IMG/VR virus record: IMGVR_UViG_3300030104_005320
Coordinates: 1-64,000 of that record
Direction: 5' to 3' (one strand)
Length of the DNA: 64,000 bases
From: a virus
A program made the translations under genes and the position numbers. Each line of letters begins with the position of its first letter. Within the stretch, counting starts at the first letter, position 1. Below are positions 1-64,000 of the stretch, piece after piece. The notes below the pieces were generated by a model that saw only the letters and a list, made by a program, of their open reading frames with translations, did no database searches and was not told where the DNA came from.

Positions 1-757
1 CACGTCTTTCTCCGTCTGCTATTCTCTTTTGAAGATCTTTTGGAAGTGTTTTATATACGTTTTTATTTTTAGTAGAAGTTTTTAGTAAGGATTGATAAGT
101 ATACTTTGACAGATTTAAAAAGAACTCAGGCTTGCCAACGCTGTACATTCCATAATCCTTAACGTCTACAGCTACAGGATTTAGAAAATCATACATCCAA
201 GGCACTTCTCGTTTTTTTGCCTTTATAGTTTCGATCAACACGTCGGCACCCGCTGATCTTTTTAGCTCTGCCTCTTTCTTAGGATCTAGCTTTGCGGTTC
301 TTCTTTTTACTACAACGTTTCCACATCTATAGAGATAATTTAAGAATCTCTCTGATCTATCTGTGCCATTAACTTGGTTAAACCATTTCCTGTAGAACTT
401 CTCTATGGTTTTATTTGGATGTACTAGAGTTAATCCTTGGCTGGCAAAATCACTCATTAAATCTACAATATTTCTAATTATGCCAACCCTGTCGTAAGCA
501 TTCATACAGGCTGCCATTATTTTTTTCTGCTTTGTAGGAAGAGCCTCACCCGGACGAAAAGAATCATAGTCAGATCTACTAAAGCTAGGACGAACCGATC
601 TGTTAGATTCAACGTCTATATATGTCTGACGATTACTACTATAAGGAAAATGTGCTACCGACTTATGAGCCACTCCGTCGTAGCCATCAAGATCAAGCTT
701 ATAAATACTTGCTTTTTCCGACTCGCTAGCCCATGTGCTGTATAAAGGATCAGACAT
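1..757 (-). CDS. Probable portal protein, N-terminal part (runs off window start)
   Basis: Open frame from ATG at 757 (MSDPLYSTW...AYDRVGIIRNIVDLMSDFASQG...LYRCGNVVV) to the window edge; directly follows terminase; preceded by the TGTGTATAGAAT motif. Confidence 0.65.
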   Translation of the reverse strand, partial: MSDPLYSTWASESEKASIYKLDLDGYDGVAHKSVAHFPYSSNRQTYIDVESNRSVRPSFSRSDYDSFRPGEALPTKQKKIMAACMNAYDRVGIIRNIVDLMSDFASQGLTLVHPNKTIEKFYRKWFNQVNGTDRSERFLNYLYRCGNVVVKRRTAKLDPKKEAELKRSAGADVLIETIKAKKREVPWMYDFLNPVAVDVKDYGMYSVGKPEFFLNLSKYTYQSLLKTSTKNKNVYKTLPKDLQKRIADGERR

Positions 758-818
758 TTATATTGATCTCCAAGTAATAGTATTGCAATAGTATTATTAA
801 TATGATTCTATACACACT

Positions 819-2801
819 TTAGTATAAATTCTGAGTTTTTTCAGTAAACCAGCTAGGGCCATTAAAAAGCTTCTCATTAGAGAATTGAGAGCCGCCCCCT
901 TTGGCAGCAAACCCGCCAAACGCACCATGCTCAATAGTCTCTTTTTCTACTAAAACAGATCTAGCAGACATGTTGGCCATGATTAATGAAGAATAACGGT
1001 CTTTTCTTAATCGGCTCTTCCTGCCTGCACTGGTCTTTACCTCTGGTGTGTCCCATCTTTCTCTTCCTGTAGATGTCTGCGTCATAACAATCATTGAAAG
1101 TTCATCTTTTAATTCTTCTATCTCCATAACGCAGTCTTCTAGCGTGTCATAGTTTCTTCCTGAAGCTTTGTCTACTTCTAATGCTATACCTAAACTGGCA
1201 GAATCAAAATAAGGAAACAGCACAAGTCTGTCTTCAAAATCTTTTCTTAGCCCGTGGTTTGCTTCTGCTAACCAATCGGCTCTAGCAAACTGACACAATC
1301 TCAAAATATGTAGGCCGGTGTGGTCATCCGTATCTTTAGGCTTTTCCTCTATTACAGGCCATATAGCGACCTCACCTTCTGGTATTTTATCTTTGTCGTG
1401 CAAAGCCTCCATAACGGCGATACCGCCGCCTTGTGCATCTAGGGCTATTTCTACACAAGGGAAAACCTTCATTAGCTGTCTTATCTTTTTAGCACAGTAA
1501 GAGTAAAAATCGTCTTCATCGACAATTTTTGATTTTAGCTTATCCTTATGCTGCTGTCGATTGGTTGTCCAGCAGTGAACTATTCTTCTGTGGTCTGAGT
1601 TGACCTCCATAACTACAATGCTAAAGTTATCAACCTCAGAGGCGGGATCGACTCCAAATACATATTTTTTTCCGGATACGCCCTTCAAGGAAGCTTCAAA
1701 CCAAACATCTCCAGAAGGGAATATTGCCGGATTGGTAGGGGAGGTAGTGCAGGACTCTAACAGGCTGCGTTTGAAAAAACCTTGGCTGTCGGTGGTAAAA
1801 ACTGCACCGTATTCCATGTTATAAATTCCAGAGTGAACCGTCGCTTTTGCTCTGGCTATTTGGCCGCTATCCATGAATCCGTCAGGCAGCTTGTCTACAG
1901 ACATTCTCATAATTGAATACTCGGTCCAGTCAAATCCGGGGGGAATAGACCCGCCAAAAACTTCTTCAAGCTTCTTGGTGTCTCCTCCGCTGGAAACTAT
2001 AGATCGATATCTTTTCCAGTATTCTGCAAAATGATTAAAATCATAATATGCAGTTCCCGATAATATTATCTGGTTAGACTTATCAGAACCCATCTCTTTA
2101 TTAGGCTTGTCAACAGAAACTCCTAGCTCTTTAGCCTTTTTTTCCTTTGCCTTTTCTTTAACTTTTTCAATAGGAGAGGCGGCGACGGCAGCGAAACCAG
2201 CAACGACATTTTCAAAAATATCTCTAGGTATAGAGGCAAATTCATCAGCTATAATATCGTTTGCCCTCTGGCCTCTAATTTTACTACCGTCACCGAGTGG
2301 AAGACAGGTTATAGTGCTCTGACCAATATGCATAACACATCTATCCACATCTCTCCTTGGGCCGCTATTAGTAGGACATAAGTCTCTAAGAATTGGAGCA
2401 TTTTTCCAAATGGTATCCATATACTCAAACAAGACTTTGGACTGCCTAAAAGCGGCACCAACAATAATTATTTTACGTCGCGGCATAAATAAAGCTCGGA
2501 GTAGAGGATACACAGAAAGGATAAAAGATTTACCCATACCACGACTTCCTATGAGCATTGGGAATTTTCTATTCCACATCTCATAGAGCAGAAGAGACTG
2601 AAAAGGAGAAAGCTCTATATTTAAAATATATTTACAAGCAAAAGAAAAGTATTCAGGACGCATCATGAGCCAAGCCACTCGTTCTAGTAGCTTTTCGTTG
2701 TCAGAATCGCTCATCACAAAATCCATAGGATTGAACAGCTTAGATTCGTCTACTTCTATGTTAAGCCAAGCGTCCTGTATTTTTTGGCTATCAGATATCA
2801 T
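819..2801 (-). CDS. terL: Terminase large subunit
   Basis: Walker A-like GSRGMGKS, Walker B IIADEFAS, motif III LSGT, RNase-H nuclease FGVDPASEVDNF and C-terminal KDRYSS. Confidence 0.9.
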   Translation of the reverse strand: MISDSQKIQDAWLNIEVDESKLFNPMDFVMSDSDNEKLLERVAWLMMRPEYFSFACKYILNIELSPFQSLLLYEMWNRKFPMLIGSRGMGKSFILSVYPLLRALFMPRRKIIIVGAAFRQSKVLFEYMDTIWKNAPILRDLCPTNSGPRRDVDRCVMHIGQSTITCLPLGDGSKIRGQRANDIIADEFASIPRDIFENVVAGFAAVAASPIEKVKEKAKEKKAKELGVSVDKPNKEMGSDKSNQIILSGTAYYDFNHFAEYWKRYRSIVSSGGDTKKLEEVFGGSIPPGFDWTEYSIMRMSVDKLPDGFMDSGQIARAKATVHSGIYNMEYGAVFTTDSQGFFKRSLLESCTTSPTNPAIFPSGDVWFEASLKGVSGKKYVFGVDPASEVDNFSIVVMEVNSDHRRIVHCWTTNRQQHKDKLKSKIVDEDDFYSYCAKKIRQLMKVFPCVEIALDAQGGGIAVMEALHDKDKIPEGEVAIWPVIEEKPKDTDDHTGLHILRLCQFARADWLAEANHGLRKDFEDRLVLFPYFDSASLGIALEVDKASGRNYDTLEDCVMEIEELKDELSMIVMTQTSTGRERWDTPEVKTSAGRKSRLRKDRYSSLIMANMSARSVLVEKETIEHGAFGGFAAKGGGSQFSNEKLFNGPSWFTEKTQNLY

Positions 2802-3436
2802 ACGCCCTCCACAGAGTCGGCAAAACCATACTTGACAGCCTCTTCAGAGGTTAAAAACCAATCTCCTCTAGTATCTAGTTTTCTTTTTATATCTGATCTT
2901 ATTTGCGAATCGGTCTTGCCTTTATAAAAGGGAGACTTTTTACATCTTGACGCAAATATTTCTATCATTCTTTTATCCCCATGAGCCTCCCAAGCAGCCC
3001 AAGATTTAGCCTGTTTTCTAGTCAGGTGATCTCCTATTCCAGTTGTGCCTCTGTGTATCATCCAACAACAACTAGGCATTGTTATCCTATGATCGGCGGC
3101 CTGTGGAACTATAGAGCCCATTGACGCTGCGACCCCGTGGGTGTAAATTGTAATGTGACATTTGCTTCGTTTGATGGAGTCATACATCATGTAACCCGCT
3201 TCTTCGTCTCCCCCTATACTCATCTGGTGGATAATTATATCTTCAGTAGATATCGCTTCAAGTATTCTTAGATTTTTGACTAGCGTATTGGCCATTCTCC
3301 AGTCTACTCCCGGATCTCCCTCTTCAGGAGAAGAATAGTTTCCATGTACAAACAGCTCTCGCCTGTCGATCATTAGATTTAAAACATGGGCTTCTTCTGC
3401 CATAGAAGAAAAAGTAGTTCTCTTAGAATTGCTCAT
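2798..3436 (-). CDS. clpP: ClpP-like serine protease (S14)
   Basis: SIGGD, GVAASMGS (catalytic Ser), MIH (His), DWFLTSEEAVKYGFAD. Confidence 0.85.
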   Translation of the reverse strand: MSNSKRTTFSSMAEEAHVLNLMIDRRELFVHGNYSSPEEGDPGVDWRMANTLVKNLRILEAISTEDIIIHQMSIGGDEEAGYMMYDSIKRSKCHITIYTHGVAASMGSIVPQAADHRITMPSCCWMIHRGTTGIGDHLTRKQAKSWAAWEAHGDKRMIEIFASRCKKSPFYKGKTDSQIRSDIKRKLDTRGDWFLTSEEAVKYGFADSVEGV

Positions 3437-3929
3437 TCTCTGTGCCCTCTTTGTGGAAAAGTTCGTTAAGCCTCTTGAATATACTGTTACAAACTAAAAA
3501 TGCATTTTCTTTGTTGCCACAGAATATTATCTTAGTGTCATACCATATCTGGAATTCCATTAAGCATTTTAACAAATATTTACCTGTAATTCTAACCTTA
3601 GATCTTGCCCTATGAGGGACTTTTGATCCTTCGGGAAATTTTAAGATATCTGCCATATCAAACTCGCATATTAAAAAAGAGAAAGGATAATCTTTCATTC
3701 TTTCCATTTCTTCCATGAAAGGTTTTTTCTTTCGTCCTAGATTCATAGATATTTCGGAAACAGAGGCTTTACGCTCAATACAAACGACTTCCTCAAATCC
3801 CTTCAAGGTGTAGTCGCCTGTATGGAGCGTGTCTACCTCCATTCCTTCGCACTTATCGTACTCGGAAAAGAACCATCCATCCTGTTCTCTTGTGTCTTTT
3901 ATGACCCTATACTTCTTTATCTTTTTCAT
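3423..3929 (-). CDS. ERCC4/XPF-Mus81-type structure-specific nuclease
   Basis: DTREQ ... GDY ... IERKAS signature. Confidence 0.8.
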   Translation of the reverse strand: MKKIKKYRVIKDTREQDGWFFSEYDKCEGMEVDTLHTGDYTLKGFEEVVCIERKASVSEISMNLGRKKKPFMEEMERMKDYPFSFLICEFDMADILKFPEGSKVPHRARSKVRITGKYLLKCLMEFQIWYDTKIIFCGNKENAFLVCNSIFKRLNELFHKEGTENEQF

Positions 3930-4296
3930 TCAAATTCCACCAAGGTTTTTTCTTTTCTTCCTTTTCTGGTGTTTCTTCTTCAGGCTCCGGAACAACAACA
4001 TCTTCTGGCACAACTGGCTCAGGTTCTGGTTCTGGTTCTGGTTCGGGATCTGGGATTACAACTTCTGGCTCTGGAACAACCTCTCCGGCCTTCTTGATGG
4101 TTATAGTTGTATAATCATCATTCAAAAATACCGAGTAGTCTTTAGCTTCGCTATATCTATGCTTCCATGCCCAGTTGCTCAAATTAGCATGAGCCTCTTG
4201 CCATTCATCTGGCCTAGACGATATAGATACTTCTACAGAATCTCCGGCCTCTATGCTTTCTACTATTTTCCACAATTCTTTTTCTAGCTTATTCAT
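3907..4296 (-). CDS. Acidic hypothetical protein with Pro-Glu repeat
   Basis: In-operon ORF with overlapping start/stop; PEPEPEPEPEP tract. Confidence 0.6.
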   Translation of the reverse strand: MNKLEKELWKIVESIEAGDSVEVSISSRPDEWQEAHANLSNWAWKHRYSEAKDYSVFLNDDYTTITIKKAGEVVPEPEVVIPDPEPEPEPEPEPVVPEDVVVPEPEEETPEKEEKKKPWWNLNEKDKEV

Positions 4297-4568
4297 TTTC
4301 TACCCTCTCTTATTTTGTTTAAAAAGTATGACATGTAGTGTGCTTCTTTGCCAGTCACGGACTTGTGACAGGCAACACACAAAGTTATTCCATTATCCGG
4401 GTCATATCTTAGGGAACTAGCAGAACTCCACTTCATGATGTGGTGAACATTTAGTCTCGCCCTCTTGCCCTTCTTTCCGCACATTTGGCAAGTGTATTTG
4501 TCCCTCTTTAATACCTTCTTCCTAAACTCCTTGTAAACAGGATCGCTGTAATCTCGCCGCTTCGACAT
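4293..4568 (-). CDS. HNH endonuclease
   Basis: RDKYTCQMCG ... VHHI ... DNGITLCVACH. Confidence 0.9.
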   Translation of the reverse strand: MSKRRDYSDPVYKEFRKKVLKRDKYTCQMCGKKGKRARLNVHHIMKWSSASSLRYDPDNGITLCVACHKSVTGKEAHYMSYFLNKIREGRK

Positions 4569-5643
4569 CGCTCTTAACCATCCTTTCGGTAAGTTCTTTA
4601 AAGCTGATTTTTGGTTTCCAGCCCAGCTTTTGTTTTGCCTTGTCGGGTTTGCCGAGTAAGTAATCTACCTCCGCAGGACGGTAAAACTCAGGATCAATTA
4701 CAATATATTGCTCCCAGTCGTCTATGCCGATTACACTAAAAGCCACCTCTAAAAATTCTCTAACGCTATGTGTCTCGCCAGTAGCCACCACATAATCGTC
4801 TGGAACTTCCTGTTGTAACATTAGCCACATCGCCTCTACGTAATCCTTAGCATGTCCCCAGTCTCTTCTAGCGTCTATGTTTCCAAGTCTAAGCTTAGGA
4901 AACTGAAATCCTTGATCTTTGTTTGTTCTTCCCGGTATATATACCTCATCCTGATCTACCGTAACCAATTGATCTGCGTTAATGTCCTTAGAGTCCATCC
5001 ATGCGGCAAATTCGCCAATCCACTTAGTAATTTTTCTGGTAACAAAAAGCTCTCCCCGCCTTTCGCTTTCATGGTTGAATAATATACCAGAACTAGCATG
5101 TATACCGTAACTATCTCTGTAAATTCTAATCATGTCGTGGGCACCACGTTTAGCCACTGCATAAGGACTCTGCGGAACAAACGCGGTGTTTTCGTCTTGA
5201 TATTTTTCTATACTTTTGCCAAATATAGGCTCAATCTTTTCCGTATAGTTTTTGCCAAACATCTCGCTAGAGTTTGCCTGATAAAGTTTAATTTCGTTTT
5301 TTCGAGAAGAATACCTGATTGCTTCAAGTATGTTTACAAGACCACTGTAAGTCACGTCGGAGGTTAGATGCACTTGGTCAAAACTAGTCTTAACATGGGA
5401 CTGTGCGGCAAGGTTGTAAACTTCGTCTGGCTTATGCTCTTCGATTATTTTACTAACATTAAATCCATCCGTTACATCGCCCTCGACTATTTTTATTTTT
5501 GGCAAGATGTGAGAAATTCTAGTCAGAGTGTTAACACTAACACGTCTAGTAACGCCAACAACCTTATATCCTCTACTTAAAAGTAGTTCTGCCAGATAGC
5601 TACCATCTTGTCCAGTTATACCGAAAATAATTGCTTTTTTCAT
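4522..5643 (-). CDS. gmd: GDP-mannose 4,6-dehydratase
   Basis: GITGQDGSYLAE, YNLAAQSHV, PQSPYAVAK, LFNHESERRG, RDWGHAKDYV, YRPAEVD. Confidence 0.97.
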   Translation of the reverse strand: MKKAIIFGITGQDGSYLAELLLSRGYKVVGVTRRVSVNTLTRISHILPKIKIVEGDVTDGFNVSKIIEEHKPDEVYNLAAQSHVKTSFDQVHLTSDVTYSGLVNILEAIRYSSRKNEIKLYQANSSEMFGKNYTEKIEPIFGKSIEKYQDENTAFVPQSPYAVAKRGAHDMIRIYRDSYGIHASSGILFNHESERRGELFVTRKITKWIGEFAAWMDSKDINADQLVTVDQDEVYIPGRTNKDQGFQFPKLRLGNIDARRDWGHAKDYVEAMWLMLQQEVPDDYVVATGETHSVREFLEVAFSVIGIDDWEQYIVIDPEFYRPAEVDYLLGKPDKAKQKLGWKPKISFKELTERMVKSDVEAARLQRSCLQGV

Positions 5644-6395
5644 CTTTGTATTGGCTCCTTAACTATTCCTTCGTTGTTTAATTTACATAGTTCAAATGAT
5701 TTTCTGGCTTTACGACGCTTTTCCCATAGTGTATCTTTTATAATATGAGCTATAAACATATTTTCACGAACAACCTCTCTTCTGGTTACATAGTTGCACG
5801 ATTCGATTCCCGCCCATGTGCCAGCTCTAACCTGATCCTCTGGCCAGTCATCACATATAAAAATGAATTCATCTGCCAAAACCGGATAGTAATAATAAAG
5901 AGCCATGAAATGACTGCCGAGACTATGGTCGCCATCATAAAAGTACACATTGATAGGCTCTTTGATAAGGTCTAGTGGGATACCAAAAGAGTCTCCATCA
6001 TAAAACTCAAACTCCATTGGCTCCTCTTCTTCCGAAGACATTAGACCAAGCATAACGTCAGAGTTTAAATTCATATGTGTCTTCATGCCTCCGTTGCCAT
6101 CTTTAAAAGATGCACCCTGACGCAAAGCAAACTGAGAAAAGTTATCACACGCAAAAGCATAATTAGGTTTGTTTTTGTAAAGTGCCGAATACAAACACGC
6201 CCCCTTCCAAGTACCCACCTGCATGTAATTACATCCATCAAAATCGACCAGCAAGTTTAATAAGTTTCTGGCTCCCTCTTGAACCATACCCTGCATAGTC
6301 TTTGCTTTTTCGTTTAATTTTGAATAGCCGTTATCGTGCTTTTCAACACAGTCGTCTATATGGTCATCCAAAAATTGTCCCATTTCTCCAGTCAT
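5640..6395 (-). CDS. Class I SAM-dependent methyltransferase (Methyltransf_24-like)
   Basis: YMQVGTWKGA motif I, FYDGDHS, ICDDW. Confidence 0.7.
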   Translation of the reverse strand: MTGEMGQFLDDHIDDCVEKHDNGYSKLNEKAKTMQGMVQEGARNLLNLLVDFDGCNYMQVGTWKGACLYSALYKNKPNYAFACDNFSQFALRQGASFKDGNGGMKTHMNLNSDVMLGLMSSEEEEPMEFEFYDGDSFGIPLDLIKEPINVYFYDGDHSLGSHFMALYYYYPVLADEFIFICDDWPEDQVRAGTWAGIESCNYVTRREVVRENMFIAHIIKDTLWEKRRKARKSFELCKLNNEGIVKEPIQR

Positions 6396-6396
6396 G

Positions 6397-6861
6397 TCAT
6401 CCTTTATATTTTGTTCTAAATATATAATCTGTAAATAAATAAACTACACCAAAATTCTTTGCCGGTCGGCGGTGGTGTAATTCGTGATGTTCTTTAGCCT
6501 TCTTGTAATATCCGGGGAAGCACTTCATTATCCAGTTTTTTTCTAAATCGTGTATCCCTCTATGTATTTTAGTCCAAGTATACGAATGAAACACAAAAAC
6601 CGCCAATAAAGATAATAAACATGGCCACCCTATAAAGAAAGCCCCAATAATTAAGGGACTGCCTATAATCAAATGATTCCAGACTGGCAAATCTATATTC
6701 ATGTCGTTTCTCTCGTTTTTGTGATGCTCAACCGCATGATCTCTCCAGATCCAACTAGGAAGCCACATTTTTCTTTTGTGCATTGTATGTTTATGTATTA
6801 GATATTCTGCCAAAGCCATTACTATCGTCCAAATCGCAAACCACACTATAAAGCTAATCAT
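6397..6861 (-). CDS. Fatty acid hydroxylase / sterol desaturase / CrtZ-like membrane di-iron enzyme
   Basis: Four His boxes (HKHTMH, HAVEHH, HRGIH, HHELHH) plus NFGV and hydrophobic segments. Confidence 0.8.
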   Translation of the reverse strand: MISFIVWFAIWTIVMALAEYLIHKHTMHKRKMWLPSWIWRDHAVEHHKNERNDMNIDLPVWNHLIIGSPLIIGAFFIGWPCLLSLLAVFVFHSYTWTKIHRGIHDLEKNWIMKCFPGYYKKAKEHHELHHRRPAKNFGVVYLFTDYIFRTKYKG

Positions 6862-7657
6862 CGTCTTCCCCTTTTAAGGTTTCGGGAGTTAAAAATGGTT
6901 GATCCACTTTGCCGTCCTCATATGTCGTGTATTCCGACAGTCGTTCTTTCTCGTTCTCCATTGCTAGTCGCATTTTTTCCATTTCAATACCAATGCCGGT
7001 ACGAAATGTTTCATCCGTGGCTATTTGTTTCACTAATGAAGCGAACGTTTGCTTACTGTCTTCAATGGCTTTAATACGTTGCTCCCTCGTCCCCTTTAGA
7101 TCCTTAAGCATCGTAGCCTTACGAGCTTGGAGATCCTTGTAGTCTTTTGATAGTGTTTCTAGACCGGCCCTCAGAACTGCTATCTGACGCTCCAGTTGCA
7201 TAATGTAGTCCATGTCTCTTTGATCTTTATCTACCGCCTTTTCTTGCGAAACTAAAGTAGCAAAAGTTTGTATCTGTGTCTGACTCTCATGTTGGCTTTT
7301 TAGAATCCTATTCATCAATATTTCTAGTTTTATCGTATCGATGATTTGCATTTCTTCTGTATGAAATACATCGTCTTTAAACTGACTCCACATCTTCTTG
7401 AAATGAAACTCAAACATTTCCAACTCTTCTGGCGTAAATTGTTTATCCAATTCGCGGTAGTATGGCTTCTCTTTGAGTTCATTAGCAACTAGTGCTTCTT
7501 TTTTCTGTTTGTTACTAAAGCCAATATTTTTTCCTATCCACTCCTTAATGCTTTCTGGATCTCGGTCTAGGTGATTAGCTATGTCTTCTGGAGAAAGAAC
7601 CTCGGCTTTCGCCTCGATAAAGTCCATGTCCTCTTTAGAGAATCTACCCTTTTTCAT
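6854..7657 (-). CDS. Hypothetical HTH/coiled-coil protein (terminase small subunit candidate)
   Basis: N-terminal helix-turn-helix-like segment (SPEDIANHLDRDPESIKEWI), long coiled coil, same operon as terL; function is inference. Confidence 0.4.
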   Translation of the reverse strand: MKKGRFSKEDMDFIEAKAEVLSPEDIANHLDRDPESIKEWIGKNIGFSNKQKKEALVANELKEKPYYRELDKQFTPEELEMFEFHFKKMWSQFKDDVFHTEEMQIIDTIKLEILMNRILKSQHESQTQIQTFATLVSQEKAVDKDQRDMDYIMQLERQIAVLRAGLETLSKDYKDLQARKATMLKDLKGTREQRIKAIEDSKQTFASLVKQIATDETFRTGIGIEMEKMRLAMENEKERLSEYTTYEDGKVDQPFLTPETLKGEDDD

Positions 7658-8414
7658 AACCAAGCACCTCAAATTCATCATGGTAAGCGTCAAACAAAAA
7701 CTCTTTTAAATCAGGCGTGTAAAACCGCTCACAAGTCTCACGACTTAAACCCCCGGCTGTAGAGTTATACTTTGCAAGTTCGCGATATTGTAATCCTATT
7801 TTTTGGCAAACCTTTTTCCAGTCTTCATTCATGTTTTCAAAGCGGCCCATAAAATTTAACATAATGTTGTTATCGTGATCGCACACATCACTAACCTGTG
7901 TGCCGCCCGCATTATAGTTAAATTCCCGCAAGAACCAGTCAAACGTAAATTCATAATTGCCCGGCTCAATATTTGGAACATTGTGTCCGAGGGGCAAATT
8001 ATATTGTAATTCACTAGGGTCTATGTCTAAAACCTGTTGTGCAGAAAGATGCCAACTACTATGGGGCAGATTCATAAAAACAGATTGTATCTGCTGAATA
8101 TATAAAGACACACATCGCGTAAAAGGATCACGCACAAACCCAAAACAAAAGAACTCGTCAGGATCAAAAATCTCTATTGCGGCCCATCGCCTCATTTTAG
8201 TGTGCATGTTGGAATATTGGATGCCCACCCCATAATCGAACGGGGTAAAGTTGAGAGAAGGCATTTTGCCAGTTAATTGCATCTCCTCGTATCCCTCATT
8301 AAGATCGGTTGCAAGAAAATACCAACCCGGCTGAGATCTAAGTTCTATCGACATACTAGTGCCACCGCATTTTTCAACATGACAAAAAAGATATTTTTTT
8401 TCCAAGTTAATCAT
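7644..8414 (-). CDS. Sulfotransferase family 2 protein
   Basis: 5'-PSB motif HVEKCGGTS; 3'-PB motif FVRDPFTRCVS; GRFENMNEDW. Confidence 0.8.
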   Translation of the reverse strand: MINLEKKYLFCHVEKCGGTSMSIELRSQPGWYFLATDLNEGYEEMQLTGKMPSLNFTPFDYGVGIQYSNMHTKMRRWAAIEIFDPDEFFCFGFVRDPFTRCVSLYIQQIQSVFMNLPHSSWHLSAQQVLDIDPSELQYNLPLGHNVPNIEPGNYEFTFDWFLREFNYNAGGTQVSDVCDHDNNIMLNFMGRFENMNEDWKKVCQKIGLQYRELAKYNSTAGGLSRETCERFYTPDLKEFLFDAYHDEFEVLGYEKG

Positions 8415-8926
8415 AAAACATCCTCTCCATTTATAATATTTTCTATCACTCCAATGATTATGGCCTTGCGGCCTTTAGGCAGAGGAGCGTTGTGTCTGAG
8501 TTTTAGATAGTCTCGACGTAGGTGGGGAGGGAGCTTTTCGTCTATAAGCTTTAGTACTTCATTTAGGTGGGCTTGACTGCCTATGTTGTCTGGGGTGCAA
8601 ATGTTATATAGGGCGTCAATGTCTATGGGTTCAAGAAGGGACTTTTTGCGGTCCTGAATCTTTTGGGCGGCGGAGCCATAGTCAAGTCTGTAATAATTAT
8701 CACGCTTGAAGGTTTTGAGGCGATTGTTTATGTGGGTATACATGAAGTTCTCTAAGGGGCGACTTTTGTCGTACTTAGCTAGTCCTGCAACGCCAATTAG
8801 AAAAGCCTCCTGTTCTATGTCTTCAATCTCGTATGTGGCAAAGACATATTTAGGGGCTAGTCGCTTTGATATCTTTAATATAACCTCTATGGCTTTTTCT
8901 TCATCAATACCGTCTGGAATCTTCAT
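8411..8926 (-). CDS. Small phage RNA polymerase sigma factor
   Basis: Region-2 pattern EDIEQEAFL...KYDKSRPLENFMY. Confidence 0.7.
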   Translation of the reverse strand: MKIPDGIDEEKAIEVILKISKRLAPKYVFATYEIEDIEQEAFLIGVAGLAKYDKSRPLENFMYTHINNRLKTFKRDNYYRLDYGSAAQKIQDRKKSLLEPIDIDALYNICTPDNIGSQAHLNEVLKLIDEKLPPHLRRDYLKLRHNAPLPKGRKAIIIGVIENIINGEDVL

Positions 8927-9158
8927 CCTCTTCCCTTGCTTGATCTCTTATGTCCAAATGGTCAGCATAGTTCTCTTCGAACTTACGCTCACGCTTTTCT
9001 TTGGTTTCCTCGTCTTCGGGCTCCCAGCTAAAGACTTCCGCCAGCGGTTTATCGGGATCGGGAATTTTCTGTTCAAGTAGTGAAGATATCTCTTTGTTCA
9101 GTTTAGCGGTGCTTTTTGAACTAAGGGACGATTTGACTTTTTTAGATTTTTTTGGCAT
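8904..9158 (-). CDS. Hypothetical protein (first gene of left operon)
   Basis: Strong GAGGAGG SD; TTGTGTATAGAAT motif upstream. Confidence 0.6.
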   Translation of the reverse strand: MPKKSKKVKSSLSSKSTAKLNKEISSLLEQKIPDPDKPLAEVFSWEPEDEETKEKRERKFEENYADHLDIRDQAREEDEDSRRY

Positions 9159-9356
9159 ATTGGTATCCTCCTCTGTATTATAGACGCAACATTGATTCTA
9201 TACACAATTATTAGTATAAAATAGGAACTTTCAGGGGCAGTCAAGTAGGTTTAGCTAAGACATATTTGATATTTTTGTTTGAATTGCTTCTACACCACCC
9301 CCGCTTTTCTAAGCACACAGCGGGTACAGCCAGACAAACAGAAAACCCCCCCATGA

Positions 9357-9437
9357 CCTAAATACATATCACAAAACAACTTAGGGCATGTACGACCGAC
9401 CGGCCCGACGTAAGTCGTTTGATAGTATAGACTTACA
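9357..9437. repeat. Paired 11-7-11 palindrome element, copy 1
   Basis: CCTAAATACAT-ATCACAA-AACAACTTAGG (9357-9385) and CGTAAGTCGTT-TGATAGT-ATAGACTTACA (9409-9437). Confidence 0.85.
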
Positions 9438-9472
9438 ACTATTTTATTTTCTTTTGAGAATCTTTTGTTTAT

Positions 9473-9504
9473 TGACCTTACGTGTCACACTAGTATACGA
9501 TAAT
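9473..9504 (+). promoter_or_regulatory. TGAC-N7-GTCA box promoter
   Basis: TGACCTTACGTGTCA, 11 bp, GATAAT. Confidence 0.65.
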
Positions 9505-9541
9505 ATATATAGTTAAGAAGTTAAGCAACAAAGGAGACGAC

Positions 9542-9613
9542 ATGACTAAACCATCGGCAGTAGAATTGGCAATAATTATTTCCCTGTTTATTTATATTGT
9601 TTGGAACGTTTGA
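9542..9613 (+). CDS. 23-aa hydrophobic micropeptide (MTKPSAVELAIIISLFIYIVWNV)
   Basis: AAAGGAG SD directly after a promoter; single TM segment. Confidence 0.55.
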   Translation: MTKPSAVELAIIISLFIYIVWNV

Positions 9614-9642
9614 CCTAACGTGTCAAAGGGTTATGCTATAAT
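9611..9642 (+). promoter_or_regulatory. TGAC-N7-GTCA box promoter
   Basis: TGACCTAACGTGTCA, 11 bp, TATAAT (extended TGn). Confidence 0.7.
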
Positions 9643-9648
9643 TAAGGC

Positions 9649-9840
9649 ATGAAAGAAACAAACAACAAAGGAGAAACCATGATTAAGATTATCATCAAAA
9701 CTTACGAAGGCCAAACCTACACCAAAACCGTTGACCGTATGGGAACGCCTGATACTGGAATCAACTGCTTGGTTGAAGATGTCGTATTTGGAACGTTCAT
9801 GCGATGCGAAGTTAAAGAATTGAATTGGAGATTTATCTAA
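9649..9840 (+). CDS. Small hypothetical protein (alternative start 9679)
   Basis: ORF; AAAGGAG SD before the second ATG. Confidence 0.6.
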   Translation: MKETNNKGETMIKIIIKTYEGQTYTKTVDRMGTPDTGINCLVEDVVFGTFMRCEVKELNWRFI

Positions 9841-17131: not shown

Positions 17132-17809
17132 CTATGATTGTTGTATTTTGTTGAAGATTCTTTCTACATTTGATCCGTATATTGGTCCGACTATAATTCT
17201 TTGAGTATCTTCATACTCTTTAATGCCAGTACCGAAACAAATTACTCCAACTACTTTTCCTTTATGAATGATCGGCCCACCACTGTCACCTTGTATTGCC
17301 CAAGAGAATACTATGTGTCCACCTTGACCCATTCCCTTACCACAATATTTAGAGTTCCAGTGACGAAAATCCCCAGTTCCAAACCCACACATTTCTACCG
17401 TATCTCCAATTGGGACATCTTCAGTGCTAATTTCCATCGGCACAATGTCTTCAGGTATCAATGCACGAATTAACGCAAGGTCATTGAAACTGTCTAAGTC
17501 GTGGTTTTTCTTAACAATGACAGTACCATTTTGGGTAACTTCACCATTATTAAAATAAACCTTGAAAAGTGTATCAGATGAATTTATAACATGTGATGCA
17601 GTTAGAATCCACCCGACGTAATATCCTTCATGTTTCTCGCTATCCTCTATAAATTTTATGACTGTTCCGCTTCCAGAATATCCATCGCCCGAAATCTTTA
17701 CTATACTTGAATGGTAACTTGCAGGCTCAGACGCATCCCAGTTTTGGGCAGAAACTAAAGATGTGAAGAGCAGGCAAAACGCTAAAGTCGATAAAACTTT
17801 CTTTATCAT
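17132..17809 (-). CDS. Secreted trypsin-like serine protease
   Basis: Signal peptide; LTASHV, DLALI and GDSGGP triad motifs. Confidence 0.9.
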   Translation of the reverse strand: MIKKVLSTLAFCLLFTSLVSAQNWDASEPASYHSSIVKISGDGYSGSGTVIKFIEDSEKHEGYYVGWILTASHVINSSDTLFKVYFNNGEVTQNGTVIVKKNHDLDSFNDLALIRALIPEDIVPMEISTEDVPIGDTVEMCGFGTGDFRHWNSKYCGKGMGQGGHIVFSWAIQGDSGGPIIHKGKVVGVICFGTGIKEYEDTQRIIVGPIYGSNVERIFNKIQQS

Positions 17810-17869
17810 GATAACCCCTTACTTTATGTCGCAAAGAGTTATACACAAATATTAACTAATTATTAACTT

Positions 17870-18244
17870 TTAGCCTTCAGGGAAGTCTGTTGCTATCTGG
17901 CTAAAGTAGTGTTCTATGATCTGTTTAACTATCCACCCTATAACTTGTTGGGCAATATACACCCAAATGAATGTGGGCAGAAAGTATGATTTCTTATGGT
18001 CGCTGAGATCAATGTTCTTCTTAATGTATCTCCTTAGTGCTATTCTTAACTCTCTCTTAGTGTCTAGTTCTGAGTCATCCCTCCAAGGGGCGGAGTCAAA
18101 CCATTGTTGAGAGTACATGAAAACATCATCAGCCAGATCAATGGCCTCGTCAGTGTGGGCGTTTCTTCCTTCTTTGCCAAATCTCTCTTTAACCTTTGGC
18201 ATGAAGTATGATTTATCTATCTTTATCGACATTACAATCTCCAA
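17870..18244 (-). CDS. Hypothetical protein
   Basis: ORF co-oriented with the protease. Confidence 0.6.
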   Translation of the reverse strand: MEIVMSIKIDKSYFMPKVKERFGKEGRNAHTDEAIDLADDVFMYSQQWFDSAPWRDDSELDTKRELRIALRRYIKKNIDLSDHKKSYFLPTFIWVYIAQQVIGWIVKQIIEHYFSQIATDFPEG

Positions 18245-18811
18245 GCGTTAATTGTTTAGGTTGGACAAGTGTTAGTTCTATACATAGGAAGTACACCTGT
18301 CTTATCTAAACCTTCCTATATTATTATCTGCCAAAAGGCCGTAAGGCCAGAGCATGTCATTTAATTTTTAATTTATTGTTGGGTTAAAACCCTAGATCGA
18401 GAAGAATATACACCTTATATTCACCTAGAAATGGAGCAAATGGGTCAATAAAGTTTCAACTTTTATGCTTTTTTTATCAGATAACAACCATTTGAAGGCA
18501 ACTAAAGGGCTAAGACAACCAAAATAATTACTTATTGCGGGAACACGACATTCAAACAACTGTTTTAACTGTCTCAGCCCTCCATGTCATTCTCTATGTT
18601 TGTTAGTATGTATATGTATGTAGTGTACTATATAAAATGTCAATAATCCTCGGTAAACTCTAATGTTTTAGGCTAGACACCCATATATAGGGAACTAATA
18701 TCTATATAGCAAATCTAATATAAAAAACACTGTGTTTAGCAGCATTATATACACTATTATAAAACATGGAAAAGACTTGGAAAGGAATCATAAAGGAGAA
18801 AAATTATTTTT

Positions 18812-18991
18812 ATGACAAAAAAACAAGAAAAAAAAGTGCAATGTATAGACTGTGATAAAAAAACAGCTAACTACTACAAGATAGCGACCAACAGGGGCTA
18901 TATATCGAAGTGTAAAGAGTGTTACGAACTATGGATTTCAAGATCGGTAAGAGATGAAGGATATATTAAGAGGAACCAAGAAGTGAATTGA
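18812..18991 (+). CDS. 59-aa CxxC/CxxC zinc-finger protein
   Basis: MTKKQEKKVQCIDCD...KCKECY; AAAGGAG upstream. Confidence 0.5.
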   Translation: MTKKQEKKVQCIDCDKKTANYYKIATNRGYISKCKECYELWISRSVRDEGYIKRNQEVN

Positions 18992-19166
18992 TTGTGTATT
19001 TATAATAAAGGAGGTAGATATGTCCAGAAGCCCGCTTTCAGAATTAGTGACAGATATTATTATAATGACTTTAATACTACTACCATTGATAGCCATGTCT
19101 TCAATTGGCATCTTCTGGCTGTTGTATAATGTATTCGACCAACTTTACGAACTCTAAGGGGCAATA

Positions 19167-19511
19167 ATGAAGAAAATAATTACTATACTGGGATTCTCTC
19201 TATTTATGCTGGGGTGTTCGGCAGATACAGCCGATACTACAAAAACACAGACAACTGCTCAGGCAGACATAATGTATTTTGGGGCGACTTGGTGAGGCCC
19301 GTGTAAAAAGATGAAACAGTTGTTTCAAGACCAAGATGTTAAAAAAGAACTTGACGAAATAGACTTCCAACAGTATGATATAGACTCCAGACCAGACCTA
19401 GCAAAAAAATACAACATTCGCTCTATCCCAACACTTATAACCAAAAGCGGCCAAAGATACACAGGTTTTCTAGGTAAGGAAAAACTTTTGCAAATATTGA
19501 GAAAATACTAA
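19167..19511 (+). CDS. Thioredoxin-like lipoprotein with in-frame UGA (W-U-G-P-C; probable selenoprotein)
   Basis: MKKIITILGFSLFMLG-C lipobox-like signal; YFGATW-TGA-GPCKKM; SIPT cis-Pro loop; hairpin 3' of the UGA. Confidence 0.75.
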
Positions 19512-19548
19512 AGGCTAGGTTTGACACGGACGATATAGATAGTAAGAT
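19509..19548 (+). promoter_or_regulatory. Composite sigma28-like/sigma70 promoter
   Basis: TAAAGGCT-N12-GACGATAT; TTGACA-16-TAAGAT. Confidence 0.7.
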
Positions 19549-19587
19549 CAGGACGTAACACCAACCAACCACATTAGGAGAATCAAG

Positions 19588-19803
19588 ATGAGTAGAGGAC
19601 AACTATTAACAAGTGATGAGTATGTAGCAAAACATGGGATGGCGTGTCCCGCATGTTTATCAGACAATGTACGATCTACACAGCCGATGCAGCAGGACGA
19701 CATGAACTGCTGGCAAAATTGCAAGTGTGATGACTGTGAGCAAGAGTGGGACGATCATTACGAATTAGTTGGCTATTATCCTTTGGAGACTGAAGATGAG
19801 TAA
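19588..19803 (+). CDS. Small zinc-ribbon protein
   Basis: CPAC...CDDC; TAGGAG SD. Confidence 0.7.
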   Translation: MSRGQLLTSDEYVAKHGMACPACLSDNVRSTQPMQQDDMNCWQNCKCDDCEQEWDDHYELVGYYPLETEDE

Positions 19804-20767
19804 CTTTAAAGAAAAGACAGTAAATATTATCGTGAGTGGTGGAGTAGTAGTTGACGTGGAAGGTTTGCCAGAAGATTGGGACGTTGCCATCACTGACGTA
19901 GACGACAATCCTGAATCATGGGAGGCACGAAACATGTTCGACCTAGATATTGCAGAGATGGCAGACCTAAAAGAACAGTTGCGTAAATTTTCACCGCCAC
20001 AGGAGATTGAAGATGCCTAATCAATATTACGTCAACCTAAAAGACGGATATGAAATTGGTGATACTTACGTTCACAACGGAGATGAAACAATAAAGTATA
20101 TAGTTGTTGACATCGAAGCGTTTAATGGTCTAATGCTTGTAGAAGAAGTTGATTACGATATTGAAATTATTTGGGAGGTTGAGTCAGATGATGAAGTGGC
20201 CTAAACAAATGGGACGAACAGTAAATTATGACTTTACTATTGATAGCTTGGTTAGTGTTGAGGCTCCTGCTGGCACTGATCCTGATGAGCTTATTGATAT
20301 GGCACTCGCAAAGTTAGCACAAAGAGCCAAAGAAGGCGACATTGCACTAATGTTTGATACTTGTTTCGATAGCGAAACGGGTAACTACAACGAAGACTGG
20401 AGAACGATTTAATGAAAACAGATAGAGAGTTCGAACTAGAGCAACTTCGTTTAGCTGTTGATTTTTTTGAGAGGCAGCTAGAGGACCACTGGTATACCGA
20501 AAAAGCCAACAACATCGAGAGAAATATAAACAAGTTTAAAAACAAGTACGAAGAATTAAAAAAATGGACTACAAAAAAAGAACACTCTATTTAGAGATAG
20601 CCATAGACCTACTAGACAGGGCAGAGGGTACTAAGTTATACGACGTAACAAGGAGGCTTTCAGGCTGGTCTAGGAAAGATTACGAAGAGATGTTAGAGAT
20701 GCTTGCACTATTGCTGATTAAATTCAAAAAACTAGAAAACAAAGAAGACGAGGACAAGGAATGGTAA
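19796..20767 (+). other. Run of five small coupled hypothetical ORFs, several acidic (19796-20020, 20013-20204, ~20188-20412, 20412-20594, 20564-20767)
   Basis: Overlapping start/stop codons; the 19796 ORF resembles 26194-26382 (IVV.V..G.V..V). Confidence 0.6.
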
Positions 20768-20961
20768 AGCATCTACAAGATGCTGGAATGAATTATTTTC
20801 AGCACATGATACACGCCTTACATATATCTTACTTATTATTTGTTGCTTGCTTTTGCTGCTTTATACACTCTTTCATTCCTTTTATATTTCAAACAAAAGC
20901 CTCTTGCATTATCAAATATTTATCAGATAATGTAATAAACAGACAGATAAGGAGAAATTAA
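20761..20961 (+). CDS. DUF6356-like small membrane protein
   Basis: KHL...MNYFQHM..AL...IHSFIPFIF..KAS pattern. Confidence 0.55.
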   Translation: MVKHLQDAGMNYFQHMIHALHISYLLFVACFCCFIHSFIPFIFQTKASCIIKYLSDNVINRQIRRN

Positions 20962-21369
20962 ATGCCACACAGTTCAAACACTCTAATTGTAGATTGCGAT
21001 GGAGTTATAGCAGACAAAAATCACGGAGGCGACTACGCAAAAGCCGGTCCACTTCAGCATGGTATAGATCAAATCAATTCAATGTATGACATGGGTTATA
21101 CAATAAAATTGTACACAGCTAGATACGGAGACAGGGAATCAGGAAACATACACCTTCAGTATGAGCGAGGGTATGTGGAATGGATTAACTGGCTCGATAA
21201 ACACGGCGTTAAATACCACCATGCGTTTATGGGAAAGCCTGCTGGGGTGATGTATATCGACGACAAAGCCGCCCGTGTAGACGGAGACAACGAAGACGGA
21301 TGGAAACAGGTGTGGGACGAAATTAACAATCTAGAAGGAAAAGATAAATACGGAAATAAAATACAATGA
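20962..21369 (+). CDS. HAD-superfamily phosphatase (capsule-biosynthesis phosphatase-like)
   Basis: DCDGVI, YTAR, GKP...YIDDKA. Confidence 0.8.
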   Translation: MPHSSNTLIVDCDGVIADKNHGGDYAKAGPLQHGIDQINSMYDMGYTIKLYTARYGDRESGNIHLQYERGYVEWINWLDKHGVKYHHAFMGKPAGVMYIDDKAARVDGDNEDGWKQVWDEINNLEGKDKYGNKIQ

Positions 21370-21791
21370 AAGAACAAAACCTTTTAAAATGGATTTCTAT
21401 AACAAGTATAGCTATTATCTCTCTGCTGGTTGCAGAGTTTAAATTCACTGCCTTTTCCTCCTTGGCATCTGCGGATATTACTTTTATCTGCTACGCTATA
21501 TTGTTACTGGGGATCAGTGCTATCTTGTTCAGTTTCAGGCAGGTTATGAACAAAACCTACCACATGAAAAAAATGAACGACCTATCTTATGTCGCCCAAA
21601 TGCTTGGGCTACTGGGAACTGTGGTTGGCATGAGCTATCTTTTCGCGTCACTTAGTTCGCTTGAAGACCCTGAGCTTAGACAAAAACTTATCACGACAGG
21701 AATGGCTACGGTACTAAATACTACCATAGTTGGTATTGTTTGCAGTCTTGTTATTTACGCATACGTAATATTCTTGAGGGAAGACAAATGA
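21366..21791 (+). CDS. MotA/TolQ/ExbB proton-channel-family protein
   Basis: QMLGLLGTVVGM and GMATVLNTTIVGIV TM motifs. Confidence 0.75.
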   Translation: MKEQNLLKWISITSIAIISLLVAEFKFTAFSSLASADITFICYAILLLGISAILFSFRQVMNKTYHMKKMNDLSYVAQMLGLLGTVVGMSYLFASLSSLEDPELRQKLITTGMATVLNTTIVGIVCSLVIYAYVIFLREDK

Positions 21792-22351
21792 AAATTCCTA
21801 TTTGTTTTCTAGATATTATATTGATTTTACTGGTTTGTATGATATTACTGTATAATCCGGTAACAAAAAAAGAAGAGATACCAACTCCTCCTCAAATGGC
21901 AGAGTTTATATTAACAGTACACTGGGAAGCAAAATTGAACGCCGACATAGATACGTGGGCCTTAAGAGTTGATAATCCAGCTTCAATCACTGGCTTTACT
22001 CGAAGGGAAAACGATGTATTCATTCTTCATAATGACAACACTTCTAGAGAATATGGTCAAATCGACGGTGAAATTCTTGAAGAGGCTAGGGAAACGCTCA
22101 CAATAGAAAGAATAAAAGAAGGAGAATACATCTTTGCATTGCATGGATACAGAGTGCCGCCCGACGCTGAACCAGTAGAAGTCACGTTAGAATTTCAAAA
22201 GTCAAGACCTTACTCTCATATATTTAAAAAGACTGTAACAGTAATACACGACGAAGAGGTTCCTATTGTATCTTTTTACATAGATGCAGATGGTAATGTC
22301 AAAGACCTACAATTAGATCAAAATTTAGTACAAAGGTTTATAAACCAATGA
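21788..22351 (+). CDS. ExbD/TolR/MotB-like single-TM partner
   Basis: IPICFLDIILILL TM with membrane Asp; coupled to the ExbB-like gene. Confidence 0.55.
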   Translation: MKIPICFLDIILILLVCMILLYNPVTKKEEIPTPPQMAEFILTVHWEAKLNADIDTWALRVDNPASITGFTRRENDVFILHNDNTSREYGQIDGEILEEARETLTIERIKEGEYIFALHGYRVPPDAEPVEVTLEFQKSRPYSHIFKKTVTVIHDEEVPIVSFYIDADGNVKDLQLDQNLVQRFINQ

Positions 22352-22851
22352 TACCATTTATCATAAACTTATTCATTGCTATCATATGTTGCCTTGCTAT
22401 AATTTTTAGATTTAAAGACTTTACTTTGCGTTGCGGTATGATATTATCAGTTACGATTGCTTCGCTTATTAGTTTCTGGTTAATTACTTTATATGCCGGA
22501 AAACCTGTGGAAAAATCCTTACCTAGTGATATAATTGTCTACGGTCAAGCTATAGACATGAAAGAGCTAAAGGTATACATACTTTATAAAAAGACTAACG
22601 GAAAACTGCCTCCTACTTTGGTTGAATTAGACTATTCAAAAGAACTAAAAGAAGCATTAAAGAAAGGTCTTAAGGAACAAAAAGGAAAGCCTTTTAGAAT
22701 GAAGAAAGGAGAAGGAGAAGGCGAAGGAAAAGAAGGAGATGGACAAGAGGGAGATGGAGATGGCGAAGGAGAGGGAGATGGCTCCCTGTCTAACGAATCA
22801 GAAACTTGGAATATAATGCGGCTTCCTCCTCCAAGGTTGCCAAGTAAATAA
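22348..22851 (+). CDS. Two-TM protein with Gly-Glu/Asp repeat and Pro-rich end
   Basis: Third gene of the trio; GEGEGEGKEGDG repeat. Confidence 0.55.
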   Translation: MIPFIINLFIAIICCLAIIFRFKDFTLRCGMILSVTIASLISFWLITLYAGKPVEKSLPSDIIVYGQAIDMKELKVYILYKKTNGKLPPTLVELDYSKELKEALKKGLKEQKGKPFRMKKGEGEGEGKEGDGQEGDGDGEGEGDGSLSNESETWNIMRLPPPRLPSK

Positions 22852-22886
22852 TTTTTGAAACAAAAAACATTAAGGAAAACTATCTC

Positions 22887-23426
22887 ATGGGAATTGATTA
22901 TGCCGCTGGACACGCAATGTGTGTTGAAATTGACAATATGGTTGGATTGATTAACGGCAAAAACAAAAAATATGTTCTTGAAGTTATTCAAAGTTTTCAC
23001 GACTCCGTTATGTCTGGTCAATACACCAGCGATAAAGCGAAAAAAGCTGTTACAGCACTAGACAACATAGATTCTAAAATTAAACTTGCTGATCTAAAAG
23101 AATTGATTTTGGAGTACCATGCGGTCGAGGGCGAGGCCGGAAAGTACGAGGGTGATTGTAAGTTTGCTAATGATCTATGGGGCGATGATCTTCTTGAGCT
23201 ATGGGAGGGCATCTTAGACGTTTGCGACATGCCGATGCCATCACTGTCAGAAGTTAGAATCTTTGACTCACATCGACAGAATTATGATTGCCCGCTAGAA
23301 GTTCCATGCTTTCTTTTTGAAGTAGAAGATTGTTATGAGCGAACACTTAACGAGGAAGGCAAAAACCTAAACAAGTTATCAGGAGGATATTTAAATGAAA
23401 TTTCATGGACCGATGTTAGTTACTAA
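22887..23426 (+). CDS. Hypothetical protein
   Basis: AAGGA SD; ORF. Confidence 0.65.
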   Translation: MGIDYAAGHAMCVEIDNMVGLINGKNKKYVLEVIQSFHDSVMSGQYTSDKAKKAVTALDNIDSKIKLADLKELILEYHAVEGEAGKYEGDCKFANDLWGDDLLELWEGILDVCDMPMPSLSEVRIFDSHRQNYDCPLEVPCFLFEVEDCYERTLNEEGKNLNKLSGGYLNEISWTDVSY

Positions 23427-23436
23427 GGAGAATTTT

Positions 23437-23820
23437 ATGTTGAAAAGTTTGATCGTACTGTTTACAGTTCTTATTGCCACAACTACTTATGCTCAAGATT
23501 ATGAGTTAGTCAATACTATTTCTAGCGATGCGGAGCTTGCAGAGTTTTGGGAAAAAATTGAAGGCGAGATGAATCCCGACTCTATCTGGGGTGACGCAAA
23601 GACAGATCAAGAAAAGTGTCAGGCAGAAGCTAACTATATGGCAAAGTTTTATAAGTTCTGTCATGTTGGTCCTTGTGTTGGACGCTTTGAGGGGATTGGC
23701 TGGAGTCGTTCTGGCAAGATGCCCGGAACATGTGTCCCAAGATACAGGATGTGCTTGACTGGCGATGCGACTGCCACCTGCGATGATGGCACTGTAATTC
23801 GCGTGCGAAGCTGGAGGTAA
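23437..23820 (+). CDS. Secreted Cys-containing hypothetical protein
   Basis: Signal peptide (TTYA-Q); AAGGAG SD. Confidence 0.65.
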   Translation: MLKSLIVLFTVLIATTTYAQDYELVNTISSDAELAEFWEKIEGEMNPDSIWGDAKTDQEKCQAEANYMAKFYKFCHVGPCVGRFEGIGWSRSGKMPGTCVPRYRMCLTGDATATCDDGTVIRVRSWR

Positions 23821-23827
23821 AAAAAAT

Positions 23828-23867
23828 TAAAGATTCTTCTTGACGTTGACGATACGTATATTAGAAT
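23828..23867 (+). promoter_or_regulatory. Composite sigma28-like/sigma70 promoter
   Basis: TAAAGATT-N12-GACGATAC; TTGACG-16-TAGAAT. Confidence 0.75.
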
Positions 23868-23906
23868 CGAGGCATACAACCAACCAACCACCTTTAGGAG
23901 ATTAGG

Positions 23907-25784
23907 ATGAAACTGGACACAGCACCACAAGATGTTGCCGTACACGGAAACTTTGAGACTTCTGATTTTGCAGTAGGCGACGTGGCCTTTATCGTTGACA
24001 TGTTTGCCGATAAAGTTTACACGCACAAAGAACGTGCTATCATCCGTGAGCTATCATGCAATGCACATGACAGTCATGTAATGGCAGGCACTACAGATGT
24101 TCCCTTCAAAGTACATCTACCGACACCACTAGAGTCTTGGTTTTCTATCCGTGACTACGGCACAGGTCTATCAGACCACGAAGTCAGGACAATCTTTGCT
24201 GGTATTGGCATCTCTACCAAGCGAGATAGTAACGAGGTTATCGGATGCTTTGGTATTGGTAGCCTGTCTCCCTATGCTCTGACAGATAGCTTTACTGTTA
24301 AAAGTTATGTCGATGGCATGTGTCGCACATACAACTGCTATCGTGACGAGAATCGCAAGCCAGTCGTAGCCCTCTTGACAGAGATGCAAACAGACGAGCC
24401 AAACGGTCTAGAGGTATCTTTAACCGTTGATGATAGAGTCGGCGAGTTTGAGACAGAGGCCGAATATGTCTTTCGTTTTTGGGAGGGGACTCTTCCAGAC
24501 ATCAACAACAAACATGTAGTATCAGCCTGCGAGAGTCAGCGTAATGACTACTTCTTCAAGGGGGATAATTTTGGCCTTAGCAATGGATATGGTGGCATGT
24601 TTGCAGTCATGGGAAACATCGCCTACAGCATACCACCTGAAATTGGTGGATTCAGCAACATCAAGGGCTATATTAAGTTTGACCTTGGCGAGCTAGAGTT
24701 TGATACTGCCCGCGAAAACCTATCGCTCACAGACAAAACAAAAGAGTCAGTGGCCGCTAAGTTTAAGTCAGTAAAAGAAAAATTATCTGACTTTGCGATC
24801 CAGCAGATTGAAGACGAGCCTACGCCATTCAAACAAGCTTTGCTGGCTGAAAAGCTTGATAAAGGTCGCCTCGGTACATACGTCAAAGAAGATTTGGAAC
24901 AGTACAATCTGCCAGAGCCAGAGAATTCAGTTATATATTGGTCACGCCACTGGAACTCCACAGAGAAAGGTAGATCGGACCATATGCCAATTGGCGAAAA
25001 TGTCAGATACTACATGTACAAAGATCGCATGACTACACGTATTCGTAGCTACTTAAAAGATCACAACAACCTCACTATGGTTATGCTTTCACCAGAACAA
25101 GTTGATGAGTGCGGTATTGATGCCGAGTTTATCATGGACTTGGATGACCTACCTAAAGTAGCCAGAGCAGGCACTACGGGTGGTGGTTGCAAATTAAAGA
25201 CTTTTAAGTTTGATAAGCATTGTTATGGCTACGACAGGAAAAACCATTGGGATGCGGCTACATTAGAGCTAGACGGTACTGAGATTGTGTATGTTGAAAT
25301 CTCTAGGTGGGAGCCAACATTATATAGCCACAGGGCTTTAAAGAATAGGATTGAAGACCTTAAACAATGCGGAATCAATGTAGAAGTTTATGGACTAAAG
25401 ACGGCCTTTCTTAACACAAAAGCATTTAAGAAGGGTAACTTCATTGAAGTAACCGATTTTATGTCTCGTGAATTAAAATCTATTGCACCTTCGAGTAGTC
25501 CAGTGTACAATACAGACCAGTTCAACAGACTTGAGAGAATTTGCGAGCATATCACTTCGCCAGAATTAAACGAATGGCAAGAGCTAGTGTCCAGTTTCGC
25601 TGCGACAGACCTTGAAAAAGTTTGCAAAAAGTATTCAATCGAAATGGAGGATGATGATTCTTTACAGAATTGGATGGATGGATTTTTCTCAAAGTACGAC
25701 ATGCTAAATCTAGTAAAGACATATGAAATAGATAATGGCACAAAAGACACGGTAGCAAACTACATCAAAGGAACAATTAAATGA
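23907..25784 (+). CDS. rIIA: rIIA-like protein (GHKL ATPase N-domain)
   Basis: IRELSCNAHDSH, IRDYGTGLS, STKRDSN..IGCFGIGS. Confidence 0.85.
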   Translation: MKLDTAPQDVAVHGNFETSDFAVGDVAFIVDMFADKVYTHKERAIIRELSCNAHDSHVMAGTTDVPFKVHLPTPLESWFSIRDYGTGLSDHEVRTIFAGIGISTKRDSNEVIGCFGIGSLSPYALTDSFTVKSYVDGMCRTYNCYRDENRKPVVALLTEMQTDEPNGLEVSLTVDDRVGEFETEAEYVFRFWEGTLPDINNKHVVSACESQRNDYFFKGDNFGLSNGYGGMFAVMGNIAYSIPPEIGGFSNIKGYIKFDLGELEFDTARENLSLTDKTKESVAAKFKSVKEKLSDFAIQQIEDEPTPFKQALLAEKLDKGRLGTYVKEDLEQYNLPEPENSVIYWSRHWNSTEKGRSDHMPIGENVRYYMYKDRMTTRIRSYLKDHNNLTMVMLSPEQVDECGIDAEFIMDLDDLPKVARAGTTGGGCKLKTFKFDKHCYGYDRKNHWDAATLELDGTEIVYVEISRWEPTLYSHRALKNRIEDLKQCGINVEVYGLKTAFLNTKAFKKGNFIEVTDFMSRELKSIAPSSSPVYNTDQFNRLERICEHITSPELNEWQELVSSFAATDLEKVCKKYSIEMEDDDSLQNWMDGFFSKYDMLNLVKTYEIDNGTKDTVANYIKGTIK

Positions 25785-26131
25785 AAAAGAAGAAAAGAAA
25801 AAAACAAGAAATCCCACGAATGGTCCTTAAAAATTTCATAGGAGACTTAAAGTTGCCAAAAGAAATGGGACATAGTATAAAAATACAAGACATCGAAGCC
25901 AACGAGGTAGGAACACACGTTCACAAATCCAAGAAGATGCCTATATTTAGAATTGATGTCTGGGTGGACTGGTGGACATTTGAGATGCAGCAATTCCCTT
26001 CATCAAGGATTGGCAGGTCGTACTACCAAGCATACGATAAAGACACAAAAAAGTTTTACGATCTAGACAAGTCAACACCCGATTGCTTCGAAAACTTTTA
26101 TGCAGAAAGCAAAAGAAAAAGTAAAGTTTAG
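25781..26131 (+). CDS. Hypothetical protein
   Basis: ATGA-coupled ORF. Confidence 0.55.
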   Translation: MKKKKRKKQEIPRMVLKNFIGDLKLPKEMGHSIKIQDIEANEVGTHVHKSKKMPIFRIDVWVDWWTFEMQQFPSSRIGRSYYQAYDKDTKKFYDLDKSTPDCFENFYAESKRKSKV

Positions 26132-26161
26132 ATTTGATATTGACGATACTTAGTTTATAAT
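26122..26161 (+). promoter_or_regulatory. Composite sigma28-like/sigma70 promoter
   Basis: TAAAGTTT-N12-GACGATAC; TTGATA-16-TATAAT. Confidence 0.75.
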
Positions 26162-26193
26162 GAAGTTTTTAACCAACCCTTTAGGAGATTCAA

Positions 26194-26382
26194 ATGGACA
26201 TTAGTAAACAGATTGTTGTACAGGTTGCAGATGGTATAGTTCAGGCGGTTTACTGCCCGAATGAAAGTTACGAAGTTCACATCCTAGATTACGATGACAA
26301 TAATTCAGGAGATGATGTCAGTCAGTATTACAAAGATGTTGAAAGTTATTGTGTTAAATTAGTCGATTGTACCTCTATCTAA
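26194..26382 (+). CDS. Small hypothetical protein
   Basis: TAGGAG SD. Confidence 0.6.
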   Translation: MDISKQIVVQVADGIVQAVYCPNESYEVHILDYDDNNSGDDVSQYYKDVESYCVKLVDCTSI

Positions 26383-26392
26383 GGAAATTTAA

Positions 26393-27220
26393 ATGTTGAA
26401 CCATATTAAAAGTAACGATAATCATTGGACAGTAGTTATCAACGGTCAGCCACATCAGTTTGACCATACTCACCCAGAGTACAACACTCTTGTTGATTGT
26501 GTGATGGGTGGTGATGAAGACACCTTTGTTGAAATGCTTAACACTGGCACTGTCATCGAAGACTGGTCAGAGGGCAACTTTGAGATGCGTGATGGATTTT
26601 TGTACTACGAAGACGAACAGGTCGCCAGCCAGCCAACTGAACGTATTGTTGGCATGATTAAAGGTGGTCACGATCACAAGCCTATGCTTGCATATCTTGA
26701 CAATCTTTATCAGAACGTCAGCAACCGAGCAGTACACGAGTCTTACAATTGGTGTAGCCACAAAGGTCTGCCCATCACAGAAGATGGCATGATGATTGGT
26801 TACAAGGGCGTTACAATGTACCAAGGCGAAGATACCAAAGACAAGAACGGACGTAAACTAGGCGAGGGGGACATGGTTGACAAATACACTGGCAAATCTT
26901 TTAGAAATAATGTCGGTGATGTTTGTAGCATGAGTCGTCGTCAGGTAAGCGACGATTGTGGTCAAGGCTGTGCTGCTGGCCTGCATGTCGGCACTTACGA
27001 TTATGCGAATGATTGGGCTGGCAAGGGTGGAGTTGTAGTCCTTGTTAAGTTTAATCCTGCCGACATCGTAAGCGTGCCTACCGACTGCAATCACCAGAAG
27101 ATGAGAGTCAGTCAGTACGAAGTGGTCAGCATTGCTCGTGAACAGCTTGAAGAAGAAGTTTACGAAGAAGAAAACGATATGGAGACAATGTACAAAATGT
27201 TAAGAGGATGGGATATCTAA
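26393..27220 (+). CDS. rIIB: rIIB-like protein
   Basis: ITEDG..IGYKGV, DKYTG, CAAGLHVG..DYA, VKFNPADIVSVP.D...KMRV. Confidence 0.85.
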   Translation: MLNHIKSNDNHWTVVINGQPHQFDHTHPEYNTLVDCVMGGDEDTFVEMLNTGTVIEDWSEGNFEMRDGFLYYEDEQVASQPTERIVGMIKGGHDHKPMLAYLDNLYQNVSNRAVHESYNWCSHKGLPITEDGMMIGYKGVTMYQGEDTKDKNGRKLGEGDMVDKYTGKSFRNNVGDVCSMSRRQVSDDCGQGCAAGLHVGTYDYANDWAGKGGVVVLVKFNPADIVSVPTDCNHQKMRVSQYEVVSIAREQLEEEVYEEENDMETMYKMLRGWDI

Positions 27221-27239
27221 TCGTGGTTGGTTAGGTTTT

Positions 27240-27272
27240 GGAGGGTATGGTTCGCCCTGCCCTCCTTTCTTT
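27240..27272 (+). terminator. Intrinsic terminator
   Basis: GGAGGGTA/TGCCCTCC hairpin with TTCG loop plus T-tract. Confidence 0.65.
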
Positions 27273-27290
27273 AATTTTGAGGAACAAAAC

Positions 27291-27668
27291 ATGAAAAAGT
27301 TTATTATTTTGATTGCAGTCAGCTTTGTTTGTTGTAATATTAGTGTAGCTCAAGAGGGCAGAAAGTCTTTTGACCTTCATGTCATCAAGCCAAAGTCTGT
27401 TCTTAAAAGCACAGCAGGATACATGTGCAACACGGGTAAGAAGATGTTCAAAGCCAGCAAAGATTTTTGGACTGCCCCCTTCACCACTGTAGGGCCAGCA
27501 CTTGAAACCAAGAAGTTTAAATATACTCTACCAAAGTTCGAATGGAAGAAAGGGTTGTTTCAGCACATCCCCGGCCCTCCAGATGATGAGCAGATGAAAG
27601 ATTATCTGATTCCGATTATTATTGATGACGGAGACGGTAGTAACCCAACAATGATTTCTGATTTCTAG
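27291..27668 (+). CDS. Secreted hypothetical protein
   Basis: Signal peptide; GAGG SD. Confidence 0.6.
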   Translation: MKKFIILIAVSFVCCNISVAQEGRKSFDLHVIKPKSVLKSTAGYMCNTGKKMFKASKDFWTAPFTTVGPALETKKFKYTLPKFEWKKGLFQHIPGPPDDEQMKDYLIPIIIDDGDGSNPTMISDF

Positions 27669-27675
27669 ATACTGT

Positions 27676-27747
27676 GGTACGGTGGGATTGGTCATCTCCG
27701 TGAGTCTTATATACTCGCCTCCGCAAGTTCGATTCTTGCCCGTACTA
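27676..27747 (+). tRNA. Atypical tRNA-Ile(UAU)
   Basis: Acceptor GGTACGG/CCGTACT; anticodon arm TGAGT-CTTATAT-ACTCG; T-arm GCAAG-TTCGATT-CTTGC; non-canonical D-arm. Confidence 0.7.
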
Positions 27748-27751
27748 TTCT

Positions 27752-27825
27752 GGACTCGTAGCTCAGTTGGTTAGAGCAGGGGACTCATAATCCCTTGGCC
27801 GGGAGTTCGAATCTCTCCGAGTCTA
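27752..27825 (+). tRNA. tRNA(CAU), likely Ile2 (alternatively elongator Met)
   Basis: Canonical cloverleaf; anticodon loop CTCATAA; not initiator-type. Confidence 0.9.
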
Positions 27826-27845
27826 TTTTTAATTAAGGAGTTATT

Positions 27846-28187
27846 ATGGAAGAAAAATACGTTCGATTTCAACGTAATGACGGGAAGATGACGGGTAAGG
27901 TTCATATACTTGAAGGTGAAGATACAAGATGTGAATTATTCAGTAAAAACGCCAACAAAAAGAAGTGGCACATGATCGGCCCGATCACGACACTCAAAGG
28001 TTTGTCATACCACGAGGTAGAAAAGCCCGAACAGAATAAGTCGAATCACTGCTGCGGAGCCTGTTTTAACATTAAAAAAAAGAAAAAGAAAAAGAAAAAG
28101 AAGAAGCTGGGGAAACTTCCTAAAGTAATTCCAACCAAAAGAGGAACCCCCAGAAATCACAAAAACAAATATAGATGGTACGAGTAA
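27846..28187 (+). CDS. Basic hypothetical protein with poly-Lys tract
   Basis: AAGGAG SD; 12-Lys run. Confidence 0.6.
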   Translation: MEEKYVRFQRNDGKMTGKVHILEGEDTRCELFSKNANKKKWHMIGPITTLKGLSYHEVEKPEQNKSNHCCGACFNIKKKKKKKKKKKLGKLPKVIPTKRGTPRNHKNKYRWYE

Positions 28188-28197
28188 ATTAATTAAT

Positions 28198-28269
28198 GGC
28201 CCTATAGTTAAACGGATATAACAGTAGACTTCTAATCTTCAGTTCCAAGTTCGATTCTTGGTGGGGCTA
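28198..28269 (+). tRNA. tRNA-Arg(UCU)
   Basis: GGCCCTA/TGGGGCT acceptor; loop CTTCTAA; T-arm CCAAG-TTCGATT-CTTGG. Confidence 0.9.
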
Positions 28270-28316
28270 TTTAACAATTAGTAATTACAGAGAGTCAGTA
28301 AAATAAAGGATAAATT

Positions 28317-28640
28317 ATGATAATTAAATTAACAGAAGCGGCAGCAGAAGAGGCAAAAAAGTACATCGAAGAAAAGGAAGAAAAGTATTTACGAATCGGA
28401 GTAAAGGGTGGCGGCTGTTCTGGGTTTGAATACAAACTAGAAGTCGGTAGCGAATACAATGACGAAGAAGATACACTATCCACCCAACACGGAGTAGATG
28501 TTGTAGTAGATAAAAAAAGTTCATTATTTTTAGAGGGTACTGTTTTAGACTACTATAATGATATTTCCCAGCGTGGTTTTGTTTTTCAGAACCCTAACGC
28601 TACTAGGTCTTGTGGTTGTGGTAGCAGCTTTCAAGTATAG
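28317..28640 (+). CDS. iscA: HesB/IscA Fe-S cluster assembly protein
   Basis: GGGCSGFEY and NPNATRSCGCGSSF. Confidence 0.95.
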   Translation: MIIKLTEAAAEEAKKYIEEKEEKYLRIGVKGGGCSGFEYKLEVGSEYNDEEDTLSTQHGVDVVVDKKSSLFLEGTVLDYYNDISQRGFVFQNPNATRSCGCGSSFQV

Positions 28641-28648
28641 AGCATAAA

Positions 28649-29146
28649 ATGAAAAAAGCATTTGTATTTGATTTTGATGACACGTTAGCTACTACTGACT
28701 GCAAGGTTCAGGTTAGAAGTTTTGACAACTTTGACATCAACGCATATAAAAGCCTGACCTCTGCCGAGTACAACTCATATCAACTGGGGCCGAAGGAATA
28801 CTTTGACTACAGCGATTTCAAGTGTGGCAATAAAATTACAGAAGCGTCGGCCACATCTCTGATACATCTTGCAAAAGAAGTACATGACGAGAATCATGAC
28901 GTTTATGTTTTAACCGCAAGATCAAATGCTTGTGCGGACGCAATTAAAAAATTTCTAGAACTTCGCATGATTAAGCCAAAGTTTGTTTTCTGTGTTGGCG
29001 ATAATAATAAAGCGATTGAAGAATCTAAAAGAAATGTTTTGTTGACATTGCTTCAAGGCTATGATAAACTTTATTTTTACGATGACTACAAGGGCAATAT
29101 CGACTCTGCCCCAGACGACTCTAAGATAAGGAAGTATTTAGTATGA
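28649..29146 (+). CDS. HAD-family hydrolase
   Basis: FDFDDTL, LTAR, FYDD. Confidence 0.75.
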   Translation: MKKAFVFDFDDTLATTDCKVQVRSFDNFDINAYKSLTSAEYNSYQLGPKEYFDYSDFKCGNKITEASATSLIHLAKEVHDENHDVYVLTARSNACADAIKKFLELRMIKPKFVFCVGDNNKAIEESKRNVLLTLLQGYDKLYFYDDYKGNIDSAPDDSKIRKYLV

Positions 29147-29664
29147 ATATCTTTGTACTCAGCGAAGACCCACAGATTGCCGCACAAGATCATTGTGACA
29201 AACACTGCGTTAAGATGGTACTAGAGCTTTATCAGCAGCTAGGGTCAGCCATGCGTCGTCATGGAGCCACCGATAAAGATATGCCTCTAACCCAGTCAGG
29301 GAAGCCCCTCAAGGGCGGTTATCACAATCATCCTTGCACGAGATGGTGTGGAGATTCAAGAAGTAACTTTGAGTGGGCTGCTGAACATGCTATAGCTTTA
29401 GCAAAAGAATACACCTACAGGTATGGCAAGAAGCACTCATGTGAAGATGCTATACGATACATGGCACAATGTAGCTGGATTATTCCAGAAGGAGACATGA
29501 CACCATTTGCTCAGGCTATGCCAGATGAATATAAAAATCAGTGTGCAGTTACCGCCTATAAAGACTATTATTGGAAAGACAAGCGTGTTAATATTGATGT
29601 CAAGTGGGACAAGAAAAGGAGTCAGCCGGAATGGTGGATGAATTTACAGAAAATGAGTTCATAG
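29143..29664 (+). CDS. Pyrimidine-dimer DNA glycosylase / DenV-like family
   Basis: MNIFVL..DP..AA..HCDKH.VKM.LE..Q.L; HNHPCTRW; AQAMPDEYK. Confidence 0.8.
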   Translation: MNIFVLSEDPQIAAQDHCDKHCVKMVLELYQQLGSAMRRHGATDKDMPLTQSGKPLKGGYHNHPCTRWCGDSRSNFEWAAEHAIALAKEYTYRYGKKHSCEDAIRYMAQCSWIIPEGDMTPFAQAMPDEYKNQCAVTAYKDYYWKDKRVNIDVKWDKKRSQPEWWMNLQKMSS

Positions 29665-29815
29665 TTTTAGAAGATATAAGATCGCACATAATATCGCCAG
29701 AGGAGCAACAGAAAATATACGATCATTTCTGGGTCGGCTGGATGATGACTTGCATCTGTTTGCTTTGTCTTGTTAATTATATCCTTGGCTTTTTAAAAAA
29801 GAAAGAAGTTGATAA

Positions 29816-30403
29816 ATGGTAATTAATCACAGATATCAATTTTTGTTTATACATGTTCCTAAAAATGCTGGAAGTACCATCTCTAAAGTTTTATCGGAGG
29901 CTAGGGAAACAGAATTGATACATCCTCCACACATGAAGATGGCAAAGGCTATCGAGATGTATCCCGAAGCCACTAAATATTTCAAAATAGGGTGCGTAAG
30001 AAACCCTTACGATAGAATAGTCAGCGGATATCACTTCTTTAAAAGATCACTCAAGTATAGCGAAGAAGCAGAAAGTCTAGATGAATATAGAACATTCAAA
30101 CAGTTCATGTACAAGATCAAAGAAAATCCAGAAATAATAAATCAAAAAAGACTACTTAACAGGTCTTTTGACTTTTTGAGCGTAGACGGAAAAGTTGATG
30201 TCGATATTTTGATTAGATTTGAAAATATAAAAAACGATATAAAATCTATACAAGAACAATTTGGACTTAAAAGATACGTTGGCGTTAGAAATGCGACAGT
30301 ACACAAACCCTATCGAGAAATACACGACAAAGAAACAATAGACATAACTTACAACATTTACAAAAAAGATTTTGAAGAATTTGGTTATGACAGGAGAATT
30401 TAA
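29816..30403 (+). CDS. Sulfotransferase family 2 protein
   Basis: FIHVPKNAGST, VRNPYDRIVSGY, YKKDFEEFGY. Confidence 0.85.
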   Translation: MVINHRYQFLFIHVPKNAGSTISKVLSEARETELIHPPHMKMAKAIEMYPEATKYFKIGCVRNPYDRIVSGYHFFKRSLKYSEEAESLDEYRTFKQFMYKIKENPEIINQKRLLNRSFDFLSVDGKVDVDILIRFENIKNDIKSIQEQFGLKRYVGVRNATVHKPYREIHDKETIDITYNIYKKDFEEFGYDRRI

Positions 30404-30656
30404 AATGGGCAAAGCAGAAAACGGCAAAGGAGACAGAAGAAGAAAGCAAGACTTAGAAAAATATGGAAAAAACTTTGTAGAGATATTTAAGAAATTTGAT
30501 TTTGCAAAAGCCGTGGATTCCATAAAGAAGAAACGAAAAAATAAAAAAGATTAGGTTGGCATACATATTAAATATGTATATAATGAAGATATGGAAAAGG
30601 ATTTTCATCTAACGGAACCGTTTTGTTAGATATAATTTTTAATTGAGGAGACTTTT

Positions 30657-31010
30657 ATGAAGAGATTTTCTATTTTGACGATGTGTTTTATCGTCGGTGT
30701 TTTCGCCTGTCAAACGTCTTACGCCCAAGATTCTGAGAATATTCAAGCATCTGCACTTGATACTCAGTTTTCCGAGTGCGAAACCCCGTGTGTATCGTGT
30801 GATGGCCCGGTTCGAAAGATGGCGGCGGGTGTTGTTGGCAATGTTATGGGGATCGGCTCTCACGTAATGGGAGTGGCTAAAAATTCTGTGTGTCGAGTAA
30901 AAGGTTTCACTAAGAAAACCGTTTGCAGAACTCGGACAGTGACAAAGAATGTCTTATCTAAAACTCAAAGATTGACCAGAAGAGTTTTTCGACTTAGATG
31001 TTGTCAATAA
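30657..31010 (+). CDS. Secreted Cys/Arg-rich hypothetical protein
   Basis: Signal peptide; sigma70 promoter TTGGCA-17-TATAAT upstream; terminator at 31026-31052. Confidence 0.65.
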   Translation: MKRFSILTMCFIVGVFACQTSYAQDSENIQASALDTQFSECETPCVSCDGPVRKMAAGVVGNVMGIGSHVMGVAKNSVCRVKGFTKKTVCRTRTVTKNVLSKTQRLTRRVFRLRCCQ

Positions 31011-31089
31011 TGTTGTTTGAGTTTTGCCACTTCTCCTAAAAAGTGGCTTTTATTTTTGTGTTTAATGTTTACTATTTCAAGATAATTAA

Positions 31090-32466
31090 ATGAAAACAAC
31101 AAGAGTTAAAAGATTCGAGATCACACTTTTCGTTGGGGGCATAGACGAAAAGGTAAAACAAATAATCTGCTTACGTGCATTATCAAACTCTGTTCAGCAA
31201 TTTCAAGAATTTTATGGTGTAATTTATCCAATTAGGATACAAGAGGTAACATACGTTTCCGGCATGACCTACAGAGAAAGCGGCTTCTCTTTAACCGTGG
31301 CTGCTCTAGATTGGATAAACGCAAGAACGGATCACAAATCTCTACAAGACTTTATGGGCAAATTGGCAGAACATCTACTGCATGACTTAAACCAAACCAG
31401 AGTATGTGTTTCTGATGAATTTAATAAATCAATGACTACTTTTTACAATGAAGACCTAGAGGTATTTAATGAGTGTGAGGTATGACAACAGAAACGAAGA
31501 AACATTTAAAGCTAATGTTTATTTTTCGACTAAGATTGAAAAATACTTTTTTGATAAATGGCTAGAAGTTTGCTCAAATCACAATATACAAGTTAAGAAC
31601 TGGGCAGATGCCGGATGTGGAAACGATGGCGAGTTTATAAAAAAGGGCAAAACAGGAGGTGCGGATTACAAAGTTACAGGGTCTTTTAACGGGTCGGATT
31701 TATCAGATCACTATTTAGAAATGAAATGGTGTTCGTCTGAAGGTAAACTAACTCTAAAAAAATATGATCTAAGAGAATATGTAAAACAAGGTGCTTCTAT
31801 ATTATTTATCTACAACACTGTAAAACAAGACAACACGAAGTTGAAAATGCCACGACCTCTACCTCAAGACAGAGAGAGACTACAGCCCGTTGTCGATAGT
31901 CATATTAAATTATTAGAATCTAAGAGCCAGCAGTTTAAATGGGGCATAATGTGGGCTGATAAAGTTAAGGAGCTTTACGACACCGATAAGTGGGAGATTA
32001 TAAGGTATATGGGCAACAAGCCCGGAGTTGTTTTAAAATCAAAAGATTTTCACAATTGGTTTGAAGAAAGAGACTGGTCGTGAAAACAACAAAAGTAAAC
32101 AAAGTTCACTTTGACAAAGCTGTATAATGTGTATTAGAAATAGAAAGGTTATACGTGCTTAATTCAGAAAGTGGCGAGATGGAGAAAACAAAATTACTAA
32201 AAGCTATAAACTCTACATATGAACACAATATGGAAGAGGACCATATATGGGATTGTTATTGTGCTTTCTTGGGTCTTTTCTTAGAAGATGATATAATAAC
32301 CACAAATTACCTTATAAACCTAATAGAATTAACTAGAGGCCAAAGACTTGTCTATAGAAATAAATTAGCGGAAATGGGCTTTGAATTAACCCCTAATGAA
32401 CTAAATCAATACATATTCTTGCTTTTAATAGCTTTAAATGAATACATGGATTCTATAGACGTATAG
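31090..32466 (+). other. Three hypothetical ORFs (31090-31485; 31469-32083, possible PD-(D/E)XK nuclease; 32155-32466)
   Basis: ORF track; ADY...LEMK pattern in the second. Confidence 0.5.
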
Positions 32467-32483
32467 ACTACAGGAGAGGAAAA

Positions 32484-34139
32484 TTGGCAAGACCTTGTAA
32501 ATGTTGTAGAGGAGAGATTAGCTCGGTAAGTGTAAGTACGGTATCTGCTAGTAGTCCGTCTATATCTTCTGTTTCCGGCTCTAGCTCTAGTGCATCCGGT
32601 TCCTCGTCTTCTTCCTCGTCTTCTTCTTCCTCTTCTTCAAGTCGTCCTAGTAGTAGCGAGCCTAGTAGTAGTCGGCCCAGTAGTAGTGAACCGAGTAGCA
32701 GCCAGCCCAGCAGTAGCGATATAAGTAGCTCATCGTCTGACCCCTTGAAGTGTTGTCAAATAAAACTTAATTTCTTACCATCTTGCGGTTGCGATTTTTC
32801 TTGCAGTTATCTCGATCCAAGATGTCCTGACGGTAGAATAATGTGTCGAGATGAACCAGTGGTTGAGTCTGATCCATGTTGCCCTGCACCTTACGATACA
32901 TATCGTCAAATCTCTCGCTATGGGCCAGATGCGGGCTATTGCTGTTATGTTGGAATGGGTGCTGGCTGTAGTCAAGTAACTTGGAGACTTCTTGATTATG
33001 AATATGATTGCAGTAGTGGAGCTTTTACTGTAGAGGTAGAAAACTGTCCTTGGTTTTTCTTGTCGGGCGGTGCGATAAGTTTACCTGCGTATCCTTCTTT
33101 TGACAGATTTCCTAAACTTTTCGGCATGAACGCTAATGTTAGTTCGAATTTGACTGTCTCACTAGAAGGAGGAGGAACCGACCCACAGGCTTCTCCTTGT
33201 AACTACACTTCTTATAATGACCCCGTTGTAGCCATAGGGGGAGCACCCCCCAACGCATACACTCATGGGGCATGTATCGTAAATTTAAAATGGGAAGGCA
33301 CAACCACACCGCCTACAAAAGCTAACTGTGGGCGTGTTTGCGATTGTTCGATTGGAACAGGTTCGTCCCCAAGAAAGGTGTGCAGAAATGTTTATGGAGC
33401 ACAGTATGGTTGGCCTCTTGAGGATTGCGGCTATGAAGCCTGTGGATGGTTTTTCGGGATGCTTCCCGGCAGTCAGGACATAGACTATTATCAGCCTTTT
33501 GTCGATTTTGAACCGGGGCCAATTCCTCCCGAAACAAGTCCCGATCCACCAGATCCCTTTTACGCTACCTGCATGTCTCCTCGTTTCAGAACTGCCCACA
33601 CCCGCACCGGAAGATTTACTTGTGGTATAGAGGCTGCGGAGTGGGCTTATATTCACTGGAATTTTACCAGTGCAGAAATTTGCGATCCAGACGTGGAGTG
33701 CGGCGGATCGTCGATCGGACGAAATCTATTAGAGTTGCCGATTAGTAGTGCATTTTGTCAACAGGGATGTCAAGATGCAATGGGGTCATCAAACGAGGGC
33801 GGGACTGGTCCCGGTGGAGGCTTCGGCCAATGGCCACCAGAAGCCTACTCTTCTAATAGAGTTGAAGATTTTTTTGTATTAAGCTCATACGGCGAGCAAC
33901 TCAACAAAAAAAGATCGACAGGCTCAATAAGTAGTAATAGAATGAGTAAGGCAAAAAGAACTGATTGCGATCAGGGATCTTGTGTTTGGGAATGTGTTCA
34001 AGACGGCGACCAAACAAGTTACTCGCTACTGCTGGACGATAGCGACTGCCTAAGCAAAAACCAGCCCTGTGGATGTGGAGATACAGGCCCATGCGGTCCA
34101 TGTAACCCCGGAGACATAATTTTTACGGAGTGTATTTAA
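32484..34139 (+). CDS. Ser-rich, Cys-rich protein (putative virion surface glycoprotein)
   Basis: TTG start after AGGAGAGG; poly-Ser and PSSSx repeats; very many Cys. Confidence 0.7.
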   Translation: MARPCKCCRGEISSVSVSTVSASSPSISSVSGSSSSASGSSSSSSSSSSSSSSRPSSSEPSSSRPSSSEPSSSQPSSSDISSSSSDPLKCCQIKLNFLPSCGCDFSCSYLDPRCPDGRIMCRDEPVVESDPCCPAPYDTYRQISRYGPDAGYCCYVGMGAGCSQVTWRLLDYEYDCSSGAFTVEVENCPWFFLSGGAISLPAYPSFDRFPKLFGMNANVSSNLTVSLEGGGTDPQASPCNYTSYNDPVVAIGGAPPNAYTHGACIVNLKWEGTTTPPTKANCGRVCDCSIGTGSSPRKVCRNVYGAQYGWPLEDCGYEACGWFFGMLPGSQDIDYYQPFVDFEPGPIPPETSPDPPDPFYATCMSPRFRTAHTRTGRFTCGIEAAEWAYIHWNFTSAEICDPDVECGGSSIGRNLLELPISSAFCQQGCQDAMGSSNEGGTGPGGGFGQWPPEAYSSNRVEDFFVLSSYGEQLNKKRSTGSISSNRMSKAKRTDCDQGSCVWECVQDGDQTSYSLLLDDSDCLSKNQPCGCGDTGPCGPCNPGDIIFTECI

Positions 34140-35476
34140 TGAACAAAATAATAGGAAATAAAGATTGGACTTTTGACGATGTTACTTGCGAGCATTTAGA
34201 CGAGAACAAGCACTGTAGAGTAGCCTCTAAAATGGCCAGATCGCCGGTAAGAACTACCCCATACAGTTGTTCGGTTTGCCTCAGTCGTGCCGACGCAAAA
34301 ACAGAACTTTGTCCAGCGATTCAAAAACTCGCAATCGTGGAAAAAAGAAGACAAAGAGAAAAAAGTATCGTAACCATAGAAGATAAACTAGGAACGGGGG
34401 TAGGTACTGAGCTTCATAAAATAATACCAACATTCCTAGAAAGAAAAAACTGTAGCTGCAACAGCTTCGCAAAAAAAATGAATGTCTGGGGGCCAGACAT
34501 GTGTGAAAAAAACAGAGAACATATCATTCAACATCTGGTTAACGAATCTAAAAAAAGATCCCTGTTCTCTTGGGTTCCTGAGACGGCAACAAAACTGGTC
34601 GCAGAAAAACTCTTGAACACAGCAATAACAAAGGCTAAATTCAAAGCCAAAAAAACACAAGACTCAGACGAAAAATGGTTCTGTGCTGTAACAACTGCAC
34701 CCAGAGAAATACCTACAATCAAAACATGCCTAGAGTCTTTACAAATAGCTGGATTTGAACCGTTTGTATTTGCCGAACCCGGAAGCCCCGATCTACCATT
34801 GGAGTTTAAAGAAACCACAATAAGAAACAAAAAGAAAAAGGGAGTATGGCATAATTGGCTTGATAGTATTCGTTATGCACTTAACAATAGTGATGCAAAC
34901 ATAATAATGACGGTGCAGGACGATTCTCTTTTTCACCCAGACTCTAAATCGTTTACTGAAAGTATTTTATGGCCACACAAAAAGGTAGGATTTGTTTCAC
35001 TTTATACACCCAAACATTATAACATCAAGCCACACAAAAAAACAGCATTGCGTGACTGTGGAATCAATAGAGTTATAACTAAATCTTTATGGGGTGCATG
35101 TGCTTTGGTTTGGCCTAGAAAGGTTTTGGAAGAATTGCTCGAACAAGACCTGACTAAAAATTGGGAGGGAGCACCAACAAAAACTAAAAACTCTACGGTA
35201 ATGCAAAAACGAAGAGAAGACCCGTCGTTAGTTCAGAACAGCGATACAGCTATAGGAAAACTAATGAACCGAATGGGTAGAACAATGTGGTTTATGGACC
35301 CATCGCCCGTAAATCATTTTGCTACAACTTCAGCAGCTAGTCACGGAGGCAACAAAGGTAGAAGAAATTGCGGAAGATGTGCAGAGTGGAGCAAGTCTCT
35401 TGAAGATCAAATACCGCTACTTACCAACGGTCAAGAGTTGCCAGAAAAAGTTTCTTACAAAAATATAATACCATAA
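34139..35476 (+). CDS. Cys-rich N-domain fused to a putative GT-A glycosyltransferase domain
   Basis: AVTTAPR...GVWHNW...IMTVQDD...VSLYTP...WGACALVWPR. Confidence 0.55.
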   Translation: MNKIIGNKDWTFDDVTCEHLDENKHCRVASKMARSPVRTTPYSCSVCLSRADAKTELCPAIQKLAIVEKRRQREKSIVTIEDKLGTGVGTELHKIIPTFLERKNCSCNSFAKKMNVWGPDMCEKNREHIIQHLVNESKKRSLFSWVPETATKLVAEKLLNTAITKAKFKAKKTQDSDEKWFCAVTTAPREIPTIKTCLESLQIAGFEPFVFAEPGSPDLPLEFKETTIRNKKKKGVWHNWLDSIRYALNNSDANIIMTVQDDSLFHPDSKSFTESILWPHKKVGFVSLYTPKHYNIKPHKKTALRDCGINRVITKSLWGACALVWPRKVLEELLEQDLTKNWEGAPTKTKNSTVMQKRREDPSLVQNSDTAIGKLMNRMGRTMWFMDPSPVNHFATTSAASHGGNKGRRNCGRCAEWSKSLEDQIPLLTNGQELPEKVSYKNIIP

Positions 35477-35485
35477 GGATTTCGT

Positions 35486-37483
35486 ATGAACATCTCAATC
35501 GATCAACAGTGGCTAGACGAAAACAAACAAGAATGGGGCGGCTGGATACTGGGCGAGGAGGGTGCTACATACATTCTTGAAACAAATGTGACTGCCCCTA
35601 GAACAGCATTTGCTCTTGGTGCGGACAACATAACACTAGACATACAAGACAAGACAATAAAATTTGGCTGTGAGTCTGAGATAATAGTTCCTAATTTTGA
35701 TTTTGAAAATCGAATAAGGGGCTGGAGAAATTTTTCAGGTGAGTCTCCAACATGGCAGACTAATTGCGAATATATTAAACAGGAATGTCAAACTGGAGAT
35801 TCGGCAGCAACAATCCCAGTAGTAGAGCCCGGAAAAGAATACGCAATAAAGTCAAACAAATACTTTGACCTCAAAGCTGGACACACATACGCCCTAGCAC
35901 ACTGGGATATAAGAAGGCCAGCAGGCACAAAGCTTCCCAAGTGTCTTGTGAGAACACAAATCGGCGATCTAGATCCCGCAAGAGGCCCAAGAAAAGATAA
36001 GCCCGGAACAACAAACTATTCCATCTTTATGCCAGAAGAAGATATGTCGGGTCCGATAAAGTTTTTTATATCAATACCTGAAGACGAAGAAGAATCTGGC
36101 TTCTATAGAATGGATAACGTGCTTTTGTCTTATAGTCGTTGTCACGGAATAACGGGCAGGGGCAGTAACTACCATTGGAATAACGCTGCTCCAGACTTAC
36201 CGATCACCAACGAATACAAAAGAGCTTTGTATGGATTTACCTTAAAGTCTGGCAGGCGTAGTAGAATTGTTCAGGGTGGTGCTGGATTTGGTGGATGCTG
36301 CATAAATCTTAAATCATCCAAGCAATGCAATATAAGTGGTGTTGTATACATGGCGACACATCCCAGAAGCGTCAACGAAGAAATGGGAAAGTGTATAATG
36401 AGCCAATATGCTACAGATCTAACAATAGATCCAAGAGTTAGATTAAACAATAGGGCCATAGCTAACACTAGTAGACAGGGCCACTATGGGTACAATCATC
36501 ATGGAGGCACTATGCAGGGCAATTGTGATATTGGAGTCAACTCACTGGGTGGAAACCAAGGTGCTGCCAGTCTTGGACTAAAAAAAGATAGTGATGGAAC
36601 ATTAACTGTAAGCGGAAAAGGAAAGGTTCAAACAAGGTTTACTAACGGTTTCTTTCTCATGATTCAAGAGGGCGGCCCTTTCAGTAGTACAATTGTCGAA
36701 AATATAAATGTTGATAATATGCAAAATGGTTTTGGTGGCAGGGGTGTGCATTGGAAGGGATATAGTCACGAGGCTTCTGGTGTTAATACTTTGAGAAACT
36801 GCAACATATCCACTAAAGGTCTGCCTTTAAATCAAGAATACGGAACCAACAATAATGGATACAGCCTTGGAGGTTGTTATGGAATACAAGTCGAGCAAAT
36901 CGCAAGTAATCTTGTTATAGAAAATAATTTTGTTTCTGTTAAGGGTCTAAGTGAATCTGCCGCATACAGACTTTCTACCCATAAAGATCATAAGTATCCG
37001 CTGGTATGTACTACTGTAAACAATACGTTTGAGGCACTGCATGACAATCCCGCCAATATGGAAGAATATATTGGTGGTAAAAGGGCAGCGGTCTTTAAGC
37101 CTTATGGCATAATAGGAGAGAATCTTGGTCCACAAAAAGGAAATAAATTTGTATTTAATGATTGCTTAATTAATTTCGAGGGCTATAATAGTGGTATAAT
37201 ATTATTTGAAGATACTACTATTGAATATGTAGACGAAAAATCTCCCCATGCTAGTGCTTATCAAGTATCCTACGCGGGAGGTGGAACCGTAGAGTTTAAA
37301 AACACAACCTTTGTAGGATCTGGAACTTGGGAAAGATTAACTGCACAGGTAGACTTAGAGCCAAACCTTAACCATGCTAAACAAGACATCATAGTTAAAT
37401 ATACAGACGTGAACGGTCAATTGTTATACATGGTTTCCGGAAACCACATAACTAAACAGACACACCATATATTCCCAACTTAA
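35486..37483 (+). CDS. Putative tailspike / parallel beta-helix protein with carbohydrate-binding-like insert
   Basis: ADNITLDI; NFDFE CBM-like start; Asn/Gly-rich beta-helix-type repeats. Confidence 0.5.
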   Translation: MNISIDQQWLDENKQEWGGWILGEEGATYILETNVTAPRTAFALGADNITLDIQDKTIKFGCESEIIVPNFDFENRIRGWRNFSGESPTWQTNCEYIKQECQTGDSAATIPVVEPGKEYAIKSNKYFDLKAGHTYALAHWDIRRPAGTKLPKCLVRTQIGDLDPARGPRKDKPGTTNYSIFMPEEDMSGPIKFFISIPEDEEESGFYRMDNVLLSYSRCHGITGRGSNYHWNNAAPDLPITNEYKRALYGFTLKSGRRSRIVQGGAGFGGCCINLKSSKQCNISGVVYMATHPRSVNEEMGKCIMSQYATDLTIDPRVRLNNRAIANTSRQGHYGYNHHGGTMQGNCDIGVNSLGGNQGAASLGLKKDSDGTLTVSGKGKVQTRFTNGFFLMIQEGGPFSSTIVENINVDNMQNGFGGRGVHWKGYSHEASGVNTLRNCNISTKGLPLNQEYGTNNNGYSLGGCYGIQVEQIASNLVIENNFVSVKGLSESAAYRLSTHKDHKYPLVCTTVNNTFEALHDNPANMEEYIGGKRAAVFKPYGIIGENLGPQKGNKFVFNDCLINFEGYNSGIILFEDTTIEYVDEKSPHASAYQVSYAGGGTVEFKNTTFVGSGTWERLTAQVDLEPNLNHAKQDIIVKYTDVNGQLLYMVSGNHITKQTHHIFPT

Positions 37484-37749
37484 ATGAATAAATTGTGTAT
37501 GTAATGGCGTTAAACCTAACCTTATTTTAATACAGGAAAAACAATGTTACGACGAGACTCTGGATTGACAGACAGTCAGTTCATGGAGGCACAAAAAATG
37601 GTTCACGGAAGACATAAAAAAATATCTCAAGAATACGAAGATAGTATAAAAAAGACTAATGAAAAAATATTAAAGGAGAGGCTTGAAAGCAAATCTACTC
37701 AACCTCAAAACAAGACTTCACTATGGGACATGGTAACAGGATTATTTAA

Positions 37750-38124
37750 ATGAAAGTAATTATTGCTGGTGGTAGCACGTTTGAAGATTTAAACTTTATG
37801 CTAGACTCTATTCAACATGAGCTTGACGATATAAACATCATCGTTTCTGGAAGAAGTTTTGGTGCAGACGCAATAGCAGAAAAGCTGGCTAGTAGTTATG
37901 CTAAAGACTTAGAACTTTTCCCTGCTAACTGGGGCAAGTATGGAGAAAATGCCGGATACGACAGATGGCTCAAAGTTTTTAAAACGCAGGACATCGATAA
38001 GGTTATATTATTTTGGAATGGGAAAAGCTTGGGTACTAAAACTCTAAAAATTTTAGCTAGAGAGTTTGACATTCCCTGTGACGTGTATTATTATGAAGAA
38101 CGACAAAGCGGATATCCCGCTTGA
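37750..38124 (+). CDS. SLOG-family (YspA/DUF2493-like) protein
   Basis: MKVIIAGG, IVSG...GAD, FPANW..YG..AG, FWNGKS.GT. Confidence 0.8.
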   Translation: MKVIIAGGSTFEDLNFMLDSIQHELDDINIIVSGRSFGADAIAEKLASSYAKDLELFPANWGKYGENAGYDRWLKVFKTQDIDKVILFWNGKSLGTKTLKILAREFDIPCDVYYYEERQSGYPA

Positions 38125-38134
38125 AGGATAACTA

Positions 38135-39052
38135 ATGATAAAAATAAAGCCAGTAAATAACAGAGAAAGTGATGTAACCGACCTTAGCAATATTCAATAT
38201 CATCTCGATGTACTTTCTAGATCGGCTAAAGAAAAAAATAAAAATGAAACACTAGTCTTACAGGATGGCGTATACTATTTAAACGGTCCCTTGACGATAT
38301 CTGGCCATGTCAGCCTAGTTAGCGAAGGCAGGGGCAGGAGATCGGTTAGATTGGTCTTTACTGATCCGCAAAGCGATACGGCCTTGGTTACAGTAAAAAA
38401 CTGCAACGGTATTGTCTTTGATGGTATAAACATAAAAGCTTTTGGCGATGCCAACAGAGTCATTGGGCTTTTAAGCGAAAGTAATTCCTCTGCCACATTT
38501 AGTAATTTTGATATACAACTACAGTTAGGATTTGATTGTGTTGGCCTCAAGCATCGGCGTAATAAAATATGGGGAGAATCTTGCATCTATGAGAAGTTTG
38601 ACATAAGATCAGATGGTTCGTGTGTCGAAATACAAGGAGGAGACAATAATCAGTTTAGAGATTTTGATTGTACCGCCGGAACAAAAGTTCATCAGATGAT
38701 ATCTTCTGTATTTAAGTTTGCTGACAATTCTGTTCCGCACAATATTGTTATTGGCCCCGGAACTGGACAAAAGGGAGATCACGCTTACTACTGCAACTCT
38801 GTTTCCGATTCTATTTCAGGTGGCTTGATTACCTTTAGAGATTATAGATGGGAACAGCCTTCGTCTAAAGATACTGTAGCCTTCCTGCACACACCAAAAA
38901 GAAAAGACGGCAAACCGGGACATGTCACAGAAAGAGTTAATTTTATAGGGTGTAGAAACTCTAGAGTTAATCAGGCAGTTAAAATTGAAAACACTTTAAG
39001 AACTAGAATTATCGGCTGCTTTTTAGATGGTCAAAAGGATTTAGGTAAATGA
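38135..39052 (+). CDS. Pectate-lyase-like beta-helix protein
   Basis: D...IQ..LD...LVLQDGVYYLNGPLTI...VSLV.EG start typical of phage depolymerase folds. Confidence 0.55.
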   Translation: MIKIKPVNNRESDVTDLSNIQYHLDVLSRSAKEKNKNETLVLQDGVYYLNGPLTISGHVSLVSEGRGRRSVRLVFTDPQSDTALVTVKNCNGIVFDGINIKAFGDANRVIGLLSESNSSATFSNFDIQLQLGFDCVGLKHRRNKIWGESCIYEKFDIRSDGSCVEIQGGDNNQFRDFDCTAGTKVHQMISSVFKFADNSVPHNIVIGPGTGQKGDHAYYCNSVSDSISGGLITFRDYRWEQPSSKDTVAFLHTPKRKDGKPGHVTERVNFIGCRNSRVNQAVKIENTLRTRIIGCFLDGQKDLGK

Positions 39053-39519
39053 TAGATAAAAAAGATGCGTGGCATATGCTTTCTGTATGGGCCGCAGTAA
39101 AAATTGTTATAGCTATTGTAGTGCTATCGGTTATATTTTATTTCAACATGCCCACACAGACAGATGAAATATTCGGTGCTCCACGACATGGAACCGAGAG
39201 ATATTGGCAAGATGTAATTCACGAAGAACTTTCACAAAGAGACGGGTGGGGTTCTATCGAAAAAGAATACCGGCTAGACGATGGGACTAGGGTTGATTTG
39301 CTTCTCGAAAATGAGGCATGTGAGATTGACTGGGCCGATAAGTGGGCCGAAGGCGTAGGTCAATCAATTTATTATGGACTAAAAACCCGTAGAGGGCCGC
39401 TGGTTATTTTGCTTGCCAAGAAAGATGGCTGGGAAAAATACAGAGACAGGGTTGAATACTGCGGGGTAAATTGTTGGGTTTATGACACTAGAATAGAAGA
39501 TTGGGTTGACAAAGAATGA
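39049..39519 (+). CDS. Membrane-anchored PD-(D/E)XK-like protein
   Basis: N-terminal TM; EYRLDDGTRVDLL...EIDWA.KWAE.VGQ.IYY. Confidence 0.55.
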   Translation: MIDKKDAWHMLSVWAAVKIVIAIVVLSVIFYFNMPTQTDEIFGAPRHGTERYWQDVIHEELSQRDGWGSIEKEYRLDDGTRVDLLLENEACEIDWADKWAEGVGQSIYYGLKTRRGPLVILLAKKDGWEKYRDRVEYCGVNCWVYDTRIEDWVDKE

Positions 39520-39628
39520 TTACTGTTTTATCATGTGGACAATGCTGGCTTGGTATATCCCAGATATTAACCTTAGCCTTGATTTTTAGCGGGTCTGCTG
39601 TATATTGGATTAAAGAATTTTTTAAAAA

Positions 39629-39900
39629 GTAGCATGGCAGTTTGCCTGCCTAAACATGTAGATGTTATTATTGATGTTGTGACGGACGCGGGGGCAGTAC
39701 CCGCCACCTCCACTTCCCAGTCAAACGCTAGGGGGGTGAAACAGATTCGACGTGCGGCGTGATATAATAATTGCATGTGTTGGTTGATCTAAGGGCCAAC
39801 TAAAAAATAGATCAAAACTTTTAAATGCTGAACCTTGTTTAGCTTTGGCTGCGTAAAAACAGTCCGGGGGGTTGCCCGCCCTTGCTATCCAAACGGGCTT
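39629..39900 (+). ncRNA. ssrA: Circularly permuted (two-piece) tmRNA; tag AEPCLALAA
   Basis: T-arm and 3' acceptor strand (39688-39712) precede the 5' strand GGGGGTG-AAACAGATTCGAC (39732); G3.U70 pair; long P2; perfect PK1; tag ORF 39827-39856. Confidence 0.9.
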
Positions 39901-40149
39901 TTATTCACATATTGAGAGGTTTGTTATAATGCTTCCGTTTTTGTCAAATTCTACAGGATTATCCAACACCCATTGATCTACACATTCTTTATGAAGAAAT
40001 GTCTCACCGGACAGTATAGACAGCATCCTAGCCACTAGAGGCTCGCTATACACCATTTTTTGCTCGCACTGGATACAGTTCGGGCTTGATTTAATCAAGA
40101 ATAACAAGCATACTACAGCAATAACTATATAGACCATGTATTTTTTCAT
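39901..40149 (-). CDS. Small membrane-anchored Zn-binding protein
   Basis: GAGGAG SD; TTGTGTATA motif upstream; CxxC...HxxC; similar to 47209-47481. Confidence 0.6.
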   Translation of the reverse strand: MKKYMVYIVIAVVCLLFLIKSSPNCIQCEQKMVYSEPLVARMLSILSGETFLHKECVDQWVLDNPVEFDKNGSIITNLSICE

Positions 40150-40231
40150 TTTCGTCTCCTCGTTGGTTGGCTACGATATATACACAACACGCCCCCTAAA
40201 TACGGTTAAGATAAAATTAATTTATTTTTTT

Positions 40232-40271
40232 TAAAGAATATGTTGGCAATTTGACGATATTGATATATAAT
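40232..40271 (+). promoter_or_regulatory. Composite sigma28-like/sigma70 promoter
   Basis: TAAAGAAT-N13-GACGATAT; TTGGCA-17-TATAAT. Confidence 0.7.
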
Positions 40272-40308
40272 CATTGTGAAGGAAGCAAATCAAAGACTTG
40301 GAGTAGAA

Positions 40309-40713
40309 ATGAAAACAGCACCATCAAAAAACTGCCCATCTTGCAACGCAAGAGTCCACGTTAGAAAATCTGAATGTTCCTGTGGACACTTATTTTATGA
40401 GAGAAAAAACAAAGTCATAACTAACTGGAAATCTTTAAAGGCTGGTGATACAATAAGATCTGTTTATGGCAATGGCCCATATTGGCAAGATCCCGAAACT
40501 AAAGAGAAAACATACATGGGTTCTTACGGTAAGTTTGTCGTTAATTATGTCGGCGACAACTACATAAGATGTACCGAGAAAGGTAGGAACCGTATGTCTG
40601 GCACTGTCATCTTGTACATGGGTGATGGTAAAAAATCGTTGTTGTGTGATAATTTGTATAAGTATCCACACAAATTAATTCGTGTTTCTTTGAAAAGAAA
40701 AGGAGAGTCTTAA
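40309..40713 (+). CDS. Zinc-ribbon hypothetical protein
   Basis: CPSC...CSCGH. Confidence 0.65.
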   Translation: MKTAPSKNCPSCNARVHVRKSECSCGHLFYERKNKVITNWKSLKAGDTIRSVYGNGPYWQDPETKEKTYMGSYGKFVVNYVGDNYIRCTEKGRNRMSGTVILYMGDGKKSLLCDNLYKYPHKLIRVSLKRKGES

Positions 40714-40932
40714 ATGACTACAGATTGGTCCTCGCTTCTTAGTACGAAGCGAAATGTTATGGTCGTTTCTAATTTTGCAAAAGGTAATATTTCTGGTCGC
40801 CAGTTTTATTCTATGTTTGCAAACACAACAAATGGCGGAGCCGCCAGAACTTTGTTGCGTGAGCATGGTGTGACACAAGCACGATCTCTTGCCCGCAAAG
40901 CGTTGTCTCGCCGGTCGCTTACAAATATCTAG
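40714..40932 (+). CDS. Small basic hypothetical protein
   Basis: AAGGAG SD. Confidence 0.6.
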   Translation: MTTDWSSLLSTKRNVMVVSNFAKGNISGRQFYSMFANTTNGGAARTLLREHGVTQARSLARKALSRRSLTNI

Positions 40933-40942
40933 GAGTTTTTAA

Positions 40943-41317
40943 ATGTTGAACAATAGAGTTATTCTAAAGGGAAATCTAACTAAAGATCCCGAATACAAAA
41001 ATGTATCAGAAAAACATCTTGTTACGTTTCGGATTGCTGTTAATGAATCAATCGGAAACGGACGAGAAGAAACTGTTTATCTAGATGTTGATGGGTGGGG
41101 TAGTCATGCAGATTATGCCCAGAACGTTTCGCTTGTCAAAGGTGATCGCGTTATCGTAGATGGCCGATTGCGTCAGCGTAACTGGGAAGACAAGAACGGT
41201 GTCAATAGAACTTCGTATACCGTCCTTCCTAGTACGTTTTCTAAGGTTGTCAAGCCTTCGCGTTCTGAGTCGCAGGGTACTGGCTTTGCCATGAACAAAG
41301 CCGAAGTGACAGTCTAG
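40943..41317 (+). CDS. ssb: Single-stranded DNA-binding protein (lacks acidic C-terminal tip)
   Basis: LNNRVILKGNLTKDPE, KGDRVIVDGRLRQRNWEDKNG. Confidence 0.92.
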   Translation: MLNNRVILKGNLTKDPEYKNVSEKHLVTFRIAVNESIGNGREETVYLDVDGWGSHADYAQNVSLVKGDRVIVDGRLRQRNWEDKNGVNRTSYTVLPSTFSKVVKPSRSESQGTGFAMNKAEVTV

Positions 41318-41788
41318 CCCGCTTTTGACCTGAGCAAGTCCTAAAACTGCTTTTTTATTATGAATAGACAAACAATCATATCACAGATAAGAGAAGTGGA
41401 AGAGAGAATACAAAATCTTTCTGAAAGACTTTACAATCCGGATATAAATAATTCCGAGATGAAAGAAATAACAAAACGCAAAAAGAAACTCATCAAGACT
41501 AAAAATAAACTTTCAAAAAAACTAGACATGCGTTAATGTCTAAGCTATAGTAATAGGATTGAAGATGACCAAACCTAAAAAAATGCAATCAGCTAAACAG
41601 CTAAAAAGAACCAAGCAGAAAGAAAAGGCTAAAAAACAAAGGGCTAAACTAAAGTCTTTAAAATCAAAAGCCTACAACAGAGAAGAAAAAAAGATAAAGA
41701 AAGAAACGATGCTTCTTGAAAAAGAGATCAAGAAGCTGCAAAAAAACACCACAACTTACAGAAAGCCTGTTGAATTAGGAGAATAAGC

Positions 41789-42262
41789 GTGCAACCCACA
41801 AATACAGAATTACTAGACGGTGTAAATTTTGAATACGGATTATTATTTGCTTTCTTTTTTACTTTGCCTATGGCTTTGATATTTGCCAGACATCTTGTGT
41901 TGGCGTTTAAAGCACAAAAAATAGTCTATGTTCCGGTAGAAGTGGAAGTAGAAAAGCCACAAAAAACAAAGATTGAATACCGATATATAACCAAATACAA
42001 AACACCCTCTAAAAGCTCCGCAAAACCTAAAAACAAAACAAAACCAAGAAAACAAAAGAGACATATTGAAAATAGTAAGAAACGCACACCTGCTAAAACT
42101 CTCAACGTTCGAATGATTAGCGATGCGGCAGATGGTCTTAAGAACATTGGAATACCCAAAAGACAGGGTGTAGAACTGGCTAAAAAATTGTATATGAGCA
42201 AAACTTACAATTCTACAGAAAAACTATTTGAAGACTGTCTATCTGAGCTAAAAAAATCCTAA
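41789..42262 (+). CDS. TM protein with basic linker and RuvA-C-terminal-like helical domain
   Basis: DAADGLKNIGIPKRQGVEL pattern. Confidence 0.45.
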   Translation: MQPTNTELLDGVNFEYGLLFAFFFTLPMALIFARHLVLAFKAQKIVYVPVEVEVEKPQKTKIEYRYITKYKTPSKSSAKPKNKTKPRKQKRHIENSKKRTPAKTLNVRMISDAADGLKNIGIPKRQGVELAKKLYMSKTYNSTEKLFEDCLSELKKS

Positions 42263-42303
42263 GTTGTGTATATACTTTATATATAATCTTACAAGGGGAT
42301 AAA

Positions 42304-42984
42304 ATGCCAGAAGGAAAAATTTCAAAAATGACGAACACGGTAAGTCAAGAAGTGTCTGAAAAGATAAACCAATTGAAGTACACCGATTTTGACACTGACT
42401 ATAAGAAAAAAGATCACAATGTATCTGACAAAATGACGATAGATTGGAAAAATGTCTTACCTAAACCTCAGTCTAATACCTCAAAAGAAACGTCAAAAGA
42501 ATTAAGATATCTGTCCCAGCTTACTAACAACTTGTCTCCACAACAGATCGATCTAATAAACTTAGTAGATACTGAACCCCTAGATCTGTTTACCCCAATA
42601 CTCAGAAAAAACGGCTTGTCTCTGGATAAGAGTGTTTTTAACAAAATATGGAGCATGACTGAGCCTATCGTTATGTCTCTGAAAGACAAGTACGACAGAC
42701 CTAGACCGTATCAGATTGCTGATTTATTTGGTTTAAAAATAAAAGTTACAGAATCAAATACGCACCACACTCCTGCGTATCCATCGGGACATACTGCCTA
42801 CGCTGCTATGGCTGCTTTATATTTAGACGAACTATACCCAGATCTTGCCGACCAGTTTTTTCATCAGGTGGGTATGGCTGGATATGCTAGAATACTCCAA
42901 GGCGTGCATTATCCCTCAGACAACAGGGCTTCAATGGTAATAACCGGAGCAATTTGGGAAGATATAAGGCCGTTTTTTATATAG
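42304..42984 (+). CDS. PAP2 acid phosphatase / haloperoxidase-superfamily protein
   Basis: K..YDRPRP, AYPSGH, ARILQGVHYPSD. Confidence 0.88.
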   Translation: MPEGKISKMTNTVSQEVSEKINQLKYTDFDTDYKKKDHNVSDKMTIDWKNVLPKPQSNTSKETSKELRYLSQLTNNLSPQQIDLINLVDTEPLDLFTPILRKNGLSLDKSVFNKIWSMTEPIVMSLKDKYDRPRPYQIADLFGLKIKVTESNTHHTPAYPSGHTAYAAMAALYLDELYPDLADQFFHQVGMAGYARILQGVHYPSDNRASMVITGAIWEDIRPFFI

Positions 42985-42990
42985 ATCGAA

Positions 42991-43737
42991 ATGGGATACA
43001 AAAACTATACAATCAGAGGAAAAACAGACGGATTTGGATGTCAGTACAACGCCATACTTTCCGGCATAGCTTTTTGTACGAACTCTAATGGTAGATACAG
43101 ATATATACATACTCCATTTTCGAGAGTTTCTCACGGATGGGAGTCGCGTACAAAAGAATTAAGTGATTTTATAGGGGTTCCAGACAACAGACATGGAAAA
43201 AAAATACACGTAGCACAAAGGTACAACAAGGCTGTACATTTAGATCAAAGTCCTAGCAACTGGTACAACAAGGAAGTTTTAGATTTAATAAAAAACTACT
43301 ACTGGAGCACAGAAAAACCAGAAAAAATACAAGATGAAATAGTTGTACATATAAGAAGAGGAGATGTTCAGCCACATAGAGGCGGCGATAGAAAAGCTAG
43401 ACATATGAAAAACAAATGGTATAACGGAAGAATACCATGGCTTGCCGATAGATATCCGGATCACTACAAGATCACGATACATTCCGAAGGAGACATGTCT
43501 GAATTTCAAAGTATAATGGACGGATGGCCGGAAGAAATAAAGTCTAGAACGACTTGGAAGTTAAATGCGTGCCTTAAGGAAGCCTTTAATGATATGGTTA
43601 CTGCAAAGGTTTTTTTTCAAAGTAAGAGCGGACTTTCTTATACGGCTGGGATACTTTCGGATGGCGAAGTTTATTTTAAGATGGGCAGTAGTGCCAGAGG
43701 TCAAAAATATCCATTGCAAAATTGGATAGTTATTTAA
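42991..43737 (+). CDS. Alpha-1,2-fucosyltransferase-like (GT11/GT23-type) glycosyltransferase
   Basis: DGFGCQY, VVHIRRGD (GDP-fucose-binding motif), SKSGLSY. Confidence 0.65.
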   Translation: MGYKNYTIRGKTDGFGCQYNAILSGIAFCTNSNGRYRYIHTPFSRVSHGWESRTKELSDFIGVPDNRHGKKIHVAQRYNKAVHLDQSPSNWYNKEVLDLIKNYYWSTEKPEKIQDEIVVHIRRGDVQPHRGGDRKARHMKNKWYNGRIPWLADRYPDHYKITIHSEGDMSEFQSIMDGWPEEIKSRTTWKLNACLKEAFNDMVTAKVFFQSKSGLSYTAGILSDGEVYFKMGSSARGQKYPLQNWIVI

Positions 43738-43915
43738 TTAGGGAGACGAACATGAAAGATTTTTGGTTGGGGTTTTCAGTAGCGACTTGTATTTGTCTGG
43801 CGGGATTTATAGCTTGGGAATATGTGAGATATGTTCCTGTTGTTGTTAAACCTGTTCCCGTTCCTGTTTCTAACGGCTCCAAGGTTCCCGAATTGTCCCC
43901 CGTTATTACAGAATA

Positions 43916-44800
43916 ATGAAATTAGCAATAACTCCTAGTAATCAAGATTTAACTTTAGTTTTATTTGATACCGAAACACAAAAAACAAAATTTATAAAAT
44001 CTGAAAAGGATCAGTTTAATAAAAACGCAGACGACTCAAGACCTTTACATAGACCTTTCGGGATTACTTGGAACAAGGAGAAGATATTTATAGCCAGCAG
44101 AAAAAACCTACTGGTATTTGACAATAGATTAAACTATATAGGAAAGCACGAGAATATACTAGACGAGAACACACATCAAATAACTTACTACGATGGCAAA
44201 ATAATTGCCACTATGACTAGAAAAGATTGTGTGTTATTTATTAATCTCGAAAAAAATAAGCAAGAATTATATCATCCGATAAAAGGCTGGATTACAAGTT
44301 GTGAATCGCTATCGCATGAAAACGAACAGTTTCACATAAATTCTTTAAATGTAACAGATGGATTTTTATATGTCATGCTCCACAATAGAGGGGTAAAAAA
44401 TAGTGAAATATTAGTTTTAGATATGCGGTTAAAGTCTCTAGTAAAGATCATAAACATGAAAGCAAAAAGGGCACACGGCATATATGCTAAAAAAGAAGTC
44501 TTAGGCACGCTAAACACAAACGACAATAACATAGTGATTAAAAACAAAATAATAGATATAAGCATACCAAAAAATCATTTTCTTAGAGGCATGGCTGGAG
44601 ATGATAATGAAATATGCTTTGCTCATTTTAAAGAAAATCTAAGAAGTTATAGAGGCGAAGGCGGCTCCTACATAAAAACCTTATCAGGTAAAAGTGGATA
44701 TATTGATGGTATAGGTTCAGTCAATGACATGAGAAGAATAGATGGAGTTGATCTTTGCCACAATAATAAATACAAGTTTCCATATGTGGGTAGTTTTTAA
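43916..44800 (+). CDS. Beta-propeller-like hypothetical protein
   Basis: PFGITW, THQI, FHINSL, AHGI, FLRGMA repeats. Confidence 0.5.
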   Translation: MKLAITPSNQDLTLVLFDTETQKTKFIKSEKDQFNKNADDSRPLHRPFGITWNKEKIFIASRKNLLVFDNRLNYIGKHENILDENTHQITYYDGKIIATMTRKDCVLFINLEKNKQELYHPIKGWITSCESLSHENEQFHINSLNVTDGFLYVMLHNRGVKNSEILVLDMRLKSLVKIINMKAKRAHGIYAKKEVLGTLNTNDNNIVIKNKIIDISIPKNHFLRGMAGDDNEICFAHFKENLRSYRGEGGSYIKTLSGKSGYIDGIGSVNDMRRIDGVDLCHNNKYKFPYVGSF

Positions 44801-45366
44801 TGATTTTAACAACCAAGCACATAGATAGCGATATAATAGAAGAAGGGTTTTCAAAGTTTGTAGAAATGTCTAAAGATGTATCTAGTCTAAATAGTGACTT
44901 TTGGGACTGCAATAAAAAATTTAGAGCTGAATCGCTATGGGAAATGTGTAAAAAGGATAAGGCGGACGAAGATTCTAGCAGATATAGACTAGGAGAATAT
45001 TCAGATCATATAGAATATATGGAATATGTAGCTAGAAAGTTTTTGCTAGAACAAGAAATTATAAATAAAAATGACTCTATAACAAGAAGCGGAGAAGGCG
45101 TTTATCCTCCGGGCGGTTATATGGGGTGGCACACAAATAGAAATCGTGCTGGTATTAGGTGTTATTTTAATTGGGCATCTGAATCTGGTAAATCAGGTTT
45201 AAAATACTGGTACGAAGGGACAGATAAAATAATTAGAGATTCTATAGATCAAATTGGCTGGCAACTCAGAATGTTTTCTACCGATTATTCGAAACCATTT
45301 TGGCACGCTGTTTGGTCTGACTGCACGAGATTATCAATAGGCTTTAGAATAATAAAAGGAAAATAA
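44800..45366 (+). CDS. Cupin/2OG-oxygenase-like protein
   Basis: YPPGGYMGWHTN...WHAV...RLSIGF. Confidence 0.55.
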   Translation: MILTTKHIDSDIIEEGFSKFVEMSKDVSSLNSDFWDCNKKFRAESLWEMCKKDKADEDSSRYRLGEYSDHIEYMEYVARKFLLEQEIINKNDSITRSGEGVYPPGGYMGWHTNRNRAGIRCYFNWASESGKSGLKYWYEGTDKIIRDSIDQIGWQLRMFSTDYSKPFWHAVWSDCTRLSIGFRIIKGK

Positions 45367-45367
45367 T

Positions 45368-46030
<663 letters not shown>

Positions 46031-46051
46031 TAAGATATTAGGAGAACAGCT

Positions 46052-47245
46052 ATGCCCCTGCCAAAAAAAGGCGAAAAAGAATCAAGAGAGCAGTTCATGT
46101 CTAGGTGCATGTCTGATAAAGATAGTAAAAAAGAGTTTCCCGATAACCAACAAAGAGTAGCAGTGTGTCTCAGCAACGCAGGTGCCTCTGCAATCGAAGC
46201 CGCTGATTTCATCTATCACATGGAAACATATGGATACACAGAAGACGTGAATGAGAACAACTTATATATTCCGACGCAGGAGGAATATGTAGATTTTGAC
46301 GAGCAGACCGAGGAATGGGACGTATCAATCGCAAAACCGGGACTCTGGGAGAACATACGGAAAAAGAAAGAACGCGAAGGCAAAAAATACCGACCAGCAC
46401 AACCGGGAGATCCAGATCGTCCCACGCAAGACCAAATTAAAAGAGCACAATCCGAGGCAGAAGCTTACGGCGTTCCGCCGAAAGAATCAGACGGTCTACA
46501 ATACGGCAAGCCAAAAAAGAACGATCCAAGAAAAACTCCCGCACCAAAGAAAGATCAAAAGAGAGGCTCAAAGAAAAACAAACCAGACAGTGCTAAAAAT
46601 CCCAGCGGGAAAATAACCTTTAGCAAAAAAGTATTGGACCAGTTAAAGAGCAAGGTTTCGGAGCACAACGCTAAAGACAAAGGATCTAAAGCAACTCTTG
46701 GCCAACTGAAAGCTGTATATAGAAGGGGTGCAGGAGCGTACTCAACTAGCCATGCTCCAAAGATGAGCCGACACGGATGGGCAATTGCTAGAGTTAATGC
46801 GTTTCTATATCTTCTGAGAAACGGAAGACCTAGCAACCCTAACTATAAACAAGACAACGACCTTCTGCCAAAGGGCCATCCAAGAAAATCAAAAGCTGCA
46901 TACCTTTATGAAAATCCCAAGACTGGGGAATTGCTTACTTACACCAGACAGGGAGTCTACAAGAAGGATGGAGTATTTTTAGTATACAAAGGGAAAGCTG
47001 CTGAATATCAAGGAAGAAAGGTAACTCTTAATAAACCATTTAGAACTCCTGATGGTCCTAAGAAATTTGCCGTCTACACTAAAAACGAAAAAGGCACAGT
47101 TGTGATTGTTAGATTTGGAGATCCTAATATGGAAATCAAAAGAGACAATCCCGCCAGAAGGAAAAGTTTTAGAGCTAGACATAAGTGTGATACGGCACCG
47201 GGACCAAAATGGAAAGCAAGATACTGGTCTTGCAGAATGTGGTAA
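46052..47245 (+). CDS. Multi-module basic protein (head-associated candidate)
   Basis: Concatenated small basic modules (FMSRCM, GLWENIRKK, AVYRRGAGAYSTSH, AEYQGRKVTLNKP...RARH..YWSC). Confidence 0.6.
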   Translation: MPLPKKGEKESREQFMSRCMSDKDSKKEFPDNQQRVAVCLSNAGASAIEAADFIYHMETYGYTEDVNENNLYIPTQEEYVDFDEQTEEWDVSIAKPGLWENIRKKKEREGKKYRPAQPGDPDRPTQDQIKRAQSEAEAYGVPPKESDGLQYGKPKKNDPRKTPAPKKDQKRGSKKNKPDSAKNPSGKITFSKKVLDQLKSKVSEHNAKDKGSKATLGQLKAVYRRGAGAYSTSHAPKMSRHGWAIARVNAFLYLLRNGRPSNPNYKQDNDLLPKGHPRKSKAAYLYENPKTGELLTYTRQGVYKKDGVFLVYKGKAAEYQGRKVTLNKPFRTPDGPKKFAVYTKNEKGTVVIVRFGDPNMEIKRDNPARRKSFRARHKCDTAPGPKWKARYWSCRMW

Positions 47246-47761
47246 TTGTGTTAAGATATTCTCTATGGACGATAGCGACTCTACTATTTATATTGCTTTT
47301 AATTAGCTTTGTAAAAGTAGATCGCTACTGTCATATATGTAATAAAAAATGTTTTGAAGAACCCCTGATTACTAACTTCACGGGTGCTGGCGACATTAAT
47401 TATGAACATGCCGAATGTTCTGGTCATTGGGGTTGGAAATTTCCTATGAAATGGCCAACAGCTAGAAAGGTAACAAAATGAATATGCTTCCATCCGGTAA
47501 GTACACTAAGGTTATAGAGCTTAGAATCGAGAGAGACAAGCTTATAAACGAAAGGCACCATCTAAAGAGTAGGATCGGACTCTGCGAGGGCCAAGAAAAG
47601 ATATGGAAAGAGCAAAGGCGTAAATTCGCACAAGAACTAAAGGGAGTAAATGAAGAAATAATTGAGCACAACGCAAACATTAAAATTGAAATGCAAAACA
47701 TCAATGGTAGTGGAATAAAGTAATTTAACTAATAATTGAAGACGTAACAAAGAGGAATAAA

Positions 47762-48805
47762 TTGATAAACTTAACTACGCCTATAAACAATTTAGGATAT
47801 GGGGTTGCTGGATACAATATTTATAAAGAGATATATAAACTTCATCCGTCCACAGCCCTTTATCCTATATCTCAACCCGAATTTACAAATGAATCTATTG
47901 CTTCGGGTATTGACAATCAAGGTAAGAATAATTACCCTTCTGTTAAAATATGGCATCAAAACGACCTACATTCTCACGTTGGAAAAGTTAAACATATTGG
48001 ATTTCCTATATTTGAATTAACCGAGTTCAGCAAAATTGAAAAGAGAAGCATGGAGCACTGCGACTCCATATTCGTATGCTCTAAATGGGCAAAAGATATA
48101 GTAGTAAACCAAACTTCTTTTACAAGTGATAAAGTCCATGTCGTGCCATTAGGAGTTGATATTGATTTGTTTACTCCTAAACAACTAAAGCGTCCAAACA
48201 CAGTCTTTTTTAATTGTGGAAAATGGGAAAAAAGAAAAGGCCACGATATACTCCTAGAGTGTTTTAATAGAGCTTTTTCACCCGGAGATAATGTTGAATT
48301 ATGGATGATGTGCGAAAACCCGTTTATTGGAGAGATGAATAAGCAATGGATAGATCTATATAAAAGTTCTCCACTTGGAGATAAGATTAGAATTATTCCA
48401 AGACAGAAGACCCATAAAGATGTGTATAGTATAATGGCTCAAGCAGATTGTGGCGTTTTCCCCGCTAGAGCGGAAGGCTGGAATCTAGAGCTACTAGAAA
48501 TGATGGCGTGCGGCAAGGCTGTTATAGCTACGAATTACTCAGCACACACTGAATTTTGCGATAAAGACAACTCTTTTTTAATAGAGATTGACAGCCTTGA
48601 AAACGCTAGTGATGGAGTTTTCTTTTCTGGTTCACATGGAGAATGGGCTAGTTTACTGGAGCCACAAAAGTGTCAATTAATTGAACACATGAGGGATTTT
48701 CACAAAAGGAAAAATGACGGGTGGACTCAGAATACTGCCGGTATAGATACTGCTAATAAATTTACTTGGGAAAACTCAGCAAAGGAGTTATTAAATGGAC
48801 TCTAA
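47762..48805 (+). CDS. GT4-family glycosyltransferase
   Basis: GKWEKRKGHD, FPARAEGWNLELLEMMACGK. Confidence 0.88.
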   Translation: MINLTTPINNLGYGVAGYNIYKEIYKLHPSTALYPISQPEFTNESIASGIDNQGKNNYPSVKIWHQNDLHSHVGKVKHIGFPIFELTEFSKIEKRSMEHCDSIFVCSKWAKDIVVNQTSFTSDKVHVVPLGVDIDLFTPKQLKRPNTVFFNCGKWEKRKGHDILLECFNRAFSPGDNVELWMMCENPFIGEMNKQWIDLYKSSPLGDKIRIIPRQKTHKDVYSIMAQADCGVFPARAEGWNLELLEMMACGKAVIATNYSAHTEFCDKDNSFLIEIDSLENASDGVFFSGSHGEWASLLEPQKCQLIEHMRDFHKRKNDGWTQNTAGIDTANKFTWENSAKELLNGL

Positions 48806-49721
48806 TTTTAAAACGCCAAGAAAAATATTGAACCATTATCGGGATGGTTTTGTTGGCTCTGTGTGCGATCCGGAAGATGTGTCTAGGTTGATGGGTGAAT
48901 TACCCATGCCTGTTTTTGGAGCAGCGGCCTATAGTCTGTATGGAGACGGAGAAGGAAAACTAAGCTTACCTTTTAAATCTCTGTTGAAGTTTGATCCTGC
49001 GTTTGGTCCTTATGAAAGACAAACCACAGGAGATTGTGTGTCCCACGCCACAAGAAACGCGATTGATATCACTAGAGCCGTAGAAATAGACATCAAAGGC
49101 GAAAATGAAGAATTCAGAAAAAGAGGTGCTTGCGAGGCGATATATCAATCCAGAGGCCACAGAGGACAAGGAATGACATGCACCCAAGCTGCTAGATATG
49201 TTAATAAGACAGGAGGGCTGCTGATAAGAAAAGATTACGGATCTGTTGATCTTTCTAAATATAACTCCTCTTTAGGTGCTAATCTAAGTATACCTGAGAG
49301 TATTTATAAAGACGAAGCGAATAAACATCCGATAAAAACTATATCAAATATAAGAACTATAGAAGAGGCAAGAGACGCTCTGGCCAATGGATATTCTATA
49401 TCGGTTTGCTCTGGGTATGGATTTTCAAGTCGTAGAGATTCAAAAGGAATAGCTGCAAAAGGTAAGGGCTGGTCACATGCTATGGCATGGATTGGCTGTG
49501 ACGACACTAGAAAAAGATACAACGAAACTTTATTTTTAATACAAAATAGTTGGGGCAACTGGAATTCTGGACCAAAAGTCCACGATCAGCCAGACGGAAG
49601 TTTCTGGGTTAGAGAAAGAGATGCTAGAGGGATGCTCTCTGGTGGTGGTGCTTGGGTTTTTAGCAATGTAGAAGGCTTTCCCTCGCGTAAAATAGAGTGG
49701 AGTATAGGAGATGTTTTCTAA
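48795..49721 (+). CDS. Papain-like cysteine peptidase (C1)
   Basis: QTTGDCVSH, WSHAM, IQNSWG. Confidence 0.85.
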   Translation: MDSNFKTPRKILNHYRDGFVGSVCDPEDVSRLMGELPMPVFGAAAYSLYGDGEGKLSLPFKSLLKFDPAFGPYERQTTGDCVSHATRNAIDITRAVEIDIKGENEEFRKRGACEAIYQSRGHRGQGMTCTQAARYVNKTGGLLIRKDYGSVDLSKYNSSLGANLSIPESIYKDEANKHPIKTISNIRTIEEARDALANGYSISVCSGYGFSSRRDSKGIAAKGKGWSHAMAWIGCDDTRKRYNETLFLIQNSWGNWNSGPKVHDQPDGSFWVRERDARGMLSGGGAWVFSNVEGFPSRKIEWSIGDVF

Positions 49722-50101
49722 TGAAAATACAACAAAAGGCCATCATAGGCATTATAGTCATAATTGGCTTCATATTTTTTTCAGCTAAATCTACAAACGG
49801 GTTGACAAATGATGAAGTCAATAAGATAATAAGTACAGTAAAAGAGTCTTTTGATAAAGCAGAAAGTATAGTGTTTGATCAAAAGCCAGACGTTCCAGAC
49901 GACGGACCTACCGGTCCTGATCCAGATCCTGAAAAGTGCATCTGCGAAGGTACTGGAAAAATAATACAGGGAGATGGCCATGTAACGCCATGTCCTTACC
50001 ATAGCGAGGATTCTAAGTCGGAAGAAGTACCTTCCTTTGAGAGTCCTACTATTTATAGAGTAATACCTAGAAGAAGAATCTTTGGAAACTTCTTCAGGTG
50101 A
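49721..50101 (+). CDS. Membrane-anchored protein with CxCxGxG...CPYH motif
   Basis: N-terminal TM; coupled to the peptidase. Confidence 0.6.
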   Translation: MKIQQKAIIGIIVIIGFIFFSAKSTNGLTNDEVNKIISTVKESFDKAESIVFDQKPDVPDDGPTGPDPDPEKCICEGTGKIIQGDGHVTPCPYHSEDSKSEEVPSFESPTIYRVIPRRRIFGNFFR

Positions 50102-50158
50102 CTAACATTTAACGGGAACAGTTGTTCCCATTTTTAACCTTTTTTGGAGAGTTTAGTT

Positions 50159-50335
50159 ATGAGTAAATGGAAATCTTTGTTGACTTCTAGACGTTTTTGG
50201 GTTTCTGCCGTTGGGCTAGCTGCGGTTTGTGCTAGCGATCTGTTTGGAATCACCCTAAATCAAGAACAAATGGTTGGCGTTATCACTATTGTTGTCGCTT
50301 GGGTTATTGGAGATACTGTAAGAGAAACCAAGTGA
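50159..50335 (+). CDS. Holin-like two-TM protein
   Basis: KSLLTSRRFWVS; two hydrophobic helices; 58 aa. Confidence 0.55.
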   Translation: MSKWKSLLTSRRFWVSAVGLAAVCASDLFGITLNQEQMVGVITIVVAWVIGDTVRETK

Positions 50336-50356
50336 TACTACTTTGAGGACTTTTAA

Positions 50357-52674
50357 ATGTTGGAATTTTTTAAGCAGCTAAGTGTTTTTCAGTGGATTTT
50401 AATTGGGTGCGGTTTATTTTTGTTATTGCCCAATGTGGTTGATCTTTTCAAAAGGATACCGATGCCAAAAATTAATAACACACCTAAAGACAGTAGCTCA
50501 CACGCTCTAACGAACATAGTTTGCGAGTGGGAGTGTCTTTACGAGTCTTGCAAGAGTAAAAATCTCTTAGATGCTTGCGATCAACTTGAAAAAGTTTTTC
50601 CCTTACTGGTAAAGGTTAGGGAAGATAATAATAATCCAAAAACTTATACGGAGGAGAATACGTGCAAATCAGAACTATAATAGGCGTGATAGTTGTTGTA
50701 GTTGGATTATTTTGGGTACAGATTCAGGAAGGGATTCCTGATATCGTTCCTGATGTTAGACCGGCTGTAGAGATAAACATAGACGAACCGACTCCTGAAA
50801 TAAAAGAAAAAGTATTAAGTATTGCCTCTCTTGTTACCGATACTAAAGATAGGTTAAATCTTTGTATCTTTAACAAAATTTTTTCAGAGAGAGTTCGAGA
50901 CTACCCAGCAGATGCCCAACAATTAAACGATGTATACACTGAGGCCGCAAAGATATTTTTTGGGGAGACTCTGAGGGGCAAGTATACTGGGTATTCAGAA
51001 GGTATTCAAAAGCTTATGTCTGACATAGTTGGTCAGGAGAATCATGAGCTAACACAAGAAGAAAAAAATAAACTAGCACAAGTTTTTAATGGTTTAGCTT
51101 GGGCACTGAAATAAGGATTTTTATATGGAAATATTAAAAGCTGTAATTAGCTCTGTACAATCTGAAATTGACTTAGCTTCATTTGAGATGAATATGATAC
51201 TAAATGACCAAACACAACCTGATGCTATAAGTAAATTTAAAAAAGCACTTGCCGCCCATAGTAAGGCCAAATCGCAAATGCAAATTTTAGATTCGATTAG
51301 AGAGCAGATACAACAAAATATTGAGAAAAACAATGAAAGTAAAAATAACCCTACTACTGACTCAGATTAATACATTAGCGAATCCTATGTCAGACGATTT
51401 TATGCGTCTTTTTTTAGATGACGATGGAAATTTACCTAATAGATATGTGACCACCAAGACGATAAAAGAAACACTACAAGATCTTTATAATCAATTTTCA
51501 AGTTTAGAAGTGGATTGGGCCACTCCTACCCTAGAAGACTTTAGACACGTTTCCCAGTCTACAGAGTGTGAAGCCTTGTATTTTGTTAGAATACCTCAAA
51601 TAGATGGGTTTAATAAAAACGGCACTCTCGTTAGCCTTAATAATGTAGAATTAGAGGATTTTTATGAACAAGCCATCATCAGACAGCCAAGAAGCATATA
51701 TTAATTCAGAAGAAGAAATAGCGGCAAAACTTTCCGTGTTTGTAGACAACGAAGGCGAGATAATGTACAACTGCGATTGGGAGCCAACACAAGAAGGTTT
51801 GATTGGTATAGCTTCTATTTTTTATAAACTTTTAATAGATGATTTATCCGATCAAATTTTTGAGGAAGTGAAAGCACAATGCGTATCAAATAATACGGAG
51901 GAAGACTTCATGGCTATCGATAATCTAATTAAAGCTTATTCTTCTACACAAACGGCAACTAATTCAAACGATGAACTAGTCGTTCCTCCTGATAGAATTA
52001 TGAATATATAAGACGCTTTATAAAAACGGAGAGCGGATATGTTTACGCACAAAAAAATAGCTTGGCAAAGCTGGAATGCGTTGGTTCATCAATCTTTAGC
52101 GGAAGAACAAGAAATGCTAAAAGAGCTTGAAGAAGAGATGCAATCAGGGGGCGGCGTCCCTCCAGAGGGAGCTTCTTTTCTTCCGGTTGAATCTTTTCAA
52201 CAAAGGGTTTTACATACTCCGGTGGGCATTTATCCCATGGATTCTTTGTTTAAACCCTCTGACAGATGGGACTGCTGGATCGGGCACACTAACTTTGACA
52301 TAACCCATGCTGTAAAAAATGATCTATCAAAAGTGGCTGGAGTTGAGGCTGTAAGAATTTTAGGAAGATATACATTTTTTATTGGAATTGCAAAGCTTTT
52401 CGACATTAAAGATGTTAGGATGAATATTGAAAAACAATTATGCGTCTATACAGAACGAGAAGTTTTGTCTGACGAACAAACACAAGCGACTGTAGATATG
52501 GTCAAAGAACAACTAAAGACTAAAAAATATTGGTCCATATTAGTGGCCCCTACCGGAAAGGTCGATTATGTTGTCTCAGACGATCTAGATAAAGCTTACT
52601 TAGACGGTTTGAATGAACTATTGGAACTTAAACAATTACTAGGCGGAATTATTTTAAGAGGAGATTATGGATAA
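50357..52674 (+). other. Six hypothetical ORFs (50357-50680 and 50662-51114 TM-anchored; 51125-51370; 51321-51704; 51664-52011; 52039-52674)
   Basis: Tightly packed co-directional ORFs. Confidence 0.6.
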
Positions 52675-53131
52675 AATTTTTGAAGACCACTGGAATAAAA
52701 TTGACATACAAAATATCATGAACAAAGTTGCTGGCAGATATAAAACAGCAATAGATTTTGACGATATAGAGTCCATCAAAATGCAAACATTATGGAAATG
52801 TATTCAAAAGTACGATAAAACTAGAGGATCTAAATTTACGTCTTATCTTTATCAGCAGCTTTCTTTTGCATTTAAGAACAGACTAAAATCTAAAAAAATG
52901 GAGTTTGCTAATTCCGATATAGAAAAACAAGACTTCAATACAGGAAATAAGTATGAGATCATAGATATATTAACCGGCTTAGATCCTGAGCTAAAAGAGG
53001 TAATAAATCAAAGATTTTATCACAATATGACCATGGTAGAAATCGGACACGCCAATGGGTATAGCAGAGAAACGGCTAGAAGGCGTTTAAAAAAGGCTAT
53101 AAAAACATGCAAAAAAAACTGCATTTCTTAA
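52667..53131 (+). CDS. Small sigma70-family sigma factor (regions 2 and 4)
   Basis: LWKCIQKYDKTRGSKFTSYLY; region-4 HTH MTMVEIG...YSRETARRR. Confidence 0.85.
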   Translation: MDKIFEDHWNKIDIQNIMNKVAGRYKTAIDFDDIESIKMQTLWKCIQKYDKTRGSKFTSYLYQQLSFAFKNRLKSKKMEFANSDIEKQDFNTGNKYEIIDILTGLDPELKEVINQRFYHNMTMVEIGHANGYSRETARRRLKKAIKTCKKNCIS

Positions 53132-53234
53132 CGTAAATTTGTGTATATCTTATTTAGGAACTGGATCTCTTTTTGGAAAAATTGGAAATATGAAAATTTT
53201 ACATTCTATTAAATTTTAGAAGGAGATTCTAATT

Positions 53235-53906
53235 ATGGCAGTTCCCGGCAACACGGCTGATTACCTGAAGAATACCACCGGTGGTGCGTTTGTTCAAACC
53301 AACGAAGGTGGTACTATTCTAGGTAACACTTCGACAGGCACAGCTATCACTAAAGCATTAGCTTTAAAAGATAACGCAACAGATTTTCCAAGATCGCCAA
53401 TTCCGGTTAATAAGGCCAACGGTCTTATCGGAAATCACAAACCTCTTACTGCGGGCACGTTCGCTTACGAGGCAGAAGGCAATTACACCATCGCCGCTTC
53501 AAGCACTACCATCTCTGGTGTTGCTAGTACAAAGGTGTTGATTACTAGTGCTTCTCCACGAGAAGCTATTCATCGCTTCATGCACTCCTTTGGTGCTAAA
53601 ACTGTCACAGCATTTCGTGCTGGCCGCTTTAGCTGGACATCTACCAAGCGTACTGGTGCGGCTCTTGCCGCCAGAATTAACTGGCTCAATATCGCTTCTG
53701 GCGGTATGGACACTGCGTCTGCTCCAGCCGCTCTCAATGAGAACATGTGGGACCCAAGTGCTGGCTCTGTTTCGGCTAACAGCGACGTTGCTGCTAACCC
53801 AACAAGAGCGGTTCCGGGTTCGCTTGTTATGAAAGTTGACTTTGTTGACTTGGACGAAGCCACTGGTGGTGACTTCTTCGTTTACAAAGCAATTACAGGT
53901 ATGTAA
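53235..53906 (+). CDS. Putative abundant virion protein
   Basis: Ala/Thr/Gly-rich, biased codons, TTGTGTATA motif upstream, terminator at 53920-53945. Confidence 0.55.
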   Translation: MAVPGNTADYLKNTTGGAFVQTNEGGTILGNTSTGTAITKALALKDNATDFPRSPIPVNKANGLIGNHKPLTAGTFAYEAEGNYTIAASSTTISGVASTKVLITSASPREAIHRFMHSFGAKTVTAFRAGRFSWTSTKRTGAALAARINWLNIASGGMDTASAPAALNENMWDPSAGSVSANSDVAANPTRAVPGSLVMKVDFVDLDEATGGDFFVYKAITGM

Positions 53907-53974
53907 ACCTAAAACTCTGGGGCCGTTAATTCGGCCCTCTTTTCTATTTTTAACATTACATACTGGGTATCAAA

Positions 53975-54295
53975 ATGAACGAAGCTTGGAGTCTAGCAAA
54001 CGATATAGCGGGGGTCATAGGCATGTTTTTAGTTCCCATCACCGGATGGGTTCTGTGGACTATAGTGACTCACGGGAAACAAATAATAGTATTGGAGCAG
54101 CGTGTGAACGATTCTTTAAACCAACGTATGAGATCTATAGAAAAAAGAGTAGCAGGAGTGGAAGAAAAAGTTGACGAGATTAGCGAAAATGTAACGGAGT
54201 GCAAGATCGTTATCAATGACAACAAAGCACTTCATACTCAGATCAACAGCAAGTTCGACACTCTCATAGACAAGATGAATGATATGAATTATTAA
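53975..54295 (+). CDS. TM plus coiled-coil protein
   Basis: One TM followed by heptads. Confidence 0.55.
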   Translation: MNEAWSLANDIAGVIGMFLVPITGWVLWTIVTHGKQIIVLEQRVNDSLNQRMRSIEKRVAGVEEKVDEISENVTECKIVINDNKALHTQINSKFDTLIDKMNDMNY

Positions 54296-54441
54296 TTATT
54301 TTTTTTATCATTTTTAGAAACCGTTTGTGCGTATGTATAAACGGTTTTTTTTGTTTTTCAGTTGGCAAATGCTCGTTGCTAGTAGTATAATAACTTGTAA
54401 CAAACGCCATTCATAATATATCAACACATAAAGAGGACACG

Positions 54442-56670
54442 ATGCAAGTCGCAAAAAGAGACGGAGACAAAGAAGAGTTCTCCGTAGAGAAGATTCATAA
54501 AGTAGTGGAGTGGGCTACAAACGGTATAAATGGAGTGTCCTTTTCAGATATCGAAATGAACGCCAATCTATCTTTATATGATGGCATATCTACTACAGAA
54601 ATTCATCAGATACTTATTAAGTCCGCCAACGATCTTATATCAACATCGACTCCCAACTATCAATATGTTGCAGCTAGACTTTTAAATATGCAATTGAGAA
54701 AACAGGTATGGGGCTGTGGAGACGAGGCTACGCCCTTTGCTTTGTTTCTAGAGAGAAATGTTGATAACGGAATATACGATCCTTCGGTTCTGGAAAAATG
54801 GACCGCTGAAGATGTTGAAGTGTTTTGCAATTACATTAATCACGAACGGGACGATTTGTTTACATATGCTGGGTTACAGCAGATGATAGATAAATACTTG
54901 GTAAAAAACAGAAGCACTGGCAGGATATATGAAACACCACAATTTGCTTATATGTGTATAGCCATGTGTTTATTCGAAACTACTTCAGAAGTAAAGAACG
55001 CATATGACTGCTACTCCACGTTTCAAATCAATCTGCCCACCCCGATTATGGCGGGCGTTAGAACTAACATACGGCAGTTTGCTTCTTGTGTTCTTGTTGA
55101 TGTTGATGATAACTTGGATGGTATTTTTAGTAGTATACACGCCGTTGGAAAATACACTGCAAGGCGGGCGGGGATCGGGCTCAACATCGGAAGAATGAGG
55201 CCAATCAATTCGCCCATCAGAGGCGGCGAGGTTATCCACACTGGCCTCATACCATATCTTAAAAACTTTGAGTCCGCTGTAAAGTCAACAAGCCAAAACG
55301 GCTTACGTGGCGGTTCGGCCACTGTTCATGTTCCTTTCTGGCATTATGAAATTGAAGATATTATGGTTCTCAAAAACAATGCGGGCACAGACGATAATAG
55401 AGTAAGAAAGCTTGACTACTCTATACAGTTTTGTAAGTTGTTTTACGAAAGGCTTGTTGCCAATGAAGACATAACGCTGTTCAGCCCCAACGAAGCCAAG
55501 GGTCTTTATGAAGCCTTTGGAGACAATGAAAAGTTTGAAGAGCTTTATCTTAAATACGAAGAATCTAAAAGTCTTAAGTTTAGAAAAAAGATTTCCGCTA
55601 GGAAGTTGGCCGAGATTTTTGCGAGGGAAAGATTGGAGACGGGACGAATATACTCTATGAACATTGACACCGCAAATGAACACGGATCTTGGGATGTTCC
55701 TTGTTATATGTCTAATTTATGTCAAGAGATCATACATCCAACAGTACCAATTAAATCTATAGACGATCCAAATGGCGAGATTGGAATATGTATTCTTTCT
55801 GCTTTGAATTTGCTAGAATTATCAACCGAGAAAGATATACAAAAAGCATGTCGAATGGCTGTCAGAACTTTAGAGTCTGTTATAGATTATCAAGACTATC
55901 CAGTTATAGCGGGAGAAAACTTTACTAAAAATAGAAGGTCTTTAGGGATTGGTATTACTAATCTAGCTGGCTTCCTAGCTAAAAACAAACTAAAGTACGG
56001 AGATAAGGAAGCACTTGAATTAGTTCATGAAACGATGGAGCAGATTCAATGGAACCTCCTCAATGCCAGTTGTGATCTAGCAAAAGAAAAGGGTGCATGT
56101 GCTAAGTTCCACGAGACAAAATACGCAAGAGGATTGCTGCCGGTTGACTGGTACAAAAAGACTGTTGATGAATTGGTTAAGCCAAACTACAACATGGACT
56201 GGGAGAGCTTAAGAAAGAGAATAGAAAAATATGGACTAAGACATTCTACTCTGTCGGCAATCATGCCTTGTGAGTCCTCTAGCGTCATTCAGAACAGCAC
56301 AAACGGCATTGAGCCTGTACGTAGCTTGCTTTTATACAAGAAGGCTAAAAACGGAATATTGAAACAATTAGTGCCAAATTATCATATGAGAAAAAAATAC
56401 TACACTATGGCTTGGGAAATGACCGATAACAAAGGTATGATGGACACAGCCGCTGTAATACAGAAGTTTGTAGACATGAGTATGAGCACTAATTTGTACT
56501 ACAACTATTCGCACCATGAAGATGGCAATGTTCCCTTGAGCACGTTGATTAGAGATCAAATATACGGATATAAATACGGATTGAAAAATTTCTATTACGC
56601 CAATACTCCAGATGGAGATGGCGATACAGAAAAAGAAATGAATTGTGAATCAGGAGCCTGTGCGATATAA
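54442..56670 (+). CDS. nrdA: Ribonucleotide reductase class Ia alpha subunit
   Basis: ATP cone, PTPIMAG, FASCVL, SNLCQEI, C-terminal CESGACAI. Confidence 0.97.
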   Translation: MQVAKRDGDKEEFSVEKIHKVVEWATNGINGVSFSDIEMNANLSLYDGISTTEIHQILIKSANDLISTSTPNYQYVAARLLNMQLRKQVWGCGDEATPFALFLERNVDNGIYDPSVLEKWTAEDVEVFCNYINHERDDLFTYAGLQQMIDKYLVKNRSTGRIYETPQFAYMCIAMCLFETTSEVKNAYDCYSTFQINLPTPIMAGVRTNIRQFASCVLVDVDDNLDGIFSSIHAVGKYTARRAGIGLNIGRMRPINSPIRGGEVIHTGLIPYLKNFESAVKSTSQNGLRGGSATVHVPFWHYEIEDIMVLKNNAGTDDNRVRKLDYSIQFCKLFYERLVANEDITLFSPNEAKGLYEAFGDNEKFEELYLKYEESKSLKFRKKISARKLAEIFARERLETGRIYSMNIDTANEHGSWDVPCYMSNLCQEIIHPTVPIKSIDDPNGEIGICILSALNLLELSTEKDIQKACRMAVRTLESVIDYQDYPVIAGENFTKNRRSLGIGITNLAGFLAKNKLKYGDKEALELVHETMEQIQWNLLNASCDLAKEKGACAKFHETKYARGLLPVDWYKKTVDELVKPNYNMDWESLRKRIEKYGLRHSTLSAIMPCESSSVIQNSTNGIEPVRSLLLYKKAKNGILKQLVPNYHMRKKYYTMAWEMTDNKGMMDTAAVIQKFVDMSMSTNLYYNYSHHEDGNVPLSTLIRDQIYGYKYGLKNFYYANTPDGDGDTEKEMNCESGACAI

Positions 56671-58238
56671 TGTGCGGTATAGCAGCATACGTTGGTAAAG
56701 ATAACGCATTTGATTTTATATCTAAAGCGTTGATCAAAATGGAATACCGTGGCTATGACAGCTACGGTATGCTTATAGAGAACGAAGAACATAAAGCTCT
56801 TGGTGCTCCGTCTGAAAGTATGCCAAAATTCATAGAAGGAAATAGAGGAATAGGGCACACACGATGGGCCACTCATGGCGAAGTAAGTATCAAAAACTGC
56901 CACCCTGTTACTTATCTTGGTTGTCATGTTGTTCATAACGGCACAGTCGCAAATGAAAAGTACCACCGAACTAGACAGAGAGCTGACTATAACACCGAAA
57001 CAGACACAGAAATAATCGCTTGCGAGCTTTATAGAAGTATTAAGCTACATAAGGCAATTGAAAATCTAGATAGTATAGGAAGTTTTGTGGCTATGGTTGA
57101 TTCAGTTTCTGGCCTAGCCGTCTATAGAGGGTCTAGTCCTCTTTATTATCAGGATGGAAAAATAGCTAGTGACTTAAGAGCCTTTGAGGGAAAAGTTTGT
57201 GTCATACCAGAAAATACATTCTGCATGATCGACGACAGGTTTAGCCCTCCTGAATCGTGGGCAACCGTTGAAGTCGAGAAAGAGATCGAAGGCCATATAG
57301 AATGTCATATGAAACACGAGATTTTATCTCAGTCGTCAATTATGAAAAATTTACAATTAACAAACACTAGAATCTTAGCGGGCAATCCTAGAGTAAAGCT
57401 GGTCGCTTGTGGCAGTAGTTATTATGCTGCTATGATGGCGGCACATTTTATGAACACCCAAGGGGGCTATGATGCAACTGCGGTATATGCCACAGAGTTT
57501 GTGTTCACGGGCCATGAAGGCACTATAATATTTATTAGCCAGAGCGGAGAAACCAAAGACGTTATAGACGCACTAAAATCAGTCTTGGACAGCCCCAAGT
57601 CTTGGAAGTCTTCTATTGATCCGGGCGGTTATGAAAAACTACCAATACATATTTTACAAAACAAAAAAGAATCTACACTGTCACAGTTGTGCGACCATTG
57701 CAAAGTGGTAAACATTGGTGTGGGCTTAGAGGTTGGAGTAGCGGCCACAAAGACATTTACATCTACTGTTCTACAGCTATCATCAATGGCTGGAATGGAA
57801 GTGGATTTGAATAGTGTATCTTCTTCGTTAAATTGGCACGATGAAGAACGGCAAAGTTATCTCGCACAAACCGTGAGCAAATATAAAAATGCTCTTATAT
57901 TAGGCTCTGGAGAATTTTATCCTATAGCCTTAGAGGCGGCCCTGAAGCTAAAAGAAGTTGCATACCTGCACGCAGAAGCCATACCAGCAGACGAGATCAA
58001 ACATGGCCCTATTGCTTTGATAGATGAAAATACAATTTCTATTGTTATTGGAGATATTGATGATAGAATTGAAAACAACGTTAAACAAATAGAGTCTCGT
58101 GGAGGTAAAGTCATAAGACTTAACAATGGCCTCTGGGAAACTCTAGTAGAATTGCAATATCTTTCCTGCGATGTAGCGTTGCTTCGTGGGATAAATCCTG
58201 ACAGACCAAGAAACTTAGCGAAAACGGTAACAGTATGA
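56670..58238 (+). CDS. glmS: Glutamine-fructose-6-phosphate transaminase (compact)
   Basis: MCGI, GHTRWATHG, SQSGET, VAATKTF, LKLKE, KHGPIALID, PRNLAKTVTV. Confidence 0.95.
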   Translation: MCGIAAYVGKDNAFDFISKALIKMEYRGYDSYGMLIENEEHKALGAPSESMPKFIEGNRGIGHTRWATHGEVSIKNCHPVTYLGCHVVHNGTVANEKYHRTRQRADYNTETDTEIIACELYRSIKLHKAIENLDSIGSFVAMVDSVSGLAVYRGSSPLYYQDGKIASDLRAFEGKVCVIPENTFCMIDDRFSPPESWATVEVEKEIEGHIECHMKHEILSQSSIMKNLQLTNTRILAGNPRVKLVACGSSYYAAMMAAHFMNTQGGYDATAVYATEFVFTGHEGTIIFISQSGETKDVIDALKSVLDSPKSWKSSIDPGGYEKLPIHILQNKKESTLSQLCDHCKVVNIGVGLEVGVAATKTFTSTVLQLSSMAGMEVDLNSVSSSLNWHDEERQSYLAQTVSKYKNALILGSGEFYPIALEAALKLKEVAYLHAEAIPADEIKHGPIALIDENTISIVIGDIDDRIENNVKQIESRGGKVIRLNNGLWETLVELQYLSCDVALLRGINPDRPRNLAKTVTV

Positions 58239-59305
58239 AAACTATTTTTAACACTAAAAATGTAGATCCAATGAGCCAGCCCCTCTTTCTAGGAAAAGAT
58301 TTGGGTGTTCAGCGATATGATATTATAAAGTATCCTGTGTTTAAAGGTCTTGATAGTAAGCAAATGATGAACTTTTGGAGACCAGAAGAAATCGAACTCA
58401 AGAAAGACCGAGGCGATTTTAAAGAGATGTCTGACAATGAGAAGTTTATCTTTACATCCAATCTCAAATACCAAACGATGCTTGATAGCGTCATCTGTCG
58501 CGGCGTTCCAACTCTTCTAGAGTACGTAACAAATACAGAACTAGAAGCCTGCATGATGACTTGGCAGTTCTTTGAGAAGATTCACAGCCAGTCTTACTCG
58601 TACATTATCCAGAACGTATATGCAGATAGCTCAGAAGTATTCGGAGGGATATACGAAGACAAAGAGATTATGAAAAGGGCAAAGAGTGCCATGGATGATT
58701 ACAATAATCTTATGGGGATGGCTTGCGAGTCAACTAAACTGACAGACCTGAAAAAGCAGATCTATATGACTATTGTAAGCATTAACATATTAGAAGCCGT
58801 TAGATTTTATGTGTCGTTTATTTGCTCCTTTGCCTTTGCAGAAAACAAAAAGATGGCCGGAAATGCCGACATCATAAAGCTAATCAAAAGAGATGAAGCG
58901 TTACACCTAGCTAACACTCAAGAGATATTGAAAATATTACACAAAGAAGATAGCGAAGGTTTTGTGAAGGTGGCCCGACAATGCCAAGATGCAGCTTGTG
59001 AAATGTTTGAAAACGCCGCACACGAAGAGAAGCAGTGGGCATCTTATTTGTTTAAGGATGGTTCTATTCTAGGGCTAAACGAGACAGTCTTACACCAGTA
59101 CATTGACTGGCTTTGCATGTCTAGAAGAAAGGCTATCGGTTTGCCATATGAAAGCGTAGGTAAAAATCCAATCGCTGGCTGGACCGGTCCTTGGATGAGC
59201 AGTGAGTCTGTTCAGGTTGCACCACAAGAGCATGAAATTACTAGCTACAAGATTGGAGCCAGCAGAAACGATTTAGAAGATGTGGACTTTGCAGGACTTT
59301 TATAG
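58235..59305 (+). CDS. nrdB: Ribonucleotide reductase class Ia beta subunit
   Basis: FWRPEE, EKIHSQSY, EAVRFYVSF, RDEALH, VAPQE. Confidence 0.97.
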   Translation: MKTIFNTKNVDPMSQPLFLGKDLGVQRYDIIKYPVFKGLDSKQMMNFWRPEEIELKKDRGDFKEMSDNEKFIFTSNLKYQTMLDSVICRGVPTLLEYVTNTELEACMMTWQFFEKIHSQSYSYIIQNVYADSSEVFGGIYEDKEIMKRAKSAMDDYNNLMGMACESTKLTDLKKQIYMTIVSINILEAVRFYVSFICSFAFAENKKMAGNADIIKLIKRDEALHLANTQEILKILHKEDSEGFVKVARQCQDAACEMFENAAHEEKQWASYLFKDGSILGLNETVLHQYIDWLCMSRRKAIGLPYESVGKNPIAGWTGPWMSSESVQVAPQEHEITSYKIGASRNDLEDVDFAGLL

Positions 59306-59317
59306 TGGAGAACCGTT

Positions 59318-59674
59318 ATGGAAATGAAAAGAACTAGCGTAAATCTTTTTACATTCACGGAAAAGGGAAAAGGCAAACTAGAAATGGTGGTTCTTTCAAA
59401 TAAAAAAGGATACTATGGAATTATAGAAAACGTGTTTGTTGAGCAAGAGTTCAGAAGGAGAGGCATAGCCGCTAAACTTATTAACGAGGCTAAATGTTTA
59501 GCCGAAACTCTAAAGCTTTATAAAATTGTTTTGACATGCAGTAAGGACTTAATTGAGTTTTACGAAAATTGTGGGTTTGAATGGCAGCAAGACGGTCAAG
59601 CATACTGCATGAGATCTGACTTCAAACAAAATATAAATGTTCCAATAAGGAAAACAAATGAAGAACAAAGTTGA
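59318..59674 (+). CDS. GNAT acetyltransferase, glucosamine-6-phosphate N-acetyltransferase (GNA1)-like
   Basis: GIIENVFV...RRRGIAAKLI...YKIVLTCS..LIEFYENCGF. Confidence 0.7.
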   Translation: MEMKRTSVNLFTFTEKGKGKLEMVVLSNKKGYYGIIENVFVEQEFRRRGIAAKLINEAKCLAETLKLYKIVLTCSKDLIEFYENCGFEWQQDGQAYCMRSDFKQNINVPIRKTNEEQS

Positions 59675-60326
59675 ACTGCTAGGATATTACGGATCAGATG
59701 AGACTATAGCTTGTAGTGCTTGGACTAGCACTAGTCGTGATTTAACAGACGATAAAAAAGCAAGAATCCCCAAACTGATTGATATGCTATGGAGCAACGG
59801 CCATGAAACACCATTCGAGAAGGGTACTGTTCATTTTCTTGTTGATACTGATATTGCCACTCATATACACCTACTTAAGCATAGAGTTTCTTCGCTTAAT
59901 GCTGAATCAGCTAGATATAAAGAATTAAAAGAAGACAAATTTTATCTACCTCTAGACTGGGGGGAAACTAGAGTCGGATCTTCTTCAATACCAAGGCTCG
60001 CAATAACCGGAGAGCATAGGTGGGTAGATATACTTGCCCAATACACAAACATAGGAAACGAGCTTTATCACAAATGTATTGATGATCTAACTCCGGTAGT
60101 TGGAAGAAAAAGAGCTAAAGAATCTGCAAGATTTTTCAAAACATATAACTCGCAAATTCAGGCTGACGTTATGTTTAACATGAGAAGTTTTGCAAACTTT
60201 CAAAAATTAAGAAATCACAAAGACGCACAGTTAGAAATTAGGGATATAGCTGTTGGGATGTTGGAACTGGTAAAAAACATAGAAGGACAACCATTCAAAC
60301 ATACTTTAAAATCTTGGAATTATTAG
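59658..60326 (+). CDS. thyX: FAD-dependent thymidylate synthase
   Basis: GHETPFE, KHRVSSLNAESARY, AQLEIR. Confidence 0.92.
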   Translation: MKNKVELLGYYGSDETIACSAWTSTSRDLTDDKKARIPKLIDMLWSNGHETPFEKGTVHFLVDTDIATHIHLLKHRVSSLNAESARYKELKEDKFYLPLDWGETRVGSSSIPRLAITGEHRWVDILAQYTNIGNELYHKCIDDLTPVVGRKRAKESARFFKTYNSQIQADVMFNMRSFANFQKLRNHKDAQLEIRDIAVGMLELVKNIEGQPFKHTLKSWNY

Positions 60327-60539
60327 CCATGAATATAAACATATTAAAACAAAATCTAAGAACACTAAAGAAGGACTCTCAAAAAATACAAGAGCTGACG
60401 GGCAAAGAACCATCTGAAGATGGATATCTTATGCTAGGTATCAAAAATCTAGAACTAATCATAGGGAATATTATATTTAAAGACGCCATAAAGGAGTCTA
60501 ACCCCAACAAATAAGACTGAAGAAAGGAAACGTGATATT

Positions 60540-60935
60540 ATGACAAACGACCACATAGCTAGAATGAACATGAGAGAAAAATTCATCAAACAAAAAAAAT
60601 GCGAAAAATCAAATTGCTGTAGAACCACAACACGAGAAACGCTTCAAACCTACATTAGACTAGTGACTCAGTGGCATAAAGACAGAAATCTTATAGAAGG
60701 CAGCACAGATAAAGACCAAACTCTTAAATTAATGCAAGAACTTGGTGAACTTTCTGACTCCGTGTGTAAAAATAAAGACGTAAAAGACGACATTGGAGAC
60801 ATGTTGGTTGTTATGATAAATATAGCCGAAAGAAACGGCATTTCTTTAACGGACTGCCTAGAAACAGCTTGGAACGACATCAAGGACAGAAAAGGCAGGA
60901 TGGTTGATGGTATTTTCGTCAAAGAAGGCGATTAA
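60540..60935 (+). CDS. mazG: MazG-like NTP pyrophosphohydrolase
   Basis: KLMQELGEL...DDIGD...IKDRKG.MVDG.FVKE. Confidence 0.85.
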   Translation: MTNDHIARMNMREKFIKQKKCEKSNCCRTTTRETLQTYIRLVTQWHKDRNLIEGSTDKDQTLKLMQELGELSDSVCKNKDVKDDIGDMLVVMINIAERNGISLTDCLETAWNDIKDRKGRMVDGIFVKEGD

Positions 60936-61169
60936 AATGTGTACATAATAATGTCCCGATGTATTATTTATCAGGAGATTAAAATGCCTATTCTAAAAGG
61001 CCGAATTGCAAGTTGGGTAAGAGAGCGAAAGCTCGTCAGACGTACCGCTTTAGTTGGTGGTATTGTCGTTGGGATTTACTATATTGGAGTCGCTGCTGGT
61101 TGGTGGCCCAATTTTCTTGCATAAATCAAAACCAAAAGGGAAAGGACTCCCTTACTTTAAGGACTTTGT

Positions 61170-62441
61170 ATGACCTCGATCTTTTCTGTTCCTAATGATA
61201 GAGTTTTCTACGCCTGTATAGGTGTCTTCTTTAGAGAAAGACAAACCACACAAACCGGAGGAGACAGCAATCTAAGCGGAACTATTTTTTTGGACGGTGT
61301 TCAATCTGTTGGAATAGATTCTTCATTTCCTAAAACTAGCTATTTAGACATTGGAAGAGCACAAAGAGTCCACTCTTCGTATGATAAACAAGAATTTACT
61401 ATAAATATTGAAAGAAATATACCATACGAAACCGGCAGGGCGGACGACGAGAATACTGGCACTTTCTACACTTCTGCCGGAACCAGCTATGAAGCTACCC
61501 ACATACTAAACGATGACAACATAGGATCTGCCGGTTTTGAAAACTCACTAAGAAACTATGACATAGTTTTAGTTTACGCACCAGACAGAATAGATACTTT
61601 GGGCGGAGGAACCTCTGGAAGCGATGTAGACAAGAATAAATTCATGGCAACTATTTATAGATGTTGTCTTCTAACCTCAATGTCATATAATATTGCTGTA
61701 AATGGCCCAGTAACAGAAACGCTAACATTTACTACAAGAGTTGCCAACCAGATTGATGCAAGCAGTTTAAACTGGTCAACTCTCTCACTACCAGATAATG
61801 GTGCCGCCGTTACTGGTAAAGTTCTTAAAAGAGATCATATAGATACTACAAATTCTGTTTTGCCAACAGAAGTTACTAGAATGTTTAATTTAGGAACATC
61901 TGACAAGGGGCTGCCGGTTTTAGGTCTCCAGAATATAGAGATAGCCGCTTCAATCAATTACAGCGACATGCTTGACGTGGGACAATGGAGAGGTTCTAAC
62001 TTGTCCGGGGGCTCTCTGTCTAAAGCTCTTACTAGTAATCCCGCCAAAACGATAACTGAATCCGCAGGCAGCGATGCCAAACGAGCGGAGGAAAATTTAT
62101 ATCGTCAAGTAATACTTCCCGTGGAAGTTACGGCTTCTTTTACCGGAGTAGCTAGAACACAATACAGAGCCGGTGGCTATCAAGATTTTGAGTTAGACAA
62201 CGACACATTTAGTGATACAGAAATAGCTATTGCGACATTGGCTCTAGCTGACGGAGGAACAAAAAGAGTGCAATGGAATTTAGGAAAAAAGAACTATTTA
62301 ACAGACATTAGTTATACAGGAGGAGACACAGGAGGAGGAAATGTGGAAGCGACATTATCTTTTCAAAATGACAGAAGCGATTTTGTCGTTTTAGAAAACG
62401 CAAGCGTTTTATCAATCGACCCCGGCTCTACAGTTTATTAA
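61170..62441 (+). CDS. Putative tail tube / structural protein
   Basis: Internal duplication (GVQSVGI/GLQNIEI; DIG/DVGQ); LTSMSYN..V.G..TETLTF. Confidence 0.45.
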   Translation: MTSIFSVPNDRVFYACIGVFFRERQTTQTGGDSNLSGTIFLDGVQSVGIDSSFPKTSYLDIGRAQRVHSSYDKQEFTINIERNIPYETGRADDENTGTFYTSAGTSYEATHILNDDNIGSAGFENSLRNYDIVLVYAPDRIDTLGGGTSGSDVDKNKFMATIYRCCLLTSMSYNIAVNGPVTETLTFTTRVANQIDASSLNWSTLSLPDNGAAVTGKVLKRDHIDTTNSVLPTEVTRMFNLGTSDKGLPVLGLQNIEIAASINYSDMLDVGQWRGSNLSGGSLSKALTSNPAKTITESAGSDAKRAEENLYRQVILPVEVTASFTGVARTQYRAGGYQDFELDNDTFSDTEIAIATLALADGGTKRVQWNLGKKNYLTDISYTGGDTGGGNVEATLSFQNDRSDFVVLENASVLSIDPGSTVY

Positions 62442-62450
62442 AGGAATGAA

Positions 62451-63125
62451 ATGGCTAGAAAGCAAAAAAGAACAACTAGCAAAAAATCTCCAATTCGACC
62501 TTCTCGCAAAAAATTAAAACCTAAAACAGAAAACCAAGAAGAATATATCAGATCAATGGTTGAGTCAGATGTTACATTCTGCTCCGGCCCAGCGGGATCT
62601 GGTAAAACGGCAGTAGCTGTTGGACTGGCTTGTGAATACATGCTAGAAAACAAGATAGAAAAAATAATAATCACAAGACCCGTTGTAGAATCTGGTAGAG
62701 GTCTTGGCTTTTTACCCGGAACATTAACTGAAAAAGTGCAACCGTATCTTGTGCCTATAACTGAAGAAATGAAGCTATATTTAGGCAGAGACACATACAA
62801 CTCAATGAGGTCAATAAACGCTATTGAAATTTGTCCTCTTGAATATATGAGAGGTAGAAACTTTCATAACTCTTTTATGATATTAGACGAAGCTCAAAAC
62901 GCGACTTTCGAGCAAATAAAAATGTTCTTAACGAGAATAGGGCTTGGATCAAAGGCTGTAATCAACGGAGACCTAGATCAAACAGACCTACGCGGGGAAT
63001 CTGGCGGCCTAGACTGCTGTATGTCTAGATTGTCCGGCCTAAGAGGGCTGGCCATATGTGAACTAGACCAGTCTGATATCGTTCGCAACGGAATAATATC
63101 TAGTATTTTAGACAGACTTCGCTAA
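62451..63125 (+). CDS. phoH: PhoH-family ATPase
   Basis: GPAGSGKT, LGFLPG, YMRGRNF, DEAQN, GDLDQTD. Confidence 0.96.
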   Translation: MARKQKRTTSKKSPIRPSRKKLKPKTENQEEYIRSMVESDVTFCSGPAGSGKTAVAVGLACEYMLENKIEKIIITRPVVESGRGLGFLPGTLTEKVQPYLVPITEEMKLYLGRDTYNSMRSINAIEICPLEYMRGRNFHNSFMILDEAQNATFEQIKMFLTRIGLGSKAVINGDLDQTDLRGESGGLDCCMSRLSGLRGLAICELDQSDIVRNGIISSILDRLR

Positions 63126-63224
63126 ATTTTAGTGCGATAAAAGGTCTTATTTGATATAATAAATACAACTATGGAGCTAGGGGTTTGGTTCTTAGCTCCA
63201 TTATTTAAATTTGAAAGGAAAACA

Positions 63225-63572
63225 ATGCCTCTTTATGATTTTGAGTGCGAGCCTTGTGCCTATTACACAGAAATAAGACAGTCTATGGAAGGCCCAAGCA
63301 GTCTTGAATGCCCGGTCTGCGGACAAGAAACTTTAAAAAAAGTTTTTATAAACGCTCCTCATTGTTATGTTAGAGGAGAGTCCGCGACAATAGGACAAAT
63401 AGCAGACAGAAACACAGAAAAAATGGGCCTATATGAAAAACAAGAAAAGACCGCAAAAGACAAAAATGGAAAAGGCTTAACTACAGAACAAAAAGAAAAA
63501 AGAAAACAGCACCAAAAAATTGTATCTATGACCCCAGAACAAAAGATGAAGTGGATAAGAGAGGGTGATTAA
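63225..63572 (+). CDS. FmdB-family zinc-ribbon protein
   Basis: MPLYDFECEPC...CPVCG. Confidence 0.8.
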   Translation: MPLYDFECEPCAYYTEIRQSMEGPSSLECPVCGQETLKKVFINAPHCYVRGESATIGQIADRNTEKMGLYEKQEKTAKDKNGKGLTTEQKEKRKQHQKIVSMTPEQKMKWIREGD

Positions 63573-63835
63573 TGGCTAATAGACCTAAAATTATAGACAG
63601 GCAGCACAGCTCTACAAGCGTAGAAAGAAGTAAAAAGCCGCACATAGCGATAGTGACCATGAAAATAGATATTAGAGCGATGGAGTCAGATGGAACGCTA
63701 GACAACTATGTAATGGGAGAAAAGGAACTCAGAAAATATGGAATGTCCACAAAGGCACAGATAGCAATAAACGGCAAAGATGAAGCCGTATGTATTAAAA
63801 AACTAAAAGAATTATTGGAGAGATTAAATGGGTAG
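63572..63835 (+). CDS. Hypothetical protein (next ORF starts at 63828 and runs off the window)
   Basis: Coupled ORF. Confidence 0.55.
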   Translation: MANRPKIIDRQHSSTSVERSKKPHIAIVTMKIDIRAMESDGTLDNYVMGEKELRKYGMSTKAQIAINGKDEAVCIKKLKELLERLNG

Positions 63836-64000
63836 AGGAGAAAGAGAAGATATTTCAGGTCTTAATTTGCCAGATCCGGAAAAACCTGACATTATTTTTC
63901 TTGGCCTAAAAGGGGAGCAAACAGAAGAAAAAAAAGCTCTAGCGAAATGTGTCACAGTAAACAATGGATATGATAATACTTCAGTACAGTGCTTTATCAG

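What the first reader, a model, noticed from the sequence alone, without database searches (positions are those of the whole stretch)
39629..39900. Phage-encoded circularly permuted two-piece tmRNA with a GGCAGUA T-loop
Seen: the T-arm GCGGG-GGCAGTA-CCCGC and 3' acceptor strand CACCTCC-A (39688-39712) lie upstream of the 5' strand GGGGGTG (39732-39738), separated by 19 nt. The helix has the G3.U70 alanine determinant. P2 forms across the two pieces (ACATGTA/TGCATGT, GTTATTAT/ATAATAAT, ATGTTGT/GCGGCGT). PK1 is perfect (GTTGG/CCAAC, TTGATCTA/TAGATCAA). The tag frame after TTAAAT reads AEPCLALAA*. CCA is not encoded and there is little room for PK2-4. Established: permuted tmRNAs are known from alphaproteobacteria (which have the GGCRGUA T-loop), some cyanobacteria, some betaproteobacteria and jakobid mitochondria. 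Inference: a minimal permuted tmRNA in a phage whose other genes do not point to an alphaproteobacterial host is either a new permutation lineage or a cross-phylum acquisition.
Basis: partly seen in the sequence, partly recalled or inferred. Interest (0 to 1): 0.8.

Follow-up and report, generated by a model that had tools for sequence, protein, structure and literature searches.

The report
Phage-born two-piece tmRNA gene
This uncultured phage carries a genuine split (two-piece) ribosome-rescue RNA gene that has one alphaproteobacteria-like loop but is otherwise a re-ordered version of the ordinary one-piece gene found at the same spot in sister phages, which points to a separate origin of this gene layout inside a phage lineage.

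Summary
Phage two-piece tmRNAs are already published (Melnitz and about 53 others), so the existence of one is not new.

What is new is its ancestry. The window is part of a 116-kb IMG/VR phage from an abundant uncultured lineage. Sister phages carry a standard one-piece tmRNA 0.4-4.3 kb upstream of the same conserved gene. That gene has a near-identical tag (AEPSLALAA versus AEPCLALAA), a homologous PK1 and PK2, and an identical 24-nt stretch of P2.

Other relatives carry permuted genes with a standard T-loop (TTCGATT) or an intermediate one (TGCAATT). None of the lineage genes encodes CCA, whereas all 39 true alpha-type viral genes do. Without the tRNA-like domain, the gene falls inside the phage clade in a tree. 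In 401 alphaproteobacterial genomes, only the tRNA-like domain finds a match.

The GGCAGUA T-loop therefore looks convergent. It co-varies perfectly with a D-loop GG-to-AG change (33 of 33 tmRNAs). The host is unresolved.

Earlier scan notes (e1-5697177, e1-5697191) describe a related permuted gene on other DNA, but did not report one-piece homologues.

The parts
39506..39534 (+). Candidate sigma-70-type promoter TTGACA-17-TATCAT (11 of 12), overlapping the end of the upstream ORF
   Evidence: Consensus scan. This is a pattern match only. The sister phage G001 has TTGACA-17-TATAAT upstream of its tmRNA (sequence).
39579..39606 (+). Second, weaker promoter-like site TTGATT-16-TATATT (9 of 12), about 30 nt upstream of the gene
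   Evidence: Pattern match only.
39636..39650 (+). 5' hairpin of the acceptor piece (GGCAG-TTTGC-CTGCC), directly before P2
   Evidence: Aligned to the hairpin at alpha_tmRNA model positions 40-55. A near-identical hairpin (CATGGCAGTTnGyCTGCC) precedes P2 in the permuted relatives L252 and L232.
39654..39683 (+). P2 3' strand (on the acceptor piece)
   Evidence: Pairs with 39752-39778 in the co-fold. The 24-nt block TAAACATGTAGATGTTATTATTGA (39651-39674), which overlaps this strand, is identical in the one-piece gene of L132.
39688..39704 (+). T-arm: stem GCGGG/CCCGC and T-loop GGCAGTA (39693-39699)
   Evidence: The T-stem is shared with lineage genes G001, L132 and L263. The T-loop is identical to the alpha type.
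39705..39712 (+). Acceptor 3' strand CACCTCC plus discriminator A. CCA is not encoded (the next bases are CTT).
39713..39731 (+). 19-nt intervening segment, removed during maturation (inferred)
   Evidence: It resembles the 13-nt spacers of L263 and L298 (CTTTCCAAACTAT and CTTACCAAACTAT).
39732..39751 (+). Acceptor 5' strand GGGGGTG (G3.U70) and D-loop analogue AAACAGATTCGAC, with AG (39743-39744) where standard tmRNAs have GG
39752..39778 (+). P2 5' strand (on the coding piece)
   Evidence: Co-fold. Compensatory differences are seen among nine lineage genes.
39779..39815 (+). Pseudoknot PK1 (S1 GTTGG/CCAAC, S2 TTGATCTA/TAGATCAA)
   Evidence: both stems are maintained in eight lineage genes of both gene forms, by Watson-Crick pairs with a few G.U, through compensatory changes.
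39827..39856 (+). Tag reading frame, resume codon GCT, AEPCLALAA, stop TAA
   Evidence: ARAGORN. The one-piece relatives L132 and L293 encode AEPSLALAA.
39866..39902 (+). PK2-type element that also looks like the terminator (G-run, GCCCG...CGGGC, TTTT). This is the 3' end of the coding piece.
   Evidence: Sequence. The 3' end is near-identical in the permuted relatives L252, L263 and L283. The second stem co-varies: GGCGA/TCGCC in L140, GTCCTA/TAGGAC in L132 and L293, TTCATGA/TCATGAA in G001. The simple terminator scan did not call it because the loop is longer than 8 nt.

Best explanation
The locus is a functional two-piece (circularly permuted) ssrA gene. It is probably transcribed as one precursor from a promoter at about 39506-39606. 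By analogy with Caulobacter, host RNase P would cut at G39732. A host 3' processing activity would cut after A39712, and the host CCA-adding enzyme would add CCA. The result would be an acceptor piece of about 80 nt and a coding piece of about 170 nt, held together by the acceptor stem and P2. Charged with alanine (G3.U70) and bound by host SmpB (the phage encodes none), the RNA would rescue stalled ribosomes during infection and add AEPCLALAA to the released peptides. Its origin is the notable part. It is not an alphaproteobacterial ssrA captured by a phage. It is a re-ordered descendant of the tmRNA gene that this phage lineage carries in a conserved neighbourhood. That gene is one-piece in several sister phages and permuted in others. 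The simplest route is a tandem duplication followed by loss of the outer halves, the model proposed for the bacterial cases. After the permutation, the tRNA-like elbow changed stepwise. First came D-loop GG to AG together with T-loop U55 to G, the state seen in L140 and L141. Three further T-loop changes then gave GGCAGUA, the same solution used by Alphaproteobacteria. Shown here: gene identity, fold, covariation, homology to the lineage's one-piece genes, and conserved neighbourhood. Inferred: processing, function, the direction of the rearrangement, and convergence of the T-loop.
For: Gene identity.

Lineage context: G000 is a 115.9-kb IMG/VR virus record. More than 598 viral contigs have a TerL at least 78% identical.

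One-piece homologues near the same conserved gene: G001 (TerL 87%) has RF00023 at 107.7 bits with tag VEENFALAA, next to conserved downstream genes. G002 (TerL 80%, complete genome) scores 77 bits. L132/G012 scores 83 bits, has tag AEPSLALAA, and the downstream gene homologue lies 4.3 kb away.

Permuted homologues: L140 and L141 sit 0.6 kb upstream of the same downstream gene (57-58% amino-acid identity; RF04321 105 bits). L252/G007 (TerL 65%), L245, L263, L283 and L298 are also permuted.

Identity of the window gene (5' part / 3' part): 66/68% to one-piece L132 and 64/65% to permuted L140, against 35-53/48-63% to alpha-type genes.

Non-TLD tree: the window gene lies inside the lineage clade (88/82, 89/92), across a 93/91 split from alpha-type genes. 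Forcing it together with the alpha-type genes costs 17.8 lnL units.

CCA: encoded in 39 of 39 alpha-type viral genes and in none of the permuted or closely related one-piece lineage genes tabulated (L238, of untested affiliation, does encode it), nor in the phage's three tRNA genes.

Alpha model scores: 73 bits and partial for the window gene, against 100-135 bits and full length for true alpha-type phage genes.

Shared boundaries: permuted genes share the 5' hairpin and the 3' end.

T-loop series: TTCGATT, TGCAATT and GGCAGTA all occur within permuted lineage genes.

Elbow covariation: T-loop position 2 = G goes with D-loop AG in 12 of 12 tmRNAs, and T goes with GG in 21 of 21.

Alphaproteobacteria: in 401 sampled genomes only the TLD matches.

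Interconvertibility: permuting L132's gene in silico gives an ARAGORN two-piece call with the same tag.
Against: The concatenated tree, which includes the TLD, places the window gene as sister to alpha-type genes (95/88). Its 29-nt T-arm plus acceptor block is identical to that of 39 alpha-type viral genes. The AU test does not formally reject an alpha grouping for the non-TLD part (p 0.08). The two gene forms are scattered over the phage phylogeny: TerL 87% and 80% relatives are one-piece, while a 65% relative is permuted. Each permuted variant also has a one-piece counterpart with the same tag and PK1. So the history involves either recombination of modules or more than one rearrangement, and the direction is not proven. 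The short one-piece genes of L132 and L293 contain only PK1 and PK2 and could be secondary re-permutations. The neighbourhood is not conserved in the more distant G007 and G009. The host is unknown. No expression or processing data exist.
Confidence: 0.62

Rival explanations
1. Chimera. The gene is the lineage's own permuted tmRNA, but its tRNA-like elbow (T-loop, and perhaps the D-loop analogue) was overwritten by gene conversion from an alpha-type permuted tmRNA, either from a co-infecting phage or from an alphaproteobacterial host.
For: The 29-nt identity to 39 alpha-type viral genes. The tree that includes the TLD groups the window gene with alpha-type genes. In a permuted gene the whole TLD is one contiguous block, which makes a single conversion tract conceivable. 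Alpha-type phage tmRNAs are abundant in viral contigs from environmental metagenomes.
Against: A contiguous tract would also have imported the encoded CCA and the donor's spacer, yet the window gene has CTT after the discriminator and a spacer resembling those of L263 and L298. The T-stem and acceptor stem already occur in lineage genes, so only the 7-nt T-loop is alpha-specific. L140 and L141 show an intermediate T-loop with the AG D-loop, which fits stepwise change. An unrelated phage has a one-piece gene with a GGCAGGG T-loop, so such loops arise or spread outside alpha-type genes.
Confidence: 0.15
2. Ordinary capture or cross-phylum acquisition. The whole gene was taken from an alphaproteobacterium, or from a pelagiphage-type phage, as proposed for phage Melnitz.
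For: RF01849 is the best clan match at 73 bits. The T-loop is GGCAGUA. There is a 5' hairpin like that of the alpha model. Precedent exists in PMC9004378.
Against: Only model positions 40-270 align, and the score is well below the 100-135 bits of true alpha-type phage genes. There is no ANDN tag, no encoded CCA and no alpha 3' tail. P2, PK1, tag and PK2 are homologous to one-piece genes in sister phages near the same conserved gene. No match beyond the TLD was found in 401 alphaproteobacterial genomes.
Confidence: 0.08
3. Reverse polarity. The permuted form is ancestral in this phage group, possibly derived long ago from an alpha-type gene. The one-piece genes of sister phages would then be secondary re-permutations, as in the mitochondrion of Jakoba libera.
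For: The one-piece genes of L132 and L293 (about 260-280 nt) contain only PK1 and PK2, joined to the acceptor part by a 28-52 nt linker. That is exactly what a re-permuted two-piece gene would look like. In the non-TLD tree, one-piece genes nest among permuted ones.
Against: More distant relatives (G009 with TerL 50%, G002, and L238) have one-piece genes that match the full RF00023 model. G001's gene has about 170 nt between PK2 and P2. One-piece is the state in nearly all bacteria. The non-TLD tree separates the lineage from alpha-type genes.
Confidence: 0.1
4. The locus is a decaying or non-coding remnant, for example a TLD decoy that titrates SmpB, and not a working tmRNA.
For: A relative (L259/G015) does retain only the acceptor piece, with a mutated T-loop. 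TLD-only phage elements are known, such as phage DS6A (PMC4131195).
Against: All parts are intact and co-vary: acceptor stem with G3.U70, T-arm, P2, PK1, PK2, and an open tag frame ending in LALAA with a stop codon. The elbow change is compensated.
Confidence: 0.03

Closest known systems
Alphaproteobacterial two-piece tmRNA (Rfam RF01849; Caulobacter crescentus ssrA, Keiler et al. 2000)
   Same: The gene order is permuted. The acceptor piece has a 5' hairpin, the P2 3' strand and the T-arm. The coding piece has PK1, the tag and PK2. The T-loop is GGCAGUA, paired with an AG D-loop analogue. G3.U70 is present.
   Different: CCA is not encoded. The tag is a 9-mer without ANDN. The alpha 3' tail (model positions 271-355) and the first 39 positions do not align. 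P2, PK1, tag and PK2 are homologous to the phage lineage's one-piece genes and not to alpha genes. The score is 73 bits, against 100-135 for true alpha-type phage genes.
Published phage-encoded two-piece tmRNAs (OM43 phage Melnitz, pelagimyophages, cyanophages; Buchholz et al. 2022, PMC9004378)
   Same: A two-piece ssrA in a large lytic-looking phage known only from environmental metagenomes. It is present in some relatives and absent in others, and no phage SmpB is encoded.
   Different: Those genes are interpreted as captures from the alpha, beta or cyano bacterial lineages. This one has one-piece homologues near the same conserved gene in sister phages. No glutamine riboswitch was detected at Rfam gathering thresholds.
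Standard one-piece tmRNA (RF00023) of sister phages G001, G002, L132 and L293
   Same: Same neighbourhood in the closer relatives. Near-identical tag (AEPSLALAA in L132 and L293). Homologous PK1, PK2 and P2. No encoded CCA. Same T-stem.
   Different: The gene order differs. Those genes have a standard T-loop TTCGATT with a GG D-loop, and an extra 28-170 nt between PK2 and P2.
Betaproteobacterial and cyanobacterial two-piece tmRNAs (RF01850, RF01851; Sharkady and Williams 2004)
   Same: Each is an independent permutation nested among one-piece relatives, with a reduced number of pseudoknots.
   Different: Those are bacterial chromosomal lineages. The merged RF04321 consensus keeps the standard UUCGAUU T-loop, so I infer that they do too. 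Here the event lies in a virus lineage, and the T-loop has drifted to the alpha-type sequence.

Membership tests
Two-piece (circularly permuted) tmRNA, Rfam RF04321 | Covariance-model score above the gathering threshold over the full model | tested here: met
   89.2 bits against a threshold of 47, model positions 1-213 of 213, E 8e-16. ARAGORN calls it in permuted mode.
Two-piece (circularly permuted) tmRNA, Rfam RF04321 | The 3' acceptor strand and T-arm are encoded upstream of the 5' acceptor strand, and the stem has G3.U70 and discriminator A | tested here: met
   39688-39712 lies upstream of 39732-39738. The pairing was read directly from the sequence and reproduced in the co-fold.
Two-piece (circularly permuted) tmRNA, Rfam RF04321 | P2 forms between the two pieces and is supported by covariation | tested here: met
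   Co-folds of nine lineage genes give the same three-part P2 with different, compensating sequences, z -2.8 to -5.3.
Two-piece (circularly permuted) tmRNA, Rfam RF04321 | The coding piece carries PK1, a tag ORF with an Ala resume codon ending in a hydrophobic ..LAA, and PK2 | tested here: met
   PK1 covariation in eight genes. Tag AEPCLALAA. The second stem of PK2 co-varies. This content matches PMC3985003.
Two-piece (circularly permuted) tmRNA, Rfam RF04321 | The precursor is processed into two RNAs, which are alanylated and active in trans-translation with SmpB | not testable with these tools
   No expression data are available and the host is unknown. The phage encodes no SmpB (PF01668 search of the 116-kb record).
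Alphaproteobacterial tmRNA, Rfam RF01849 | Score above the gathering threshold and alignment over the whole model | tested here: inconclusive
   73 bits against a threshold of 50, but only model positions 40-270 of 355 align. True alpha-type phage genes score 100-135 bits over positions 1-355. Lineage relatives with a standard T-loop mostly fall below the threshold.
Alphaproteobacterial tmRNA, Rfam RF01849 | T-loop GGCRGUA | tested here: met
   GGCAGTA at 39693-39699. The model consensus reads GGCgGUA.
Alphaproteobacterial tmRNA, Rfam RF01849 | Encoded 3' CCA and an ANDN...ALAA-type tag, as in the model consensus and in all alpha-type viral genes sampled | tested here: not met
   CCA follows the discriminator in 39 of 39 alpha-type genes, whereas CTT follows it here. 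Nearly all the alpha-type tags contain NDN near the start (a few begin V or VAS), while the tag here is AEPCLALAA.
Alphaproteobacterial tmRNA, Rfam RF01849 | Common descent with alphaproteobacterial ssrA across P2, PK1 and the tag | tested here: not met
   The non-TLD tree places the gene with the phage lineage, although the AU test against an alpha grouping gives only p 0.08. Identity outside the TLD is 35-53%. Only TLD matches were found in 401 alphaproteobacterial genomes. One of those genomes, G262, is flagged unpublished, and the claim does not depend on it.

The most novel reading that the evidence does not exclude
A further, independent origin of the two-piece tmRNA gene took place inside a virus lineage and not in a bacterial chromosome. 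One-piece and permuted descendants still coexist in sister phages. The permuted branch then converged stepwise on the alphaproteobacterial elbow (D-loop AG with T-loop G55, ending in GGCAGUA). That would make this lineage a natural series of intermediates for how RNA genes become permuted and how the tmRNA elbow can be rebuilt.
Probability: 0.5. Interest if true: 0.75.

Novelty: new variant of a known kind. Interest (0 to 1): 0.62.

Why it matters
Circular permutation of tmRNA is a textbook case of RNA gene rearrangement. It is currently attributed to three bacterial events (alpha, beta and cyano) plus organelles, and the 2025 tmRNA database sorts every permuted gene into those three types. 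Phage two-piece tmRNAs have been read as markers of host ancestry; the alpha-type ssrA of Melnitz, for example, was used to argue for a host switch from SAR11. This locus shows that a phage tmRNA can look alpha-type to a covariance model and in its T-loop while descending from the phage lineage's own one-piece gene. Inferring host or donor from tmRNA type alone is therefore unsafe. The lineage also holds one-piece, permuted and decayed versions of one gene, with three T-loop states and a perfectly correlated D-loop change. That gives a ready-made comparative series for testing how permutation arises, whether it relaxes constraints on the elbow, and what SmpB, EF-Tu and AlaRS tolerate.

Tried and rejected
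- **Cultured relatives.** A nucleotide search of cultured phages with the locus found nothing. TerL is only 22-33% identical to that of cultured phages. RNR is about 55% identical to those of pelagiphages and cyanophages, which says little.
- **Annotation of neighbours.** PHROGs left most neighbouring genes without a function.
- **Host prediction.** This failed. A 401-genome class sampled around a 'Gammaproteobacteria' MAG turned out to consist of roughly 0.8-Mb genomes and gave one TLD-level hit.
- **Bacteroidota host idea.** The 9-residue tags resemble GENNYALAA-type tags, which I recall from memory as typical of Bacteroidota. I do not adopt this idea, because sigma-70-type promoters sit upstream of the tmRNA here and in G001, which in my understanding does not fit Bacteroidota.
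- **Upstream anchor.** A search with the upstream 305-aa protein found no relatives.
- **Covariation by alignment.** MAFFT shifted the acceptor strand of L252 by one column, so I did not run the count of structure pairs on that alignment and used per-sequence co-folds instead.
- **PK2 script.** My PK2-finding script missed the 5-bp stem in the window gene, L252 and L263. Those stems were read directly from the sequence.
- **In-silico rearrangement.** Rearranging the window gene into one-piece order was not called by ARAGORN. My guess is that standard mode rejects the non-standard T-loop. Only the reverse test, on L132, worked.
- **L032.** This locus first looked like the nearest relative by aligned length, but it belongs to an unrelated high-GC phage with a true alpha-type gene.
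- **L256.** It has a GGCAGGG T-loop but belongs to an unrelated phage that lacks this TerL.

Full report
**Observation.** The stretch 39636-39902(+) is a circularly permuted tmRNA gene. ARAGORN calls a permuted tmRNA with tag AEPCLALAA. Rfam gives tmRNA_permuted RF04321 at 89.2 bits over the whole model and alpha_tmRNA RF01849 at 73 bits over model positions 40-270 of 355. Co-folding the two strands reproduces the acceptor stem, the T-arm and a three-part P2 (dG -42.5, z -3.6). The one error is the claim of little room for PK2. A PK2-type element that also looks like the terminator (39866-39902) follows the stop codon. PK1 plus PK2 is the normal content of a two-piece coding piece (PMC3985003).

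**Context.** The window is the first 64 kb of a 115.9-kb IMG/VR virus record that is about 75% complete and has 38.9% G+C. It has a T4-type terminase domain, nrdA/nrdB, a GlmS-like gene and GDP-mannose dehydratase. Its TerL is only 22-33% identical to that of any cultured phage, yet more than 598 viral contigs carry a TerL at least 78% identical. This is therefore an abundant uncultured lineage. The phage encodes no SmpB. Sigma-70-like promoter matches lie at 39506-39534 and 39579-39606.

**What is already known.** Phage-encoded two-piece tmRNAs are published. Buchholz et al. 2022 (PMC9004378) found 53 in public phage genomes, 50 of them aquatic, and reported an alpha-type ssrA in the OM43 phage Melnitz. 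The 2025 tmRNA database recognises three permuted types (alpha, beta and cyano) and assigns every permuted gene to one of them (PMC11915505). So a phage two-piece tmRNA is not new in itself.

**Alpha-type phage genes are only superficially similar.** Thirty-nine viral contigs share the exact 29-nt T-arm plus acceptor block. ARAGORN of them, and three more are cut by contig ends. They are alpha-type permuted genes, and nearly all the called tags contain NDN near the start. All 39 encode CCA. Those tested score 100-135 bits over the whole alpha model. Outside the TLD they are only 35-53% identical to the window gene.

**The real relatives are in sister phages.**
- G001 (138.5 kb, TerL 87%) has a standard one-piece tmRNA just upstream of genes that are conserved with the window. 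It scores 107.7 bits on RF00023 over the full model, has tag VEENFALAA and a TTCGATT T-loop, and is preceded by a TTGACA-17-TATAAT promoter.
- G002 (148 kb, complete, TerL 80%) also has a one-piece gene, 2.5 kb upstream of the conserved gene.
- L132/G012 has a 281-nt one-piece gene with tag AEPSLALAA, one residue different from ours. It shares the 24-nt block TAAACATGTAGATGTTATTATTGA, the T-stem and the trailing CTT, and its PK1 and PK2 are homologous. L293/G008 is similar.
- L140 and L141 carry permuted genes (RF04321 105 bits, tag AEETLALAA) 0.6 kb upstream of a homologue of window:40276-40713 that is 57-58% identical.
- L252/G007 (174 kb, TerL 65%), L245, L263, L283, L298 and the truncated L232 are also permuted.
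- L259/G015 (TerL 60%) keeps only a decayed acceptor piece.
- The window gene, L252 and L232 share the same 5' hairpin. The window gene, L252, L263 and L283 share a near-identical 3' end. These shared boundaries argue that the permuted genes have a common origin.

**Quantification.**
- The window gene is 66/68% identical (5' part / 3' part) to one-piece L132 and 64/65% to permuted L140.
- A tree of TLD plus P2, PK1 and tag puts it next to alpha-type genes (95/88). With the 49 TLD positions removed, it sits inside the lineage clade (88/82, 89/92), across a 93/91 split from alpha-type and proteobacterial tmRNAs.
- Forcing it together with the alpha-type genes costs 17.8 lnL units (p-AU 0.08). 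That is suggestive, not decisive.
- The alpha signal is thus confined to the TLD. Within the TLD, the acceptor stem and the T-stem already occur in lineage genes, so only the 7-nt T-loop is alpha-specific.
- None of the permuted or closely related one-piece lineage genes encodes CCA, and neither do the phage's three tRNA genes. L238, whose affiliation I did not test, does.
- The spacer resembles those of L263 and L298.
- In 401 evenly sampled alphaproteobacterial genomes, matches stop at the TLD. One of these genomes, G262, is flagged unpublished, and nothing here rests on it.

**Structure is conserved in both gene forms.** P2 differs between members in a compensatory way. Both PK1 stems are maintained through compensatory changes in eight genes. 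The second stem of PK2 co-varies. Permuting L132's one-piece gene in silico yields a two-piece ARAGORN call with the same tag.

**The T-loop.** Permuted lineage genes show three T-loop states: TTCGATT (L252, L245, L263, L283, L232), TGCAATT (L140, L141) and GGCAGTA (the window gene). Across 33 distinct tmRNAs, G at T-loop position 2 always goes with AG in the D-loop analogue (12 of 12), and T always goes with GG (21 of 21). The G/AG class includes alpha-type genes, the window gene, L140, and an unrelated one-piece phage gene with a GGCAGGG T-loop (L256). From general tRNA knowledge, these positions correspond to the G18-Psi55 elbow contact. The window gene therefore has a compensated alpha-style elbow, and L140 shows the first step of that change on a permuted gene that, like the rest of the lineage, lacks an encoded CCA. 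This favours stepwise convergence over import of a block, which would also have brought the CCA and a foreign spacer.

**Caveats.**
- The two gene forms are scattered on the phage tree, and each permuted variant has a one-piece counterpart with the same tag and PK1: the window gene with L132 and L293, L263 with G001, and L140 with L229. Module exchange between co-infecting relatives, or repeated rearrangement, must have occurred.
- The direction of change, one-piece to permuted, rests on outgroup logic. More distant relatives, and nearly all bacteria, are one-piece.
- The short one-piece genes of L132 and L293 could be secondary re-permutations.
- The host is unresolved.
- Processing and function are inferred by analogy with Caulobacter.

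**Verdict.** This is a genuine two-piece tmRNA gene. The kind is known, but its ancestry is not alphaproteobacterial. It most likely represents a permutation that arose within a phage lineage and later converged on the alpha-type T-loop. Earlier scan notes e1-5697177 and e1-5697191 describe the AKPSFALAA gene with a 127-nt spacer, which matches L252/G007 and is a relative of this gene. They filed it with Melnitz-type genes and did not report one-piece homologues.

Noticed in passing
L259:5000-5500 (- strand), contig IMGVR_UViG_3300040810_000833 (G015, TerL 60%): A decayed tmRNA remnant. The P2 3' strand, a T-arm with the mutated loop ATCGTTG and the acceptor 3' strand are present, but no 5' acceptor strand or coding piece follows. 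A protein gene starts about 100 nt downstream. Rfam gives no hit at its gathering threshold.
   Followed up: partly
L140:4045-4095 and L141:4045-4095: Directly upstream of the permuted tmRNA lies a tRNA-like minihelix (GCCAACC ... TGGG-TTCGATT-CCCA-GGATTGGC) with a T-arm but no D or anticodon arm. ARAGORN does not call it. It might define the 5' end of the acceptor piece through tRNA-processing enzymes.
   Followed up: no
L252:1740-1870 (G007): The intervening segment is 127 nt long and contains two copies of a repeat of about 25 nt (AAAGTTGGGTCAGGGTTCCCA...). This is the feature described in earlier scan notes e1-5697177 and e1-5697191.
   Followed up: no
G009:C1:52117-55248 (contig of L229): The TerL homologue matches in two blocks (query residues 6-334 and 293-619) within one 1103-aa open frame. 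That suggests an insertion of about 400 aa, possibly an intein, in the terminase.
   Followed up: no
L256:6598-7118 (G423, complete 188-kb phage with terminal repeats): An unusually long (521-nt) one-piece tmRNA with T-loop GGCAGGG, D-loop AG, an encoded CCA and tag GNDYIELQAAA (my translation). It is in a phage that lacks this lineage's TerL.
   Followed up: partly
L299:476-847 and L300:41-412: Permuted tmRNAs (tag GTYNAPLALAA) that combine an alpha-like 3' tail (..ACCTGGGAACAGAAAACCCC..) with a standard TTCGATT T-loop and no encoded CCA. This is another mixed character state among phage tmRNAs.
   Followed up: no
window 39573-39776 (-) and 39901-40149 (-): The 67-aa minus-strand ORF lies entirely inside the tmRNA gene and is almost certainly spurious. 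The 82-aa minus-strand ORF ends exactly at the tmRNA 3' hairpin, so that hairpin may act as a terminator in both directions.
   Followed up: no
window 27675-28270: Three phage tRNA genes, Ile(TAT), Met(CAT) and Arg(TCT), none with an encoded CCA. The relative L132 also carries Arg(TCT) and Ile(TAT).
   Followed up: partly
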